Assembly (NCBI GenBank): GCA_021796115.1
Contig: JAJYOP010000007.1
Coordinates: 10,329-74,328 of the forward strand
Length of the DNA: 64,000 nucleotides
From: a bacterium
Lineage (GTDB): Bacteria; Omnitrophota; Gorgyraeia; Duberdicusellales; 4484-171
Reading direction: 5' to 3'
Positions 1 through 64,000 of this stretch are shown here, piece by piece. Below the pieces are notes generated by a model, which saw only the letters and a program-made list of their open reading frames with translations, was not told the origin of the DNA and did not search any database. Numbering within the stretch: the first letter of the stretch is position 1; the number at the start of each line of letters is the position of its first letter. A program made the position numbers and the translations under genes.

Positions 1-994
1 AAAAATAGATGCTGCGAATCTTCCCGTTGCAAAGCTTGGCGATTCCGATAACCTGAAAATTGGCAAATGGGTAGTCGCCATAGGAAACCCTTTTGGCTTT
101 GCCATCGAAAACCCCGAGCCGACAGTTACGGTAGGCGTAATAAGCGCCCTTCACCGTTACATTCCTGCCTTGGGGAGAAGAGAGAGAAGCTATGATGAGC
201 TTATCCAAACCGATGCAGCGATAAATCCCGGAAATTCCGGCGGCCCCTTGGTTAACCTTGACGGCGAAGTTATCGGAATAAATACCGCGATAATTTCTGT
301 TTCCGGAGGTTACCAGGGTTTAGGTTTTGCTATACCCATCAATAAAGTAAAAAGAGTGCTTGATAAATTAATGAAGGGCGAAAAAGTTACTTATGGCTGG
401 CTGGGCATAAACATCCAGGATTTAAATGAGGATTTAAGAAGTTATTTCGGCATAAAAGAAGCAACCGGTATAATTGTCGTAAAGGTCTATAGCGGTTCAC
501 CCGCAGAGAAAGCCGGCATAAAAGAAGGGGATCTTATTCTGGCATTTGATAATCAGCCGGTCAAAGCGTCAAGAGACCTAATCCGCATGGTTGCTTCCTA
601 TGAAGTCGGCGCTGAAGTGCCGATAAAAATCGTACGCGACAAGAAAGAAATTAATCTCAAGGTAAAAATCGGCGAAGGTCCGAAAGATTTAAGTAAATTA
701 GAAGAGTCACAAGCCCAAAAAAAGCGCACGACTTTTAGAGGTATTGCGGTAGATGATATCACGCCTGTGCTTAAGCAAAGATTCAGATTAAAAGAAGACG
801 AAGGCGTAATTGTAACTTACATCGAAGATAATTCTCTTGCTGACAAGAGCACTTTAAGCGTTGGAGATGTAATCAGTAAGGTAAACGGCAAAGAAGTTAA
901 AAACAAAGAACAATTTATTTACGAAATCTCGAAAATAAAAGGAAGCTGGCTTTTAAAAACCAACAGGGGTTTCGTTGTCATTAAAGAAAAATGA
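1..994 (+). CDS. htrA: HtrA/DegP-family periplasmic serine protease, 5'-truncated by the window edge; the reading frame starts at nt 2. Trypsin-like domain plus two PDZ domains.
   Basis: The frame is open from nt 2 ([33 protein letters not shown]...). GNSGGPL catalytic-serine motif; PDZ-like regions ([20 protein letters not shown]). Confidence 0.85.
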
Positions 995-1120
995 CGAATT
1001 CCTAATGACAAATGGCTAATTAATGCCGAATTCTCAAATGTCTAAATAAATGTTTAGGCCTTAGGCATTTAAACATTAATTAGGCATTCGGAATTTGTCA
1101 TTAGTCATTCAAGAAAAGAA

Positions 1121-1588
1121 GTGCAAGATTATAATAAAGCTTTAAACTATTCATATCTTCTTTTAAAATATAGGCTCAGAAGCAGGCATGAGATTATTGA
1201 ACGTTTAGGCAAAAAGAACTACCCCTCTTCAATTATAGATAAGGTTTTGAGTTCTTTAGAGAATGACAATTATATAAATGACGAAGAATTTTCCCGTCTG
1301 TTTGTTTCTTCTTGCCGCGCGAAGGGCTGGGGAAGAAAAAAAATAGATTACGCGCTAAAACGTTTAGGCGTGGCCGAAAATTACCGGCGAGAGGCGTTAA
1401 AAGATAAACAAGTTTTTAAAGAAGAGCTTAAAGAGCTAATTGCAAAAAAACTTCCCCGCTACAAGCAAGGGAAAAATGCTTACCAGAGAATGATAAAATA
1501 TTTAGCGGCAAGAGGCTTTGATTACAGCGATATAATAAAGGAGCTAGAGAATCTAGATTTTACGAGGTTCGATAATTACAGCGATTAA
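1121..1588 (+). CDS. recX: Regulatory protein RecX (GTG start)
   Basis: 155-aa protein with three-helix repeat pattern typical of RecX (YLLLKYRLRSRHEIIERLGKK ... DEEFSRLFVSS ... IDYALKRLGV); sits immediately upstream of alaS as in many bacteria. Confidence 0.6.
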   Translation: MQDYNKALNYSYLLLKYRLRSRHEIIERLGKKNYPSSIIDKVLSSLENDNYINDEEFSRLFVSSCRAKGWGRKKIDYALKRLGVAENYRREALKDKQVFKEELKELIAKKLPRYKQGKNAYQRMIKYLAARGFDYSDIIKELENLDFTRFDNYSD

Positions 1589-1597
1589 ATTATCGAA

Positions 1598-4237
1598 ATG
1601 AAATCCAACGAGTTACGCAAAAAATATTTAAAATTTTTCGCGAAGAAAAATCACAAGATTTTTCCTTCAGACAGCCTTATCCCTGACGATCCAAGCGTGC
1701 TTTTTACGCCGGCAGGGATGAATCAATTTAAATCCTACTTTTTGGGCGAAAAGACCGATGTTAAGCGGGTAACATCTTCCCAGAAATGCCTGCGCGCCGG
1801 CGACCTTGATGAAGTCGGCCGCACGCCGTACCATCACACTTTTTTTGAAATGCTCGGGAATTTTTCTTTCGGCGATTATTTTAAACGGGAAGCCATCCAA
1901 TTTGCCTGGGAATTCCTGTCTTGCGAATTAAACATGAAGGAAAAGGATATTTGGATTTCCGTTTACAAGGATGATAATGAAGCGTATACGATATGGAAAA
2001 ATGAAATTGGCATACCGGCACAAAAAATAGTAAAACTTGGCGAAGATAAAAATTTCTGGCCGGCAAACGCACCGACAAACGGCCCCGATGGCCCTTGCGG
2101 TCCATGCTCAGAAATATTTTTTGACCGAGGCTCTAGCGTTGGCTGCGGTAAGTCTACCTGTAGCCCAGCCTGCGGCTGCCCGCGTTTTGTTGAATTCTGG
2201 AACCTGGTTTTTACCCAGTTTAACCGCCAGGGTGTAAATAATTTAAAACCATTGCCGCAGAAAAATATCGATACTGGCATGGGCCTTGAGAGAATGGCTG
2301 CGATATTACAGGGTAAAGTTTCGAATTTTGAAATCGACATCCTTGAACCGGCAGTTACCTTTGTTGTAAAATTTCTTAAAGCAGATATCAGTAACCCCAG
2401 AGATAAAAGTTTCGTTAATGCCATAGTTGACCACGCAAGAGCTGCAACTTTTGCAATTTGTGACGGCGTTTATCCTTCAAATGAAGATCGAGGCTATGTT
2501 ATCAGGAAAATTATCAGAAAAGCTTTGTACCATGCGCATATTTTAGCCAAGAAAGAAGCGTTTTTATATAGAATGGTGGAATTATATGCCGAACTCATGC
2601 AGGAACCATACCCTGAAATCGGCTCAAAGAAAAACGTAATTGCCAAAGTCATACGCACAGAAGAAGATAAATTCATTTCTAGTTTAAAAGATGCTGAATC
2701 GCAATTTTTCCTGATTGCCAAAAATCTGGAAAAAAATAAGAGCGATACGGTTCTAGCAGGGGATGTATTTAAATTGTATGACACTTATGGCCTTCCGCTT
2801 GAGCTGACCAAAGAAATGGCAGCAAGATCTTTGCTTAAAATTGATGAAAACGGGTTCAAAAAACTTCTTAGCATTCAGCAAGAGCGTTCAAGAAAAAGCA
2901 GTATGTTTGACGAAAATATATTTAAGGCAGAGGGTATAATTTTTAAAGAAACAACGGAATTTACAGGTTATGGCGAAAGCGAGATTAAAACGAAAATCCT
3001 GCATATGGTAAAGCTTGAGGCGGACAATGTTTCAAAGAGCGCCGAAGTAAAAGAGTTAGACACCGGCGAAGAGGGGGTAATTGTTTTAGATAAAACATGT
3101 TTTTATCCGGAAGGTGGCGGCCAATTAACCGATAAAGGGAAGATTTCTACGAAAGACGGAGAATTTTTAGTCGATAAAGTTTTTCGCAGCGCGCACGCTA
3201 TCCTTCATAAAGGGAAAGTTACCAGAGGAAAAATTTCTAAAACCACAGTTCACGGTTCGATAGATTTACAAAGGCGCCAGGCATTGAAAAGAGCGCACAC
3301 AGCTACGCATCTGCTTCAGGCTGCCCTGCGCAAAGTCCTCGGCGAGCATGTTATGCAGCAAGGCTCATTAGTTGATGAAGACCGTCTTCGTTTTGACTTT
3401 ACTCATTTTAAGGCGCTTGCTGAAGAGGAATTAAAACGCGTGGAAGATATTGTTAACGGGTTTGTGCTTGATTCAGACAAGATAATTAAGGAAGAACTTT
3501 CTTACAAAGAGGCAAAATCCCGCGGTGCGCTTGCATTTTTTAAGGATAAATATAAAGATACCGTCCGCGTAGTTTCTATAGGAAGTTACAGCAAAGAGCT
3601 CTGTGGCGGCACACACCTTGATTTGACTTCCGAGGCAGGTACGTTCATGATAGTTAGCGAGTCGTCAATTGCCAGCGGCATAAGAAGAATTGAGGCAATA
3701 ACCGGAAAAAAGGCTTACGAAAAAATTAAGGAATATAAAAATATTCTTTTGAATTTATCTGAAAAGGTAAAATGTCCTGTCGAAGAACTCATAAATTACT
3801 TTGAAAAACAGGAAAAAGATTTAAAAGATGCCAGAGCGGCTCTTTCTCTTAACGAAAAGCAAAACATCTCAGCTAAACTTAAAGAGGCATTGCAATCCAA
3901 AAAAGAAATCAACGGGATAGACTATCTGGCTTATGAATTGAAAAATACCAGCGGAACAGGGCTCATCGAAGCTTCGGATATATTAAGAAAAGAAATTCCG
4001 GAATTATTCATTCTGCTTATTTCTGAGGCTAACGGGAGAAATGTCTTTGTCTGTTCGGTAACCAAGGCCCTCCTTGAGAAGGATATCAGTGCCGCAAAAT
4101 TCGTTTCCTCGTATAAAGACGAATTACAACTTCGGGGCGGTGGCAAAGACGCGCTTGTTCAGGGAGTCATAACTAACAGGCTAGAGGATTTTTTAGTAAA
4201 AGCGGAAAACTGTATCGTTAAATTTTTGACAAAATAA
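1598..4237 (+). CDS. alaS: Alanine--tRNA ligase
   Basis: 879 aa; N-terminal class II core (LFTPAGMNQFK, FEMLGNFSFGDYFK), editing-domain HxxxH/CxxxH region (HTATHLLQAALRKVLG...CGGTHL), C-terminal DHHA1-like part. Confidence 0.95.
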   Translation: MKSNELRKKYLKFFAKKNHKIFPSDSLIPDDPSVLFTPAGMNQFKSYFLGEKTDVKRVTSSQKCLRAGDLDEVGRTPYHHTFFEMLGNFSFGDYFKREAIQFAWEFLSCELNMKEKDIWISVYKDDNEAYTIWKNEIGIPAQKIVKLGEDKNFWPANAPTNGPDGPCGPCSEIFFDRGSSVGCGKSTCSPACGCPRFVEFWNLVFTQFNRQGVNNLKPLPQKNIDTGMGLERMAAILQGKVSNFEIDILEPAVTFVVKFLKADISNPRDKSFVNAIVDHARAATFAICDGVYPSNEDRGYVIRKIIRKALYHAHILAKKEAFLYRMVELYAELMQEPYPEIGSKKNVIAKVIRTEEDKFISSLKDAESQFFLIAKNLEKNKSDTVLAGDVFKLYDTYGLPLELTKEMAARSLLKIDENGFKKLLSIQQERSRKSSMFDENIFKAEGIIFKETTEFTGYGESEIKTKILHMVKLEADNVSKSAEVKELDTGEEGVIVLDKTCFYPEGGGQLTDKGKISTKDGEFLVDKVFRSAHAILHKGKVTRGKISKTTVHGSIDLQRRQALKRAHTATHLLQAALRKVLGEHVMQQGSLVDEDRLRFDFTHFKALAEEELKRVEDIVNGFVLDSDKIIKEELSYKEAKSRGALAFFKDKYKDTVRVVSIGSYSKELCGGTHLDLTSEAGTFMIVSESSIASGIRRIEAITGKKAYEKIKEYKNILLNLSEKVKCPVEELINYFEKQEKDLKDARAALSLNEKQNISAKLKEALQSKKEINGIDYLAYELKNTSGTGLIEASDILRKEIPELFILLISEANGRNVFVCSVTKALLEKDISAAKFVSSYKDELQLRGGGKDALVQGVITNRLEDFLVKAENCIVKFLTK

Positions 4238-4338
4238 AGATGTTATCGCGGATGCAAACGAATGGTTACGGATGTCACGGATTAATCCGTTGAATCCGCT
4301 ATAATCCGTATGAATCCGTGTTATAAAAAAATAAAGCT
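4238..4338. promoter_or_regulatory. hisD upstream region with phased CGGAT / ATCCG repeat array
   Basis: cGGATgcaaacg..aCGGATgtcaCGGATtaATCCGttgaATCCGctataATCCGtatgaATCCGtg; about 10-bp spacing, three direct then four inverted copies. Confidence 0.4.
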
Positions 4339-5562
4339 ATGAGAGTAGTAAGAAACATCGAAAGCCTGGAAAAAGCCTTGCTTAAAAAACGTAATTGCAA
4401 GGGTAATATTACCGAGAAGGTATCCAAAATAATTAAAGATATCGAAACGCGCGGGGATGACGCGCTTTTAGAATACACAAAGAAGTTCGACAAGGTAAAA
4501 TTACAGGCAAAAGAGTTAAGAGTGAGCGAATCAGAAATCAGCGCCGCATTCAATGAGCTCGATTCCTCAATAATATCGTCATTTAAACTCGCGATAGATA
4601 ATGTAACCAAATTCTATAAAAAAGAAGCGCCGCAATACATTAAGCGCATTAAAGAAAGTAACGGGAAGGTTTTGATAAACCGTTATGTGCCGCTTGAAAG
4701 AGTAGGGGTATATGTTCCGGCAGGAACCGCGCCGCTTATTTCAACCGTTTACATGGCGGTGATACCGGCTTTAGTTGCGGGAGTAAAAGAAATAGTCTTA
4801 GTTTCGCCGTTACGGAAAGATAAAACCGTAAACCCATTCATACTTTCTGTGGCTTCACTTTTAAAAATAAAAGAAATTTACCGCATTGGAGGAGCTCAGG
4901 CTATAGCCGCGCTATCCTTTGGTACAAAAACCATAAAGCGCGTAGATAAAATAATCGGTCCGGGCAACGAATTTGTTACCGAAGCTAAACGCCAGCTTTT
5001 CGGCAAAGTTGATATTGATATGCTTGCCGGGCCGTCAGAAGTCGTAATTATTGCTTCAAGAGGAGCAAACGTTGACTATATCGCTGCAGATTTAGAAGCC
5101 CAGATAGAACACCATAAAGGCATGGGGGTTGTTGTTACTAATTCAAAGAAAATCGCTAAAGAATTAAGTAAAAAGAAAATAAAAGGTTTTGTCGTAAGGG
5201 TAAAATATCTTGAAGAGGCCTGTGAGGTGGCGAATAGAATCGCGCCGGAACATCTTGAAATTTTTACTAAAAAGCCATCAGGTATTTTAAGGAAGATTAG
5301 AAATGCCGGGGCAATATTCCTGGGAGAAAATACGCCAACAGCGCTGGGTGATTATACTGCAGGGCCCAGCCATATTCTTCCTACAGGAGGAAGTTCGAGA
5401 TTCTTTTCGTCGCTTTCAACGAAAGAATTCCTTAAAGAAATACATATAATCAGTTATACAAAAAAAGCTCTTCAGGAAGAAGCGCAGGTTTTAGAAAAGA
5501 TCGCCTCGCTTGAAGGTATGACAAAACACATCGAAAGCGTTAAGAAAAGATTGATAAGCTGA
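4339..5562 (+). CDS. hisD: Histidinol dehydrogenase
   Basis: 407 aa; conserved HisD blocks ([50 protein letters not shown]). Confidence 0.9.
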
Positions 5563-5592
5563 TATTTTATAGATTTATAAGAGGAGCGGGCT

Positions 5593-6141
5593 ATGAAAAA
5601 AAGATCCATAGGTGTTACTATATTCGGCTGGTGGTGTATTATTTGCGGAGCATTAGGAATTTTTAGCTTCCCCATAATATTACTGATGGCAAAATTGCCT
5701 CCAAGCTATATGTATCCGAATAATATTTTTATAGGACAGTGCTCGAATATTTTTTATATCCTCTATTTATCTATAGCCACCATTGCGAATTTAGTTGCCG
5801 GAATAGGCCTTCTTAAATTAAAATCGTGGGCAAGGAAACTGGTAATCATTCTTTGCTTGGCAGGGATGGTGTACAGTATTTCCTTTTCCGTTAAAATGAT
5901 GATGAACTCTTCGCAATTCATAGAGGCATCATTGTCAGCCAACGCCCTGCCGAAAAATAGTTCGCCAGGAACAATAGAAGCGATGAAAGCATTTATGCAA
6001 GTTATTCTCGTTGGTTCCATGGTTGTAGGGATATCAATTGGCATAGGTTTCCTTATCTTTATTATCTGGTTTTTTAACCGCAAAAGCGTAGTAGAACAAT
6101 TCGAAGTCGATAATAAAGTCTCAGCCATGGAACAGAAATAA
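5593..6141 (+). CDS. Hypothetical polytopic membrane protein embedded in his operon
   Basis: 182 aa, 4-5 predicted hydrophobic helices, strong SD (agaggagcgggctATG); no recognisable domain. Confidence 0.5.
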   Translation: MKKRSIGVTIFGWWCIICGALGIFSFPIILLMAKLPPSYMYPNNIFIGQCSNIFYILYLSIATIANLVAGIGLLKLKSWARKLVIILCLAGMVYSISFSVKMMMNSSQFIEASLSANALPKNSSPGTIEAMKAFMQVILVGSMVVGISIGIGFLIFIIWFFNRKSVVEQFEVDNKVSAMEQK

Positions 6142-6158
6142 TTTAATCAAGGAGAAAA

Positions 6159-6794
6159 ATGGCAAAGACAGCAAAAAAAACAAGAAAGGTAAAAATAGCC
6201 AGAAAAACAGCGGAAGTAAACATACAAGGTGAATTTAACATTGATGGTTCGGGCAAAACCAATGTTAAAACTCCTTTTGAACCGCTCAATCATTTGCTTA
6301 CGCTTTTTGCTTTTCATGGTTTGTTTGATTTGAATTTGCAGGCCAAAGGCGATTTAGAGCACCATATTATCGAAGATATCGGCATTGCCTTGGGAAAAGC
6401 TTTTAAGGATGCGCTTGGAGATAAAGCTGGCATAAACAGGTCTGCTTCGTTTTCTATGGCTATGGACAGGGTTGTTGTTGAAGCAAATGTAGATATAAGC
6501 GGAAGGCCAACATTACATCAAGCAAGGGGAAAAGGTAATCCAGACTTTGCGGATATTTTAGAACGTGAAAGGTTTGATAATACTAACTTTAGTTTTAATG
6601 ATGCAAAAGAATTTCTTGAGGCATTTGTCCAGCATGCAGGGATAAGCCTTGTCTATGATATCAAATCAGCAGAGGGAGATTTGCATCATCTTCTTGAAGC
6701 CTTGTTTAAAGCCCTGGGTAAAGCTTTAGATGAGGCTACCAAAATCGATCCACGCAGAAAAGGCATACCGTCCACGAAGGGAATAATTGATTAA
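6159..6794 (+). CDS. hisB: Imidazoleglycerol-phosphate dehydratase
   Basis: RKTAEV...TPFEPLNHLL..HHIIEDIGIALG...SFSMAMD; IGPD fold motifs; SD aaggag upstream. Confidence 0.85.
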   Translation: MAKTAKKTRKVKIARKTAEVNIQGEFNIDGSGKTNVKTPFEPLNHLLTLFAFHGLFDLNLQAKGDLEHHIIEDIGIALGKAFKDALGDKAGINRSASFSMAMDRVVVEANVDISGRPTLHQARGKGNPDFADILERERFDNTNFSFNDAKEFLEAFVQHAGISLVYDIKSAEGDLHHLLEALFKALGKALDEATKIDPRRKGIPSTKGIID

Positions 6795-6857
6795 ATTATA
6801 ATTCAAATCATCTGTGAACATCTCGCGATTTTTATCTGTGTTAATCTGTGGAAAAAT

Positions 6858-7469
6858 ATGATTGTAATAATTGATTACGGAATGGGGAATTTAAGGAACG
6901 TGAAGAAAGCCTGTGAGTTTCTTGGCTCATCTGCTAAAGTAAGTGATTCTCTTTCTGTGATCAAAAAAGCAAAAAAAATCATTTTCCCCGGTGTCGGTAA
7001 TTTCGGCGAGGCAGTAAGAGAATTAAAGAAAAGAAAAATATTCGATACGCTTATCGAAGCTGCCGAAAGCAATGTGCCTTTTTTTGGCATTTGCGTAGGG
7101 ATGCAACTTCTTCTTGAGGGTAGTGATGAAGCTCCGGGAGCAAAAGGCCTTGGGCTTTTAAAAGGAAAAGTTAAAAAATTTAATGCCAAAAAAATGATTG
7201 TCCCGCATATGGGCTGGAACCAGGTCAAAATCAAAAGTAACGCAGACAACGGATTGTTCAGCAATATTAAGGATGGGAGTTATTTTTATTTCGCACACTC
7301 TTATTATTGCGATATCAAAGATAAAAAAACTATTCTTGCCACTACTAAATACGGTGTAGATTTTGTCTCTAGCTGCAATAAAGAAAACATCTGGGGTGTG
7401 CAGTTTCACCCGGAAAAAAGCCAGAAATTAGGCTTAAAGCTGTTCGAAAATTTTCTTAAACTATGTTGA
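6858..7469 (+). CDS. hisH: Imidazole glycerol phosphate synthase, glutamine amidotransferase subunit
   Basis: MIVIIDYGMGNLRNV... GICVGMQLL ... HSYY .. FHPEKS; class I GATase triad. Confidence 0.85.
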   Translation: MIVIIDYGMGNLRNVKKACEFLGSSAKVSDSLSVIKKAKKIIFPGVGNFGEAVRELKKRKIFDTLIEAAESNVPFFGICVGMQLLLEGSDEAPGAKGLGLLKGKVKKFNAKKMIVPHMGWNQVKIKSNADNGLFSNIKDGSYFYFAHSYYCDIKDKKTILATTKYGVDFVSSCNKENIWGVQFHPEKSQKLGLKLFENFLKLC

Positions 7470-8182
7470 TAATTCCAGCAATTGATTTATACGATGGGAA
7501 AGTTGTCCGGTTTGTGAAAGGCTCACCGGCCCACTCAACAACCTACAGCGGCAATCCGGTTTCTATCGCGCGTAAATGGAAAGAAGAAGGCGCAAGAGTT
7601 CTTCATATTGTAGATCTTTCCGCGGCATTAGGAGAATCCGATAACGCAGATATCATTGAGCATATCATCAAGGAAATCGATATCGATATCGAAGTGGGTG
7701 GAGGAATCCGCGATGCCGGAAAAGCGTTACGTTTTAAAAGGGCCGGCGCCAAACGGATAATCGTGGGAACAAAAAGCTTAGACGATAATTTTTTAAAAGA
7801 ATTCTTAAGTGCTTTGGGTAAAAATGCCTTAGCCGTGAGCGTTGATACCAAAGATGGTTTTGTGGCAACCAGAGGTTGGCAGGAAAAGAGTAAACTTAAA
7901 CCAATAGAGTTTATAGAGAAAATTATTGCTCTCGGCATAAGGTGGATAATTTATACCGATATATCCAAAGACGGAACCCTTGAAGGATTAAATTTTAAGG
8001 CTTTAAAAGAGCTTTCCGTTTTTAAGGGTGTAAATTTCATCGCTTCCGGCGGCGTCTCTGGTCTCTCTGACCTTAAAAAAGTCAAAGAAGAGCTTCCCTT
8101 TATCTGGGGTATAATCTCCGGCAAAGCCCTTTATGACAATAAGTTAACTTTTGCCGAAGCAAATTCATTCCTGGAGAAATAA
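7463..8182 (+). CDS. hisA: ProFAR isomerase (HisA)
   Basis: MLIIPAIDLYDGKVVR... (HisA-type N-terminus), GGGIRD, ASGGVS motifs; start overlaps hisH stop. Confidence 0.8.
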   Translation: MLIIPAIDLYDGKVVRFVKGSPAHSTTYSGNPVSIARKWKEEGARVLHIVDLSAALGESDNADIIEHIIKEIDIDIEVGGGIRDAGKALRFKRAGAKRIIVGTKSLDDNFLKEFLSALGKNALAVSVDTKDGFVATRGWQEKSKLKPIEFIEKIIALGIRWIIYTDISKDGTLEGLNFKALKELSVFKGVNFIASGGVSGLSDLKKVKEELPFIWGIISGKALYDNKLTFAEANSFLEK

Positions 8183-8200
8183 CATAATAATTATGTAACC

Positions 8201-9633
8201 CCAAAGTGATAATGTCCCTTTTGGGCAAAGTAAAAATGTCCCCTTTTACAATTGCTATAATATCTCTCGAAGGAGGGTATTATGGCAAAGAGAGGCATTA
8301 TCACAATGAAGCAGGAGGAACTAAAACGGCTCTACATCGTCCGTCAGGTACTGGATAAAAAGCTAAAACAGGTAGAAGCAGCGGATAAGCTTGCTTTGAG
8401 CTACCGTCAGACTAAACGAATAACTAAAAGAATAAAAGAAGAAGGCGATAAGGGAATAGTTCATAAATCAAGAGGTAAGCCCTCCCATAACCGTATAGCT
8501 CTTAAGATAAAGAATAAAGTAATCAATCTCTGCAGAGATAAATATAAAGGCTTTGGCCCTACCCTAGCTACAGAAAAGCTCTTTGAAATCGAAAAGATAA
8601 GGCTTAGCGATGAAACTCTTCGGAACTGGCTCACCCAGGAAGGCCTTTGGCAGCGCAAGCGCAAACATAAAGAATACCGCGCCTGGCGCGAACGCAAGCA
8701 CCGTTTCGGAGAAATGATTCAGTGGGACGGCTCGCATCATGCCTGGCTTGAAGATAGAGGCCCCTGGTGCGTGTTGATCAGCCAGATTGACGATGCTACC
8801 AATAAGAAATCCGGACAGTTCTATCCTTACGAAGGAACTTTGCCTGCCTTCTCAAGCCTTAAACAATACATAAGACGCTACGGCATACCCCATAGCATCT
8901 ATTTAGACAGGCACACAACGTATAAATCAAACAAGAAGCTCTCAATTAAAGACGAACTGAATGACAGAGAATTCTTAAGCCGGTTCGAAAGAGCCGCCAA
9001 GGAATTAGGCATAACCATAATCCATGCCAATTCTGCTCCGGCTAAAGGAAGAATCGAGCGCTCTTTTAAAACCGACCAGGATCGCCTGGTCAAGGAAATG
9101 CGCCTTGCGAATATAGCTACCATTGAAGAAGCCAATAAGTTCCTAAAGAAATACTGGCCTAAACATAACAAAAGATTCAGCGTAAAATCCATAGAAGAAG
9201 GCAACCTGCACAGGCCGATACCCGAGGGCACAGACTTAGACGCTATCCTTTGCAAAAAGACCGAGCATGTTTTAAGAAACGATTTTACTGTCGGCCATAA
9301 CAAGAAGTTCTATCAGATACTGGATAAGGCGATAGGCAAAAGCGTAACCGTCGAAGAAAGAATAAATGGCGCCCTTTATATTACTTACAACGGCAGGAAG
9401 CTTAAATACAAACAGGTAAAGGCCAGGCCAAAACAGAATAAACCAAAGCTTAAACTAAAGAACAGAGTTAAACCGTCCATGGAACACCCCTGGAGGAAAC
9501 CTTACGGTAAAAAGACGACAGCTTACGGAAAAGCGCTCTATCAAAATAAAAGCTATACCGAGGAATTAGTATTATCAGAGGTCTAAAAAGAGGCCATTTT
9601 AACTTTGGTAAAAAAGGGACATTTTAACTTTGG
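8201..9633. mobile_element. Insertion sequence (~1.43 kb) with ~22-bp terminal inverted repeats carrying a single transposase gene
   Basis: IRL ccaaagtgataatgtccctttt (8201-8222) vs rc of 9612-9633 ccaaagttaaaatgtccctttt (about 20/22 identical); additional subterminal ATGTCCC/GGGACAT copies at 8236-8243 and 9661-9668; single DDE transposase ORF inside. No clear target-site duplication seen. Confidence 0.6.
8282..9586 (+). CDS. IS481/ISNCY-family DDE transposase (N-terminal HTH + rve integrase core)
   Basis: 434 aa; HTH-like N-terminus, MIQWDGSHHAWLEDRGPWCVLISQIDDATNK..., YLDRHTTYKS ..., IHANSAPAKGRIERSFKT (D, D, E catalytic region of rve fold); flanked by inverted repeats. Confidence 0.8.
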   Translation: MAKRGIITMKQEELKRLYIVRQVLDKKLKQVEAADKLALSYRQTKRITKRIKEEGDKGIVHKSRGKPSHNRIALKIKNKVINLCRDKYKGFGPTLATEKLFEIEKIRLSDETLRNWLTQEGLWQRKRKHKEYRAWRERKHRFGEMIQWDGSHHAWLEDRGPWCVLISQIDDATNKKSGQFYPYEGTLPAFSSLKQYIRRYGIPHSIYLDRHTTYKSNKKLSIKDELNDREFLSRFERAAKELGITIIHANSAPAKGRIERSFKTDQDRLVKEMRLANIATIEEANKFLKKYWPKHNKRFSVKSIEEGNLHRPIPEGTDLDAILCKKTEHVLRNDFTVGHNKKFYQILDKAIGKSVTVEERINGALYITYNGRKLKYKQVKARPKQNKPKLKLKNRVKPSMEHPWRKPYGKKTTAYGKALYQNKSYTEELVLSEV

Positions 9634-9641
9634 CTTGACAA

Positions 9642-9766
9642 CTCGCATTATAGTTGTTGACATGTCCCAAAATAAGCGTAATATAAAAATACTTTGATAA
9701 AAGAAGATTAGCATTCTTGAGCCGTAAGGTTGGGAGGAACTAACCTTACGGTTTTTTTGTTTATAT
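9642..9766 (+). promoter_or_regulatory. Sigma70-like promoter (TTGACA-16-TAATAT) followed by a hairpin+U-tract, in the leader of cspA at the IS right flank
   Basis: ttgacatgtcccaaaataagcgtaatat; then ccgtaaggttgggaggaactaaccttacgg + ttttttt at about 9722-9766, within ~35 nt of the cspA SD. Confidence 0.4.
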
Positions 9767-9796
9767 GGGGCGTAAATCCATTAGGGGGGGGTAAAG

Positions 9797-10003
9797 ATGC
9801 ATACAGGTAAGATTAAAAAATTAATAAAAGACCGCGGTTTTGGTTTTATCAGCGATACGGACGGCAACGAAGTATTTTTTCATAAGAACAGTTTAATTGA
9901 TGTCCAATTTGAAGCCTTGGCCGAAAACCAGGCAGTGGAATTCGAAACGAAAAAAACCCCAAAAGGATCAAACGCTATCAACATTCGTATAGCAAATGAA
10001 TAA
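9797..10003 (+). CDS. cspA: Cold-shock protein (CspA family)
   Basis: 68 aa, GKIKKLIKDRGFGFI...VFFH (RNP1/RNP2 motifs of cold-shock domain); SD ggggggg upstream. Confidence 0.9.
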   Translation: MHTGKIKKLIKDRGFGFISDTDGNEVFFHKNSLIDVQFEALAENQAVEFETKKTPKGSNAINIRIANE

Positions 10004-10751
10004 GGATGGCATTCTAGCCGTAAGTAATTCCTGGTTAATCTTCAAACAGTCGATACAGTCGGTGATAATATGGATTGTAGGGGCTGCTTTGATTGCTATC
10101 TTGTTCTTGGCGATGGCGTTATTGTCTATATTGCTCTATCCTTTTGACCGTAAGCGTAAAATTGTTCACGCTCAGTGTTTTTGGTGGGCAGATGCAGTTA
10201 TTGCGTTGAATCCTTATTGGAACGTACAAATAAAAGGCCTTGATAATATAGATCATAAAAAGACATATGTCATTGTGTCTAACCATCAGAGTTTGGCTGA
10301 TATTGTATTAATGTATAAGACCAAGATGCAATTTAAGTGGGTAGCCAAAGATAGCCTTTTCAAAATTCCGGTGCTGGGGTGGAATATGTTACTTGCGCGC
10401 CATATCCGGATCGAGCGCGGTGATTTCTCAAGCATCAAGAAAGCTTACACGGAAGCTGGGGAATGGTTACGTAAAAAAGTATCGGTGGTATTCTTTCCCG
10501 AAGGGACCAGAAGCGTAAAAGAGAAAATAGGAGAGTTTCAAAATGGCGCATTTAAACTTGCGATCAAAGAAAAAGTTCCCATTTTGCCGGTGTTGATCAA
10601 GGGGACCAGAGACGCCATTCCCAAAGGAAGCTGGAGATTTACGACTAAAATTTCCTGTGTTATAGAAGTGCTTGCGCCAATAGAAACCCATAATTTGCTC
10701 TCCAGCGATTTTACTAAATTGCGCGATTCTGTTAAAGCTCAATTATCTTGA
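9996..10751 (+). CDS. plsC: 1-acyl-sn-glycerol-3-phosphate acyltransferase (lysophospholipid acyltransferase family)
   Basis: N-terminal TM, VSNHQSLADIV (HX4D motif), FFPEGTRS motif. Confidence 0.8.
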   Translation: MNKDGILAVSNSWLIFKQSIQSVIIWIVGAALIAILFLAMALLSILLYPFDRKRKIVHAQCFWWADAVIALNPYWNVQIKGLDNIDHKKTYVIVSNHQSLADIVLMYKTKMQFKWVAKDSLFKIPVLGWNMLLARHIRIERGDFSSIKKAYTEAGEWLRKKVSVVFFPEGTRSVKEKIGEFQNGAFKLAIKEKVPILPVLIKGTRDAIPKGSWRFTTKISCVIEVLAPIETHNLLSSDFTKLRDSVKAQLS

Positions 10752-10996
10752 TAAGGAAACAATAGGATATTAAAAACTGCAGTAACTAACCGTTTGATTA
10801 ATTTTCTTAAATATGGTTTTTTCAAATATAATGTCTATCTTAAAATGAATAGACACGCTTATCTGTTAGCAATCCAGAGAGTTAGGTGATTTATAGACAA
10901 AAAATAACGGACAAATTGGACAAATTTCGCGAGGAAATCACCTCTCTAAACCGCTAATTTCTTGATAATCACCACGTTTAGCCCTATAATACATAC

Positions 10997-11120
10997 CTGT
11001 AGACAAGGAGAGGTTTCCCTTCGTGGCATACGAGTGGGACCCCAGTCTTTCTCGTCTCCAAGTGAGAGGAGAGAAGGTTAAGGCCCTGGTTACTTAACGT
11101 GACCAGGGCCTTAATTTTTG
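10997..11120 (+). ncRNA. Candidate small RNA / small-ORF transcript, copy 1 of the ~50-nt intergenic family, with its own promoter and terminator
   Basis: TTGATA(10962-67)-17 nt-TATAAT(10985-90); conserved core ctgtagacaaggagagg...cccttcgtggcatacgagtgggacccc from 10997; GGAGAGG then 9 nt then GTG opens a 24-codon ORF (11023-11097, VAYEWDPSLSRLQVRGEKVKALVT); hairpin ggccctggt..accagggcc + ttaattttt (11082-11120). Confidence 0.4.
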
Positions 11121-11395
11121 TTGCGCCATATTTCGGAGTTTCGAAAAGAATAAAGAAAGCCTTCCAATCTTCTAAAAGCTGTTTGTAGAGAAGATATCCT
11201 CGTAGGTAATATTTCTGCTCGTCCAAGGAAAACCGTTACATCTATGCTAACAATCTATAGGTAATTAATAATATTTAACAATACGGGAACTTTTTTTATT
11301 TTGGATTGTCTAATATAAAAGAACCAAGAAACAAAATATAAAGGGCTCAAATTATATTAAAAAGGAGGCAAAATGAAAACATCAAGGTACTTATC

Positions 11396-11683
11396 ATGGA
11401 CAATTTGTTAGTATCAATGGTTTGTGCTGCGTCGGTATTATTACCAAAAATTTATGCTCAAAATATAGAAGATAATAACACAGATAATACTTTTAATAAC
11501 GGCGATATGAACGAACAAAATCAAATAGTTGATTCAAGCCAAGACGTAAACGATACCTTAAGTAATCTTGAGACTATTAAAAATGATCAGCAGAAGAATA
11601 CAGACGAAAACACAAAAGATAGCGATAATTCAGACAAAAATAACTCAAGCGATAATACAGGTAGCCAAGACGATTCAAAATAA
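11396..11683 (+). CDS. Small secreted N/D/S-rich low-complexity protein (hypothetical)
   Basis: 95 aa; hydrophobic N-terminus (signal-like) then NxD-rich acidic low complexity. It has no SD of its own; its ATG lies inside a 12-codon uORF (11373-11411, MKTSRYLSWTIC) that has a strong SD (aaaaggagg). Confidence 0.4.
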   Translation: MDNLLVSMVCAASVLLPKIYAQNIEDNNTDNTFNNGDMNEQNQIVDSSQDVNDTLSNLETIKNDQQKNTDENTKDSDNSDKNNSSDNTGSQDDSK

Positions 11684-11793
11684 AAAACCATACATCTATA
11701 ATGAGTTACCTAATAGTTAGTATTTTACTATTGCTTTATATCGCACTTGTCTAAAAAACGCTTTTTCTCAAAACAGTTAGGCAAACATTATTA

Positions 11794-12342
11794 ATGGGGG
11801 TAAACATGGCAAAACAGATTTTAAAAAGCAAAATTTGGATAATTGCAATACTCGTATTTGCATTTTTACTATCTTCTTCTAACGCCTTTGCTTGGGGGCA
11901 CGGTGGCAGATATTACTGGCATGGCGGAGGATGGCACAGGGATGGTTGGTTCTGGGGCGGAGTAGCAGTGAGCGCTTTAACTGTAGGAGCTGTAGTTGCT
12001 TCTCTCCCGCCTCATTATAAGGTTGTCTATACCGGTAACGCCCCTTATTATTACGATGGCACTTATTATTACCAAAGCTACCCAAATGGTTACGTTATCA
12101 TGGCGCCACCAGTGATTCAACCGGCGCCAGTCGTTGTAGTGCAGCCCCAAACTGCAACTGTTCCTGTTGCTCAGCTGCAAGCTCATAATCCAAATACAGT
12201 AGTCGTTAACGTTCCTAATCAAAATGGTACCTACACCGCGGTTACGCTCACAAAACATAAAACTGGTTATCTAGGGCCGCAAGGTGAGTATTACGAAGGG
12301 CATCCTACGGTTAAACAATTAAGAGTTTTGTACGGTAAATAA
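11794..12342 (+). CDS. Secreted hypothetical protein with G/W/H/Y-rich N-terminal region and conserved C-terminal ~45-aa module
   Basis: Signal peptide (IWIIAILVFAFLLSSSNAFA); WGHGGRYYWHGGGWHRDGWFWGG; C-terminal VNVPNQNGTYTAVTL...YLGPQGEYYEGHPTVKQLRVLYGK shared with next ORF. Confidence 0.5.
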   Translation: MGVNMAKQILKSKIWIIAILVFAFLLSSSNAFAWGHGGRYYWHGGGWHRDGWFWGGVAVSALTVGAVVASLPPHYKVVYTGNAPYYYDGTYYYQSYPNGYVIMAPPVIQPAPVVVVQPQTATVPVAQLQAHNPNTVVVNVPNQNGTYTAVTLTKHKTGYLGPQGEYYEGHPTVKQLRVLYGK

Positions 12343-12373
12343 CATTTCAATTAACTAATGGTATGAAAAGCTT

Positions 12374-12907
12374 ATGTTTAAAGTAAAAAGAAATACATTC
12401 TTAACAATTCTTAGTGTATCGACTTTTCTGTTGACCGGCTGTTCAGCGTTTGCTCCTTCGACGCAACAATTTAATGTCAACACAAACGCTTCCGATGCCC
12501 AGATATTCATCAATGGTTTTTACGTCGGCAGCGGAAGCGTAAAAACTATAGTTCCCCGTGATCACCCGCTTTATGTAACAGCTCAAAAGAACGGTTATCA
12601 TCCAATATCTATGTATGTTGGCACAAGATTAAGCAAATCCGGGACACTTGATTCTCTCGGAGCCATATTCATTCTGCCTATCATCGGTCTTGCATTTCCT
12701 GGTTCCCAAGAACTAGCAATGGAGACTGTTTCGTTAATGTTTCCGATAATACAAAAAAATGCGCTGGCCGTAAATGTTCCCAATTCCAACGGTAGCTATA
12801 CCGTTGTTAACTTGATACAGCGGGGCAATGGCTATATTGGGCCGCAGGGAGAATATTATGAAAGTTACCCAACAGTTGACCAATTAAAAGTTTTGTATGG
12901 TAAATAG
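12374..12907 (+). CDS. Lipoprotein with PEGA-like domain and the same conserved C-terminal module
   Basis: Lipobox LLTGC; PEGA-like SDAQIFINGFYVGSGSVKTIVPRDHPLYVTAQKNGYHP; C-terminal VNVPNSNGSYTVVNL...YIGPQGEYYESYPTVDQLKVLYGK. Confidence 0.5.
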   Translation: MFKVKRNTFLTILSVSTFLLTGCSAFAPSTQQFNVNTNASDAQIFINGFYVGSGSVKTIVPRDHPLYVTAQKNGYHPISMYVGTRLSKSGTLDSLGAIFILPIIGLAFPGSQELAMETVSLMFPIIQKNALAVNVPNSNGSYTVVNLIQRGNGYIGPQGEYYESYPTVDQLKVLYGK

Positions 12908-12935
12908 GGGTTAGTAAACAAAAAAGGAGGAAGTC

Positions 12936-13463
12936 ATGAAATATGTTATTAGGTCTGTTGTTGCAATGTTTTGTGCGATGGCATTTTTTTCTCCATTAGC
13001 CTTTGCAGAAAAAAATTCTGGCGAATGCAATTTTACACCGAAATATGGCAGGACATTGTTTGATAAAGATCACGAAGGAATGTTTTTGCGCAAAGCGCAT
13101 TTAATTCTGATGAAAGCCAACGAATTGGGCCTAAGCGATGAACAAATACAAAAGATAAAGACGCTCGATTACAATCTTAAAAAAAGCTTCATAAAGGATG
13201 ATGCAGACATTAAATCATTGGCCTTGGATACAAGAGAGGCAACGGGCAAAGATGACATCGATCTCAATACTGTAAATTCACTCATCGACAAGAAATACGC
13301 CGCTAAAGCCGAAAAAGTTAAAGACGATATCCAGGCTTATGCAAATCTCAAAAAGATTTTGACTCTGGAACAGAATAAAAAATTAAAAGAGATGCGATTT
13401 GCAGGTATGAAGGAAAGATTTTGGCATGGAAGGGATTTGCATCAGAAACCGGTGGAAAAATAA
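12936..13463 (+). CDS. Periplasmic Spy/CpxP/ZraP-family (LTXXQ motif) protein
   Basis: Signal peptide ...SPLAFA; LSDEQIQKIKTL and LTLEQNKKLKEMRF (LTXXQ repeats); strong SD aaaaaggagg. Confidence 0.6.
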   Translation: MKYVIRSVVAMFCAMAFFSPLAFAEKNSGECNFTPKYGRTLFDKDHEGMFLRKAHLILMKANELGLSDEQIQKIKTLDYNLKKSFIKDDADIKSLALDTREATGKDDIDLNTVNSLIDKKYAAKAEKVKDDIQAYANLKKILTLEQNKKLKEMRFAGMKERFWHGRDLHQKPVEK

Positions 13464-13477
13464 CGAAGAGTATGATC

Positions 13478-13512
13478 CTGGAAGCTTTCGATAACTATAT
13501 TATCGGAGGCTT
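13478..13512 (+). terminator. Strong 14-bp stem-loop downstream of 12936..13463 (no U-tract)
   Basis: ggaagctttcgata actatat tatcggaggcttcc: 14 consecutive pairs including 2 G-U. Confidence 0.35.
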
Positions 13513-13643
13513 CCAATAAAGGATGAATAGGGATTTATAATAAGCTTTACTTACCAGTTAATTGCGTTATATTATGGTCAAATATATTAATGCAGTAAAG
13601 AAATTTTACCGGGCCGGCTTATCTAAGGTTAGCGAAAATACCA

Positions 13644-14207
13644 ATGCAAAATATTACCAGGGAAACTTTGATAAAAGCTCAAAAGAGGGATCTTAGGGCA
13701 TTTGAGGATATCTATAAAGAAAGTTCCGGGTTTGTTTACAACGTTGCCTTGCGTATTTTGAATAACAGGCAGGATTCTGAAGAGGTTGTACAGGAAGTTT
13801 TCTTAAGCATTTATCATAATCTTAAAAATTTCCGTTTTCATTCTTCTTTTAAAACCTGGGTTTATAGGATTACGGTAAATTGCGCAATCAATCATATTAA
13901 TAAAATGACTAAAGAAAAAAATAAATTAAAGGAATACAGTAATAGTTTGATTCAAACAACAGATAAATTTCAAGCACCGCAGATAGAAAAGATAGACACC
14001 GCACAGGAGGAAATGATCAATTCGCTCCTGGGAGCCCTCGATCCGGATCAAAGAACCTGCATAGTTTTAAGAAGCTTTGAGGGATTAAGTTACAAGGAGA
14101 TATCTGACACACTGAAAATCAATATCAATACCGTGCGTACCAGGTTAAAGAGAGCAAGAGAGAAATTATTGAACCTTAGAAAAGAGGTAGCAGGAAATGA
14201 ATTGTAA
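13644..14207 (+). CDS. RNA polymerase sigma-70 factor, ECF subfamily
   Basis: Region 2 (VQEVFLSIYHNLKNF...FKTWVYRITVNCAINHI) and region 4 HTH (GLSYKEISDTLKININTVRTRLKRAREKL). Confidence 0.85.
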   Translation: MQNITRETLIKAQKRDLRAFEDIYKESSGFVYNVALRILNNRQDSEEVVQEVFLSIYHNLKNFRFHSSFKTWVYRITVNCAINHINKMTKEKNKLKEYSNSLIQTTDKFQAPQIEKIDTAQEEMINSLLGALDPDQRTCIVLRSFEGLSYKEISDTLKININTVRTRLKRAREKLLNLRKEVAGNEL

Positions 14208-14694
14208 AAAAATCAAAGAATTAATTCTTACCGATTATATTGATAATCAAATGTGTGAGAAAGATAAAACATGTCTTGAATCCCATTTTGTTTATTGCAG
14301 GGAATGTAGAGATTTTTTTACGGCAGTAAAAAAGGCTGCAGTTGAGCCATTTATCAATACAAAACAGAATACGCCGCCGGAATTTATTTGGGAGCGGATA
14401 AAAGCGTCAATCTTCGCCGGCCAAAAAGAAAAAATAGGATTTTCCGCCAATTTAAAAGAAAGGTTAAAAGGTATTTTTTATATACCCAAACCAGTTTTAG
14501 TCATGTCGACGATAACGATAGCAACGCTCATTATTGTATTATTTGGTGTTTTGAAATTTGCCAATAAAGAAACTTCGCAAATTAGTATGGAAGAACAGGC
14601 TGAATATTCCATTTATTCGATGGAGGCGCCTGCTAGCACCATTTTGAATAATGATAATGGATTTGGGACTTTAGTTGAAAAATATTTTTTATAA
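14197..14694 (+). CDS. Anti-sigma factor (zinc-finger, single TM) co-translated with ECF sigma
   Basis: Overlaps sigma gene by 11 nt; HFVYCRECRDFF zf-HC2-like motif; TM segment VLVMSTITIATLIIVLFGVL. Confidence 0.6.
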   Translation: MNCKKIKELILTDYIDNQMCEKDKTCLESHFVYCRECRDFFTAVKKAAVEPFINTKQNTPPEFIWERIKASIFAGQKEKIGFSANLKERLKGIFYIPKPVLVMSTITIATLIIVLFGVLKFANKETSQISMEEQAEYSIYSMEAPASTILNNDNGFGTLVEKYFL

Positions 14695-14718
14695 TTTTAA
14701 GAGGAGGAAAAAATATCC

Positions 14719-15198
14719 ATGAGAAAGTTAAATTTGCTTGCTATTCTAACTATTGCCGCATTAAGCGTATCTGTGCCTGCAGGCTATGCGGCTTCGCCAA
14801 CGCCGGCGAATGGCCAGAAAAGTTCATTCTTGCAAAAAATGGATACAAAACGAAAACAGCTTTATGACGAGCTTGGTTTAAACAATGAACAAAGGAAATT
14901 ATTGGAAGCAAATAAAGATAAACATAGAGAGCAAACCAAAGCTTTGTTTTCACAAATCCATCAAAACATGGATTTGCTTCGTCAGGAGCTGGAGAAGAAC
15001 GAATTAGACATGCAGGCAATTTATAAAACTAATAATGAACTCAAAGAACTGCAAGCGCAAATGTTTGATAACAGGTTAGAGCGTATACTAGAGGTAAGAA
15101 AAATATTGACCCCCGAACAATTCAAAAAATTTGAAGAAAAAATGAATAAACGTATGTCACATTTTAAGAATAGGGACAAATATGGTAAAGATAGATAA
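14719..15198 (+). CDS. Periplasmic Spy/CpxP-family (LTXXQ) protein
   Basis: Signal peptide ending AGYA; LNNEQRKLLE and LTPEQFKKFEEKMNKRM motifs; strong SD agaggagg. Confidence 0.6.
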   Translation: MRKLNLLAILTIAALSVSVPAGYAASPTPANGQKSSFLQKMDTKRKQLYDELGLNNEQRKLLEANKDKHREQTKALFSQIHQNMDLLRQELEKNELDMQAIYKTNNELKELQAQMFDNRLERILEVRKILTPEQFKKFEEKMNKRMSHFKNRDKYGKDR

Positions 15199-15521
15199 TA
15201 GTTTTAAGCAAATCATAATCATGAAAAATGTACCAGTTAATTTCCATTATTTTTATCAAGTGGCGAATAAAATACTATTGTATTCTTTGCTATTTGTTTT
15301 TAGCTTTTTTGTTATTTCTTTAATTTCTTCACGCCAGAATAGGTTTTCTTGACTATATTAAAGAAGCGCTGATTATTAATTAATAGCTGACTATTAATAG
15401 ATTGCTATGTTACCCTCTAGCCTTTAATGCCAGCATCAAGAGTGCCTCTTTATTGTACCATATCTCTGTTATTCGAAATGGATAAAGAAAGCCATTCTAA
15501 CTTTCAAAGAGCTGTAAACGG

Positions 15522-15610
15522 AGAGGAGAGACCCTCGTGCGATAGTCTGCCCTGACGAGAATCACCTCATCATTCTTCTTTTCGAAAAGAAATAGAATGA
15601 TATAATTAAA
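15522..15610 (+). ncRNA. Copy 3 of the ~50-nt intergenic family, followed by a hairpin
   Basis: gctgtaaacggagaggagagaccctcgtgcgatag... aligns with 10997 core; hairpin tcattct..agaatga at 15590-15610. Confidence 0.25.
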
Positions 15611-15646
15611 AAATCACAAATGAAGATATTCTAACTCATAAAATTT

Positions 15647-16033
15647 ATGCTTAGATTTAGATTTTTATTTTTTATTTTTTTATGCACATTTGTACTCTCA
15701 TGTTCCAAGCAGAATGTTGTATCATCACCTATTTCAGAAGATAATGCTAACCATCTTTCTAGTGCCAAGGCAGGTAACTTTGCACCAGGCCAACTCGAAG
15801 CGCACTATTTGAAACACGGTTATCAATTCGGCAATATTACCCAAGAGCAGTATTTAGAAAACGCACAGAGTCTTCTCGACGCTTCTCCTGGAAACGATAT
15901 CTTAGAGAAAAGAAGAGATAATGGCGATATTTTGCATTACAAGGTAAGTACTGGCGAATTTGCAGTTATGGCTCGCAATGGAAGAATTAGGACGTATTTT
16001 AAAGCCAATTACCAATATTGGCTAAAGCAATGA
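15647..16033 (+). CDS. Hypothetical lipoprotein
   Basis: Signal + lipobox (VLSCSKQ); no confident domain assignment. Confidence 0.45.
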   Translation: MLRFRFLFFIFLCTFVLSCSKQNVVSSPISEDNANHLSSAKAGNFAPGQLEAHYLKHGYQFGNITQEQYLENAQSLLDASPGNDILEKRRDNGDILHYKVSTGEFAVMARNGRIRTYFKANYQYWLKQ

Positions 16034-16284
16034 GTAAAAATAAGTATATGTGTCCAGTGTGTGGTTTTAAAGGTTTAAAGGAAGAGCCTTACAATAGACA
16101 AAACCTGCCTTCACATGAAATCTGTCCTTGCTGCGGTTTTGAGTTTGGATTTGATGATGTCGCTAGCCAAGATGCATTTAGTCAAAACTGGATTAAAAAC
16201 GGTGCAAACTGGTTTATGCCGAAATTAAAACCCATTAATTGGAATCTAAATGAACAATTAAGTAATCTTGTTAAAAAAAATTAA
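16018..16284 (+). CDS. CPCC-family cysteine-rich small protein
   Basis: CPVCGF ... EICPCCGFEFGFDD: CPCC hallmark motif (Cys_rich_CPCC family). Confidence 0.55.
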   Translation: MAKAMSKNKYMCPVCGFKGLKEEPYNRQNLPSHEICPCCGFEFGFDDVASQDAFSQNWIKNGANWFMPKLKPINWNLNEQLSNLVKKN

Positions 16285-16516
16285 TATCGCCATATATTAT
16301 CGTTCATCCATTCGATAATGTATAAAACATACTTCTGTTGTCCACTTAGAATAGGTAGACAATTTGTATATGTTTATATAGTGAAGCCCCACGAACTAAA
16401 GTCCGTGGCTTCCTCCTGAGCAGAAATCCCAAAAAGGCATTTATCCCTCGGGTCATCCCATCTGGGATAGCCCGCGAGGAATGAATATAATTCCTGCTTC
16501 ATAAGGAGCAAATACG

Positions 16517-18748
16517 ATGAGAAGAATTCTTTTGTTTGTTTTGCCAATTCTTATTATTGTTTCTGCGGCGTTTACCATTTTTGGTATCTTCCAAGTTCGC
16601 TTTGAGGAGGAGAAACTGCTTGATGATCTGCAACGTAAAAGCCGAATCGTTGCCGAAAGTATGGATATCGTAGTGAAGCAGGTTCTGGAAAACAACGATC
16701 TCAAAACCGCCAATTATCTTGTTGAGAGGTTCGAGGCTCGTGAACGATTGCAGGGTTGTGTCATATATAACAAAGAAGGGCAGATAATTGCAATTACCAA
16801 ACGATTTACCGACTGGGAAAACAAACCGAAGCCATATATTCAAGAAGTATTAAATAATAAGACTGCCCGCGGCGAGCTGGAAAATTTTAAAGATTACACA
16901 GTATACAGTTATATTCTTCCTATAACCGATAGCAAAGAGCAGGTTTTGGGTTTAGTTGAAGTCATCAATGATACTTCCTATGTGTTTACGCGTATAGCCG
17001 ATCTTTGGAAACGCCTAAGTATTACCTTAATCGTTATAGTTATAACCATTATAATTATCTCAATTTTTCTACATAGGCAGATTTTCGTTTTACCGATAGA
17101 GCGCCTTACGGAATGGTTTAACCGTTTTCAGAAAGGTGAGACAGACGCAAAGCACCCCATAAAAGAAAAAGGGGAGTTAGGCAAACTGGCCAGCGAGGTT
17201 GAGCAGGTTGCCTTGAGTTTACGCGTCGCCCGCAGAACGGTTTCTGATGAAGCAGCCGCGCGTTTTAATAAAACAGAAATGTGGACAGAAGCCAAATTGC
17301 GGGATTTAATTCATGCAAAATTAGGCGACAACGCTTTTTTTGTAGTATCAAACCGCGAGCCTTACATGCATGTTGTCGATGAAGTTCTGGGTTTTGTAGA
17401 ATGTATCAGGCCGGCAAGCGGCGTTGTAACTGCGATACACCCTATTTTAGCTGCCTGCGGCGGGACGTGGATTGCCCACGGCGGGGGTAGCGCCGATAAG
17501 CAGTTCGTTAATTCTAAAGATAAACTGGGCGTTCCTCCGGAAAATAATCAATATATTTTAAAACGGATCTGGCTTTCTAAAGCGGAAGAACAAGGGTATT
17601 ATTACGGTTTTTCCAATGAAGGCCTCTGGCCGCTTTGCCATAATACCCATACACGGCCAATTTTTCGGGAAAGCGATTGGCAAACTTATAAAGAAGTGAA
17701 TCAGAAATTTGCCAAAAGCATTTTGGAAGAATTACCAAAGAAAAATCCTTTCGTGTTTATCCAGGATTATCACTTTACACTTTTGCCAAAAATGATTAAA
17801 GAAAAACGGCCGGAGGCAATTGTTGCATTATTCTGGCATATCCCCTGGCCTACGCCTGAATCGTTTTCGGTCTGTCCATACCAAGAAGAAATTTTAAGCG
17901 GCATGCTCGGCTGTGATTTGATAGGGTTTCACGTGCAGAGCCATTGCAATAATTTTCTTGATACCGCAAACCGGCTGCTTGAATCGCGCGTGGATACGGA
18001 AAAATTCAGCGTGGTGCGTTTCGGTAAAGAAACCTTCGTCAGGGCTTTTCCTATAAGCATAGATTATCATATTGGCAAAGAGCAAAAAATTGATCATGAA
18101 CAATTAGAGAAAATCAGGAAAGAATTAAAATTGGAAGGAAAGATAGTCGGCGTAGGCGTAGACAGGATAGATTATACAAAGGGCATCGCCGAAAAGCTGA
18201 TGGCCGTAGACAGGTTTTTAGAAAAATATCCGCAGTATAAAAACCACTTTATTTTTATACAGATAGGCGCGCCAAGCCGTACCCACATAAAACGCTACCA
18301 TGACTTAATTGCCGAAATTGATGAGCTGGTTGATAGGATCAATTGGAAACATCAGGATGGGGAATGGAAGCCCATAGTATATCTTAAACGGCACTTTTCT
18401 CCGGAAGAAATCATACCTTATTATGCGCTTTCCGATCTTTGTATCGTGAGCTCTCTTCATGATGGCATGAATCTCGTTGCCAAAGAGTATGTCGCCAATA
18501 AGAAAGATTTGTCGGGAATTTTGATTTTAAGCCGTTTCACTGGCGCAGCGAGGGAATTAACGGACGCTATCCAGATAAATCCCTATTCCATAGAAGAATT
18601 TTCCGACAGCATAAAATTTGCAGTTGAAATGCCTCTTGAAGAAAAAAAGCGGCGCATGGAAAACATGCAAAATATTATTTCAGAAAATAATATTTATCGC
18701 TGGGCTGGAAGCATTATCACTGAGTTAACTGCTTTAAAAAAGATTTAA
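16517..18748 (+). CDS. otsA: Membrane sensor-HAMP domain fused to trehalose-6-phosphate synthase (GT20, OtsA)
   Basis: aa 5-27 TM, ~140-aa extracytoplasmic segment, second TM (ITLIVIVITIIIISIFL), HAMP-like (PIERLTEWFNRFQKGETDAKHPIKEKGELGKLASEVEQVALSL), then canonical OtsA blocks (FFVVSNREPY, HDYHFTLLP, VGVDRIDYTKGI, GMNLVAKEY). Confidence 0.8.
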   Translation: MRRILLFVLPILIIVSAAFTIFGIFQVRFEEEKLLDDLQRKSRIVAESMDIVVKQVLENNDLKTANYLVERFEARERLQGCVIYNKEGQIIAITKRFTDWENKPKPYIQEVLNNKTARGELENFKDYTVYSYILPITDSKEQVLGLVEVINDTSYVFTRIADLWKRLSITLIVIVITIIIISIFLHRQIFVLPIERLTEWFNRFQKGETDAKHPIKEKGELGKLASEVEQVALSLRVARRTVSDEAAARFNKTEMWTEAKLRDLIHAKLGDNAFFVVSNREPYMHVVDEVLGFVECIRPASGVVTAIHPILAACGGTWIAHGGGSADKQFVNSKDKLGVPPENNQYILKRIWLSKAEEQGYYYGFSNEGLWPLCHNTHTRPIFRESDWQTYKEVNQKFAKSILEELPKKNPFVFIQDYHFTLLPKMIKEKRPEAIVALFWHIPWPTPESFSVCPYQEEILSGMLGCDLIGFHVQSHCNNFLDTANRLLESRVDTEKFSVVRFGKETFVRAFPISIDYHIGKEQKIDHEQLEKIRKELKLEGKIVGVGVDRIDYTKGIAEKLMAVDRFLEKYPQYKNHFIFIQIGAPSRTHIKRYHDLIAEIDELVDRINWKHQDGEWKPIVYLKRHFSPEEIIPYYALSDLCIVSSLHDGMNLVAKEYVANKKDLSGILILSRFTGAARELTDAIQINPYSIEEFSDSIKFAVEMPLEEKKRRMENMQNIISENNIYRWAGSIITELTALKKI

Positions 18749-18765
18749 TATTACATTTATAAACC

Positions 18766-19569
18766 ATGAAGCATTTTCTTGCAATTTGCGATAAACTTAA
18801 AAAAGTTTTAGCTGGTAAAACTATATTTCTTTTTTTGGATTACGATGGTACGTTGGCTCCTCTTGTTGACAGACCGGGGAGGGCCTTTCTTACTAAAAAA
18901 ACCAAGAGGTTGCTTATAAATTTAGCGAAGAATCGTAATTGTAAAGTAGCTATTGTCAGCGGCCGCAGGATAAAAGACATAAAAAAAAGGGTAAGAATTA
19001 AGAAAATTATTTACGTTGGAAACCATGGCCTTGAAATTTACGGCCCGAAAATAAAATTTGAGGCCAAGATTCATCCTAAATTCCCGGCTACACTTAGTTC
19101 AATAAAAGAAGAACTTAACAAAAAACTTTCTAAGGTTGACGGTGCATTTGTCGAGGATAAAGGGCTGACGTTGAGCCTTCACTATCGCTGTGTTAACGAA
19201 AGAGATATTCCCGATGTAAAAACTATTTTTCATGAAACCGTAAGCACGCATCTGGCCGGCGATAAAATAAAGGTAAAAGCCGGTAAGATGGTATTTGAGG
19301 TAAGGCCGCCGATAACTTGGGATAAGGGCAAGGCTATACTCTGGCTTTTAGCCAGGCAGCAATTTGCTAATAAAAATAGAAAAGCATTGCCTTTTTATTT
19401 TGGAGACGATACCACCGATGAAGATGCCTTTCGTGCTTTAAGAAAAAGAGGTATTACTGTGTTTGTGGGTTCGTCTGGAGAGTCTCATGCCGAATATTAT
19501 CTTAAATCTACGCAGGAAGTTGCAAGAGCGTTAAAACAAATACTAAAGTATTGCAGCACTATTGAATAA
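18766..19569 (+). CDS. otsB: Trehalose-6-phosphate phosphatase (HAD family)
   Basis: FLDYDGTLAP (HAD motif I), VSGR, YFGDDTTDEDAF (motif IV). Confidence 0.85.
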   Translation: MKHFLAICDKLKKVLAGKTIFLFLDYDGTLAPLVDRPGRAFLTKKTKRLLINLAKNRNCKVAIVSGRRIKDIKKRVRIKKIIYVGNHGLEIYGPKIKFEAKIHPKFPATLSSIKEELNKKLSKVDGAFVEDKGLTLSLHYRCVNERDIPDVKTIFHETVSTHLAGDKIKVKAGKMVFEVRPPITWDKGKAILWLLARQQFANKNRKALPFYFGDDTTDEDAFRALRKRGITVFVGSSGESHAEYYLKSTQEVARALKQILKYCSTIE

Positions 19570-20234
19570 TGAAAGAGTTAATAAAAGCGAAAGAACCGTT
19601 TCAATTTCATACCAGGCTTCATTTGTCAGGATTAACCGGATTGCGCGCTTCTAATCTGTCGCAACTTCTGGAACTTATTAAAAGCGTTCCCGGCTCTTGT
19701 ATTTATCACCATACGCACAGATTTTTGCAGCAGCACCAATATTTGTCCCCGGAGCCTCCCAATGATTTTGCTTATTGGGTAACCGAAGTTTTAGGAGAAG
19801 ATACGTTGGGTGAAAAATTAGCAAGTATTGATACTATTCAATTCGTAACCATCCATAGTTTGCGGGAAGAAATAGTCAGTGTCATTGAAGAGCATTTAGA
19901 AAATAATAAATTATCAAAATTAAAATTTGCCAGCGAAGGGGAAGAATTTCATTTTATCAAATCAGTCAGTTTTATCCTGCCTACCAAATATACCGCATAC
20001 GATTTAAAAGAATTTTTGGATATTTTAGAAAAAATAAGCATTGATTCGATATACTTTCATGTTTTTGAGGCGCGTTTAAGGCTTGAGCGACACACAAATG
20101 ATTTTTCAAACTGGATAGAGACTTCTCTTGGGAATAAGGAACTGGCGCGGCGCATTGCGCATTTAGATCCGTATACCCGCACTTTGGAAGGTTTGCGCAA
20201 TAAGCTTATTGAGATGATTAAGAAAGCGATATAG
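19569..20234 (+). CDS. Conserved hypothetical protein translationally coupled to otsB (TAATG overlap)
   Basis: 221 aa, no recognisable motif; start overlaps otsB stop; sits between otsB and treT. Confidence 0.5.
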   Translation: MKELIKAKEPFQFHTRLHLSGLTGLRASNLSQLLELIKSVPGSCIYHHTHRFLQQHQYLSPEPPNDFAYWVTEVLGEDTLGEKLASIDTIQFVTIHSLREEIVSVIEEHLENNKLSKLKFASEGEEFHFIKSVSFILPTKYTAYDLKEFLDILEKISIDSIYFHVFEARLRLERHTNDFSNWIETSLGNKELARRIAHLDPYTRTLEGLRNKLIEMIKKAI

Positions 20235-20325
20235 CATCACGTCGCAGGCAACGCGTAGCAGGTGATGCGTGATATGTGGAACAAGGCAAGTTACGCTAAA
20301 CGCAAGCTTAATTTGTGTTAAGAAA

Positions 20326-21537
20326 ATGATTGAACTCCAGGATTATACCCCTATTGTCGGTCAAAATGTCATTGATGATTTAAGATTGCTTGCCGAAAAG
20401 TTAGAAGGTAAAGCCATCCAGAATATTAATTCTACTGCCGTTGGCGGCGGCGTCGCAGAAATCCTTAACCGCTTAATCCCGCTTTTACAGGAATTAAACG
20501 TAGATGCGCATTGGGATGTTATTAAGGGCGGTGAGCAGTTCTTTGAAGTAACAAAAAAGTTTCACAACGCCCTTCATGGTTTAAATGAAGAAATACGGTC
20601 TCATGATTTCGATATTTTTATGGAGGCAAGCAGCAATAATATTGCACAGACTAATATTTATGGCGACATAGTTTTTGTCCATGATCCGCAGCCGATAGCC
20701 TTAATAAAAAAGAAAGGAAGCAATAAATGGATTTGGCGTTGTCATATCGATGTGTCTAATCCTAACCGGCGGGTATGGGGGTTTTTAAGAGATTTCGTAA
20801 TAAAGTATGACGCTGCTGTTTTTTCTTCGCCAAGTTTTTCGCAGAGATTGCCGATACGGCAATTTCTTATTTCGCCATCTATCGATCCATTGAGCGATAA
20901 GAATAAAGAGCTCCCCGAAGATGTGATAAACGGCGTATTAAAAAAATACGGTATTACAAAAGACAAACCTATTATTGCGCAAATTTCCCGGTTTGATCGG
21001 TTAAAAGACCCTCTTGGCGTGATTGCTGCCTACAAGCAGGTAAAGAAATACAATGATTGCCAGTTAATTCTGGCCGGTGGCGGAGCCAAAGATGACCCCG
21101 AAGGGATAAAAGTTTTTGAGGAAGTTAAAGAAAAAGCAAAAGAAGATAAGGATATCCATGCTTTGCTTCTGCCGCAAAACGATTTAGAAGTTAATGCCTT
21201 GCAAAGGGCGGCAACTATTATTATCCAGAAATCATTAAAAGAGGGATTTGGCTTAACCGTGACGGAGGCTCTTTGGAAAGCAAAACCCGTTGTGGCATCT
21301 GCCGTAGGCGGCATACCTTTACAGATAAAACATAAATATTCCGGATTACTGTGCCATTCGGTTGACGGAGCGGCATTCGCCCTAAAACAGCTTTTAAACA
21401 GCCCTGACTATGCCAAAAAATTAGGCGATAATGGCAGAGAGCATGTGCGCAATAACTTTTTATTGACGCGGCACCTTAAAGAGTATATGCTTTTATTTCT
21501 TACCTTGTATAACGACAAAGATATGGTTTATCTATAA
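20326..21537 (+). CDS. treT: Trehalose glycosyltransferring synthase TreT (GT4)
   Basis: Near-colinear similarity to archaeal TreT blocks as recalled from memory (not database-checked): NSTAVGGGVAEIL, VHDPQPIAL, WIWRCHIDVSNPN, SPSIDPLSDKN, PIIAQISRFDRLKD, DDPEG, KEGFGLTVTEALWKAKPVVASAVGGIPLQI (EX7E). ORF opens at 20269 but homology begins at MIELQDY (20326). Confidence 0.8.
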   Translation: MIELQDYTPIVGQNVIDDLRLLAEKLEGKAIQNINSTAVGGGVAEILNRLIPLLQELNVDAHWDVIKGGEQFFEVTKKFHNALHGLNEEIRSHDFDIFMEASSNNIAQTNIYGDIVFVHDPQPIALIKKKGSNKWIWRCHIDVSNPNRRVWGFLRDFVIKYDAAVFSSPSFSQRLPIRQFLISPSIDPLSDKNKELPEDVINGVLKKYGITKDKPIIAQISRFDRLKDPLGVIAAYKQVKKYNDCQLILAGGGAKDDPEGIKVFEEVKEKAKEDKDIHALLLPQNDLEVNALQRAATIIIQKSLKEGFGLTVTEALWKAKPVVASAVGGIPLQIKHKYSGLLCHSVDGAAFALKQLLNSPDYAKKLGDNGREHVRNNFLLTRHLKEYMLLFLTLYNDKDMVYL

Positions 21538-21548
21538 AACTTGTAAAA

Positions 21549-22892
21549 ATGCGCAGAAGATTAAAAGAAGAAAGTATTTTATTTATCAGCGTAATTAAAT
21601 GGGTTATTCTTGCCGCCATCACAGGAATAATCGTGGGGTTATCCACGACAATATTTCTGAAAATATTAAATTGGAGCATAGCATTTACTGAAAAATATCC
21701 CTATTACTTTTTGTTGCTTCCAATCGCGCTATTTCTTAGCATATTAATAATTAAATATCTCGCTCCGGATGCCGAAGGGCACGGAACAGAAAAGGTGATA
21801 GAAGCCATTCACAGGCATGCCGGCAAGATAAAGGCTATCGTTGTTCCGGTAAAACTGGTAGCAACTATAATTACTGTGGCATTGGGCGGTTCGGTCGGTA
21901 AGGAAGGGCCTTGTGCTCAAATCGGCGGCGGACTTTCCTCGATATTTTCCGACATTCTTAAGTTTGGCGACAAGGATCGGAAAAAATTGGTAATTTGCGG
22001 TATAAGCGCCGGTTTTGCTTCCGTATTCGGGACGCCTATCGCCGGTTCTATCTTTGGCGTAGAAGTTTTATTTATAGGCGCTATTTTGTACGATGTTTTG
22101 CTCCCTTCTTTTATTGCCGGAATTATCAGCTATCACGTCTCATCATCTTTGGGCATAACCTACTTTTACCATCCCATAACTTTTGTTCCGGTTTTCAGCA
22201 ATCAATTTTTTATCAAAGTTATATTCGCCGGTATTTTCTTTGGATTATGTTCAGTCCTGTTAATTGAAATATTAGAACGCACGCAAAAATTAGCCAAGCG
22301 ATTAAGGTGGTGGGAGCCTCTAAAAGGCCTTGCCGGCGGTTCTTTCCTGGTTGGATTGACTTTTATATCTTCAAAAGAATATCTGGGCCTTGGTTTAAAT
22401 ACGATACAAAATACCTTAAGCGGCATCAAAACAGCATGGTATGCATTTATTTTAAAAATTATTTACACAAGCACAACCCTCGGGTTTGGCGGTAGCGGAG
22501 GAATCGTAACTCCTATTTTCTTCATTGGAGCGACTTCCGGAAGCTTATTTGCTTCTATTTTCGGATTAAACCCGGCTACTTTTGCGGCAATAGGTTTGGT
22601 CAGTGTTCTTGCCGGTTCAGCCAATACGCCGATTGCGGCAAGCATTATGGCGATGGAATTGTTCGGAACAAATATTGCGCCATACGCAACCGTTGCCTGC
22701 GTCGTAAGTTTCCTTATTACCGGACACAGAAGCGTTTATCCATCGCAGGTGCTTGAAGTAAAGAAATCCGAATCAATCAATGTCGAAGTCGGCAAAGAGA
22801 TAGAAAATGTGCTTGCTGAGGTAAGCCCCCGCAAAAAAAGCCTTACCGGAGCGATTCTTAAAATAACAAAAATATTTCGTAGGGTAAAATAA
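21549..22892 (+). CDS. ClC-family chloride channel / H+-Cl- antiporter
   Basis: GSVGKEGP selectivity-filter motif, GTPIAGSIFGVEVL, ~10 TM helices. Confidence 0.85.
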   Translation: MRRRLKEESILFISVIKWVILAAITGIIVGLSTTIFLKILNWSIAFTEKYPYYFLLLPIALFLSILIIKYLAPDAEGHGTEKVIEAIHRHAGKIKAIVVPVKLVATIITVALGGSVGKEGPCAQIGGGLSSIFSDILKFGDKDRKKLVICGISAGFASVFGTPIAGSIFGVEVLFIGAILYDVLLPSFIAGIISYHVSSSLGITYFYHPITFVPVFSNQFFIKVIFAGIFFGLCSVLLIEILERTQKLAKRLRWWEPLKGLAGGSFLVGLTFISSKEYLGLGLNTIQNTLSGIKTAWYAFILKIIYTSTTLGFGGSGGIVTPIFFIGATSGSLFASIFGLNPATFAAIGLVSVLAGSANTPIAASIMAMELFGTNIAPYATVACVVSFLITGHRSVYPSQVLEVKKSESINVEVGKEIENVLAEVSPRKKSLTGAILKITKIFRRVK

Positions 22893-23034
22893 TTAGCGCA
22901 ACGACGGCAAGCAAGGGGATAACCTTAGTATAAAACGTTAAGCTAAATTTATTTTCAGAAAAACTCGAAGCGTGCTATAATTAAATATATTTCAATTTCT
23001 TTCCCGCTTACCATTATTTTTTAAAGGAGGTATT

Positions 23035-23757
23035 ATGGAACAACTAAAAATAGCTAACCAGTATAAAAAAATTCTTCAGAAGTTTGTTCAAGGCTTCAAA
23101 GATATCTATCAGGAAGAACTGCTGTCGCTTATTCTTTATGGAAGTGCAGCAAGCGGAGAATTCGTAGATAGGCATTCCAATTTAAATGTGCTTGTGGTAT
23201 TGAAAAATACTGATTTAGAAACAATAAAAAAATCAACAAACTTGGTACGTAAATTTAAAATGATCCAAACATTGTTTCTTACCGAAGACTATATTGCCAA
23301 CTCTACCGATATTTTCCCTATAGAATTTCTTGATATGCAGGAAAATTATTTTGTTTTATACGGCAAAGATGTTCTAAAAGATATTCATGTGGATATACGC
23401 AATTTGCGCTTCCAGTGCGAACAAGAGTTAAAAGTAAAGCTTATTAAGCTAAGGCAAACCTATCTTTTTCTCAATGATAATATGCCCGCCCTGCGCAGTT
23501 TGTTATTTATTTCTTGCACCTCAGTTTTGCATATATTACGTAATGTTTTACGCATAAAAGGTAAAAAACCAGCTTATTTAAAATCCGAAGTTTTAAAAGA
23601 ATTAGCCTCTGAGTTTAAAATCGATATCCAGATATGGGATAAAATATTAGCTGCTAAAAACAAGCAGACTAAATTAAACGGGAAGGAAATAGAGCAATTA
23701 TTCATTAGTTTTGTGAAAGAATTGGAATCAGTAGTCAATATAGTCGATAAATTATAA
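23035..23757 (+). CDS. Polymerase-beta-type nucleotidyltransferase-fold protein with degenerate catalytic motif
   Basis: LILYGSAASGEFVDRHSNLNVLVV: matches GS-x10-[SD]-x-D pattern but both Asp positions are Asn (SNLN). Confidence 0.45.
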   Translation: MEQLKIANQYKKILQKFVQGFKDIYQEELLSLILYGSAASGEFVDRHSNLNVLVVLKNTDLETIKKSTNLVRKFKMIQTLFLTEDYIANSTDIFPIEFLDMQENYFVLYGKDVLKDIHVDIRNLRFQCEQELKVKLIKLRQTYLFLNDNMPALRSLLFISCTSVLHILRNVLRIKGKKPAYLKSEVLKELASEFKIDIQIWDKILAAKNKQTKLNGKEIEQLFISFVKELESVVNIVDKL

Positions 23758-23761
23758 ATAA

Positions 23762-24520
23762 ATGCGCAAAATATTTCTTAGCTTATTTTTTCTTATCGCA
23801 CCATTCTTTGGTTATGCCGAAAATGTCCCCCAACCGGCAGGCTGGGTCAATGACTTTGCAAATGTTATCGATAAAGGAACCAGCGAGAAAATAACTTCTT
23901 TGATTGAAGAGCTGGAACAAAAAACTACTGCGGAAATCGCAGTAGTTACAGTTAATTCTATTGCGCCTTACGATGAAAAGGAATATGCAAGGTTACTTTT
24001 TGACAATTGGAAACCAGGCAAGAAAGGCAAGGATAACGGTGTCTTGATTCTTTTAGCCATAAAAGAACACCGTTGGCGCATTGAAACCGGTTATGGGGTA
24101 GAAGGGATTTTACCTGACGGGCTTTGCGGTGAAATTGGGCGCAACTACATGGTGCCTTATTTTAAACAAGGCAATTACAGCAAAGGCTTATACGAAGGCG
24201 TAAAAGCTATCGCAAGTGTTATTGCCAAGAATAGCAACATTACTTTAAGTGCATCTGGTAATCCCGCTCAATTGCAATATGTTGAAAAGCCAATAGCTTT
24301 TCCACCCGAGCTCATATTTTTTATCATATTTTTAGTAATTACTCTGATACCCGTGTTTACCACCGATAAATATCTTGGCGGGAGAAATTATCCCGGAGGA
24401 TATTATGGTACTTACGGCGGAGGCGGCTTTGGAAGCGGTGGTTTTGGCGGGGGTGGAGGTGGTTTTGGAGGTTTTGGCGGCGGAGGCGGTGGTGGTGGCG
24501 GCGCCGGCGGAGGATTCTAA
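23762..24520 (+). CDS. TPM-domain (YgcG/TLP18.3-like) protein with C-terminal TM and Gly-rich tail
   Basis: Signal peptide; PAGWVNDFANVI...AEIAVVTV...DNGVLILLAIKEHRWRIETGYG; TM; GGFGGGGGGFGGFGGGGGGGGG tail. Confidence 0.75.
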   Translation: MRKIFLSLFFLIAPFFGYAENVPQPAGWVNDFANVIDKGTSEKITSLIEELEQKTTAEIAVVTVNSIAPYDEKEYARLLFDNWKPGKKGKDNGVLILLAIKEHRWRIETGYGVEGILPDGLCGEIGRNYMVPYFKQGNYSKGLYEGVKAIASVIAKNSNITLSASGNPAQLQYVEKPIAFPPELIFFIIFLVITLIPVFTTDKYLGGRNYPGGYYGTYGGGGFGSGGFGGGGGGFGGFGGGGGGGGGAGGGF

Positions 24521-24549
24521 GTCTTTGTATAGAAAGGAGGGTAGCCAAG

Positions 24550-25116
24550 ATGAGAACATTTCTTATTGTATTAGCAGTTCTGGCAGCTATAGGGATATTA
24601 ATTATCGCGCCGTGTATTGGGTTATATAATAGCATTGTTACTAAACACGAGACTATAACTGCTAAATGGGCGCAGGTTGAGAACCAGCTCCAGCGGCGTA
24701 ATGATTTAATTCCCAATCTAGTTAACACTGTTAAGGGTTATGCCGCGCATGAAAAGTCTGTTTTTGAAGACGTTACTGCTGCGCGGTCTCAATGGGCAAA
24801 AGCCGGCACAGTAGATGAGAAAGTGAAAGCAGCAGGAGCCATGGATAGCGCATTATCGCGATTACTTTTAGTTGTTGAGAATTACCCTAACTTAAAAGCA
24901 GACCAAACGTTCTTAAGGCTTATGGACGAACTATCCGGCACGGAAAATCGTATTGCCGTAGAAAGAATGAGATATAACGAAACTGTTAGAGATTATAACA
25001 TCACTGTCAGGAAATTCCCCGGTAATGTTGTTGCTGGAATGTTTGGTTATAAAGTTGCCACAGAATACTTTAAAGCCGAAGAAAAGGCAAAAACAGTTCC
25101 CGAAGTAAAATTTTGA
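24550..25116 (+). CDS. lemA: LemA-family protein
   Basis: N-terminal TM, IVTKHETITAKWAQVENQLQRRNDLIPNLV..., typical LemA core; adjacent to TPM protein as commonly observed. Confidence 0.8.
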   Translation: MRTFLIVLAVLAAIGILIIAPCIGLYNSIVTKHETITAKWAQVENQLQRRNDLIPNLVNTVKGYAAHEKSVFEDVTAARSQWAKAGTVDEKVKAAGAMDSALSRLLLVVENYPNLKADQTFLRLMDELSGTENRIAVERMRYNETVRDYNITVRKFPGNVVAGMFGYKVATEYFKAEEKAKTVPEVKF

Positions 25117-25145
25117 GCATATAATTTGTTCGAGGAGGATGGGGT

Positions 25146-25622
25146 ATGAATTGTCCAAAATGCTTGGGTAAATTACAGGAAAAAATTGTTGAAGATTGCA
25201 AGGTGGATGTATGTTTTGTTTGCGAAGGCATCTGGTTTGATAACGGCGAACTTGAGAAAGTAATCAAAGCGGATGCCAAAGATTTTGACTTCCTTGATAT
25301 TGATAGAGAAGAACTAGACGGAAAAGAAGCAGCGGAGCTTAAGGAAGAATTCGACAATAAAGAAAGTATATGCCCCCGTTGTGCAGATGGCACTAAATTA
25401 ATTCGTAAAAAACATAAAGGGATACATGAAATCAATGTTGATGTTTGCCCTAAATGCAATGGCATATGGCTGGATGGCGGCGAAATTAAAGAACTAAGGC
25501 ATCGTGGTTTAGTGAATTTAAAAGATGAAATTAACAAGGAAATCTCATTTTTGAAATATGTATTTTCTATTGATGGATTCAGAGATTTTATGCAAGGAGC
25601 GTTCCGTAAGCATCCAAAGTAA
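25146..25622 (+). CDS. zf-TFIIB-type double zinc-ribbon protein
   Basis: Two CPxC...CxxCxGIW[FL]D modules (MNCPKCLGKL...VCFVCEGIWFDNGELEK; ICPRCADGTKL..VCPKCNGIWLDGGEIKEL). Confidence 0.55.
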   Translation: MNCPKCLGKLQEKIVEDCKVDVCFVCEGIWFDNGELEKVIKADAKDFDFLDIDREELDGKEAAELKEEFDNKESICPRCADGTKLIRKKHKGIHEINVDVCPKCNGIWLDGGEIKELRHRGLVNLKDEINKEISFLKYVFSIDGFRDFMQGAFRKHPK

Positions 25623-25799
25623 GAATGCCTGGCTAAACGGACAAATTTGGTTCGGGAATCGCCCCGCTAATGCCTAAAATATTTCAATTTCTGCGCAAAT
25701 TTAAACCTATTTTTCTAAACTATAACCTCCCTTCCCTTGCGTTTTAGCTGCTTTATGGGCAGGTTTCCCCACCGCCGCTAAAAAATATTCCTTAAACGC

Positions 25800-25893
25800 T
25801 ATCTAAGGTTATATTAATATTAGTTAATATCTTAACATTAAGGATATTGACAAATAGATTTTTTTAATATATCCTTTAAAAAGGAGGCAAGAT
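25800..25893 (+). promoter_or_regulatory. Promoter/operator region of MarR-regulated efflux operon with AT-rich palindrome
   Basis: ATATTAA-tattag-TTAATAT inverted repeat, TTGACA-16-ATATAT upstream of SD aaaaaggagg. Confidence 0.35.
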
Positions 25894-26445
25894 ATGAAAA
25901 AAATAGAAAAGAAAACCGAAGACAAACGTGCAATTTACTATTGGGACAGGCTGCAGAATTACGGCAGGAAATACAAATGGTTTCATTGGCCTTCAGTCGA
26001 AGCATTCCTGAATTTGGTTTATACTTACGATGTAATTTCTAATCATTTTGCTTCTAAAATTCAACACACGGGCCTTTCGCGTTCCGCTCTTAATATTTTA
26101 AATATTATAAGCCGCAGCGATAAAAAGGGATGTACTCATAAAGAACTAAGCGATTTATTGCTGGTTAGCCGTGCCAACGTGACTGGCCTGGTAGATAGTC
26201 TTGTGCGTAAAAATTTAGTCAAACGGCAGGATTCGCAGCATGACCGCCGCCTGAGTATTGTAAAAATTACCAAAAATGGCGAAGAACTGCTTAACTCCGT
26301 TCTCCCATCTTACTACTTAGAAATGAGGAGGCTTGCTTCGGATTTAAGCAATGATGAAAGGAATAAATTAAATGATATATTGATTAAATTAAGGCTGAAA
26401 ATCTTTGATTTGTACAAAGATAAGAAAAAAACTGAATCTAATTGA
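25894..26445 (+). CDS. MarR-family transcriptional regulator
   Basis: Winged HTH: LNILNIISRSDKKGCTHKELSDLLLVSRANVTGLVDSLVRKNLVKRQDSQHDRRLSIVKITKNGEEL. Confidence 0.8.
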   Translation: MKKIEKKTEDKRAIYYWDRLQNYGRKYKWFHWPSVEAFLNLVYTYDVISNHFASKIQHTGLSRSALNILNIISRSDKKGCTHKELSDLLLVSRANVTGLVDSLVRKNLVKRQDSQHDRRLSIVKITKNGEELLNSVLPSYYLEMRRLASDLSNDERNKLNDILIKLRLKIFDLYKDKKKTESN

Positions 26446-26479
26446 AATTTCCGGCAGGACTATCCAGGATAATTATTTT

Positions 26480-27850
26480 ATGCAAAGTAAATTTATCATC
26501 TTTTTATTTTTAATGTCATTTTTATTTTTACCAACAGCTAATGCATCAAAAAATATTTCTGAAAACAGTGATAATAAAAAATCATTTGTGGGTCAATATA
26601 CTTCTTTGAGCTTAAAAAGCGCTACGGAGCTGGCGTTAAAAAACAACCTCACCACTCTTTTAGCTAAGGCTAAAACTGAACAGGCTAAAGGAAAAGTTTT
26701 ACAATCAGTTTCATATCTTTTGCCGCATGTATTGCTTAATTTACAGCAATCGCGGGTTTTTAAAGAAAACCTTTCAGCTATGGGTTTTCCTTCCTGGGGC
26801 ACTATCGGGCCTTATAATTCTTTTGACGGCAGAATTCAACTGGTGCAGCAAATATTTGATTTAAGCGCGATAGAGCGGTTTCGGGCCGAGCAGGTTAATT
26901 CTAAAATAGCTCAACTGGACGAAGAACTTGCAGCTAAACAAGTAAGGTCAGCGGTCAGCCTTGCATACTTAAATGCTTTAAGCGCAGAAGCAGATTTAAA
27001 AGCTGCCAAGGCAGACTTTGATTTGGCGAAGCAGCTCTTAAAACTAGGCCGTCACCAAAACGCGGCTGGTTTAGCCACAAGCATTGATGTAACAAGATTC
27101 GAAACTCGCGAAGCAGAAGAAGCAGCCAGATACTTGCAGGCTATAATGAATTTGCATAAAGCTTATATTGAACTTAATCGCGTAATAGGGCTACCGCTAA
27201 GCACACGTTTGAAACTAACCGATTCTATGGATCTCATGCTGGGGCATATTTTTTCTGTTAGCGAGGGGATAGATTTCGCTAATCGAAACAGAACAGAAAT
27301 TAAAATTGCCAGCGAACGCATTCATCATCAAGAGCTGAAAGTTGAAGAAGCTAAATCAGAAAGATTACCCAAGGTTGGATTTTCCGGTGATTATGGTTTA
27401 GGCGGAGACAGTCCGAATAATTCGTTGCGAAATGTGGGCGAAGCAGGAGTACTTTTAAACATGCCTATCTTTGATAGTGGACTAATTAAAGGCGAGGTAC
27501 AAGAAGCAGAGAGCAACAAACGTCAGTCCCAGTTAACTTATGATGATTTAACTAAACAAGTGCAGGAAGACGTGCGCCTGGCTTTTCAAACGCTCATTGT
27601 CGGCATTAAACAGGTAAAAGCAGCCAAAAAAACTCTTGGCTTAGCCAAAAGGGAATTAGATATGAGCAAAGATTTATTTTCAGCTGGCATAGGCGATAAT
27701 ATCCAGGTTATTGATGCGCAAACAGTGCTTGCGCGTGCCAGGCAGGAATACGTAGCTATGCTTTTTCAATATAATACCGCCCGCGTTAATCTTTATTCCG
27801 CTTTAGGTAACGTTGAAGCCTTCAGGCTTGTCAAAAAGAAAGGAGAATAA
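26480..27850 (+). CDS. TolC-family outer-membrane efflux protein
   Basis: Signal peptide, two-repeat OEP architecture; start chosen at MQSKFII (26480) to avoid overlap with marR. Confidence 0.75.
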   Translation: MQSKFIIFLFLMSFLFLPTANASKNISENSDNKKSFVGQYTSLSLKSATELALKNNLTTLLAKAKTEQAKGKVLQSVSYLLPHVLLNLQQSRVFKENLSAMGFPSWGTIGPYNSFDGRIQLVQQIFDLSAIERFRAEQVNSKIAQLDEELAAKQVRSAVSLAYLNALSAEADLKAAKADFDLAKQLLKLGRHQNAAGLATSIDVTRFETREAEEAARYLQAIMNLHKAYIELNRVIGLPLSTRLKLTDSMDLMLGHIFSVSEGIDFANRNRTEIKIASERIHHQELKVEEAKSERLPKVGFSGDYGLGGDSPNNSLRNVGEAGVLLNMPIFDSGLIKGEVQEAESNKRQSQLTYDDLTKQVQEDVRLAFQTLIVGIKQVKAAKKTLGLAKRELDMSKDLFSAGIGDNIQVIDAQTVLARARQEYVAMLFQYNTARVNLYSALGNVEAFRLVKKKGE

Positions 27851-27851
27851 A

Positions 27852-28742
27852 ATGAGCGATAAATTAAACGTACCGCCAAAAAAAGCTGAACCGTCAAAAA
27901 GAAAAATGGTTATTTTGTTTGCAGGAATACTAGCGGTATCGGGATGTGTCTTTGGCCTAGGTTATTACTTTTATGCTTTGTCTCATACTTCAACAGACGA
28001 TGCATTTATCGAAGGCCATGCCATTGCCATAAGCCCAAAAGTCTCCGGCCACATTTTAAAGGTTTACATTGACGATAATCAACAGGTCAAAGCCGGCGAT
28101 CTTTTAGTCGAAATAGACTCTCGCGATTATGAAACGCGCTGTAAAATGGCAGAAGCGAATCTCGAGGCAGCCCAGGCAAAAGCAAGCCAGGCAGAAGAGG
28201 ATGTTGGCCGTTACAAAAAACTTACTTTGAATGACGAAATCTCCAAACAAGATATGGAACATGTCCTGGTCAAGGCGCGTATAGCTAACGCGGAATACGA
28301 GCAGGCAAAAGCTGCGCTTATGCAGGCGAAGCTTGAGCTTTCTTATACCAAAATTTATGCGCCGGCGACAGGAAGGGTGACTGAGAAATCGGTAGAAGAA
28401 GGCGCTTTTGTGCAAATTGGCCAGATGCTCTTAGAAATTGTAACTCCAGAAAGATGGGTCATCGCAAATCTTAAAGAAACAGACCTTAAAAATATCTTGC
28501 CAGGGCAACCTGTTACCATAACTATTGATGCTTATCCCGGAAAAGTTTTTAAGGGCCATGTCGATAGTATACAGAGGGGCACGGGTGCAAGATTCAGCCT
28601 TTTACCTCCGGAAAATGCAACCGGCAACTATATAAAAATTGTGCAAAGGGTACCGGTCAAAATAGTATTTGACGAAGAGCCTGACTCCCAGCATCCACTT
28701 GCTTTAGGGATGTCGGTAATACCCACTATTAAAACAAAATAA
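27852..28742 (+). CDS. emrA: HlyD/EmrA-family membrane fusion protein
   Basis: N-terminal TM, coiled coil, biotinyl/lipoyl-like and beta-barrel segments (LVEIDSRDYE..., LSYTKIYAPATGRV); SD aaaggag before ATG 27852. Confidence 0.75.
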   Translation: MSDKLNVPPKKAEPSKRKMVILFAGILAVSGCVFGLGYYFYALSHTSTDDAFIEGHAIAISPKVSGHILKVYIDDNQQVKAGDLLVEIDSRDYETRCKMAEANLEAAQAKASQAEEDVGRYKKLTLNDEISKQDMEHVLVKARIANAEYEQAKAALMQAKLELSYTKIYAPATGRVTEKSVEEGAFVQIGQMLLEIVTPERWVIANLKETDLKNILPGQPVTITIDAYPGKVFKGHVDSIQRGTGARFSLLPPENATGNYIKIVQRVPVKIVFDEEPDSQHPLALGMSVIPTIKTK

Positions 28743-28772
28743 ATTTATGCATTCTAATAATTCGAGAAAGTT

Positions 28773-30341
28773 ATGAATATCGTAAGAGAAGCTTATGTAA
28801 AAAATAAATGGATGATTACGACAGCAGTTATGCTTGGCGCATTTTTATCTGTCATGGATACCAGTATAGTGAATGTTGCTCTTCCATACATGATGGGCAA
28901 TTTTGCCCAAACCTTATCTGCCATTACCTGGGTAGCTACCAGTTACACTATTGCGGCAATTATAATTATTACCATGACCGGGTGGCTAAGCACTTTAATG
29001 GGCAGAAAAAAGCTTTATCTATTTTCCTTTATTGTATTTACGGCTGGATCAGTTTTATGCGGAACAGCTAAAACGTTTCAGCAGATGTTGATTTATCGAA
29101 TAGTCCAAGGTATAGGCGGCGGCGCGCTGATACCTATTTCTCAAGCCATTTTGCGTGAAACTTTTCCCAGAAAACAGCATGGAATGGCAATGGCTATTTT
29201 CGGAATGGGAGTGGTGCTTGCGCCTGCCTTAGGCCCGATTGTCGGCGGCTGGCTGATTGATCATTACGGCTGGCCATGGATTTTTTATATCAACATACCT
29301 GTTAGCATAATAGGAATATGGATAGCGTATCATTATATACATGATCCTGAATATCTGAAACGTGGAGTTAAAAAAGTCGATTGGTTTGGGATATTATTCC
29401 TTACAATCGGGCTTACGGGTTTGCAGATAGTTTTGGAGAGAGGCCAGGAAAAAAACTGGTTTGATTCTTCATTTATTATAAGCTGGTCAATAGTTTCGCT
29501 AGTTTCCCTGATTGTTTTGATTTTTTGGGAATTACGGGCAAATGAGCCCGTAGTTGATTTGCGCATCTTGCGTAATGCACCGTTTGCTATAGGCTTTACT
29601 GTGGTAGCGTTATACGGCATTGCGCTTTACGGAACAACTTTTATTTTACCGCAATTTACGCAAATCTTATTAGGATACTCCGCTTATCAATCCGGCCTGA
29701 CGCTGCTTCCCAGGGCGTTTGCTTTATTTATTTTTATGCCGGTTGCCGGAAGGCTTTATAACCATATTGATGCCAAAAAGCTGATTATTTTCGGCATAGC
29801 TATTAGTTGCTGGTCTTATGCCTTATTAAGCCATCTTTCGCTCGATGTTGCTTTTGAAAATTTAATTCCTATATTGCTTTTAATGGGAGCCGGGATGGCC
29901 TTTGTATTTGTCCCTCTCTCGACAGTTTCTTTAATTACCATAGCCAACAAGGATATGACTAATGCGACAAGCCTCTATACCTTGATGCAGCGCATCGGCG
30001 GCAATATCGGTTATGCCGTAACCGTTACTATCTTAGAGCGTAGAACCCAATTCCATCATTCGCATTTGGTTGAGAATATCTCTGCTTCGCATGGCCGTTT
30101 CTTAAATGTTTATCATGCCTTTACCGGATATTTACATAAAAATGGCTATGGCCCTGTTAGCGACAGACTGGGGACTTTTTCATTTCTTGACCATCTAATT
30201 AACCGTCAGGCAACAATGCTTTCTTATAATGATTTATCCTTGATTTTTATGTTAATGTTCCTGTTCGTTACAATTTTTATTTTATTTCTGCCACATAGCA
30301 GGACTGTCAAGAGTACTGAAGAAGTACCCCTTATAGATTAA
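28773..30341 (+). CDS. emrB: MFS drug:H+ antiporter, DHA2 (EmrB/QacA) family, 14 TMS
   Basis: LGAFLSVMDTSIVNVALP, GRKKLYL, IVQGIGGGALIP motifs; 522 aa. Confidence 0.8.
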   Translation: MNIVREAYVKNKWMITTAVMLGAFLSVMDTSIVNVALPYMMGNFAQTLSAITWVATSYTIAAIIIITMTGWLSTLMGRKKLYLFSFIVFTAGSVLCGTAKTFQQMLIYRIVQGIGGGALIPISQAILRETFPRKQHGMAMAIFGMGVVLAPALGPIVGGWLIDHYGWPWIFYINIPVSIIGIWIAYHYIHDPEYLKRGVKKVDWFGILFLTIGLTGLQIVLERGQEKNWFDSSFIISWSIVSLVSLIVLIFWELRANEPVVDLRILRNAPFAIGFTVVALYGIALYGTTFILPQFTQILLGYSAYQSGLTLLPRAFALFIFMPVAGRLYNHIDAKKLIIFGIAISCWSYALLSHLSLDVAFENLIPILLLMGAGMAFVFVPLSTVSLITIANKDMTNATSLYTLMQRIGGNIGYAVTVTILERRTQFHHSHLVENISASHGRFLNVYHAFTGYLHKNGYGPVSDRLGTFSFLDHLINRQATMLSYNDLSLIFMLMFLFVTIFILFLPHSRTVKSTEEVPLID

Positions 30342-30382
30342 TCTATATAAGAAAATGTTTTATAAAAGCAAGGAGGAGTAAA

Positions 30383-31072
30383 ATGAAAATTTTGCTTATC
30401 TCTTCAAGCCCGCATAAAGAAAAGAGCATGACCTTTCTTTTAGCTAAGGAAGCCGTAAAAGGCCTTGCACAGGAGGGGGTTGAATCAGAATCTATTCATT
30501 TGGATGATTTCAGGATACTTTTCTGTAAACATTGCGAAGAATGCCATAAACATATTCTGAACTGTCCTTTGCAAGATGATGTAAAAAATATCCTTAAAAA
30601 AATACTGGATGCCGACGGGATAATCCTGGCTTCGCCTAACTATATAAACCAGATTACCGCCTCGATGAAAGCGCTTTTCGACCGTTCGGCGCACTTCATT
30701 CACTGTAAACGCCTTTCGGGTAAATATGTCATAGGTGCTGTTTCATCAGGAAGCGGACGGAATAAAGACGTTTTGACTTACCTTAAACATTATGCACATA
30801 CTTGCGGAGCACAATATTGCGGCGGTATATCTAGCGCCAGGCAGCTCGGCGCAGATAAAATCAAGGAAGCTTTTAAATTAGGCAAAAAGCTGTCCGCAGA
30901 TATCAAACAAAAAAAGATCTATCCAAAACAAATAGCGATCATAGAAAAAAGCAAACAACATTTCCGGGAAATAATCAGGTTCAGGAAAAATGATTGGCAG
31001 GAAGAATATGCATACTGGGTGACGAAAGGCTGGATAGACAAAGACAAGCAAGATATTTCACCAGACAAATAA
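30383..31072 (+). CDS. NAD(P)H-dependent FMN reductase-fold / iron-sulfur flavoprotein-like protein
   Basis: MKILLISSSPHKEKS (flavodoxin-like fold), Cys cluster CKHCEECHKH. Confidence 0.55.
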   Translation: MKILLISSSPHKEKSMTFLLAKEAVKGLAQEGVESESIHLDDFRILFCKHCEECHKHILNCPLQDDVKNILKKILDADGIILASPNYINQITASMKALFDRSAHFIHCKRLSGKYVIGAVSSGSGRNKDVLTYLKHYAHTCGAQYCGGISSARQLGADKIKEAFKLGKKLSADIKQKKIYPKQIAIIEKSKQHFREIIRFRKNDWQEEYAYWVTKGWIDKDKQDISPDK

Positions 31073-31093
31073 ATTTTAATATATCATGATGAG

Positions 31094-31759
31094 GTGTATA
31101 TGGATGACAAAATTATAATCATTGAGCTCGGCTTTGTAAATGCATTCTTGATTAAAGTAAAAGATGGCTTTATTTTAATCGATACCGGACTGCCTTGGCA
31201 ATGGGAGAATCTTGAAGCGAAATTAGATTCTCTCGGTTGTCTTCCCGAGAAACTAAAACTTGTCATTATAACTCACGGAGATTTTGACCATACCGGCAAT
31301 TGCGCTAAATTACAGGAAAAATATAAAGCCGAGATAGCCATGCATAAGGCAGATGCTTTTATGGCAGAAAAAAGAGTATTTTTAAAACGAAAAGCCAGGA
31401 CATTAGCCGCAAAAATCAGGATTTTGATCTCACGGCTGCGCCATCGAAAAATAAGTTTTAATCAGTTCAAACCGGATATATTTTTAACTGACGGGCAAAG
31501 TTTGGTAGAATACGGTTTTAATGCCAAGATTGTCCATCTGCCTGGACACACAAAGGGCTCAATAGGAATACTGACCGATGAAGGCAATTTTTTCTCCGGA
31601 GACAGCCTGGTTAACGACAAAAAACCGAGTATCGCTATATACGTGGATAATTTTCAGGAACTTGAAAGCAGCATAGATAAATTGAAGAAGCTTAATATCA
31701 AAAATATTTATCCGGGGCACGGTAAACCGTTTCCATCAGAGGGTCTAACATATGAATGA
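31094..31759 (+). CDS. MBL-fold metallo-hydrolase
   Basis: ITHGDFDHTGN (HxHxDH), downstream His/Asp ligands (HLPGHTKGS, GD). Confidence 0.75.
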   Translation: MYMDDKIIIIELGFVNAFLIKVKDGFILIDTGLPWQWENLEAKLDSLGCLPEKLKLVIITHGDFDHTGNCAKLQEKYKAEIAMHKADAFMAEKRVFLKRKARTLAAKIRILISRLRHRKISFNQFKPDIFLTDGQSLVEYGFNAKIVHLPGHTKGSIGILTDEGNFFSGDSLVNDKKPSIAIYVDNFQELESSIDKLKKLNIKNIYPGHGKPFPSEGLTYE

Positions 31760-32555
31760 AATAATAATCAAAGTCGATAATTTATCAAAGAATTTTGGCC
31801 AGGTTCAGGCGGTCAAAAATATTTCATTTGAAGTTAAACAATCAGAAATCTTTGCTTTTTTGGGCCCAAACGGGGCAGGAAAAACTACTACGATAAGGAT
31901 GCTGATTACCTTACTTCTGCCCTCAAGCGGCGACGCAACTATAAACGGTTATAGTCTAATCCATCACCCGGCCGAAGTACGCAAAGTTATTGGTTATGTG
32001 CCTCAGATGATTTCAGTGGACGGTTCGCTTACTGTGCGGGAGAACCTGATGCTTATGGCGCATCTTTACGATGTTTCTTATCGTGAGTGCAATGAGCGCA
32101 TAAAAGAAACACTTGCCTTCCTTGATCTGGAAGAATACGCTGGCTCACTTGTTCGAACGCTTTCCGGAGGCATGATTCGCAAGCTTGAAGTCGGACAGGC
32201 CATGTTACATCATCCGCACCTGCTTTTTCTCGATGAGCCGACAACCGGGCTTGACCCTATCGCAAAACGCCATATCTGGGAACATCTTATGGAACTGCGC
32301 GACAGCTTTGGCACAACGATTTTCTTTTCTACGCACAATATGGACGAAGCTGAAGATGCCTGTGACAAAGTTGCGATTATGGATGCCGGAGAAATTGCCG
32401 CGATTGGCGCAATTTCGGAATTAAAAGAAAAAACCAATAAAAAAGATGCTACCCTTGAAGATGCTTTCATCTTCTTTACCGGCAATGAACTTCAGGCTAA
32501 CGGTAACTTTCGTGAAATAAAAAGGACAAGGTTAATACATCATAGATTGGGCTAA
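31752..32555 (+). CDS. ABC transporter ATP-binding protein (ABC-2 exporter type)
   Basis: Walker A GPNGAGKTTT, signature LSGGMIRKLEV, Walker B LLFLDEPTTGLD. Confidence 0.9.
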   Translation: MNEIIIKVDNLSKNFGQVQAVKNISFEVKQSEIFAFLGPNGAGKTTTIRMLITLLLPSSGDATINGYSLIHHPAEVRKVIGYVPQMISVDGSLTVRENLMLMAHLYDVSYRECNERIKETLAFLDLEEYAGSLVRTLSGGMIRKLEVGQAMLHHPHLLFLDEPTTGLDPIAKRHIWEHLMELRDSFGTTIFFSTHNMDEAEDACDKVAIMDAGEIAAIGAISELKEKTNKKDATLEDAFIFFTGNELQANGNFREIKRTRLIHHRLG

Positions 32556-32557
32556 AC

Positions 32558-33334
32558 ATGATGAATTATATCTTACAACTTATTAAAAAAACTTGGGTGA
32601 TGGCGGAAATGGAGGTGAGAAAACTTCTCCACGATCCAACAGAACTTATCACCCGTGCCATACAACCTATTTTATGGTTGGGTATTTTTGGAGAAGCATT
32701 GAGTAAAATCCGGGCGATACCAACCGAAGGATTCAGCTATCTGCAATTTATCACTCCCGGTATCCTTACCCAATCCATAACTTTTGTCTCGATATTTTAT
32801 GGTTTGGCAATTATCTGGGAACGCGATATGGGATTGCTTCAGAAGGTCCTGGTTACTCCAACGCCTCGCCTGGCGCTGGTTTGGGGGAAAATGATTTCAG
32901 CCGGCGTCCGGGGATTGAGCCAGGCAATTATCATCTATATTTTTACCCTTGTTTTGCAGATCCATCTTCGAATCACGCTTCTTTCAACGGTTGGCGTAGT
33001 TTTTATCACGATGCTCGGCGCAAGTTTTTTTACGGGATTATCTATGATTATCGCTTCGATAGTGAAAACTCGCGAGCGTTTCATGGGTATAGGCCAGATT
33101 ATCACCTTACCGTTATTTTTTGCCTCAAATGCTATTTATCCAATTTCAATTATGCCTTCCTGGCTTCAGGCGATTGCCACCATAAATCCGCTGACTTACA
33201 TGGTTAACGGCCTTCGCGCTCTGCTGGTTACAGGAAATGTATCACGGCTTCCTTTTGATATCGCCATTCTTATTATTGCTACTTTTGGCATATCGTTTAT
33301 AAGCGCATATATGTATCCCAAAGTAGTCGTATGA
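32558..33334 (+). CDS. ABC-2 family transporter permease
   Basis: 6 TM helices, follows ATPase by 2 nt. Confidence 0.75.
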   Translation: MMNYILQLIKKTWVMAEMEVRKLLHDPTELITRAIQPILWLGIFGEALSKIRAIPTEGFSYLQFITPGILTQSITFVSIFYGLAIIWERDMGLLQKVLVTPTPRLALVWGKMISAGVRGLSQAIIIYIFTLVLQIHLRITLLSTVGVVFITMLGASFFTGLSMIIASIVKTRERFMGIGQIITLPLFFASNAIYPISIMPSWLQAIATINPLTYMVNGLRALLVTGNVSRLPFDIAILIIATFGISFISAYMYPKVVV

Positions 33335-33499
33335 AACAATAAATTTTATTCAATTCTTGGCTTCATGCCGCTGGTTTCGGAAAATAAAGCCGTTTTAACA
33401 TGAGCTCTGCATCTATGAGAAACCATCTATCGCTATGAGAAATAATCTTGACTGAATTAACCATATGTGTTATTCTTTTTTTACCAAAAGGAGGTATTT

Positions 33500-34489
33500 A
33501 TGAGCCCGAAAAATGAGCAATCGTATATATTTAAGGGAATCTATGAATTTGAAGATCCAAGCGGAGTTCTTGTGGCCGCCAAGGTACCCCCTGTTGGAAC
33601 CGCTGATTTATATTCAGGAACGAAAATTATAGTAAAAGCCAATCAAAGCGCATTATTCGTATATAAAGGCCAGATTGCTGAGGTGCTGCCGGAAGGCACG
33701 CATGCGATTAAAACAGAAAATTTTCCTATCCTTACACGGTTAGCTAATTGGCAGTTTGGTTTTGAAAGCCCTCTTCAGGCTGAAATCTGGTTTTTTTCAA
33801 ATGCTGTATTCGCCGGAAGGCGCTGGGGAACGACCCAGCCGGTGATTTATGATTTTTCCGAGTATCCCGCAGTTCCTGTAAGAGCTTACGGAATCTATAA
33901 TATCATAGTCCGTGATTCTGAGAAAGTTTTTCTAAAGCTCGTAGGAAACAGGGCTAGTTATGATATTGCGGAATTAGATAACCTTATACAGGCTCAAATA
34001 ACCGAGCTTTTCCCTTCAGCATTATCTGTCGTACCAAATTTAGAATCTTTGAACAAATCGCAAGCAGCAGTTTCGAAAGAATTAATTACGCTTGTCAATA
34101 AAGCGCTGGAACAATATGGGATGGAGCTTTTAAGTTTACAAGTGATAGCCATGGTGCCATCGCAGGAAGTTATACAGGCATTGGGAGATAAGGTCGCCAT
34201 GAACATCATTGGGGATAAGCGGGAGTATTTAATATATAAAGCGGCAAATAGCTTGTTAGCAACGCATCCTACTGGCGAGAAAAGCTCCAGCGATTCCATG
34301 CAGCTAATGATGGGGCTTATGTTAGGGCAGACTATTTTAGACCATCGAGAAAAGGAGCGCTCTTACATAGCTTCGGATAATGTTTCAAGAGGCGCCTTGC
34401 CTGACAAATCTAAAGCCTGCCCTGCATGCAATGCTACGGTCGGGATTAATGACAAATTTTGTTCGTCATGCGGAGCTAAACTGCAATGA
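33500..34489 (+). CDS. SPFH/band-7-like protein with C-terminal zinc ribbon (COG4260-like)
   Basis: SD ggagg then ATG at 33500; C-terminal CPACNATVGINDKFCSSCGAK. Confidence 0.5.
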   Translation: MSPKNEQSYIFKGIYEFEDPSGVLVAAKVPPVGTADLYSGTKIIVKANQSALFVYKGQIAEVLPEGTHAIKTENFPILTRLANWQFGFESPLQAEIWFFSNAVFAGRRWGTTQPVIYDFSEYPAVPVRAYGIYNIIVRDSEKVFLKLVGNRASYDIAELDNLIQAQITELFPSALSVVPNLESLNKSQAAVSKELITLVNKALEQYGMELLSLQVIAMVPSQEVIQALGDKVAMNIIGDKREYLIYKAANSLLATHPTGEKSSSDSMQLMMGLMLGQTILDHREKERSYIASDNVSRGALPDKSKACPACNATVGINDKFCSSCGAKLQ

Positions 34490-35178
34490 GTTTTGACATA
34501 ATTTGTGCAAATTGTGGAGCGCCATCTTCTCCCGCTATCGGGGTATGCCCCTACTGCAAATCAGTAATGACAACAGCGGAAGAGAAAAGTAATCCAGCTA
34601 TAGGCAATATCAAGGAATTTTTTAACGATGGGCAATTAGAGAAGGCGCTTTCCTTAGCCAGGACCCTTGAGACACAAAGGCCAGATTCGTTAAAGAGTAA
34701 AGAATTCATACTATTGTACGTACAAATACTTATTGAGGCCGAAGGGCCATCGACGAAAATAAAATCATTATTGAACCAAGCTTTGATCGATAATCCTTCA
34801 GACCCGCAATTGTTGGAATATTTAGAAGTTGCCGAGGCAGAATCTAATTTATCGCGTGAGAAAAACGATGCCGGAGAGATAGCATTAGCTAATATTATTC
34901 GCCGCTCGCCGGAAAATGTCCAGGCATTATTTTTGCTGGGAAGCCATTTATTTTGGGTAGAGAAAGATGCTCAGAGGGCTTTGAGATATTTAGAGCAATG
35001 CGTAAGGCTTAGCCCGAATTTTTTTAAGGCCAATGCTTGTTTAGCCGCTGTCTATAAAACATTGAAAATGGATGATATTGCGACAAGGTTTTGTAATGAG
35101 TGTGCCTCAAAGGCAACCGACCCGCAAGTGAAGAAGCTTTTTACTGATTTTGCCAACACGCCATTAAATTTAGAATAA
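34486..35178 (+). CDS. Zinc-ribbon + TPR-repeat protein (overlaps previous gene by 4 nt)
   Basis: N-terminal CANCGAP...CPYCKS; TPR-like helical repeats through C-terminus. Confidence 0.5.
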   Translation: MSFDIICANCGAPSSPAIGVCPYCKSVMTTAEEKSNPAIGNIKEFFNDGQLEKALSLARTLETQRPDSLKSKEFILLYVQILIEAEGPSTKIKSLLNQALIDNPSDPQLLEYLEVAEAESNLSREKNDAGEIALANIIRRSPENVQALFLLGSHLFWVEKDAQRALRYLEQCVRLSPNFFKANACLAAVYKTLKMDDIATRFCNECASKATDPQVKKLFTDFANTPLNLE

Positions 35179-35321
35179 TACCACCCCGCCTTTTTAAATA
35201 AAAACAATACGCAACCTTTATACAAACATCCACATAATTTACTTGACTAAAGATTATTGAGCTGTAAAATTATTAACTTTATTAACTATTAATATCAATA
35301 ATATTTATGGAGGTGTAAATA

Positions 35322-35765
35322 ATGGAAGATAATTCTTTATGCAAATTTGCTGATGAAATTAATAATCTGTTGCCTATCATAATGCGGGAATTTACCAAAA
35401 GGCAGGCAAAAGAATTATGCAAAAATAAAATTACCTTCCCTCAATTTTTTATCATCGATTATCTTTATAAACAGGGGCCGTCTACTATGACCGGCTTAGC
35501 TAAATTTATGGGTATAACTACAGCCGCGATGACTGGTATGGTTGACAGGCTTATTGAACCCGGATATTGCCAGCGTATTTATGACACATATGACAGGCGT
35601 ATCATAAGGATAAAAATCGCACCTTCCGGGAAGGAAATCGCAAAAAAAGTAAATCAGGAACGCAGGCAAACAATCATCAACGTTTTTTGTCAGCTTTCAG
35701 CTAAAGAGCGCAGGGAGTATTTGCGGATTTTACGGCATATATATGAAATAATAATTTCAAAATAA
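35322..35765 (+). CDS. MarR-family transcriptional regulator
   Basis: PQFFIIDYLYKQGPSTMTGLAKFMGITTAAMTGMVDRLIEPGY...RRIIRIKIAPSG winged HTH; tandem ttattaact direct repeats in promoter. Confidence 0.75.
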   Translation: MEDNSLCKFADEINNLLPIIMREFTKRQAKELCKNKITFPQFFIIDYLYKQGPSTMTGLAKFMGITTAAMTGMVDRLIEPGYCQRIYDTYDRRIIRIKIAPSGKEIAKKVNQERRQTIINVFCQLSAKERREYLRILRHIYEIIISK

Positions 35766-35769
35766 AAAG

Positions 35770-37080
35770 ATGTGGCAGATGAAAAACTTACTGATTTACA
35801 TTTTTGCACTATCTTCGGCATTTCTTTTTACCTTTCCGGCCTCTTTGCATGCTGAAGAAAAGAACGAGACCGAAGGAAAAACTCTTACGCTTAGAGATTG
35901 CTATAATCTTGCCCTTGCCAATATGGAAACTATTGCGATTGATGCGCAACGCATAAAAGAGGCAGAAGCGCATTTCTTGCAGGCGCTGGCAATAGTCCTG
36001 CCGCATGCATCTTTTGCTTCCACAGATACCTATATAGATACACACAACGGTATAATAAGTTCCGGTTCAGCAAACGCGCACGGCTACAAGCGAAATTTTG
36101 TTTTCCAGCAGGCGCTTTTCAGCGGTTTTAAAGAATATGCCGCCATGCGGGCAAGTAAATTTGAGGAAAAACAGCGAGCCAAAGAGAAAGAACGCGCAGA
36201 ACAACTACTTTTTAAAGATGTCTCCGATTCCTTCTATCTTTTTTTACAACAACAGGAAGATTTAAGGGCATTACAATCGATAGAGAAAGCACTTCTTGAC
36301 CGTATAAGTGAATTAAACAAACGTATAGAGCTCGGCCGTTCAAGAAAGAGTGAAGTAGTAAATGTAATCTCTCAGCTCTATATTGTCCGGGCAGAGTTTG
36401 AGTTAGCAAGAAACCAGCGCGATTTGTCCAAGGAACTTCTTGAATTTTATACTGGCGTGCGCATCAAAGAAGTCGAGGAACCGGTGAATATACTTGCCAG
36501 GGTTAAACCTGTGGAATATTTTACGGAGCTCGCCAGACGCAGAGCGGATGTTGTTGCCGCGGAAAACGCGGCAGGTGTGGCCAAAGCGAATGTTGATGTA
36601 GCCAAAAGCGGTTATTTTCCCACGGTAGATTTGCTGGGTGATTATTATACAAGCAGAAACAGCCAGCCGACAGGCTCAAAATGGGATGCCGGATTGGCGG
36701 TTACTATACCTATATTTGAAGGAACGCAAGTAATGGGCGACGTAAAAGAAGCCCGTGCCCGGGCGCGCGAAAGCGAATTATCGCTCTCATTGGCCGGTCG
36801 CAACAGCCAAACTGATGTGCTGGAGACTTATACAACTTTAAGGTATGCAATTTTGCGCCGGCAAGTTCTCAAGAAAGCATTGGGCGCAGCCGATGAGAAC
36901 TATAATTTACAGAAAAAAGATTACGAATTCAATCTTGTAAATAACTTGGATGTTTTGGCAGCCATACAAACCTTGCTAAATACAAAAAGGGATTTGATCC
37001 AGGCTTCAAGTGAAGCAAAAAGAATATATTGGCAGCTTATCGTTGCCTCGGGTGCTAATATAAAGGAAGAGTTGGAATGA
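35770..37080 (+). CDS. TolC-like outer membrane factor
   Basis: Signal peptide, OEP repeat pattern, 436 aa; stop overlaps RND start. Confidence 0.7.
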   Translation: MWQMKNLLIYIFALSSAFLFTFPASLHAEEKNETEGKTLTLRDCYNLALANMETIAIDAQRIKEAEAHFLQALAIVLPHASFASTDTYIDTHNGIISSGSANAHGYKRNFVFQQALFSGFKEYAAMRASKFEEKQRAKEKERAEQLLFKDVSDSFYLFLQQQEDLRALQSIEKALLDRISELNKRIELGRSRKSEVVNVISQLYIVRAEFELARNQRDLSKELLEFYTGVRIKEVEEPVNILARVKPVEYFTELARRRADVVAAENAAGVAKANVDVAKSGYFPTVDLLGDYYTSRNSQPTGSKWDAGLAVTIPIFEGTQVMGDVKEARARARESELSLSLAGRNSQTDVLETYTTLRYAILRRQVLKKALGAADENYNLQKKDYEFNLVNNLDVLAAIQTLLNTKRDLIQASSEAKRIYWQLIVASGANIKEELE

Positions 37081-40000
37081 CACTTTCCGATTTATCGATT
37101 AAAAGGCCGGTTTTTGGCTGGATGCTGATGATTGGCGTCATTGTTTTTGGCGTCATTGGATTCTTGCGCCTTGGCGTGAGCCAGCTTCCTGATGTTGATT
37201 TTCCTGTTGTAACCGTTTCGATAACCTGGGAAGGAGCGGCTCCCGAAGTTATGGAAACTGACGTAACCGATGTGGTAGAAAATGCCGTAATGAGCGTAGA
37301 GGGGTTAAAGGGAATCACGTCAGTCTCGATGCAAGGAGTTTCGCAAATTACATTGGAATTTTATCTCAATCGTAATATCGATGTCGCCCTCCAGGAAGTC
37401 CAGACTAAAATTGCCCAAGCACAGAAAAATTTGCCGCGCGACATCGACCCGCCTATAATTACCAAGACCAATCCTGAAGACCAACCTATAATGTTTGTCG
37501 GCCTCTCCGGAAACCTTCCCCTCAAAGATATGATTCATTATGTAAACGAGAATTTGAAAGACCAGTTTGTTACTGTTCCCGGCGTCGGAGATATTCGCAT
37601 GGGGGGTTATATTGACCCTAACTTAAGGGTCTGGCTTGATTCTGCAAAAATGCAGGAGAAACAACTTACAGTTGAAGATGTTATCAATGCCATTGGCTAT
37701 GAGCATGCAGATTTGCCGGCAGGCTATGTTGACTCCGGGACAAAGGAACTAAACGTGCGTGTCTATGGGGAAGCGCAGACGCCAGAACAATTCGAAAATC
37801 TGATTATACCTAGCCGTGTGCGCGAAGGGCCTATCTGGAAAACCATGCGTATCGGTGACGTTGGAACCGTTGAAGATGGCCTGGCAGATATTCGTAAAAT
37901 TTCACGCAGTTGGGGCAAGCCGGCTATTGGCTTGGGCATAATCAAACAGCGCGGCACAAACGCCATGGAAGTGGCCAAGGCCGTCAAAAAAAGAGTGGCA
38001 GAAGTCCGCAAGATGTTACCTAAGGGCATGCATCTGGACGTTGTTTTTGATACAACCCAATTTATTAAAGATTCCGTAAACGAATTGGAGCGAAACCTGC
38101 TTCTTTCCATTCTTTTAACTTCTATTGTCTGCTATTTATTTCTGGGATCCTGGAGCGCAAATATTAACGTTCTCCTGTCCATACCATTTTCTCTGGCCGG
38201 GGCTTTCCTGATACTTTATTTCATGGGTTTTACCATCAACACATTTACTATGCTCGGCCTCTCCCTGGTTATAGGTATTATTGTTGATGACGCAATTATG
38301 GTGCTGGAGAATATTTCCCGCTATCATGAACAGGGGAAATCCCGTGTGGACGCCGCGCTCATCGGCGCGCGGGAAATTACATTTGCCGCTATTGCAACAT
38401 CTTTAGCAATACTTGCGATATTTGTACCGGTTATCTTTATGCAAGGGATAGTCGGCAAATTCTTTTTGCAATTCGGAGTTACTATTTCCGTAGCAGTTAT
38501 ATTTTCTCTTATTGAAGCAATTACCATCACACCGATGCGCTGCTCGCAATTTCTTACTGTAGGCCATACGACAGAGCTTGGCAAATTCATAGAAAAAGTT
38601 ACGAAATGGTTAGCTAAACGTTATCGCGAAACCCTTTCTTTTATATTAGACAGGCCAAAATCCGTATTAACCATAGCAACCGTTGTTTTCTTAGCTTCTT
38701 TCGCGCTGGTTGGATTATTGAAAAAAGAATTCGTTCCGCCACAAGACCAGGGGCGATTCTTGGCGCGTGTAATGTTGCCACTGGGTTCTTCTATAGAAAA
38801 AACAGACAGCGTATTTCACGAGGCGGAAAAATTTTTGATGGGGCGCAAAGATATTGGAAACTATTTCAGCGTAATCGGCAGTTTCACGGGATCTCAGGTT
38901 AATACGGGGTTTCTCTATATCACTATGAAAGAGCGGGGTAAACGGCCTATAATAAATGGTCATCGCGAAACTCAAGCCGAATGCATGCAGATAGTTCGGA
39001 AAGCATTAAATAAAATTCCCGGAGTAGACAGGGCCGTAATCCAGGATCTTTCTCTGATGGGATTTACCGCTAAACGTGGCTTACCAATTGAATTTACTGT
39101 AAGGGGCGCGGATTGGGATAAACTGGGAGAATACAGCCAGGAAATCATGAAACGCATGAAGGCGTCCGGTTTCATGATTGACGTCGATACAGACTATCAG
39201 CTTGGCATGCCCGAACTGCAGATTCACCCTGATCGAGAAAAGGCTGCGCAGCACGGTGTGAGCGTTCTTTCCATAGCAGATACAATAAATGCTACGATTG
39301 GCGGAATCCGTAGCGGCAAATTTACAGCTCACGGCAAGCGTTATGATATACGTGTCCGCTTAGCCGAAGCAGACCGGACAAGTCCCAAAGATATTAAAAA
39401 TCTATGGGTGCGTAATGAATTTGGAGAGGTGGTTCCGCTGGCGGACGTTGTAACGGCAGAGGTAAAACCTTCCTTATTCTCCATTACGCGTGAAAATCGC
39501 GAACGCGCCGTCACTATTTTCGCAAATCCTGCACCGGGCCATTCCCAGCAAGAAGCATTGGACAAAGTTACAAAAATAGCTAAAGAAGTGCTTCCTCAAG
39601 GCTATCGCATAGTATTTTCCGGAGGGGCGCAGGCTTTCAAGGAATCTTTCCAAAGCTTGCTCTTCGCCCTTCTTCTGGGAATTTTTGTTGCTTATATGGT
39701 CTTAGGAACTCAATTTAACAGTTTCATCCACCCCCTCACCGTGCTTTTGGCTTTGCCTTTCAGCGTTACCGGCGCATTTCTTTTACTTTTTCTTACGCAT
39801 AATTCGCTTAATCTTTATAGTATGATAGGGCTTATTCTTCTCATGGGTATCGTAAAGAAAAACTCCATTCTTCTCGTTGATTTTACAAACGAGCGCCGCC
39901 GGCAGGGGATGAATGTAAGAGAAGCGCTTCTTGATGCTTGTCCAATACGCCTTAGGCCGATACTTATGACTTCCATAGCCATAGTTGCCGCTGCAATCCC

Positions 40001-40172
40001 CGAAGCGTTTTCAAAAGGTTCCGGTTCGGAGACAATGGTGCCCATGGCTGTTTCAATCATCGGCGGCGTAACGCTATCAACAATTCTTACACTTTTTGTC
40101 GTTCCATGTGCTTATGAATTATTCGCAAAAATTGAGCACCATACGTATAAACCCGATAATAATAGTAAATAA
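37077..40172 (+). CDS. RND efflux pump, AcrB/HAE1-like (12 TMS, 1031 aa)
   Basis: N-terminal KRPVFGWMLMIGVIVFGVIGF, large periplasmic loops, conserved TM4 region (GLSLVIGIIVDDAIMVLENI). Confidence 0.85.
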   Translation: MTLSDLSIKRPVFGWMLMIGVIVFGVIGFLRLGVSQLPDVDFPVVTVSITWEGAAPEVMETDVTDVVENAVMSVEGLKGITSVSMQGVSQITLEFYLNRNIDVALQEVQTKIAQAQKNLPRDIDPPIITKTNPEDQPIMFVGLSGNLPLKDMIHYVNENLKDQFVTVPGVGDIRMGGYIDPNLRVWLDSAKMQEKQLTVEDVINAIGYEHADLPAGYVDSGTKELNVRVYGEAQTPEQFENLIIPSRVREGPIWKTMRIGDVGTVEDGLADIRKISRSWGKPAIGLGIIKQRGTNAMEVAKAVKKRVAEVRKMLPKGMHLDVVFDTTQFIKDSVNELERNLLLSILLTSIVCYLFLGSWSANINVLLSIPFSLAGAFLILYFMGFTINTFTMLGLSLVIGIIVDDAIMVLENISRYHEQGKSRVDAALIGAREITFAAIATSLAILAIFVPVIFMQGIVGKFFLQFGVTISVAVIFSLIEAITITPMRCSQFLTVGHTTELGKFIEKVTKWLAKRYRETLSFILDRPKSVLTIATVVFLASFALVGLLKKEFVPPQDQGRFLARVMLPLGSSIEKTDSVFHEAEKFLMGRKDIGNYFSVIGSFTGSQVNTGFLYITMKERGKRPIINGHRETQAECMQIVRKALNKIPGVDRAVIQDLSLMGFTAKRGLPIEFTVRGADWDKLGEYSQEIMKRMKASGFMIDVDTDYQLGMPELQIHPDREKAAQHGVSVLSIADTINATIGGIRSGKFTAHGKRYDIRVRLAEADRTSPKDIKNLWVRNEFGEVVPLADVVTAEVKPSLFSITRENRERAVTIFANPAPGHSQQEALDKVTKIAKEVLPQGYRIVFSGGAQAFKESFQSLLFALLLGIFVAYMVLGTQFNSFIHPLTVLLALPFSVTGAFLLLFLTHNSLNLYSMIGLILLMGIVKKNSILLVDFTNERRRQGMNVREALLDACPIRLRPILMTSIAIVAAAIPEAFSKGSGSETMVPMAVSIIGGVTLSTILTLFVVPCAYELFAKIEHHTYKPDNNSK

Positions 40173-40257
40173 ATTAACTTTTTAAATTCCTTTTTGAACT
40201 GCCCCCATCACCTTTCTGTACGGAACAAGGGGAACCGCCTCTCAAATTATGAAATAG

Positions 40258-40310
40258 CTGTCTACGGAGAGGATGTCCTTCGGGCAATATTTTTGTCCGG
40301 CCTGGCGAAA
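40258..40310 (+). ncRNA. Copy 4 of the ~50-nt intergenic family
   Basis: gctgtctacggagaggatgtccttcgggcaatatttttgtccggcc aligns with cores at 10997/49070/15522; GGAAC-15-TCAAAT ECF-like motif just upstream (40222-40252). Confidence 0.25.
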
Positions 40311-40441
40311 GTTACCTTCAAAATTTTCGAATCGCTAACAACATAGAAATTATTTATCCTAGAGGAGCACTTTTATTTGAAGGAAGCAGCCTGATTGTTA
40401 TAAGAGACCTCTGGAAAACTACCTTGAAACCGCCAAAACAC

Positions 40442-40556
40442 TAAATCACTGCCTGCCGGCAGGTCGCAAAGCCGCAAACGTAAAGATGCAAAATATGCAA
40501 AGAAATTTTTGCGCTTTTGCGATTAGTATTTTTGCGCTACTTTGTGTTTTGCGGCA
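40442..40556. repeat. Long imperfect palindrome of phased GCAAA / TTTGCG repeats between RND and arsR
   Basis: cctgccggcagg palindrome then gcaaagccgcaaacgtaaagatgcaaaatatgcaaag | aaa | tttttgcgcttttgcgattagtatttttgcgctactttgtgttttgcgg. Confidence 0.4.
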
Positions 40557-40590
40557 TAAACGGGCTTTTTCAGAGACCAGTATAAAAAAC

Positions 40591-40619
40591 TTGACAAGAG
40601 CATCAATTTAACGTATTAT
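40591..40619 (+). promoter_or_regulatory. Sigma70 promoter of arsR-OMF-RND operon
   Basis: TTGACA-17 nt-TATTAT, then SD aaaggagg and GTG start. Confidence 0.5.
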
Positions 40620-40646
40620 TACAATATAACGATAAAGGAGGTTATT

Positions 40647-40913
40647 GTGCCTTTGGATTACGAAAAGGAGAGTGAGTTACTTAAAGCGTTAGGGCACCCC
40701 ATCCGTCTCAAAATAGTGGGAGGGCTTCTTAGCCATGAATGCAATGTAAATAAGATGGTTAAGGTTTTGGGCATTCCGCAATCCACAGTATCACAGCATT
40801 TAGGGATACTTAAGAGCCGCGGGATAGTTCAAATCAGGAAAGAGGGCACCAAAACTTGTTACCGGGTCAAAGATGCGAGGATTGGCGAATTGCTTAAAAT
40901 ATTGAAAAAATAA
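40647..40913 (+). CDS. ArsR/SmtB-family metalloregulator (GTG start)
   Basis: LLKALGHPIRLKIVGGLLSHECNVNKMVKVLGIPQSTVSQHLGILKSRGIV HTH. Confidence 0.8.
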   Translation: MPLDYEKESELLKALGHPIRLKIVGGLLSHECNVNKMVKVLGIPQSTVSQHLGILKSRGIVQIRKEGTKTCYRVKDARIGELLKILKK

Positions 40914-41084
40914 TTTTTTCTCACAATAAACGTACTATTCAGATAATACGTTATCAAAAACTGCATAAACCCTAAGAAAAAGGAAAGGGTAATGGCAGAA
41001 AAAAGTCTACAAAAAAACGAAATCAGCTATTCTGACAGTAGATTGTAAATGATATATTATTTAAAAGTTACCTTTAGGCAATAG

Positions 41085-42524
41085 ATGAAGATAAAGCTAA
41101 GATTGCAACTTAAATTAAAAATCAAAGGCACGAATTTCTTACCTAAACTTATTGCCATAGCTTTGATTTTTTCTTCCGCTTTTTCTCAAGACCTATATGC
41201 CGAGACTGGCCAGCCAGTTCGCGAGCCGCTTACTTTTAAGAATTTTTATCGGAAGGTCCTGGCTTATTATCCTAAATTAAAGCAGCAGAACGCCAATGTT
41301 AATCTTGCTATCGCCAATAAACTTACGGCAGTATCAGGATATTTACCAAGGTTACAGGGCGTTACTTCCCTGACCAACGGCAATGACCCGGTTTATGTAT
41401 TCGGAAGCCTTTTGAGAGAAAATCGTTTTACCGCAGATAATTTTGCCCTTTCCAGCCTCAATACGCCGGACCCGCATACTACTTATAATGCTTCCATTCT
41501 TGGGCAGTTTCCTATCTTTGATGCTTTCCAAACTATCAACCGTGTTCGTTCCGCGAAACTTAAGGTAGACTCTGCCCGCGATGAAGAATCATTTACAAAA
41601 ATGGAAGCGCTTCTTGTGTCGGTAGAAGCGTATTTGCGCGCCATTGCCATCGATAAGCTTCTTGCTAACGTTGAGGAAGTCAGCCAGGCCAGCGAAGGCG
41701 ATATTAAGCAGGCCCAAGATTTAAAAACCAAAGGGCTCATCCTTGGCGCTGATTTTTATGCGGCAAAAGTGATGTATGGCAATATCAATCAGCTTAAGAA
41801 CCAACTCATCCAGGAAAAGCAGGCAGCGCATATTTTGCTTAACATTTTGATGGGCGAGGAACCGCTTAATCCTATAACAATACAAGGCAGCCTGGCAGAA
41901 GACGTAAAAGATACGCAAGAATTAAAAAATTGGCTTGAAGCGGCATACAAGTCCCGGCCTGATTTTGCCGCGCTCGGTAAAACGATTAAAGCGCAGGAGT
42001 TTGAGGTTTCACGGGAAAAAGCAACGATTCTGCCGAGGGTCGATAGCTTTGGGGAGGCGCGGCAAGACGCGAATAGTTTTCGGTTTGACGGCGGTGAAAG
42101 TTATATTGTCGGCTTAAAGGCGCAAATGGACCTTTTTGACCCGGCTTATTCCTCGCGCGTAAAAGCGTCAAAAGAGACACTGAAAAAATTGCAATACGAT
42201 AATGTTATCCTAAAAGACAGGATTACCAAAGATCTTACCGACGAATACGCTCATTACGAGGCCAGCTGGGATAATTTTCCGGTGATTAGCGCAATGCTTG
42301 ATGACGCCAAACAGGCGATGGAGCTTACCTTGCCGCTTTACCATGAAGGCAGGAAATCCATTGCCGATTTATTGCAAATCAGGGATTCTTACCTTAATGT
42401 GGTCAGGCAATATTATACCCTTACGATTGATACCCGAACTTCCTGGACAAGGCTCTTATATCTTTCTGGACAACTCGATGAAACAAAGTTAGCTGAAATA
42501 GAGAAGAGGTTAACAAATGAATAG
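41085..42524 (+). CDS. TolC-like outer membrane factor
   Basis: Signal peptide, 479 aa OEP; overlaps downstream RND gene start. Confidence 0.7.
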   Translation: MKIKLRLQLKLKIKGTNFLPKLIAIALIFSSAFSQDLYAETGQPVREPLTFKNFYRKVLAYYPKLKQQNANVNLAIANKLTAVSGYLPRLQGVTSLTNGNDPVYVFGSLLRENRFTADNFALSSLNTPDPHTTYNASILGQFPIFDAFQTINRVRSAKLKVDSARDEESFTKMEALLVSVEAYLRAIAIDKLLANVEEVSQASEGDIKQAQDLKTKGLILGADFYAAKVMYGNINQLKNQLIQEKQAAHILLNILMGEEPLNPITIQGSLAEDVKDTQELKNWLEAAYKSRPDFAALGKTIKAQEFEVSREKATILPRVDSFGEARQDANSFRFDGGESYIVGLKAQMDLFDPAYSSRVKASKETLKKLQYDNVILKDRITKDLTDEYAHYEASWDNFPVISAMLDDAKQAMELTLPLYHEGRKSIADLLQIRDSYLNVVRQYYTLTIDTRTSWTRLLYLSGQLDETKLAEIEKRLTNE

Positions 42525-45500
42525 CGCTACGCCATCAGGGAACCATAGAATAAACTTCCTGGGAAAAATCGTCGGAATCTTTACGCGTTCTAAAGTAACA
42601 CCTTTAATCATCATAGCGTCGATCCTGCTTGGTTTCTTTGCCGTAATTAATCTACCCCGCGAGGAAGAACCCCAGATTTCCGTCCCGATGTTTGATATCT
42701 TTGTTTCCTATCCCGGGGCAAACGCCGAGGAAGTCGAGCGCAGGATTGTAGATGTTGGTGAGCGTAAACTTTGGGAAATTTCAGGGGTGGAATATATCTA
42801 TTCTACTGCCGAAACAAATGGCGCGCTCATTATTGTACGTTTTAAAGTCGGGGAGAACGTCGAAAACAGCCTGATTAAACTTTACACAAAAGTATATTCT
42901 AACCTGGATCTTCTTCCGCAAGGAGCATCCCAGCCGCTTATCAAATTACGCTCAATAGACGATGTGCCTATTTTAAGCCTTACTTTTCATAGCAAAGATA
43001 GGGATGATGTCAGCCTGCGCAAAGTTGTTGCCGCCATACAAAACGAGGTAAATGCCATTCCGAATGTTTCGGAAACGCATATTACCGGAGGAAGGAAGCG
43101 CCAGTTCCAGGTGTTTTTTGACGAAAAGAAATTAAATGAGCATTTCCTGAATCCAAATGAAATAAAAGAGTTGATTCAGAAGGCCAATGTAAAAGCCGAT
43201 GCTGGGCATTTAGAGAGCAAGCCGGAATTATTAAACGTGGAAGCCGACGCATTCTTTAGATCAGTTACGGATTTAGAAAATCTGGTTATCGGCGTAAGCC
43301 AAGGGCAGATTGTTTATCTTAAAGATGTGGCGCGCGTGGTTGATAGTCCGGATGAATTTGAAAATGCGGTGAATATCCGTTACGGAAGCGCATCCAGTAA
43401 AGCAGACAAGGGGCCGTTTGACGCGGTAACGTTGTCTGTCTCTAAAAGGAAAGGCGCAAACGCTACGTGGCTATGCAAGAAAATTATTTCCAAGGTAAAG
43501 AGCTTAAGCGGCACAACTATTCCCAAGGATATTACCTTTACGGTAACGCGGAATTATGGAGAAACTGCCGACGAAAAGTCTAATGAGCTTCTATTCCATA
43601 TGGCTTTAGCTATTTTCGGAGTGAGTGTATTAATAGCTTTATCTTTGGGGCTTAGGGAATCGGGGGTTGTAGCTATAGCGATACCAATGACTTTGTCGCT
43701 TACGTTGGCAGCTTTTTATTTTTTTGGATTTACTTTAAACAGAATTACATTGTTTGCTCTTATTTTTTCCATAGGAATTCTGGTCGATGACCCCATAGTA
43801 GACGTAGAAAATATTGTCCGCCACTTGCGCTTGCCGGAAAACAAAGGCCGTCCCTTGCTCGATGTGACAATTGAAGCGGTGAATGAAGTAAGGAGCCCGC
43901 TTATTCTGGCAACGCTTACAGTCATTGCGGCAATTTTGCCAATGGCTTTTGTCAGGGGCCTGATGGGGCCTTATATGCGGCCGATACCAATTGGCGCAAG
44001 TACTGCGATGTTTTTTTCCATGGCCGCGGCATTTATTGCAACGCCTTGGGCCGCCTACCGGATTTTAGGCAGCGCCTATCTTAAAGGTAAGTTAAAAGGC
44101 CACGGCGAGGGCGAGGAAGAGGATCTGCTTACCAGGCTTTACCGGTCATACATGAAACCTTTGATTTACAACACGAAAGTCCGAAAGATTTTTTTAAGGG
44201 TAGTATGCGGATTGTTTCTCTTTGCCGTTATCCTTGTGCCGCTTCGTTTGGTTAAGGTAAAGATGCTTCCTTTTGATAATAAAAACGAGTTTCAGGTTAT
44301 CCTGGATATGCCTGAAGGAACACCGGTCGAAAAGACAAGCGCGGCATTAGAGGAAATAGCAAGATACTTGAGTGCGGTCCCTGAAGTTAAAGATATCGAA
44401 GCCTACGTAGGCACAAGCGCTCCTTATAATTTCAACGGTCTGGTCAGACATTATTATTTGCGCGATAAGCCATGGCAAGGAGATTTACAGGTTAATCTTG
44501 TAGGCAAAAATAAACGCAAGCGCCAAAGCCATGATATCGCAAAGAGCGTGCGTCATAAAATACATGAAATTGTGAATAAATATGCCGGCCACGTTCAGGT
44601 TGCAGAAGTTCCACCTGGGCCGCCGGTACTATCTACGCTTGTCTTTGAAATTTACGGTCCGAGTATCGAGGGACAGAATGAATTGGCAAAAAAAATTGAA
44701 GCCCTGCTCAATACAAGCAAGGGCATTACGGATATAGATACTTATGTCGCCGCAAGGGAAAAACTTTTGCGCTTACGGGTGGATACACAGAAGGCAACTT
44801 TAAACGGAATCTCGGTTTCGGCAATCGCGCACACGATTGCTTTGTCGATTCATGGCAGCGCTATAGACCTGGCACACCTGCCAAATGAATATGAGCCGGT
44901 TGAAATAATCCTGCGCCTGCCTAAAGAAAAACGCGAGAATCTTGATGCTCTCCTTAATATAACGATGCTTTCCCGGTATGGTTCGCCAATAGCCTTAAAG
45001 GATTTAGTGACAGTCGAAGATCTTTTAAAAGACCGGCCGATTTACCATAAAAATTTAATGCGCGTCGCTTATGTAATTGCCGATGTTGCAGGAAAATTCG
45101 AAAGCCCGGTCTATGCCATAATGGATCTTAAGGGGAAATTGGCTAAAATACCTCTTCCTTCCGGCCAGGATAAACAAAAAAAGGGAATGCGCCAGTTTTT
45201 TACCAGCCAGCCTCCGTCATCGGATTTCTGGTCGATGAAATGGGACGGGGAGTGGCAGGTTACCTATGAGGTCTTCCGTGATTTGGGGCTCGCGTTTGTT
45301 GTTGTGCTTATTTTGATTTACGTGCTGGTAGTCGGATGGTTTCAGTCATTTAAAATTCCATGGATTATTATGCTGCCTATACCTTTAACGCTGATAGGAA
45401 TTTTACCTGCGCACTGGATATTCGGGGTATTTTTTACCGCGACATCAATGATTGGCATGATTGCCGGAGCCGGCATTGTTGTGCGTAATTCCATAATCCT

Positions 45501-45753
45501 TGTAGATTTTATACAGCTTCGTATCGCGCAGGGTATGCCACTTGAAGAGGCAGTGATCGACGCCGGCGCAAAACGTTTTAGGCCGATGCTTTTAACCGCC
45601 GCAGCCGTTGTCGTGGGCGCTTCGGTGATTCTTTTTGACCCGATATTCCAGGGTCTGGCAGTTTCACTTATGGCCGGTGAAATAGCTTCAACCATACTTT
45701 CGCGTACAGCAGTGCCGGTAATTTATTATATGGTAATGAAGAATAAATCTTAA
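42517..45753 (+). CDS. RND efflux pump (AcrB/CzcA-like, 1078 aa)
   Basis: 12 TMS architecture, conserved GILVDDPIVDVENI (TM4 D-D motif), two large periplasmic domains. Confidence 0.85.
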   Translation: MNSATPSGNHRINFLGKIVGIFTRSKVTPLIIIASILLGFFAVINLPREEEPQISVPMFDIFVSYPGANAEEVERRIVDVGERKLWEISGVEYIYSTAETNGALIIVRFKVGENVENSLIKLYTKVYSNLDLLPQGASQPLIKLRSIDDVPILSLTFHSKDRDDVSLRKVVAAIQNEVNAIPNVSETHITGGRKRQFQVFFDEKKLNEHFLNPNEIKELIQKANVKADAGHLESKPELLNVEADAFFRSVTDLENLVIGVSQGQIVYLKDVARVVDSPDEFENAVNIRYGSASSKADKGPFDAVTLSVSKRKGANATWLCKKIISKVKSLSGTTIPKDITFTVTRNYGETADEKSNELLFHMALAIFGVSVLIALSLGLRESGVVAIAIPMTLSLTLAAFYFFGFTLNRITLFALIFSIGILVDDPIVDVENIVRHLRLPENKGRPLLDVTIEAVNEVRSPLILATLTVIAAILPMAFVRGLMGPYMRPIPIGASTAMFFSMAAAFIATPWAAYRILGSAYLKGKLKGHGEGEEEDLLTRLYRSYMKPLIYNTKVRKIFLRVVCGLFLFAVILVPLRLVKVKMLPFDNKNEFQVILDMPEGTPVEKTSAALEEIARYLSAVPEVKDIEAYVGTSAPYNFNGLVRHYYLRDKPWQGDLQVNLVGKNKRKRQSHDIAKSVRHKIHEIVNKYAGHVQVAEVPPGPPVLSTLVFEIYGPSIEGQNELAKKIEALLNTSKGITDIDTYVAAREKLLRLRVDTQKATLNGISVSAIAHTIALSIHGSAIDLAHLPNEYEPVEIILRLPKEKRENLDALLNITMLSRYGSPIALKDLVTVEDLLKDRPIYHKNLMRVAYVIADVAGKFESPVYAIMDLKGKLAKIPLPSGQDKQKKGMRQFFTSQPPSSDFWSMKWDGEWQVTYEVFRDLGLAFVVVLILIYVLVVGWFQSFKIPWIIMLPIPLTLIGILPAHWIFGVFFTATSMIGMIAGAGIVVRNSIILVDFIQLRIAQGMPLEEAVIDAGAKRFRPMLLTAAAVVVGASVILFDPIFQGLAVSLMAGEIASTILSRTAVPVIYYMVMKNKS

Positions 45754-45771
45754 GCTTTGCGGAGGTGGAAT

Positions 45772-45954
45772 ATGCTGGAAAGAATGTTGCGCGGTATAGC
45801 CGGATTTTTTATTTTAGCAAGTTTGCTCCTTGCGTACTATGTAAGTTATTACTGGCTGTGGTTTGCTGCTTTTGTCGGCCTTAATTTGCTGCAGTCAGCT
45901 TTTACCAACTGGTGCCCGATGATGACGATATTAAAAAAGTTAGGAGTTAAATAA
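45772..45954 (+). CDS. DUF2892 (YgaP C-terminal-like) small membrane protein
   Basis: SD ggaggtgg then ATG 45772; RGIAGFFILASLLLAYYVSYYWLWFAAFVGLNLLQSAFTNWCP. Confidence 0.6.
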   Translation: MLERMLRGIAGFFILASLLLAYYVSYYWLWFAAFVGLNLLQSAFTNWCPMMTILKKLGVK

Positions 45955-46231
45955 CAAGATAACCTCTTCAATTTCCGAAACAACTTCCTGTATTTTACCC
46001 ATTCGGCAGAAAGCCACGCTTACAAGGTGCGGATAAATAAAAGAAGCCACGGCTGTAAGTCCATGGAGCTTCACACTTTCAAAAAATTTATATTGACAAA
46101 TACGCCATAAGGCATTTAGAACGCCGGGTGAAAGAGTTTCTGATATTATAAGTAAATATGAAGCTGATGAATTTGAAGAAATAACAGTGCAAAATGCCTG
46201 TGCGCAGCACGGTTGCATTAAAATTTTTGCT

Positions 46232-46423
46232 ATGAAGAAAATAGTGATGATTAATGAAAATTTATGTATTGGCTGCGGTAAATGTGTCAAATTATGCCCC
46301 AGGAAGATTCTCTATATAGATAAAACGGACAAGAAATGCAAAGTTTCAGATGAAACCAAGTGCGATAAACTCGCCGGCTGCCAAAAAATCTGCCCGGTAA
46401 AAGCCATAAGGATAATAAAATAA
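46232..46423 (+). CDS. Small 2x[4Fe-4S] ferredoxin
   Basis: CIGCGKCVKLCP and CDKLAGCQKICP. Confidence 0.65.
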   Translation: MKKIVMINENLCIGCGKCVKLCPRKILYIDKTDKKCKVSDETKCDKLAGCQKICPVKAIRIIK

Positions 46424-46452
46424 TCAATACTTTTTGCTAAAAAGCTCACTAA

Positions 46453-46602
46453 GCTTTCTTTCTAACAATAACCTTGCCGCAGGATGTAAAAACTAATAAA
46501 ATGAGCGCGGAATATAAAAATGGTGTTTTGAAAATCAGCATGCCGAGAATTGAAACTAACAAAAAAGGCGCGGGGGCTGGCATAAAAATTCCTGTAAAAT
46601 AA
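46453..46602 (+). pseudogene. Possible Hsp20/alpha-crystallin C-terminal remnant
   Basis: Open frame AFFLTITLPQDVKTNKMSAEYKNGVLKISMPRIETNKK...: contains two Hsp20 C-terminal-like motifs (LTITLP, YKNGVLKISMPR) but no alpha-crystallin core upstream. Confidence 0.25.
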
Positions 46603-46625
46603 AATATCATACATACCTCATTTTT

Positions 46626-46829
46626 CTGAACATTCCCCGGAATTTAAGGGTATCTTGGCATAACTCTATGTAAAACAAGCGATAACGAAGATAAAAATCT
46701 ATGATTCTTCAGGGGGCGGAGGCAAACGGATTTTAGCGGATGCAGACGGATAAAAAACCTATAATTATCCGTATGCATCCACAATCATCCGTGACATCCG
46801 TCCTTAAAAATAAAAAAATGGGGAAGCTC
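46626..46829 (+). repeat. 204-bp dispersed repeat, copy A
   Basis: ctgaacattccccggaatttaagggtatcttggcataactctatg...ggatgcagacggataaaaaacctataattatccgtatgcatcc...aaaaatggggaagctc; about 98% identical to copies at 52532 and 63656. Confidence 0.85.
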
Positions 46830-46907
46830 CAGACCTCATTTTTTCCTTTAAAAATCTAAACTATGTGGTAATATACATAATTTAGGTTTTATCATTCTTG
46901 GATTATT

Positions 46908-47768
46908 TTGCATCAATATAATTATGCCGATATGAACATTCTAATTTTTACCATACTTATCTGGGCCGCCTCATTAATTGCCGGTTTCCTTGGCGCACTG
47001 ACCGGGCTTGGCGGAGGAGTAGTCATAGTCCCTTTATTGACACTGGTGTTTGGCGTCGACATCAGATATGCTATTGGTGCCTCACTTATTTCGGTTATTG
47101 CCACTTCTTCCGGCGCAGCTTCTGCTTATGTAAAAGAGGGGTTCAGCAATATCCGCATCGGAATGTTTTTGGAGGTAGCAACTACCTTAGGGGCTTTGCT
47201 CGGAGCTTTTATCGCCACAAAATTATCCACTTCTGTGATTGCGATAATTTTCGGACTTATCCTGATACACTCTTCGTATCTGACCATAAAACGTATAAGT
47301 GAATCTCAACTAGCAATAAAACCTGACCCGTTAGCCACCCGTTTAAAATTTGACGGCGCATATCCTGTAGCCGGAGGTTCTGAATCCTATCATGTCCAAG
47401 GGGTACCGCAGGGATTTTCTATTATGTTTTTAGCCGGCAGTATTTCCGGATTGCTTGGAATCGGTTCAGGCGCGGTTAAGGTTCTTGCCATGGACCAGGC
47501 CATGCGCATACCGTTTAAAGTCTCTACCGCGACAAGCAATTTTATGATTGGTGTTACCGCGGCAGCCGGCGCAGGTATTTATCTTAATCGCGGATATATC
47601 GATCCTGTTCTGGCTATGCCGGTAATACTTGGCGTATTATTAGGCTCGCTTCTTGGCGCGCGACATTTATTTGAAGCAGAAACGAAAAATTTGCGCCTGA
47701 TATTCAGCGCAATCATCTTGTTACTGGCGATAGAGATGATTTATTCAGGAATAAAAGGATATCATTAA
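46908..47768 (+). CDS. TauE/SafE (TSUP) family anion exporter
   Basis: Two 4-TM repeats each with GxGGG-type motif (LTGLGGGVVIVP, LLGIGSGAV). Confidence 0.8.
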   Translation: MHQYNYADMNILIFTILIWAASLIAGFLGALTGLGGGVVIVPLLTLVFGVDIRYAIGASLISVIATSSGAASAYVKEGFSNIRIGMFLEVATTLGALLGAFIATKLSTSVIAIIFGLILIHSSYLTIKRISESQLAIKPDPLATRLKFDGAYPVAGGSESYHVQGVPQGFSIMFLAGSISGLLGIGSGAVKVLAMDQAMRIPFKVSTATSNFMIGVTAAAGAGIYLNRGYIDPVLAMPVILGVLLGSLLGARHLFEAETKNLRLIFSAIILLLAIEMIYSGIKGYH

Positions 47769-47769
47769 A

Positions 47770-48156
47770 ATGACAGGACAAAAACAAGCTTGGACTGACC
47801 ATAAGGTAGAGGTGTTTATCGGCAATCTTTTAAGAGCCGGCGTTATTGGTGCGGCCTTACTGGTTGTTTTAGGCGGCATAATTTATCTATTGCACCAGGG
47901 TTTGTCCCTGCCTGATTTTAAAACCTTTAAAGGCGAACCGCAAGAATTACGCCATGTAGGTGCAATTATCAAACATGCGTTTTCTCTTCACGGAAGGGGG
48001 CTGATACAACTTGGTCTCCTGGTATTGATTGCTACTCCAATAGCAAGGGTCGCGCTTTCAATATTTGCCTTTTCCCGCCAACGTGACAGGTTATACGTTA
48101 TCGTAACCTGTATTGTTCTTGCTGTTTTATGCTACAGTCTTTTTGGGGGCAGATAA
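47770..48156 (+). CDS. DUF1634 membrane protein (typical TauE partner)
   Basis: 128 aa, 3 TM, adjacent to and co-oriented with TSUP gene. Confidence 0.55.
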   Translation: MTGQKQAWTDHKVEVFIGNLLRAGVIGAALLVVLGGIIYLLHQGLSLPDFKTFKGEPQELRHVGAIIKHAFSLHGRGLIQLGLLVLIATPIARVALSIFAFSRQRDRLYVIVTCIVLAVLCYSLFGGR

Positions 48157-48196
48157 TACGGGGTGGTTATAATTTATTCAAAATGGACAAATAAAG

Positions 48197-48970
48197 ATGA
48201 TAAAAAAAATATCCCAAAATATTTCTAAACTACAAAATACTTTATTATTTATTTGCGCTACTTTGTTGCTGGGTATCATTATAACACTTGGATGGATTAA
48301 CCATTTTGATTTTGAACGCTCCGTCGTAAATGCGGAGTTGCGGGAGCTTTTAATTATTGCTAAGTCAGCCGGCCACGATATTGAAAACGGAATTATTGGC
48401 ATTAAACAAGAACCGGCTTATATAGATAAACTTATACAGCATATAAATAACGAGGAAAAGTTTGCGACTTTTGTTATGAACAATAAACACATTGTTTTAA
48501 GCAGCCCGATTAAAAGGCAGGTGGGCAAGAATATCATTGAAATTGGGAGAGAAATATTAAATAATAAAGAAATGCACAAATTAAGCAGGTTTGTGCAAAA
48601 ACTGGATTCGAACGACTCCGGAACAGCAATTTTACTTTTTCCTGCAAAAAGCGAAAGTTCAAAGAAAGAAATGAAGTTGTTTGCTTTCACTCATTTGAAA
48701 GGAAAAACCGGAATCTATTCTATTGTTGTGACAGAAAGGTTAAGCGCTCTCACGGGCCCGTTACGCAGAAATTTAAGAGATATATTAGTGCTGGTAGGGT
48801 TATTTTTCCTTATATCTTTAATCTTCATCTATATTTTTTATCATGGCCATCAGAAAAGGATAAAAATGGAAATCAGCGCCAAAGCCTTAGAGATAATCAA
48901 TAGAGAATTGCATTGTACAATTGATGACTATAAGTGTATTGAGAAGAAACTTAACGATTATAAAAAATAG
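48197..48970 (+). CDS. Two-TM membrane protein with periplasmic sensor-like domain and very short cytoplasmic tail (possible truncated sensor)
   Basis: TM1 aa 15-35, ~155-aa extracytoplasmic segment, TM2 ILVLVGLFFLISLIFIYIFY, 40-aa tail; no kinase/MCP domain. Confidence 0.45.
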   Translation: MIKKISQNISKLQNTLLFICATLLLGIIITLGWINHFDFERSVVNAELRELLIIAKSAGHDIENGIIGIKQEPAYIDKLIQHINNEEKFATFVMNNKHIVLSSPIKRQVGKNIIEIGREILNNKEMHKLSRFVQKLDSNDSGTAILLFPAKSESSKKEMKLFAFTHLKGKTGIYSIVVTERLSALTGPLRRNLRDILVLVGLFFLISLIFIYIFYHGHQKRIKMEISAKALEIINRELHCTIDDYKCIEKKLNDYKK

Positions 48971-49041
48971 ATGTTATCGGAAACTGCAAGCAGATATTAG
49001 GCCATTTTTGAATCTCTAAATAACTTCCCGGCGAATGCCTC

Positions 49042-49160
49042 CTTGCCAAATTTAGCCCTACCCTACATACCTGTAAAACGGGAAAGCTTTCTCCTTGTGA
49101 TATATGAGTGGGATCCATATTTTTGCCTTTGGCAAAAATATGGAACAATTGCGCAATAGA
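49042..49160 (+). ncRNA. Copy 2 of the ~50-nt intergenic family, with internal perfect hairpin
   Basis: cctgtaaaacgggaaagctttctccttgtgatatatgagtgggatcc; 20-codon GTG ORF 49096-49158 (VIYEWDPYFCLWQKYGTIAQ); hairpin ccatatttttgcc tttggcaaaaatatgg 49114-49142. Confidence 0.3.
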
Positions 49161-49574
49161 TAATAAAAGATATGGCAAAGCTCAATCGCGGTCTATTCTT
49201 TATTGCTCGATTGTTCAAACTGCCCTTAGGCGGGTTCAGTTAAAAAAAGACGGTATGGTTTTTTTATTAAAAATAGAACCATACCCTTGATTGTTAAATA
49301 ATAATTAAACATTGCGTTTCCAGATTTGTAATTCCAAATTAATTCTCTGGCTGAAAACTATAAGTTATGTTAATATCACAAATATAAAAAGGAAAAGTAC
49401 TGTATTTATACCGGTTGGCATTCTTATTCCGCCTTTGAAATATAAAACCTTGGTTATGGTAAAATTGGCGTTTGTTTTAGCCTATAACAGCCAGAAAAAT
49501 CAAATTCATAGTTAATTCTTTCTGCTTTGCGTGTTACTCTATCGAAAAGAACTGATTATTATAAGGTAATTAAA

Positions 49575-51308
49575 ATGAATCCCGAACTGACTCCTACCTA
49601 TTATAACCGCAAGACAATCATAGTCGTGCTTTCGTTAGGCTTATTATGTTTTGCAGCTTATGGAACAAGTATCCATAATGGTTTTCTGATGGATGATGCT
49701 AAAGCGGTTCAGCAGAATATTTTAATTAGAAACTTATTATCTTTCCCACAATATTTTCATCAACCATTCATGAAAGGTTATTATAGGCCAATGACTCAGT
49801 TTTCCTTTGCTTTAGATTATCTGATTTGGAAGCTGAATCCTTTAGGGTATCATTTAACTTCCATAGCTATACATTTTTTAAATAGCGTTCTATTATTCAT
49901 CCTGCTGCAAATAATATGGGAAAGATTTGCGCTGTCATCAGTGGTATCGTTTTTATTTGCCGTTCATCCTTTAGGCAGTATAGCTGTCAATTATGTCGCT
50001 GACAGAAGCAACCTTTTAGGCACGTTATTTATGCTAAGCGCATTAATAGCATTCTGTGTGGCCTGGAAAGGATACGACAGGAGATTTTACCTGGTAGGTT
50101 TCTTATTCTTTATTTGCAGTCTCTTAAGCCACGAAAGCGCAATTTTATTTCCATTATATTTATTCTGTACCCTCTCACTGCTATCTAAAAAATCCGATAC
50201 AAAAAAGTTGATAATCCTGACTGGTTTTGCCATTTTTATAAGTTTTGGATATTATCTATTGCATATTCTCTTTTTTAACTTTGGCACAAAAATATTCCCC
50301 GATATTAAATTGCAGGAATATTTTCGAAATCTGCCCGCATTATTTTATTTAATTTTTAAATATCTCTTGCTTGCAATATGGCCCGTCAATATTTGCCTGA
50401 TTCGTTCTCTTGCCCCGATGCCAACTTTCAGCCCACTAGGAATCTTTTATATATTTCTAGGCATCGTTTTTATCTCTCTGGTACTAATCAAATTTCGTAA
50501 AAACCGAGTCATACTTTTTTCTTTGGCATGGTTTCTTATCGGGGTTTTACCGTTATACCGTATGATGTTTGCACGGCCGGAAATGGGGTTGATTATGCAG
50601 GATAACTGGATATATTTTGCTTCTATAGGATTGCTGATTATTTACGGCCAATGCATTTTATTTTTAAGGAAATTTTTTAAAAAATGGTTAATTTTATTAT
50701 TGGCACTTTTGTTTTTTTATATAAATCTAGACCTGTTTAATAATGCGTTATGGAAAAACGGGGAAACGTATTGTTCTTATTGGCTTAAGGTAGTTCCGAA
50801 AAATCCACTCGCTTTTAACGGAATGGGGGTATTTTATACTGATAGGAAAAATTATAAAAAAGCAAAAGAATATTTCTTAAAAGGAGTATTTTGTTGCAGG
50901 AAGATAAATGGTTTAAGTGTGACTAACGAACTAATACCAGGAAGATTATTGGGGGAACTTTTAAATAACCTGGCTATAGTTTCAGATATGGAAGGCAACC
51001 CGGATGAAGCAAGGCGTTATTGCGAGTTGGCAATTATGAGCTACAATAATAACTCCGACGCCTATTTTTTTCTGGGCAACTTATATTTGCGAAAGAATGA
51101 TATAGATAAAGCCATTTTATATTATAAAGAGTCAGTGAAAAAAAATTATTATCGAATGGATGCTCATCGGCAACTAGCGCTACTTTATTCTTTAAAGGGT
51201 AATAAAAAAGAAGCAATTAAGGAAGCTATGGCGGCAATCTCTCTAGATCCAAACTGTTTTAACGTATTTGGCAATACGCAGGGTGTTCGGAATACAAAGG
51301 AAAAATAA
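49575..51308 (+). CDS. TMTC/DUF1736-like GT-C fold glycosyltransferase with C-terminal TPR repeats
   Basis: ~10 TM N-terminal domain with YYRPMTQFSFALDYLIWKLNPLGYHLTS (PMT/TMTC-like loop), C-terminal TPR repeats (AYFFLGNLYLRKNDIDKAILYYKESV...). Confidence 0.65.
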   Translation: MNPELTPTYYNRKTIIVVLSLGLLCFAAYGTSIHNGFLMDDAKAVQQNILIRNLLSFPQYFHQPFMKGYYRPMTQFSFALDYLIWKLNPLGYHLTSIAIHFLNSVLLFILLQIIWERFALSSVVSFLFAVHPLGSIAVNYVADRSNLLGTLFMLSALIAFCVAWKGYDRRFYLVGFLFFICSLLSHESAILFPLYLFCTLSLLSKKSDTKKLIILTGFAIFISFGYYLLHILFFNFGTKIFPDIKLQEYFRNLPALFYLIFKYLLLAIWPVNICLIRSLAPMPTFSPLGIFYIFLGIVFISLVLIKFRKNRVILFSLAWFLIGVLPLYRMMFARPEMGLIMQDNWIYFASIGLLIIYGQCILFLRKFFKKWLILLLALLFFYINLDLFNNALWKNGETYCSYWLKVVPKNPLAFNGMGVFYTDRKNYKKAKEYFLKGVFCCRKINGLSVTNELIPGRLLGELLNNLAIVSDMEGNPDEARRYCELAIMSYNNNSDAYFFLGNLYLRKNDIDKAILYYKESVKKNYYRMDAHRQLALLYSLKGNKKEAIKEAMAAISLDPNCFNVFGNTQGVRNTKEK

Positions 51309-51309
51309 G

Positions 51310-52077
51310 ATGCTGTGTGGTAAAAAAATTGTTGTGGTTATGCCGGCATATAATGCCGAAAAAACGCTGGGAAAGACCTATGACAAAATTCCTAAAAATA
51401 TTGTGGACGAAGTTATAATAGTAGATGATTATAGTACGGATGAAACAGTCAATATAGCGAAAAAGATTGGTTTAGAACCTTATATCCATGAAAAAAACAA
51501 AGGTTATGGTGCGAACCAAAAAACCTGTTATAAACTAGCAATCAAGCACAATGCTGACATTGTGATAATGCTTCACCCTGATTATCAATATCCCCCCGCA
51601 TTAATTACTGCAATGGCTAGCTTATTATGTTCCGATATGTTCGATATAGTCCTGGGGTCGCGTATACTGGGAGGATATGCTCTTAAAGGAGGTATGCCGT
51701 TGTACAAGTATATTTCTAACAGGTTACTTACTTTTGTAGAGAATTTAATTCTTGGAATAAAACTATCCGAATATCATACAGGTTACAGAGCATTCACAAG
51801 AAAAGTGCTTCTGGAGATGCCGTTGCTGAATAATTCCGATGATTTCATTTTTGATAACGAAATCATTGTTCAGGCTGTTTATTTTGGTTACAAAATAGGC
51901 GAAATAACAGCCCCATCTTCTTATGGGGAAGATTCTTCCAGCATAAATTTGTGGAGGAGTATTGTTTATGGTTTAGGCGTGTTGTTAACGACGTTAAAAT
52001 TTTTATTACAAAGTTTGAAAATCGCAAATTTTTCAATATTTGATCCAAAAGGCAAAAAGCTTTTGGTGGAAGATTGA
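51310..52077 (+). CDS. GT2 polyprenyl-phosphate glycosyltransferase (Dpm1/Ppm1-like)
   Basis: VVMPAYNAEKTL...IIVDDYSTDETVNIA...DADIVIMLHPD (DXD) ... C-terminal TM; ATG 51310 directly after upstream stop. Confidence 0.75.
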   Translation: MLCGKKIVVVMPAYNAEKTLGKTYDKIPKNIVDEVIIVDDYSTDETVNIAKKIGLEPYIHEKNKGYGANQKTCYKLAIKHNADIVIMLHPDYQYPPALITAMASLLCSDMFDIVLGSRILGGYALKGGMPLYKYISNRLLTFVENLILGIKLSEYHTGYRAFTRKVLLEMPLLNNSDDFIFDNEIIVQAVYFGYKIGEITAPSSYGEDSSSINLWRSIVYGLGVLLTTLKFLLQSLKIANFSIFDPKGKKLLVED

Positions 52078-52531
52078 TTTAATCCTCGCTAGATACCCCA
52101 GTCTTTAGAGTAGGGATGCTTCGCTTTGGCAGAAAGATAAATTTCAGATATCAAAAATACGAGCCTTCGCCGGCCAATATACGGCCAGTGAGGGCTTTAT
52201 TTTTGATAAAGATTCGTTAATAAGAGAATAATAATTTAAATCCCTTGCATCTCTGCAAGCTCCGGCGTTCTGTCTCTTTCCGCAAGGGGTTAAAGACGAT
52301 AAGCTGGCCCTTGACAAGATTCAGCGTTATTTTTATGCTGTAAGAAAAAGGAATGTTTTATCGGACAGGATTACCTTTGTTCAGAAAAAACTTTATTGCT
52401 TTTTTCATGGATTCGAAAAAGATGATTAGCACTAAGACCAGCATGACAATGGTAAGGATGGCGTTTAAATTTCCCTGGAAAGTGTGTTTAGGCAGGTAAT
52501 TATTTTATGTTATCAAGGCCAGCCACAAATT

Positions 52532-52735
52532 CTGAACATTCCCCGGAATTTAAGGGTATCTTTGCATAACTCTATGTAAAACAAGCGATAACGAAGATAA
52601 AAATCTATGATTCTTCAGGGGGCGGAGGCAAACGGATTTTAGCGGATGCAGACGGATAAAAAACCTATAATTATCCGTATACATCCACAATCATCCGTGA
52701 CATCCGTCATTAAAAATAAAAAAATGGGGAAGCTC
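52532..52735 (+). repeat. 204-bp dispersed repeat, copy B
   Basis: Near-identical to 46626-46829; runs in frame into the malic enzyme ORF (no stop). Confidence 0.85.
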
Positions 52736-52828
52736 CAATCACAAATTTTCTTGAAAATTACCACAGTTAGTCCTATAATAACCTCCTTATACGCCTGGAG
52801 ATTTTGTCAAATATTAAAAGGAAGTGCA

Positions 52829-54202
52829 ATGACAGGAGTAGAGAAGTATTCGCACAAAATTGTAAGAAAAATAAGATTTAGAATACCGGATATTCCCGGA
52901 GCCCTTGGCACACTTGCACTTGAGCTGGGATTAGAAGACGTAACTTTAGGTGACATAACAAAAATCCAGCTTACCTCTAATTATATCGTAAGAGACATTA
53001 CGGCCTTCTTTGATGACGAAAGTCATTTCAGCAGGGCCATTGCTGCCGTAAAGAAACTCAAAGGTTATAAGATATTGCAGATACAAGATGAAGTTTTGAA
53101 TTTGCATAAAGGCGGAAAAATTGAGGTGAAGCCCAGGGTTAAGGTCGACACGCTTACGGATTTGCGCATGATTTATACTCCTGGCGTTGCCCAGGTTTGT
53201 AATTATATCGTTGCCAATCCCGGTGCGGCAAAAAAATATACTTCGATAGGTAATACTGTTTGTATCGCAACCAATGGCTCAGCGGTTCTCGGGTTGGGCG
53301 ATATTGGCGTTTTGGCGGCAATGCCGGTGATGGAAGGAAAGTCTATCATTTTGAATAAAATGGCCAATGTAAGTTGCGTTCCGTTGCTTACAAAAAGCGA
53401 TGATGCCGATACAATCGTCAATACGCTTAGTTGTGTAGCAGAAACATTTGGCGCAATCATGATAGAGGACATTAAAGCGCCGCTTTGTTTTGAGGTCGAG
53501 AAAAAATTACAGGAAAAAGTAAAAATTCCCGTATTCCACGATGATCAACATGGAACAGCAACAGTTATATTGGCGGCTTTAATAAAAGCTCTCGGCATTA
53601 CTAGGAAAAGAAAAGAAAAAGTAAATATCGTTATAAACGGGGCCGGTGCCGCCGGGATCGCCACGACAAAACTGCTTTTAGGATACGGTTTTAAGAATAT
53701 AACTCTTTGTGATAGGTCCGGGGCAATTTATCAGACAAGAACCGATGGCATGAACGAATATAAAAAAGAAATAGCAAAACTTACCAATAAACGCAAAGAG
53801 CAAGGAAGCCTTGAGAATGTCATAAAAGGCAAGGATATATTTATCGGTTTATCAGGCCCAGGGCTGGTTACGAAAGGTATGGTAAGAAACATGAACAAGC
53901 CACCGGTTGTCTTTGCTTTGGCTAATCCCATACCGGAAATCTGGCCAAAAGACGCTGGAGAGGCCGGTGCGGCCATAGCTTTAGATGGCAGGACGATAAA
54001 TAATGCGCTTGTTTTTCCAGGGCTTATCCGCGGGACACTTGACGCAAATGCTTCTGCAATAACCGAGAAGATGAAATTTTCTGCCGCCGAAATGATAGCA
54101 TCGCTGGCCGGCAAAAACGAAATCGTGCCTAACTTTATGAACACGGCTGTGCACAAAAATGTGGCTCGGGCTGTATTCTTCTCTGCCGGTAAATCTAAAT
54201 AG
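52829..54202 (+). CDS. maeB: NAD(P)-dependent malic enzyme with N-terminal ACT-like domain
   Basis: SD aaaggaag then ATG 52829; ACT-like N-terminus (RIPDIPGALGTLALELG), malic enzyme core (YTPGVAQVC, GLGDIG, FHDDQHGTA, NGAGAAGIA). Confidence 0.8.
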   Translation: MTGVEKYSHKIVRKIRFRIPDIPGALGTLALELGLEDVTLGDITKIQLTSNYIVRDITAFFDDESHFSRAIAAVKKLKGYKILQIQDEVLNLHKGGKIEVKPRVKVDTLTDLRMIYTPGVAQVCNYIVANPGAAKKYTSIGNTVCIATNGSAVLGLGDIGVLAAMPVMEGKSIILNKMANVSCVPLLTKSDDADTIVNTLSCVAETFGAIMIEDIKAPLCFEVEKKLQEKVKIPVFHDDQHGTATVILAALIKALGITRKRKEKVNIVINGAGAAGIATTKLLLGYGFKNITLCDRSGAIYQTRTDGMNEYKKEIAKLTNKRKEQGSLENVIKGKDIFIGLSGPGLVTKGMVRNMNKPPVVFALANPIPEIWPKDAGEAGAAIALDGRTINNALVFPGLIRGTLDANASAITEKMKFSAAEMIASLAGKNEIVPNFMNTAVHKNVARAVFFSAGKSK

Positions 54203-54224
54203 CGATGATTTACTTTTCTAAGGA

Positions 54225-56006
54225 ATGAAAAAGTTAAAAATAATACTTTCATTTCTTTTTATCTTATTTTCCGTATTTACTGCATTTTTACCATGTTTAA
54301 ATAATGGGTTCGTTAACTGGGACGATCCAGATCATGTTACCGGTGAATCGGCTGTTCATGTTTTATCGTCGCCGAACTTAAAAGAAATTTTCACCTCCTT
54401 TTCTTCAGGCGAATATCAACCCATAACCACCTTATCTTTTTTATTGGATTATCATGTCTGGAAACTAAATGCATTTGGCTACCATTTGACAAGTTTAATC
54501 TTGCATGCAGTAAATTGCTTGCTTATATTTTGGCTGATTTTTATCCTGACAAAGGATATTTTTGCCTCGTTAATTACTGCCTTATTATTTGGCATCCATC
54601 CATTACAGGTAGAGGCGATTGGCTGGATTACCCAGAGGAAAACCGAAGTTTATGCGCTTTTTTTCCTAGGGTCTATAATAGCCTATCTTTATTATCTTAA
54701 AAATAATTCTGCTGGGAAATTTTACTTTTTTTCGCTGATTTTATTTATTCTTTCGCTTTTGTCAAAACCAATGGCTGTGACTTTGCCTATAGTTCTCCTT
54801 ATGGTGGATTATTTTGAGGGTAGAAAAATAAGTAAAATTGTTTTTATTGAAAAAATTCCTTTCTTTATTTTATCATTAATTTTTGCAATAATCGCCATCT
54901 ATGGGCATAGCCTTGCACGCTTCATTCGGCATGTGGACGCACCTAGTTTATTTTCCAATATAATGATTGCTTCGGGTTCAATTATCTTTTATCTGCAAAA
55001 ACTGTTTTTTCCTGTTAAGCTTTCTGTTTTATATCCCTATCACGGATTAGAAAATACCGGCTTACCACTGTTTTTATATTCGTTATTTGCTCTGTTTATC
55101 CTGATAATGGTTATTATTTTTTCAGGCCGCTGCACAAAAAAGATTATTTTTGGAAGCAGCTTTTTTTTGATTACGCTCTTGCCAGTCCTCCAATTTGTGC
55201 CTATCGGAGTAGCCATAGTAAATGATCACTATGCCTATATTTCATCCATAGGCATATTTTTTATTATAAGTGAAGGAATTGTCTGGCTGTTTTCTAAAAG
55301 GTTAAAAGGCCATAGCCTAGCCAGGTTAATACTTCTATCGATTATAACCGCCCTAATCTTTGTTTTATTTTCGTTAACAGGGCAGAGATGCAAAGTATGG
55401 AAAAACAGTACAACTTTATGGAACGATGTTTTGAGTAATTATCCCAATGCTGACATTGCATATAATAACAGGGGCGCAGAATTTTTGCTGCATAAACAAT
55501 ACGGCATGGCATATGAAGATTTTGTCAAAGCTTTAAGCATCAACCCTGATTGCCTGCCTGCTTTTATTAATCTTGCCAGGGTTTATGATTACTCCGGAAA
55601 GTATAAAGAGGCGATAGAATACTGTAGCAAGGCATTGGAGATTGACCCGGCATCTTTAGAGGCATATGAATTACTGAGAGCTTTGTATGATAAAACCGGA
55701 AATTATGCTAAAGCGATAAATATTGATAAGGAAATAATTAAAAAGTATCCGAATTACGCATTGGGATATTGTAATCTTTGCAGCGCTTATGGTACGGCGG
55801 GCAATTTAAAGGAAGCAATAGCAATGTGCAAAAAGTCTTTGGAAATTAATCCAGATTTAGCTTTGGCGCACATGAAGCTGTCAGTGGCTTATTTTTACAC
55901 AAAAGAATATGCCAAGTCCATTGAAGAATGCAGGAAGGCAATGGAGTTAGGATATAATCCTCCCAAAGAATTTTTAGAATCACTCAAACAGGAATCTCCG
56001 AAATGA
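54225..56006 (+). CDS. Second TMTC/DUF1736-like GT-C glycosyltransferase with C-terminal TPR repeats (paralog of 49575..51308)
   Basis: YQPITTLSFLLDYHVWKLNAFGYHLTS, multi-TM, TPR block (AYNNRGAEFLL...AIEYCSKALEIDP...). Confidence 0.65.
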   Translation: MKKLKIILSFLFILFSVFTAFLPCLNNGFVNWDDPDHVTGESAVHVLSSPNLKEIFTSFSSGEYQPITTLSFLLDYHVWKLNAFGYHLTSLILHAVNCLLIFWLIFILTKDIFASLITALLFGIHPLQVEAIGWITQRKTEVYALFFLGSIIAYLYYLKNNSAGKFYFFSLILFILSLLSKPMAVTLPIVLLMVDYFEGRKISKIVFIEKIPFFILSLIFAIIAIYGHSLARFIRHVDAPSLFSNIMIASGSIIFYLQKLFFPVKLSVLYPYHGLENTGLPLFLYSLFALFILIMVIIFSGRCTKKIIFGSSFFLITLLPVLQFVPIGVAIVNDHYAYISSIGIFFIISEGIVWLFSKRLKGHSLARLILLSIITALIFVLFSLTGQRCKVWKNSTTLWNDVLSNYPNADIAYNNRGAEFLLHKQYGMAYEDFVKALSINPDCLPAFINLARVYDYSGKYKEAIEYCSKALEIDPASLEAYELLRALYDKTGNYAKAINIDKEIIKKYPNYALGYCNLCSAYGTAGNLKEAIAMCKKSLEINPDLALAHMKLSVAYFYTKEYAKSIEECRKAMELGYNPPKEFLESLKQESPK

Positions 56007-56343
56007 ATTTTTAATCCCTCAAAAGGTATCTAAGAAGGGCTATCCCTTCCGGAATGGCCAGAGCGATTTCTGCGAGGGATTAAATTCGGGAAAATTCTTA
56101 ATGCACAACAAATTCGCCTTAAAAATAACCCTATGTTGCTTTATAATATCCGTCAAGAAATAGATAGCCAGTTCCAGCAGCAGAAAAAAGTCAAAAAAAA
56201 CACGATACACGCCATTCACAAATTGCTGGATAAAATTATATTCATTTCGAAGTATGAAGAAAATCCTTCTTGCTTACTTACTTCGGCATCTTTTTTATTT
56301 CTTGAAAAATATTAAAGAGCATTAATCAAAACTTAGAGGTATA

Positions 56344-56694
56344 ATGATAAAAATAAAAAGAGTTTACGAAACGCCAGCTAAGGATGACGGTTTTCGGGTG
56401 TTAGTTGACCGGTTATGGCCGCGGGGAATTTCTAAAGAAAAAGCAAAAATCGACCTCTGGCTTAAAGAGATAGCACCCAGCGAAGAGCTGCGCAAATGGT
56501 TTAGCCATGATTTAAAAAAATGTGCGGCATTCAAGAAGAAATATTTTACGGAATTAAAATCCAACGAAACAGCTGTTTTGAAAATTTTGGCGCAGGCTAA
56601 AAGTAAAACAACCACTTTACTTTATGCCGCAAAGGAAGAAGGTTGCAATAACGCAACTGTTTTAAAAGAATTTCTTGAAAAGAATGGAAAATAA
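56344..56694 (+). CDS. DUF488-family protein
   Basis: [53 protein letters not shown]. Confidence 0.6.
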
Positions 56695-56696
56695 TT

Positions 56697-57950
56697 ATGA
56701 AGAACGTAGTAATCTTGGGCAGCGGTTTTGCCGGAGTAAATGCCGCAAAAGCATTGTGCCGGGATAAAAATTTACAGATTGCCATTATTGATGAAAGGAA
56801 CTATCATCTTTTCCAGCCCTTGCTTTATCAAGTTGCCATAGGCGCGCTTAGCGGCTCCGATATAGCTGTGCCGATACGCACAATATTTTCCAAATTTCCC
56901 AATGTCAGGGTAGTAAAAGAAAGAGCCAAATCTGTCGATTTAAAAAAGAAAAAAGTAGTTACCGACATACAAGAGCTTAGCTATGATTATCTTATAATGT
57001 CTTGCGGCGCAAAACATTCATACTTCGGTCATTATGAATGGGAAGAGTTTGCCCCGGGATTAAAAACTTTGGAGCAGGCACTTGAGATACGTAACCGGAT
57101 ACTTGAAGCATTTGAAGAAGCAGAAAGACAGTGCGACAACAAGTGCATAAACCAATTGCTTACCTTTGCGATTGTCGGAGGAGGGCCTACCGGCGTTGAA
57201 CTGGCCGGAGCGATTGCCGAAATGGGGCAGCTTATTTTAAAAGGGGATTTCCGCAATATCGATCCTAAAAAAGTCTGTGTTGTTCTAATCGAAGCCGGGC
57301 CGCGCCTTCTTACAGGTTTTTGCGAAAAAATGTCAATAAGGGCAAAAAAAGATTTAGAAGGTATGGGGGTGGAGGTAAAGCTTAACGCACAGGTTACCAA
57401 TATTGATAAAAACGGCGTAACCATCGGTAAGGAAAGGATAGAGGCGGCTACTGTGCTTTGGGCAGCAGGTGTGGATGCCGCAGCGATAAATAAAACTCTT
57501 GAGCTTGAGCTTGACAGGTCCGGCAGGGTTACGGTTGGCCCTGATTTAAGCATAAAAAATTATCCGGAGGTTTTTGTCATCGGAGACCAGGCGAATTGCC
57601 CAGGTAAAAATGGCAAGTCTTTGCCCGGCGTGGCTACTGTGGCTTTGCAGCAAGGGACTTTGGCCGGAAAAAATATTTTAAGAGATATAAAAGGATTACC
57701 CAGAAAAAATTTTAAGTTTTTTGACAAAGGAAGCGCAGCTACGATTGGCAGAAGCAAAGCCATTGTGGAAGTGGGGCCTTTTAAATTTGGCGGTTTGCTT
57801 GCCTGGATTATCTGGCTTTTTATCCATCTTTGGTTTCTTACAGGATTCGAAAACCGCGTGGTCGTATTATTCAGATGGGCGTGGGTATATCTTCGGCATC
57901 GCCACGGCGCCAGGATTATTATGTCACGGCAGTGGCGTTTCTATGGGTGA
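56697..57950 (+). CDS. ndh: Type II NADH dehydrogenase (NDH-2)
   Basis: Two Rossmann GxGxxG (VVILGSGFAGV, AIVGGGPTGVE), C-terminal membrane-anchoring helices. Confidence 0.8.
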   Translation: MKNVVILGSGFAGVNAAKALCRDKNLQIAIIDERNYHLFQPLLYQVAIGALSGSDIAVPIRTIFSKFPNVRVVKERAKSVDLKKKKVVTDIQELSYDYLIMSCGAKHSYFGHYEWEEFAPGLKTLEQALEIRNRILEAFEEAERQCDNKCINQLLTFAIVGGGPTGVELAGAIAEMGQLILKGDFRNIDPKKVCVVLIEAGPRLLTGFCEKMSIRAKKDLEGMGVEVKLNAQVTNIDKNGVTIGKERIEAATVLWAAGVDAAAINKTLELELDRSGRVTVGPDLSIKNYPEVFVIGDQANCPGKNGKSLPGVATVALQQGTLAGKNILRDIKGLPRKNFKFFDKGSAATIGRSKAIVEVGPFKFGGLLAWIIWLFIHLWFLTGFENRVVVLFRWAWVYLRHRHGARIIMSRQWRFYG

Positions 57951-57980
57951 AGTAAAAAAGCTATGCGATAATGGCATGGC

Positions 57981-58634
57981 TTGGCTTTTGCAAGGAGAAA
58001 AATGGGATTGATTTCACTTTTGTTCAGCAATCCGGCGGAGTTCTTAATTCTTGCGATTATACTGCTTTACTCCGTTATTTTACATGAAGTAGCACACGGT
58101 TTTGTGGCGCATCTTTTTGGCGACAATACCGCTCTGTATCACGGAAGGCTTACGCTTAATCCCGCGTCTCATCTTGACCCCCTAGGCACGATTATGCTTT
58201 TTATCGTGGGTTTTGGCTGGGCCAGGCCGGTACCGGTAAATTATTCAAGTTTTTCAAGCCGGCGTTTCGGATTGTTCTCCGTGGCTCTTGCCGGTTGCGC
58301 AACGAATATACTCATTGCGATAATCGCTTTATTCTTATTGCAATTTAATTTCATTAATGCTAATGTAGCACTATCTGCCATATTACTTATCGTTGCCAGG
58401 ATAAATATTATTCTCGGCGCTTTCAACTTAATTCCCATACCTCCGCTTGACGGCTCAAAAATCCTGATGAGTTTTCTTTCTTACCGCGCGCAGGAAAGCC
58501 TGTCAATGCTTGAACCTTACGGATTTTTCATTCTTGCCATCCTTCTTTTTACCGGCCTGCTCAACCCGGCAATAGTTTTTATGCAGAATTTGATTTATGC
58601 CGGGATTGCTATCTTGTTTGGATTATTTAAATAA
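57981..58634 (+). CDS. M50-family site-2 protease-like membrane metalloprotease
   Basis: HEVAHGFVAH (HExxH in TM helix), NLIPIPPLDGSKIL (LDG motif). Confidence 0.75.
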   Translation: MAFARRKMGLISLLFSNPAEFLILAIILLYSVILHEVAHGFVAHLFGDNTALYHGRLTLNPASHLDPLGTIMLFIVGFGWARPVPVNYSSFSSRRFGLFSVALAGCATNILIAIIALFLLQFNFINANVALSAILLIVARINIILGAFNLIPIPPLDGSKILMSFLSYRAQESLSMLEPYGFFILAILLFTGLLNPAIVFMQNLIYAGIAILFGLFK

Positions 58635-58732
58635 TTACGTTTTAACGACAAAATCATTTTTGTAAGATTTTTCCACTTTAAGGAAAAAGTAGTATAATTT
58701 TATTTATTGGCCTATATTGTTTAGAGCAAACA

Positions 58733-59836
58733 ATGAGAAAATTTATTTTTATTCTACTGGCTTTTATTTTATTTTTCATTTCTCCCACGACTCTTCTACC
58801 TTCAGCGGAAAAAAGTAATCCATCTTTGCATGTCGCAAGTTTCTGGAACAAAGTTAATAATACAATCGTGCAATGCGGATTATGCCCCCGCAGATGTGTT
58901 CTTGCTAATGGCCAGAGAGGATTTTGCACCGCGCGTATAAATAAAGGCGGCACACTTTATACCCTGGCGTATAACAATCCGGTAACTCTACAGGTTGACC
59001 CTATCGAAAAAAAACCATTTTTCCATGTAATGCCCGGCGAAAGCGCTTTTTCGCTTGCTGTTGCCGGATGCAACATGCGCTGTCTCTTTTGCCAGAACTG
59101 GCAGATATCCCAATCCCTGCCGGATGAAACAAGCAATTATAATTTAACCCCCAAAGAAGTGGTAAATCTTGCCATAAAAAGTAAATCCAAATTCATCGCC
59201 TATACCTATACCGAACCGACAATCTTTTATGAGTATATGTTGGACATAGCAAAAATAGCCAGGCAAAAAGGTTTGCGTAACGTTATGCATACCTGCGGCT
59301 ATATCAATCGCGAGCCGCTGGTTAAGCTCCTTAAATATATGGATGCGGTGAATGTAGATTTGAAAAGTTTTGACAGTGCTTTTTATCATAAAATGGGCAC
59401 GATGGCAGAATTGCAGCCGGTGCTTGATACTTTAAAAACTATAAAAGCCGAAGGCGTATGGCTTGAAGTAACTAATTTGCTTATCCCCGGAGAAAATGAT
59501 AGCCCTGAACAGATTCGTAAAATGTGCGCCTGGATAAAAGAAAATCTTGGCGACGAGGTGCCGTTACATTTCAGTCGTTTTAGGCCGGCTTTCAGGCTTG
59601 CCAATCTTCCGCCGACACCGGTTGAGAAAATGGAAGAAGCATATAAAATTGCAAAAGAGGCAGGATTGAAATATGTTTACCTAGGGAACCTTCCCGGCGC
59701 TGCAGAGGAAAGTACTTACTGCCCCAAATGCAACAAATTGTTAATTTCGCGTTCAGGATATATTATAAATGAAATCAATATCAAGGACGGCCGCTGCAAA
59801 TTCTGCGGTTACAAGATAGCCGGTATTTGGAAATGA
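58733..59836 (+). CDS. AmmeMemoRadiSam-system-type radical SAM enzyme
   Basis: CGLCPRRC N-terminal cluster, CNMRCLFCQNW (CX3CX2C) radical SAM cluster, C-terminal CPKCN...CKFCG. Confidence 0.7.
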   Translation: MRKFIFILLAFILFFISPTTLLPSAEKSNPSLHVASFWNKVNNTIVQCGLCPRRCVLANGQRGFCTARINKGGTLYTLAYNNPVTLQVDPIEKKPFFHVMPGESAFSLAVAGCNMRCLFCQNWQISQSLPDETSNYNLTPKEVVNLAIKSKSKFIAYTYTEPTIFYEYMLDIAKIARQKGLRNVMHTCGYINREPLVKLLKYMDAVNVDLKSFDSAFYHKMGTMAELQPVLDTLKTIKAEGVWLEVTNLLIPGENDSPEQIRKMCAWIKENLGDEVPLHFSRFRPAFRLANLPPTPVEKMEEAYKIAKEAGLKYVYLGNLPGAAEESTYCPKCNKLLISRSGYIINEINIKDGRCKFCGYKIAGIWK

Positions 59837-59862
59837 TTGCGCTAATGCGGTATTTAATCTTA

Positions 59863-59955
59863 GGTTACGGAAGTTACGAAAGTTATATAGGCTACGAAGG
59901 TTGCACTAAATCGCAAAGTTTTAAATGTAACTTTCGTAGTTTGCCGTAACCTGGG
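59863..59955. promoter_or_regulatory. Long interrupted inverted repeat (8+11 bp arms) in radical SAM / DsbD-like intergenic region
   Basis: GGTTACGGaagtTACGAAAGTTA ...40 nt... TAACTTTCGTAgtttgCCGTAACC, followed by GTAACC tandem repeats. Confidence 0.4.
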
Positions 59956-59981
59956 TAACCTTTGTAACCTCATAATAAATT

Positions 59982-60641
59982 ATGCTTATCGCGCTGCTAC
60001 AGGTTTTTGCCATTGGATTCAGTCTCGGGTTTACCGGCCCGTGCCTTTTTTACTGCCTTCCCGTTATTCTTGCTTTTACTCAAGGGGCCGGCAAAGGTTT
60101 TAAAAAATCCTTAACCGATATCCTGATATTTTTCTGCGGCAGGCTGTTTGCCTATGTAGTGCTTGGCATCCTTGCCGGAATTTCCGGCATATTGCTTCGC
60201 AAATTTATTGATTCAAGCTTCAAATTATATCTTAATCCTTTAGCCGGATTAATCAGTATAGCTCTTGGTATTTTTATTTTGTTGAACAAGGAAGCCGGCC
60301 AGGAAAAATGCGAGAGAAAATTGAGTCAAGCCAGCACTTTTGGGAGCTTGTTCCTGTTTGGTTTTATAATTGGCATAAGCCCTTGTGCGCCGCTACTGGC
60401 CTTGCTTTTTGAAATCGCGCTTATTTCGAAGAGCGCATTTGGCGGGGCGCTTTATGGCCTGGCTTTTGGTTTAGGCACATTTGTTTCCGGTGTCATTATC
60501 GCCGGCGGCTTTATAAAAATATTCAGCCGCCTTCCGGAAAATTTTCTTAAATCAAACCGCAGGAAATTTATGCTAAAAAGCATTTGCGCTTTAATACTTA
60601 TAATATTCGGCTTATGGTTTATTCTGGCGCAAAAAAAATAA
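59982..60641 (+). CDS. DsbD_2/CcdA-like membrane protein (putative thiol-disulfide transfer)
   Basis: 6 TM; paired Cys in TM1 and TM4 (GFTGPC, GISPCAP). Confidence 0.45.
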   Translation: MLIALLQVFAIGFSLGFTGPCLFYCLPVILAFTQGAGKGFKKSLTDILIFFCGRLFAYVVLGILAGISGILLRKFIDSSFKLYLNPLAGLISIALGIFILLNKEAGQEKCERKLSQASTFGSLFLFGFIIGISPCAPLLALLFEIALISKSAFGGALYGLAFGLGTFVSGVIIAGGFIKIFSRLPENFLKSNRRKFMLKSICALILIIFGLWFILAQKK

Positions 60642-62899
60642 AAAGAGTCCTGTCCCTTTCAATTATTTGTACCGGCTTTGTTGCCATGGCCGGGCAAATT
60701 GTTTTCATTCGCGAATTTTTAGCCTCGTTTTCCTCGGATGAACTTTCCGTCGGTTTAGTATTAGCCAGTTGGCTGCTTGCCGGAGCAATCGGCAGTTTAT
60801 GGCTTGGCAGATTCAGCGATAAAATCAAAGCAGGATATTTTTTCCTTTGGCTCTGCCAGATGTCCCTGGTATTTCTGCTTCCGCTGGGAATTCTACTTAT
60901 AAGATTTGCCAGGCAGTTCCTTCAAATCAATATCGGAGAGATTATCCCGTTTCATATCGTCGGCCTGGCGACTTTTATAATTTTACTCCCGTTATGCGCA
61001 GCCTTAGGCTTTATGTTCAGCCTTTCGGCAAGGCTCTATGAAGCAGAAAGAAACTTGAAAGCCGGCAGTATTGCCAGAGTATATGCTCTTGAATCGTTTG
61101 GCGCAATGGGCGGAGGGTTATTCGCCAGCTTTATTCTCATATCCCTGCTAAACAGTTTTCAGGTCATCTCAATTTTATGTTTTTTGAATGCCGCCACAGG
61201 CCTGTTTATTATTTTACTTTTAAGAAAATTTAAATCACCGCCGGTATTTTTTAATACGTTATTAATCGTTATTTTATTTTTTTTATGGTTAAGTAAAGGC
61301 TGGAACGGGCTCGACAGTTATTCCTTAAAAAAACAATGGCCGGGATATTCGATTTTAGCATCGAAAAATTCCATCTACGGCAACATTACGGTTTTAAAAC
61401 GAGGAAAAGCCGTCTCATTTTTCGAAAACGGGACCCGCCTTTATACCGTGCCTGACAAAATGCTTTCCGAAGAAGCAGTGCATTTCACCCTCCTTGAGCA
61501 CAATGCACCAAAAGATATACTTCTCATTGGCGGAGGCGCCAGCGGTTTGCTCAACGAAATTCTTAAATATCCAATACATCAGGTTGATTATGTTGAACTC
61601 GACCCGTTGGTTATAAAAATGGCAGAGGAATTGCTGCCATCCCAATATTCAACATCTCTTAAAAACCAGAAAATTTCAATAGCTAATCTTGATGGCAGGT
61701 ATTTCATCAAGAAACAGGATAAAAAATATGATTGCATTATTATACATTTGGGCGAGCCTTATACCGCGCAACTGAACAGATTTTATACCAAAGAATTTTT
61801 CCGGCAAATTGCCGGGCACCTGAAAGAAGGAGGCATTGTTTCTTTCTATCTTAACGCTTCAGAAACCTACATCAATAAGGCTATGGCTGATTTTTTGCGC
61901 TCTATCTACGTGGCTTTAAAAACAGCATTCAGCGAAGTAAAAGTTTTTCCGGGAGAAACAATATATTTTTTAGCTTCAAACTCAAAAGGGATTTTAACCT
62001 ATGACTATAACTTGCTCATGCAAAGAGCTCGGGAGAGGGGATTGGATTTGAAGTATGTGCGCGAATATTATTTATTTTCCCGCCTTTCTCCGGAAAAGAT
62101 AGCTTACCTTGGAAACCTGCTGCAGAAAGACAATGCTACCAGGGTTAATTATGATTTCAGGCCGTCCGCCTATTATTACGGCATTATCTCCTGGGCGGTG
62201 CGCTTTAAAGATTCTTTATTCTTAAAAATATTAAAATCCGCAAATGAAAAAATAATCTGGATAATTTTATCTCTTTTGCTCGCAGCTTTATTAGGCACAG
62301 GTATGGCGGGTTTTAAGAAAAATATACTTTTGATTTCAATTGGAATTTGCGGATTTGTCCAGTCGGCAACACAGCTCGTGCTGTTATTTTCTTTTCAGAT
62401 TATTTACGGTTATCTTTTTTATAAATTAGGCATATTATTTACTTTTTTTATGCTGGGTTTAGCCCTGTCGAGCTGGCAATTAAGCAGCAAAATCGACAAG
62501 GCAAAAATTAATTTTAAAACTATTACCCGGCTGAGCTCAATTAATTTTCTATTTTCCTTATTTCTTCCTTTGGCTTTATACGGTTTTTCCTCGGCAAGGG
62601 CCGCACCTATAGCGTGGTTTGGCGCAAATATATTTTTTCCGGCGGTGTCTTTAGTATCGGGCTTGCTGGGAGGAATTATCTTTGCGATGGCGAATAAAAT
62701 CTATCTTGACGAAAGCAAAAATAAAGCCTATGGTGCAGTATCAGGCTTAACTTACGGCGCGGATTTGTCAGGAGCCTGTTTTGGTGCAGCAATCAGCGCT
62801 GTGTTTTTGATTCCCTTGATTGGCATCGATAAAACTTGTCTGATTCTAGCTCTTTTAAGCCTCACGGTTTCTGCGGCGCTATTATTGTCAGACAGATAA
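60614..62899 (+). CDS. Fused MFS-like membrane domain :: spermidine-synthase-like (aminopropyltransferase fold) protein
   Basis: N-terminal 7-8 TM, central LLIGGGASGL...VDYVELDP...DCIIIHLGEP (SpeE-like), C-terminal additional TMs; start uncertain (TTG 60584 / ATG 60614). Confidence 0.7.
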   Translation: MVYSGAKKIKRVLSLSIICTGFVAMAGQIVFIREFLASFSSDELSVGLVLASWLLAGAIGSLWLGRFSDKIKAGYFFLWLCQMSLVFLLPLGILLIRFARQFLQINIGEIIPFHIVGLATFIILLPLCAALGFMFSLSARLYEAERNLKAGSIARVYALESFGAMGGGLFASFILISLLNSFQVISILCFLNAATGLFIILLLRKFKSPPVFFNTLLIVILFFLWLSKGWNGLDSYSLKKQWPGYSILASKNSIYGNITVLKRGKAVSFFENGTRLYTVPDKMLSEEAVHFTLLEHNAPKDILLIGGGASGLLNEILKYPIHQVDYVELDPLVIKMAEELLPSQYSTSLKNQKISIANLDGRYFIKKQDKKYDCIIIHLGEPYTAQLNRFYTKEFFRQIAGHLKEGGIVSFYLNASETYINKAMADFLRSIYVALKTAFSEVKVFPGETIYFLASNSKGILTYDYNLLMQRARERGLDLKYVREYYLFSRLSPEKIAYLGNLLQKDNATRVNYDFRPSAYYYGIISWAVRFKDSLFLKILKSANEKIIWIILSLLLAALLGTGMAGFKKNILLISIGICGFVQSATQLVLLFSFQIIYGYLFYKLGILFTFFMLGLALSSWQLSSKIDKAKINFKTITRLSSINFLFSLFLPLALYGFSSARAAPIAWFGANIFFPAVSLVSGLLGGIIFAMANKIYLDESKNKAYGAVSGLTYGADLSGACFGAAISAVFLIPLIGIDKTCLILALLSLTVSAALLLSDR

Positions 62900-62918
62900 T
62901 TGATAACCCGGCATCCAA

Positions 62919-63653
62919 TTGCCTCATTTAACAATGAAAAGGCCATTTGTTTTCTTTTGCATCTTTCTGCTGGCAGGAATTTTTCTGGCAGTAATCACCT
63001 ACTCGGAAAGCTTATTGCCATTACTTTATTTTTTCTGGAAAAGCCCGTTTTTAATTTTTATCAGGACAATCTGTATTCTGTTATTTGTCTTTTTGCTTTT
63101 TAAAAAAATTGATCAAAAACTAGTCCCTAAAAATTGGTTGAAATTTATTTTTGGAATCATCTTTCTACCGGTGCTCTTTCTGCCGATTTTACGCTGTTAT
63201 TTTAGAGTTCCCTATATTTTCTGCCGTGCCTGCCCAAACAAATGCCCATGGGGGATGTCGCGGACTTTCTTTTTTGATTCTTTTATTGCGCTTAATCTCT
63301 CCAAAAAATTCTGGTGCGCAAATGTTTGTCCTTTTGGGGCATTCCAGGAGTGCCAGGCGCAAATATCAAAGAAGAACCTGAGGCTTCCTGCCTGGCTATC
63401 CCCATCTTCTTACCTTATTTTATTTATTCTTCTTTGCATGTATTTGTTAACTTTTTTGGGATTACCGGCAATAAAATTCTTTGGCCTTTGGATGTATGCC
63501 TGGGCTGTCGCATCAGTTTCCATTGCGGTTCTTGTCATCGCCGCTGCATTTTTTGTTCCCAGGATTTTTTGCCGTTATATTTGTCCGGTAGGAACAATCG
63601 CAGAATTAAGTTTTAAGTTTAAACGCTGGTTAGGATTGGATAAACACTTTTAA
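62919..63653 (+). CDS. NapH/MauN-like membrane protein with 4Fe-4S-type Cys motifs
   Basis: CRACPNKCPWG, CANVCPFGAFQEC, CRYICPVGTIAE; multiple TM. Confidence 0.55.
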   Translation: MPHLTMKRPFVFFCIFLLAGIFLAVITYSESLLPLLYFFWKSPFLIFIRTICILLFVFLLFKKIDQKLVPKNWLKFIFGIIFLPVLFLPILRCYFRVPYIFCRACPNKCPWGMSRTFFFDSFIALNLSKKFWCANVCPFGAFQECQAQISKKNLRLPAWLSPSSYLILFILLCMYLLTFLGLPAIKFFGLWMYAWAVASVSIAVLVIAAAFFVPRIFCRYICPVGTIAELSFKFKRWLGLDKHF

Positions 63654-63655
63654 TC

Positions 63656-63859
63656 CTGAACATTCCCCAGAATTTAAGGGTATCTTGGCATAACTCTATG
63701 TAAAACAAGCGATAACGAAGATAAAAATCTATGATTCTTCAGGGGGCGGAGGCAAACGGATTTTAGCGGATGCAGACGGATAAAAAACCTATAATTATCC
63801 GTATACATCCACAATCATCCGTGACATCCGTCCTTAAAAATAAAAAAATGGGGAAGCTC
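63656..63859 (+). repeat. 204-bp dispersed repeat, copy C
   Basis: Near-identical to 46626-46829 and 52532-52735. Confidence 0.85.
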
Positions 63860-64000
63860 AAGTTTTAATTTTCTGTTAGCTAAAATTCAAAATGAGACTT
63901 TTTAAAATTGAAAAGTAGACAATCCTAGCTCATGCTTTTTGATTCTTTGTACATCGATGAGTTTATTGTTACCCCAGAACCTTAATTCTATGAGTGTGTT

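Follow-up and report, generated by a model that had tools for sequence, protein, structure and literature searches.

Among the MITEs of prokaryotes, the Correia elements of Neisseria and the RUP elements of Streptococcus pneumoniae are known to duplicate TA only. Prokaryotic MITEs have been reviewed (PMC10969869; PMC11602168), and their size range is ~50-800 bp (PMC11602168). Among the insertion sequences of the IS4 family, those with 5'-CT ends are associated with duplications of 9 bp (IS10), 8-9 bp (IS50) and 7-8 bp (ISPepr1), and a preference for AT-rich targets is listed for ISPepr1 (Table 1 of "IS4 family goes genomic"; PMC2266710). A full-text literature search found no paper naming both Omnitrophota and MITEs.

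The stretch of DNA analyzed in this study (64,000 nucleotides; hereafter, the window) comes from an uncultured Omnitrophota bacterium and contains a single direct-repeat family, for which the repeat finder returned the spans 46622-46842, 52528-52748 and 63652-63872. The three repeats are very probably copies of a small non-coding MITE that was recently inserted in gene-free spacers. Like the Correia and RUP elements and other prokaryotic MITEs, the element is small, lacks a transposase, has inverted ends and flanking duplications, is intergenic, is found as near-identical copies and has strong hairpin potential. Its inverted repeat is short (13 nt), and its duplication, in contrast to that of the Correia and RUP elements, is ~9 bp. 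We consider it a new MITE family of a well-known kind in an under-studied phylum; the oddities of its palindrome and of its position relative to -35 boxes, which are described below, do not make it a new kind of system. The copies, their ends and the duplications that flank them are as follows.

46626 to 46832, + strand: MITE copy A, 207 bp (repeat search, alignment and BLAST)
52532 to 52739, + strand: MITE copy B, 208 bp, with one additional base at the right end (repeat search, alignment and BLAST)
63656 to 63862, + strand: MITE copy C, 207 bp (repeat search and alignment)
46626 to 46638 (A), 52532 to 52544 (B) and 63656 to 63668 (C), + strand: left terminal inverted repeat, CTGAACATTCCCC, identical in all three copies
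46820 to 46832 (A), 52726 to 52739 (B) and 63850 to 63862 (C), - strand: right terminal inverted repeat, CTGGAGCTTCCCC as read on the minus strand
46615 to 46625 (left) and 46833 to 46843 (right), strandless: target-site duplication of copy A, ACCTCATTTTT (11 nt), abutting the element ends
52524 to 52531 (left) and 52740 to 52747 (right), strandless: target-site duplication of copy B, CACAAATT (8 nt), abutting the element ends
63648 to 63655, strandless: left target-site duplication of copy C, TTTTAATC, which includes the stop codon of the upstream gene
63863 to 63870, strandless: right target-site duplication of copy C, TTTTAATT, a 7/8 match to the left one with TTTTAAT(C/T) in common

A preliminary description of this DNA had reported three co-oriented copies of a 204-bp repeat with ~98% identity. 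Both the repeat search and the alignment recovered the three copies at these places as a single three-copy family, and the reported identity agrees with the pairwise value of 98.5% that was obtained by BLAST. The repeat itself stands, while its reported length does not, as the true units are 3-4 bp longer (207, 208 and 207 bp). Only 7 alignment columns vary among the copies, and the divergence among them is ~1.5%. When the copies were aligned together with their flanks by MAFFT, near-complete identity inside the repeat gave way to noise at two columns, which did not differ between the copies. These sharp boundaries, common to the three copies, are CTGAAC... at the left end and ...GCTC(CAG/CAAT/AAG) at the right end, where the last 1-3 bases vary by copy (CAG, CAAT or AAG). 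The terminal 19-mers of the left and right ends each occurred three times in the window, compared to the 0.00-0.03 occurrences expected by chance. Segmental duplication is ruled out, as the flanks of the copies are unrelated.

The copies are also found in an independent k141 short-read assembly (ENA ERZ27233560), in which three contigs start or end within them. The first contig ends at element position 173 of copy A, the second spans from position 62 of copy A to position 173 of copy B, and the third spans from approximately position 37 of copy B to position 173 of copy C. The repeat parts of these contigs are 100% identical to the matching window copy, copy-specific SNPs included. That contigs are broken at each copy is attributed to the effect of a dispersed repeat on a de Bruijn assembler, and the element thus explains the fragmentation of the short-read assembly at exactly these places. 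An assembly artefact, a concern raised in the preliminary description, is ruled out by these contigs with their copy-specific SNPs and by the matching flanking duplications; since matching repeats are found on either side of each copy, the joins must be correct.

The terminal sequences CTGAACATTCCCC and CTGGAGCTTCCCC match at 10 of 13 positions, inverted and in exact terminal register (binomial p = 1.9e-4). At 13 nt, these imperfect inverted repeats are at the low end of the range expected of MITEs (at least 10-15 bp). Each copy is also flanked by a direct repeat of its own, i.e., ACCTCATTTTT for copy A, CACAAATT for copy B and TTTTAAT(C/T) for copy C, the lengths of which are uneven as read (11, 8 and 7-8 nt, respectively). 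When random 207-bp segments of the window were used as a null, with a repeat of at least 7 nt required and 2 nt of slack allowed, flanking repeats were found for 0.12% of the segments, and for 0.28% of those with AT-rich flanks. The joint chance probability of flanking duplications at all three copies is 1e-8 or less. Because these repeats are different at each copy, they are target-site duplications that lie outside the element, and the three insertions were therefore independent; the low divergence among the copies indicates that the insertions are also recent. The Fer4_5 gene upstream of copy C is intact, its TAA stop codon being part of the left duplication. The element is thus found in unrelated contexts, with three copies in the window whose flanks are unrelated and one diverged copy in another metagenome, where the duplication, YAAAGAGAT, is again a different one. 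The statement in the preliminary description that no convincing terminal inverted repeats or target duplications could be found is contradicted by these results, which include both (ends matching at 10/13 positions and copy-specific direct repeats of 11, 8 and 7 nt). A composite transposon bounded by copies A and B is ruled out, given that each copy has its own duplication and that the outer flanks of A and B are mismatched.

The diverged copy was found by scanning metagenomes with a degenerate pattern of the central palindrome, the remaining hits of which were mostly due to chance. It is located on another Omnitrophota metagenome contig, L129 (Ga0265297_10001695 of sample 3300029288; 1,287 bp analyzed), and is an end-to-end homologue of the element, with the left end CTGGACATTTCCC and the right end ...GGGAAAACTCCG. 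Its identity to the window copies is 85% at the left end and 86% in the central palindrome, compared to only 44% at positions 14-65. One terminal position is altered at both ends together, from C:G to T:A, such that the symmetry is kept, as is expected if one protein reads both ends. The L129 element lies downstream of a prepilin gene, the homologues of which are labeled Omnitrophota, and is flanked on both sides by YAAAGAGAT (CAAAGAAAT [element] TAAAGAGAT followed by AA...). The orthologous pilin loci from other samples (L231, L232-236 and L237-240) can be aligned to L129 across the pilin gene and the terminator that follows it, and the alignment shows that all three groups of loci lack the element entirely. 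Instead, they read ...(C/T)AAAGAGAT AAA TTGACA..., in which the 9-mer YAAAGAGAT is present once. L129 and the three orthologous locus groups are a filled/empty site pair with a 9-bp target duplication, which demonstrates that the family inserts as a discrete unit. An empty site, as expected for a MITE, is thereby available for the L129 member of the family. The suggestion of recent MITE-like spread made in the preliminary description is upheld by the terminal inverted repeats, the copy-specific duplications and this filled/empty pair. The case for a MITE rests on the three window copies and this one diverged relative, which together provide a clean example of a MITE family with a filled/empty pair in a candidate phylum for which no described MITE was found, and point to an uncultured Omnitrophota genome with recently active transposition.

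We also noticed that L129, read as its reverse complement, has ~150 nt separating the pilin terminator from the MITE that have no counterpart in L231, L232 and L237. An ACGGAT...ATCCG hairpin is found in this extra sequence, as is the tract TTAAAAATAAAAAAAT, which recurs near the right end of the MITE. The stretch resembles the degenerate remains of a related element that was inserted earlier, beside the intact one.

At 207-208 bp, the element is small and contains no transposase gene, as its ORFs do not exceed 46 aa. The ORFs in the element are 39 aa in copy A and 32 aa in copy C and are fused into a 518-aa ORF in copy B; the longest ORFs of the element are 39 and 46 aa. The small ORF described previously, which runs in frame into the malic enzyme gene in copy B, is thus a genuine open reading frame. 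A protein-level search found no homologues of the element ORF peptides, and no exact database entries were found for them. The in-frame fusion in copy B is fortuitous. The start of the malic enzyme gene has been called in three ways (52646-52828; 157-1635 of locus L083), yielding proteins of 457, 492 and 518 aa. The 457-aa form is that of the NCBI record (P0009), the 492-aa form is the ENA gene call, which starts at an ATG within the right end of the MITE, and the 518-aa form is the longest ORF. Homologues of the malic enzyme are 452-465 aa long, and their alignments begin at residue 1-15 when the 457-aa form is used. A true N-terminal extension is ruled out, as the homologues fit the 457-aa form, and we regard the 492-aa start as an annotation artefact. 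The element accounts for the false N-terminal extension of the malic enzyme by gene callers (492 or 518 instead of 457 aa).

Given that the element has no coding capacity, some transposase must move it in trans, and we infer mobilization of this kind. The element would accordingly be a 207-bp non-coding DNA transposon that is not self-mobile. In the proposed mechanism, a transposase encoded elsewhere in the genome would recognize the two CTG....TTCCCC ends, excise or copy the element, and insert it where AT-rich intergenic DNA is cut in a staggered manner. Once the cut is repaired, a short direct target duplication would remain on both sides, the length of which is 9 bp by comparison with the empty site and 7-11 bp when read from the window copies.

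By analogy, the partner transposase might tentatively be sought among the CT-ended subgroups of the IS4 family (IS10, IS50 and ISPepr1), as suggested by the 5'-CT ends, the duplications of 7-9(-11) bp and the AT-rich targets of the element. The 5'-CT start, the duplications of 7-9 bp and the AT-rich targets would fit those listed for these subgroups, from which the element differs in having no transposase gene and in the 11-nt duplication of copy A. Compared to the IS4 range of 7-9 bp, the duplications are 9 bp in L129, 8 in copy B, 7-8 in copy C and 11 nt in copy A; the last of these and the variable right-end bases misfit a strict 9-bp rule. On plasmid R100, the IS10 ends beside an IS4-like transposase gene read CTGATGAATCCCC and CTGAGAGATCCCC and have CTG.....TCCCC in common with the ends of the element, a match at 8/13 positions that may be coincidence. 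Neither a transposase with matching ends nor a DDE transposase that has a YREK motif and lies between the element ends was found in the 64-kb window or the retrieved loci. The window and 2.6 Mb of retrieved loci contained no other matches to the element ends, and inverted pairs of the terminal motif across the retrieved loci were chance pairs only, from unrelated taxa.

The only insertion sequence in the window is an ISNCY-family element at 8194-9640, flanked by hisA (7463-8182) on one side and a cold-shock-like gene on the other. The 434-aa product of its ORF (8282-9586) scores 374 bits against NF033594, the NCBIfam model of ISNCY-family transposases. The 29-nt inverted repeats of the element (TGTAACCCCAAAGTG.../...CTTTGGCTTGACA) have a doubled motif in subterminal position, and the start of short-read contig k141_1109000 within the element (window position 9501) suggests that it is multi-copy. 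It is ruled out as the partner of the MITE, as its ends are unrelated.

The most prominent internal feature of the MITE is a palindrome, which in copy A is located as follows.

46712 to 46805, strandless: central palindrome of copy A, ~90 nt

Its left arm in copy A contains three (A/G)CGGAT motifs, which start at 46726, 46736 and 46746 (spacing of 10/10 bp), and its right arm contains four ATCC(G/A) motifs, which start at 46767, 46777, 46787 and 46796 (spacing of 10/10/9 bp). The 14-bp stem that had been noted inside a longer imperfect palindrome was recovered as ggatgcagacggat/atccgtatgcatcc, and these 14 nt are the tip of the ~90-nt palindrome. Judged against L129, no other part of the family is conserved as well as the palindrome (86%). 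Arrays of the ATCCGT type are found 8 times in the 64-kb window, compared to once in 1.44 Mb of other retrieved genomes.

Such a palindrome raises the question of whether the repeat is a small structured RNA gene or a multi-copy RNA leader, for which the folding of both strands, far better than that of shuffled sequence (z = -5.7 and -5.4), could be cited. Strong folding of both strands is, however, what a DNA palindrome gives. No Rfam 15 family matched at its gathering score anywhere in the whole window, with hits to this region having E of 0.1 or more, i.e., at chance level, and neither strand has a terminator-like site after the hairpin. As the target duplications also indicate insertion, an RNA of this kind is extremely unlikely. 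An intrinsic terminator is ruled out, because the hairpin is not followed by a T-run on either strand.

The palindrome also bears on whether the repeat could be a REP/REPIN-type palindromic element moved by a RAYT, i.e., an IS200/IS605-like tyrosine transposase. Its ~90-nt core hairpin of two inverted arms is like that of REP doublets, and a second palindrome of the same motif type, 88 nt long, is found at 4240-4327. REP/REPIN elements have, to our knowledge, neither terminal inverted repeats of this kind nor target duplications. In contrast to REPs, the arms of this element are arrays of direct 6-nt motifs at 10-bp spacing rather than single palindromic sequences, and it is the whole 207-bp unit, with its terminal inverted repeats and the 87 nt left of the palindrome, that moves with target duplications. 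An absence of target duplications and an associated RAYT gene would be expected of a REPIN; here the copies do have duplications, and the Pfam tables, which cover part of the window, list no RAYT gene. We therefore see next to no chance that the repeat is a REPIN, and the MITE remains the preferred reading. Integron attC sites are ruled out by the spacing of 5.9 and 11.1 kb, by the target duplications and by the lack of an integrase among the Pfam-tabled genes (~9.5-64 kb of the window).

Sequences with related motifs were also observed elsewhere. The palindrome at 4240-4327, located between the stop codon of alaS and the start codon of hisD, is flanked by the 9-mer AAAATAAAG at 4231-4239 and 4328-4336 and contains four (A/G)CG(G/A)AT and four ATCCG(T/C) motifs at 9-10-bp spacing. 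It has the block GCGGATGCARACG in common with the MITE core, while its ends differ, and it may represent a second, smaller mobile palindrome family. On other metagenome contigs, palindromes with the same GCGGATGCA(G/A)ACGGAT motif are found at ~1100-1160 of L133 and ~10060-10130 of L199, so arrays of this motif type may be spread beyond this genome. In L146 (Ga0315310_10000009), a 27-nt exact match and a 34-nt match of 88% to the left palindrome arm of the MITE are found at 6219-6252 and 8549-8575. These are located at the 5' ends of two paralogous ORFs for secreted proteins of 606 and 629 aa, directly after a strong ribosome-binding site. If translated, they would read ...CKRILADAD..., and they are either element fragments or miscalled gene starts.

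The genes downstream of the copies are unrelated in function. As described previously, the + strand genes downstream of copies A and B encode a TauE protein and a malic enzyme, respectively, which was verified by their domains: the gene following copy A encodes a sulfite-exporter-like TauE protein (PF01925), and that following copy B encodes a malic enzyme (PF00390/PF03949). Copy A is located 24 nt past the stop codon of an upstream small heat-shock-like ORF and 100 nt ahead of the likely start codon of TauE, and copy C starts 2 nt after the stop codon of the gene for a Fer4_5 membrane protein. Each window copy is located between the end of a gene and the next promoter, with copy C having no recognizable promoter nearby. 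The promoter-like sites next to copies A and B are as follows.

52751 to 52779, + strand: promoter-like site TTGAAA-17-TATAAT (11/12), outside the element and 3 nt past the right duplication of copy B
46847 to 46874, + strand: weaker promoter-like site TTTAAA-16-TAATAT (8/12, with TG upstream of the -10), outside the element and 3 nt past the right duplication of copy A

Only three sites of the TTGAAA-17-TATAAT class are found on the + strand of the window. The site next to copy A was read from the sequence, as it scored below the threshold of the promoter scan. In L129, the target site is likewise followed by 3 nt and then by TTGACA-17-TAATAT (10/12), and no recognizable promoter adjoins copy C. 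Thus, in 3 of the 4 sites (A, B and L129), the insertion is exactly 3 nt upstream of a -35 box. This offset, seen among four sites, may reflect a target preference for AT-rich DNA upstream of promoters, the survival of harmless insertions only, or a regulatory role. It should be noted that proximity to promoters is partly expected, as the intergenic spacers are short.

The preliminary description had offered homogenization of a shared regulatory leader as an alternative to mobility. A leader or promoter cassette kept identical by gene conversion, and itself immobile, would fit the three co-oriented copies upstream of + strand genes, and homogenization could in principle give the high identity among them. 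It is nevertheless very improbable, because the copy-specific duplications and the filled/empty pair are signatures of insertion and not of conversion, and because the promoter-like sites lie outside the element, in A and B as separate sites between it and the gene. The genes that follow the copies have no functional relationship to one another, their start codons lie at variable distances from the element, and the repeat has no Rfam match. The alternative is not borne out by these data, and the insertion of a MITE remains the reading that we favor.

A regulatory contribution of the MITE itself is a different matter. The element may have been co-opted as a cis-regulatory module, with its phased ATCCGT array serving as the target of a DNA-binding protein or its right end as an outward promoter, such that each insertion would alter the expression of the gene downstream. 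Several observations are consistent with such a role. The central palindrome is conserved at 86% between the window copies and L129, compared to 44% for positions 14-65; the 10-bp motif spacing would place the motifs on one helix face; and a similar array is found as a separate 88-nt element ahead of hisD. Moreover, the element with its duplication ends 3 nt before the -35 hexamer at A, B and L129, and all copies face the gene that follows them. Every copy also contains a weak promoter-like site that points outward, GTGACA-17-AAAAAT (9/12). However, this site scores no more than 9/12, three copies would share one orientation by chance with a probability of 0.25, and copy C has no recognizable adjoining promoter. 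The sample comprises four sites, and we consider co-option rather unlikely. The more specific proposal of a mobile cis-regulatory cassette, predicted from sequence features, is quite improbable; such a cassette would carry conserved, helically phased ATCCGT motifs as putative sites for a DNA-binding protein and would be inserted or retained at a fixed position, in the order right end, ~9-bp duplication, 3 nt and the -35 of sigma-70-type promoters. If this were the case, unrelated genes (TauE, malic enzyme and pilin-like) would be drawn into one Omnitrophota regulon.

Searches for the MITE beyond the window and L129 covered several collections. Exact scans found nothing in GTDB species genomes with a 24-mer of the element, nothing in JGI metagenomes with a 22-mer of the left end, and nothing in viral contigs with an exact pattern; a 16-mer scan of the viral contigs returned chance seeds only, and blastn found no match to plasmids or phages. 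The organism is represented only once in the collections searched. Each of the eight window proteins tested was a singleton in 90% clusters, so there are no strain variants in which empty sites of the window copies could be sought. Candidatus Omnitrophota/Omnitrophica are its nearest named relatives. The closest relative of the malic enzyme is 84% identical (L086-88) and non-syntenic, and neither the element nor ATCCG arrays were present in L086-88; the identity of GTDB malic-enzyme relatives is 66-67% at most.

With regard to the window as a whole, every ORF of at least 200 aa is located on the + strand, and the cumulative GC skew climbs monotonically. The region from 48001 to 52000, which lies between copies A and B and contains TPR/glycosyltransferase genes, has a G+C content of 0.34-0.35, compared to the window average of 0.40.

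Follow-up and report, generated by a model that had tools for sequence, protein, structure and literature searches.

The two large membrane proteins encoded at this locus (genes A and B) are best read as a bacterial branch of the TMTC family, and we put the probability at roughly 60% that they are inner-membrane GT-C glycosyltransferases acting within the four-step pathway proposed below. Their membrane domains are specifically homologous to those of animal TMTC1-4, beyond the general similarity among GT-C enzymes, and gene A is translationally coupled to a gene for a GT2 glycosyltransferase. An earlier note had described the locus, from its letters, as a GT2 gene flanked by two TMTC-like transferases with TPR tails. 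This was largely right: the paralogues, the TPR repeats and the GT2 are there, but the number of helices and the contiguity of B with the GT2 gene had to be corrected. All coordinates refer to the window, the whole stretch of 64,000 nucleotides of bacterial DNA that was analysed.

Gene A (49575..51308, + strand) encodes 577 aa when read from the ATG at 49575. An upstream TTG at 49527 in the same open reading frame would yield 593 aa, the length that had been assigned to both paralogues and that holds for the open reading frame of gene B (54225..56006, +). The ATG of the GT2 gene (51310..52077, +; 255 aa) lies one base past the gene A stop codon. Products of exactly 577, 255 and 593 aa are present in the public collection. 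The GT2 gene is followed by an intergenic stretch of 570 bp, with a 221-nt repeat element (52528..52748, +), and by a malic-enzyme gene (52724..54202, +; 492 aa as called in locus L001) that ends 22 bp upstream of gene B. Because this stretch and this gene lie between the GT2 gene and B, the span is not contiguous over its three glycosyltransferase genes. It consists of an A-GT2 operon and a separately placed gene B, which sits in its own unit behind the malic-enzyme gene, so that only A directly flanks the GT2 gene. The malic-enzyme gene carries the Pfam domains malic and Malic_M and matches the NCBIfam model for NADP-malic enzyme with an E-value of 9e-92. It is absent beside the B homologue in locus L004, tblastn found none in 80 B-family loci, and it does not belong to the glycosylation module. 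Near the span we noticed neither a flippase gene nor a nucleotide-sugar gene. The idea that the three genes form one conserved module was rejected, as just 4 of the 80 B-family loci have a GT2 like that of the window at a distance of up to 6 kb.

The products of A and B are 28% identical over 550 aa (E 2e-39), and the loops quoted for them in the earlier note, YYRPMTQFSFALDYLIWKLNPLGYHLTS and YQPITTLSFLLDYHVWKLNAFGYHLTS, both occur verbatim in the translations. Each protein combines a membrane domain (residues 1-392 of A, 49575-50750, +; residues 1-390 of B, 54225-55394, +) with a C-terminal TPR array that is recognized by Pfam (residues ~393-560 of A and ~391-590 of B, both +). We count 11 transmembrane helices in each membrane domain, assigned by hand from AF2 secondary structure together with loop charges, instead of the approximately ten that had been suggested. 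Lysines and arginines in the short loops are distributed 10 inside to 2 outside in A and 5 to 1 in B. The predicted topology thus has a cytoplasmic N-terminus and places the TPR array in the periplasm. The membrane domains have a GT-C fold. Searches of Pfam and NCBIfam with the full proteins and with their first 400 residues returned TPR matches only. With the threshold relaxed to E<=10, the membrane domains were still matched by no family, PMT_2, PMT and DUF1736 included, so that the Pfam check suggested in the earlier note fails in that form. In the PDB sequences, phmmer found no match to either membrane domain, and a full-length family profile retrieved TPR proteins only.

The relationship to TMTC became visible with a profile HMM built from 12 animal TMTC membrane domains, taken from the alignment in the supplement of PMC7801869. 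This TMTC1-4 profile matches A with 69.9 bits (E 1e-23) and B with 80.2 bits (E 9e-27). It also matched all 371 gathered family members and none of 120 GT2 controls. In the reverse direction, HMMs of the bacterial membrane domains matched all 12 animal TMTCs with 64-105 bits; other GT-C enzymes scored -1.5 (ArnT, 5EZM), -10 (Pmt1) and -20 bits (PglB). An assignment to ArnT, which would have spoken against the TMTC-like designation, is not borne out. Motifs of A and B that correspond to TMTC are the DD pair, Y-R/Q-P, LFAVHP or LFGIHP, the R of GRAD, SK/SH-E and D-x-Y-x-Y-x-S-x-G. Some homologues bridge the gap to named families by exceeding Pfam gathering cut-offs: P0166 for TMTC_DUF1736 (PF08409; 30.6 bits, cut-off 27), P0162 for PMT, and P0183 and P0006 for PMT_2. 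PMT or PMT_2 was passed only marginally, and by a few homologues. A and P0166 are 29% identical over 398 aa, and several homologues carry the JGI label "protein O-mannosyl-transferase". PF08409 itself, which describes the DUF1736 loop between TM7 and TM8, matches neither A nor B at E<=10. In this loop, the diverged part of both proteins, the alignment to the TMTC profile is interrupted, and the DW motif reads LY in B and IR in A.

Animal TMTC1-4 (CAZy GT105; TMTC_DUF1736 plus TPR) thus have in common with A and B an 11-TM GT-C domain followed by a non-cytoplasmic TPR array, the loop-1 DD, Y-R-P, LFAVHP, the R of GRAD, K-E and the D/E-R-x-x-Y-x-P-S-x-G region. The bacterial proteins differ in a shorter TPR array, in the replacement of the phosphate-binding Arg, and in their bacterial host, where the site of action would be the periplasm and the carrier undecaprenyl rather than dolichyl phosphate. 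Other known systems are less similar. PMT/POMT enzymes (GT39, including actinobacterial Pmt) have a luminal MIR domain where A and B have the TPR array, and neither PF02366 nor PF13231 matches A or B. For ArnT (GT83), no model is among the NCBIfam matches of A and B, and their C-terminal domain is a TPR array, not the ArnT periplasmic domain. Systems of the ArnC/ArnT and GtrA/GtrB/GtrC type act on lipid A or O-antigen and have no TPR domain; in the vicinity of A and the GT2 gene we noticed no gene for a GtrA-like flippase. The O-mannosyltransferase TMEM260 (Pfam DUF2723), for which distant bacterial homologues have been reported, resembles A and B in having an 11-TM GT-C domain and a C-terminal TPR-like region (PMC10214176). 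However, DUF2723 does not match A or B, whose sequence homology points to TMTC.

The acidic pair expected in the first periplasmic loop is present in both proteins. Asp40-Asp41 of A (49692..49697, +) is a putative catalytic, metal-binding site; its counterpart in the TMTC profile is fDD, and it is invariant in 43 of 43 aligned homologues. The corresponding Asp33-Asp34 of B (54321..54326, +) is invariant in 39 of 39 aligned sequences. The catalytic and metal-binding role is assigned to the loop-1 DD after Eisenhaber 2021 (PMC7801869). More variation is seen at the putative donor-binding residues. The loop-5 Arg, which contacts phosphate in TMTC (AERV), is kept in 33 of 39 B-family sequences but replaced by His in B and by Asn in A. 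Of the D/K pair of loops 2 and 3, B retains Lys181 and has Thr at the Asp of RKD; the two positions are His and Asn in A, where the Glu of HPxxE and the Lys of SK are missing as well. Owing to these changes, A may use a different chemistry.

For the GT2, which Pfam recognizes as such (PF00535, E 8e-23), the nearest solved relatives found with a family profile are PfDPMS (5mlz, E 2e-11) and ArnC (E 2e-5). Judged by sequence, its GT-A catalytic domain is most similar to the polyprenyl-phosphate glycosyltransferase group (Dpm1/DPMS, GtrB, ArnC, AglJ, PpgS), and the enzyme is probably a polyprenyl-phosphate sugar synthase. Calling it Dpm1/Ppm1-like overspecifies the sugar: the NCBIfam matches, with AglJ, PpgS and a Dol-P-hexose transferase at the top, name different sugars and all lie far below cut-off, so that no curated equivalog cut-off naming the sugar was reached. 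The pairing with A is seen in 3 of 6 A-subfamily loci, among them L002 and L168, where a 74%-identical GT2 directly follows the A-type gene. Of the two transferases, A alone is linked to the GT2; B-type genes rarely have such a neighbour. Relatives of the GT2 are frequently encoded beside GT-C genes. TMTC-like genes were found by tblastn in about 10 of 80 GT2-centred loci, and GT2 adjacency is not general across the family. A GT2 subfamily dedicated to TMTC-like partners was considered and rejected, as the neighbours are heterogeneous.

In the pathway that we propose, the GT2 would be a GT-A enzyme anchored in the membrane that works on its cytoplasmic side and transfers a monosaccharide from a nucleotide sugar to polyprenyl (undecaprenyl) phosphate, and a flippase would move the lipid-linked sugar across the membrane. 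A would then take it as donor in the periplasm, where the TPR array would select the acceptor. By analogy with TMTC1-4, the most plausible acceptors are Ser/Thr residues of certain envelope proteins. B would follow the same mechanism and may share the donor pool of A or use another. The paralogy, fold, TMTC homology, DD conservation, GT2 family and recurrent A-GT2 coupling are observed, and the topology is predicted; the polyprenyl-phosphate substrate, the flipping step, the sugar (perhaps mannose) and protein as acceptor are inferred. No experiment on any bacterial TMTC-like member was found in the literature.

A different reading concerns the acceptor. Characterised bacterial pairs of a GT2 and a GT-C enzyme mostly modify glycans or lipids and not proteins, as in ArnC/ArnT, GtrB/GtrC, CsbB/YfhO and PpgS/Rv3779. 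A and/or B might likewise modify a glycan or lipid of the envelope (LPS core, lipid A, capsule or a cell-wall polymer) with the same enzymes and donor logic, in parallel to ArnT, GtrC-type enzymes, YfhO and Rv3779. The TPR array would then serve to dock the enzyme to the machinery of envelope assembly and not to select client proteins. We regard this as rather unlikely. A further alternative concerns the donor: the GT2 could be an ordinary GT-A transferase with some other acceptor, the donor of A and B coming from a synthase encoded elsewhere; it would adjoin A merely since both serve envelope biogenesis. Every NCBIfam match of the GT2 is indeed far below cut-off (AglJ, the best, 72.9 against 325 bits; PpgS 57.9 against 370; ArnC 24.5 against 529), and some of the families matched, GpgS for example, have no connection with polyprenyl phosphate. 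Where PfDPMS has its DAD, the aligned residues are an invariant H-P-D in which the second Asp alone is kept, there is a single C-terminal hydrophobic helix (residues ~218-236), the sources give the GT2 generic names only, and its 95 immediate neighbours elsewhere are mostly unrelated genes from 109 Pfam families. Yet the catalytic domain as a whole finds its best solved relatives in PfDPMS and ArnC, the top three NCBIfam families all transfer sugars to polyprenyl phosphates, and the translational coupling to A recurs in two other loci. Moreover, the 22 large polytopic proteins encoded directly beside close GT2 homologues include 6 with PMT_2, 6 with DUF6798 and 4 bearing TPRs. We consider an ordinary GT-A transferase quite improbable and a polyprenyl-phosphate sugar synthase the preferred assignment.

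The altered residues of A could also mean that this paralogue has altered catalysis or none at all, for instance as a regulatory or chaperone-like partner. Across the A-subfamily, a hydrophobic residue replaces the HPxxE Glu (present in 30 of 31 sequences elsewhere) in 12 of 12 members, and His or Arg replaces the SLLSK Lys, again in 12 of 12. Asn takes the place of the loop-5 Arg/His in 10 of 12 members and of the RKD Asp in 9 of 12. Within the same subfamily, however, DD, Y-R-P, both His, HP and R144 are all invariant, and the substituted residues are conserved in their turn, with a new Asp143 shared by 11 of 12 sequences. This combination indicates an active site that is maintained and retuned, and it is A that is the GT2-coupled paralogue. 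An altered or non-catalytic A seems very unlikely to us, and we keep A as a glycosyltransferase in the TMTC-like pathway.

The family to which the two proteins belong is already in the databases, and the locus is not unusual for it. A falls in a small divergent subfamily and B in the main, very large bacterial family; a search with the membrane domain alone yielded 44,672 clusters (50% identity, E<=1e-10). Tandem arrays are frequent. Named relatives are mostly from Omnitrophota/Omnitrophica, with others from Bacteroidota, WOR-3, Elusimicrobiota and further groups. In animals, the TMTC enzymes have only recently been recognised as a separate O-mannosylation pathway for cadherins. Bacterial relatives receive passing mentions in the literature, and our searches there turned up no study on any TMTC-like enzyme from bacteria. 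It is conceivable, although doubtful at present, that many bacterial phyla run a periplasmic TMTC-type protein O-glycosylation in which paralogues with different TPRs and retuned sites serve different classes of envelope proteins. If the proposal is right, the A-GT2 operon would provide such a pathway with donor and transferase in one self-contained unit, and the enzymes of animal cadherin O-mannosylation would descend from a bacterial protein-glycosylation family that is very large and wholly uncharacterised. The operon is compact and offers a small clonable pair of candidate donor synthase and transferase with which the sugar, and a protein versus a glycan acceptor, can be tested.

The 221-nt repeat lies as a divider between the A-GT2 unit and the unit of the malic-enzyme gene and B. 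It corresponds to no Rfam family, and the whole window has no Rfam match. By repeat search and alignment, it occurs in three copies in the window with 95-100% identity, and its sequence folds into a hairpin with a z-score of -3.4.

The span 49575-56006 holds four genes, all on the + strand. The first encodes A, one of two paralogous TMTC-like proteins that combine a GT-C membrane domain with TPR repeats (49575-51308; 577 aa from the ATG, or 593 aa if a TTG at 49527 is used). The ATG of the glycosyltransferase gene GT2 (51310-52077, 255 aa) lies one base past the stop codon of A. After an intergenic stretch of 570 bp, which holds a copy of a 221-nt repeat (52528-52748), comes a malic-enzyme gene ending at 54202 (Pfam malic and Malic_M; NCBIfam E 9e-92), and 22 bp past its stop begins the gene for B, the second paralogue (54225-56006, 593 aa). 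The 577-, 255- and 593-aa products are present exactly in a public protein collection. A and B share 28% identity across 550 residues (E 2e-39), and the loops quoted for them in the earlier note were found verbatim. That note had described three genes in which the two transferases flank GT2. The flanking stands as an observation, but B does not adjoin GT2, as the malic-enzyme gene lies between them; A and GT2 form an operon, B is paired with the malic-enzyme gene apart from it, and the module is smaller than was claimed.

Searches of A and B against Pfam and NCBIfam found nothing but TPR repeats, all of them C-terminal, and left the first 400 residues empty even at E <= 10, so that the proposed HMM search against PMT_2/DUF1736 fails as stated. 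The membrane domains also had no match among PDB sequences. Structures predicted from family alignments (A: pLDDT 91.0, pTM 0.91; B: pLDDT 90.9, pTM 0.86) each place a TPR solenoid after 11 membrane helices; a membrane domain with a TPR tail is the architecture that had been read from the sequence at the outset, there with ~10 helices. Comparison of B with GT-C enzymes gave 19.2 for ALG12, 18.8 for Pmt4, 18.5 for STT3B, 17.6 for Pmt2, 15.9 for AglB and 15.2 for both ArnT and PglB. The K+R counts of the short loops (inside/outside 10/2 in A, 5/1 in B) fit an N-in topology. With 11 helices, this topology predicts that the first outer loop, with its DD motif, and the TPR array are both periplasmic, the same placement as in animal TMTC in the ER.

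An HMM was built from 12 membrane-domain sequences, TPR region excluded, out of the published alignment of animal TMTC1-4 (human, fly and zebrafish, TMTC1-4 each; Additional file 1 of Eisenhaber et al. 2021, PMC7801869). In the TMTC-like SPECIFICALLY test with this HMM, B reached 80.2 bits (for one sequence, E 9e-27), and the score of A was 69.9 bits (E 1e-23). The HMM matched all 371 bacterial family members that were compared with it (minimum 39.6 bits, median 96) and none of 120 GT2 control proteins. Reverse HMMs, one made from 38 B-type membrane domains (the main large bacterial family) and one from those of the 12 sequences of the small divergent A-subfamily, both scored 12/12 animal TMTCs at 64-105 bits, whereas three other GT-C sequences of the same Additional file scored -1.5 bits (ArnT, 5EZM), about -10 bits (Pmt1, 6P25) and about -20 bits (PglB, 5OGL). 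These two-way matches bear out the initial TMTC call; judged by profile, the homology of A and B is specific to TMTC and goes beyond a general GT-C resemblance. The alignment to the TMTC profile falls into two pieces, at profile positions of about 5-215 and 305-424. The gap between them comprises TM6/7 and the TM7-TM8 loop, which is the region of the Pfam DUF1736 model, and it is because this middle part does not align that the Pfam test failed. Bridging homologues support the TMTC placement: P0166, with 29% identity to A across 398 residues, lies above the TMTC_DUF1736 cut-off, P0162 above the PMT cut-off, and P0183 and P0006 above that of PMT_2. Several homologues carry the JGI name "protein O-mannosyl-transferase".

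TMTC motifs and their suggested roles have been catalogued by Eisenhaber et al. (PMC7801869). A conserved Asp/Glu in the first periplasmic loop had been proposed as a check, and the DD of this loop (D40/D41 in A, D33/D34 in B) is indeed invariant among aligned homologues of both families. Also invariant are the Y-x-P of SHKSYRP, two His and one Asn of TM2, LF-x-x-HP, the Arg of GRAD and a Y...G in the loop-5/TM10 region. Unlike TMTC, A and B are missing the DW of the DUF1736 loop, and the Arg of AERV in loop 5, for which a phosphate contact has been proposed in TMTC, is Arg in 33/39 B-type sequences but His in B and Asn in A. Within the A-subfamily (12 sequences), the Glu of HPxxE is replaced by Ile, Val or Leu and the Lys of SLLSK by His or Arg in every member, the loop-5 Arg/His by Asn in 10 and the Asp of RKD by Asn in 9, with a new Asp143 in 11. 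The substitutions are coordinated and conserved, a pattern that looks like a retuned active site rather than decay.

GT2 was assigned to its family by Pfam (E 8e-23) and has a single C-terminal hydrophobic helix. Its best NCBIfam matches were AglJ, PpgS and the haloarchaeal Dol-P-hexose transferase, followed by PgfS and ArnC, all far under their cut-offs. Among PDB entries, the family profile matched Dol-P-Man synthase of P. furiosus best (E 2e-11 over 170 residues) and ArnC second (E 2e-5); the DAD of DPMS aligns to an invariant H-P-D in the GT2 family. The enzyme is thus likely a polyprenyl-phosphate sugar synthase, as the label "Dpm1/Ppm1-like" had implied, but with all NCBIfam matches below cut-off that label over-specifies the sugar. 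The subfamily is abundant and highly conserved, with more than 8000 homologues at E < 1e-20 and ~70% identity among the matches listed, where the named homologues are almost all Omnitrophica/Omnitrophota with generic names only.

GT2 directly follows the A-type gene in three of six A-subfamily loci, namely the window, L002 and L168 (GT2 74% identical in both), and is absent from L003, L166 and L167. A and GT2 are a recurrent pair. In 80 B-family loci (one genome per species), a window-like GT2 was found within 6 kb of the B-family gene in four (L008, L013, L052, L058), so conservation gives no support to the placement of B 2 kb downstream of GT2. Of 80 metagenome loci selected around close GT2 homologues, ~10 have a TMTC-like gene nearby. 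Large polytopic proteins make up 22 of 95 immediate neighbours of GT2 homologues, including 6 PMT_2, 6 DUF6798, 4 TPR-bearing polytopic proteins and 3 transporters; the GT2 subfamily therefore tends to adjoin GT-C enzymes of several kinds. In L002 (4065-11482), the gene for the closest relative of A (55% identity) comes first in a row that continues with GT2, a fusion of a GT2 with a methyltransferase, a PMT_2 protein and a membrane protein of the PTPS_related type, a glycosylation cluster larger than that of the window.

Searched against representatives of 50%-identity clusters, the membrane domain of B alone (395 aa) had 76,113 matches at E <= 1e-3, 44,672 at E <= 1e-10 and 15,499 at E <= 1e-30, and species-representative genomes contained at least 597 matching stretches. 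Named relatives among the matches listed belong to Omnitrophota, Bacteroidota, WOR-3, Sumerlaeota, Planctomycetia, Fibrobacteraceae, Gemmatimonadota and other groups. Tandem arrays of at least two copies occur in 18 of 85 loci, with a maximum of seven copies in 14 kb; loci of Bacteroidales, Fibrobacteraceae and other MAGs (L044, L048, L026, L076, L057, L029) have 4-7 TMTC-like paralogues per ~14 kb, which suggests diversified acceptor specificity. Eisenhaber et al. (PMC7801869) mention TMTC homologues "even among prokaryotes", protists have TMTC-like genes according to a 2021 review, by which the last eukaryotic common ancestor probably had them too, distant bacterial homologues of the TMEM260 family are described in the TMEM260 paper (PMC10214176), and GT105 counts are given in metagenome studies, one on a gut microbiome. 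We found no study of a bacterial TMTC-like member in the literature. The family to which A and B add new members is known, very large and experimentally unexplored; their interest is moderate and comes mainly from the A-GT2 pair as a convenient handle for first biochemical work.

In the most likely reading (probability about 0.6), GT2 would put a monosaccharide on undecaprenyl phosphate at the cytoplasmic face, some other protein would flip the lipid-linked sugar across the membrane, and A would use its DD site to transfer the sugar in the periplasm; B would act likewise, independently of A, and the TPR arrays would select the acceptor. From homology that is specific to TMTC, from the fusion to TPR repeats and from the arrays of paralogues we infer that this acceptor is a protein, which is the option we favour. 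A glycan or lipid acceptor is less likely and stays a serious rival because most characterised bacterial systems pairing a GT2 with a GT-C enzyme modify glycans or lipids.

Nearly all long ORFs of the window (1-64000) lie on the + strand, and each of the few - strand ORFs overlaps + strand genes; the cumulative GC skew climbs almost monotonically along this unusually long one-strand coding run. Just upstream of A, a 257-aa ORF (48197-48970) with hydrophobic segments near both ends had no Pfam or NCBIfam match. A 771-aa fusion of a polytopic membrane domain with a spermidine-synthase domain is encoded at 60584-62899 (NCBIfam "fused MFS/spermidine synthase", 66 bits against a cut-off of 40).

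The 221-nt direct repeat occurs in three copies of the same orientation (46622-46842, 52528-52748 and 63652-63872; 95-100% identical), the first two of which terminate either shortly ahead of the following + strand gene or within its start. Three CGGAU and three AUCCG blocks in its core form a long interrupted hairpin (RNA MFE -52.9 kcal/mol, z -3.4). No Rfam family matched the repeat; candidate identities are a MITE-like element and a shared leader or regulatory RNA. The mechanically called malic-enzyme ORF (52646-54202) begins within the repeat, and its first 31-41 codons are therefore also matched by tblastn at 46740-46865 and 63770-63862. On the public contig, which is identical, the gene is called from 52724, and Met27 at this position is probably the true start. 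An N-terminal extension of ~125 aa without Pfam match precedes the malic domain. In the one B-homologue locus examined, no malic enzyme adjoined the B homologue. The sole other co-occurrence of GT2 with malic enzyme that we observed is in the GT2-centred metagenome locus L105, where a homologue with 41% identity (2677-4017) lies ~1.7 kb from a close GT2 homologue, probably by coincidence.
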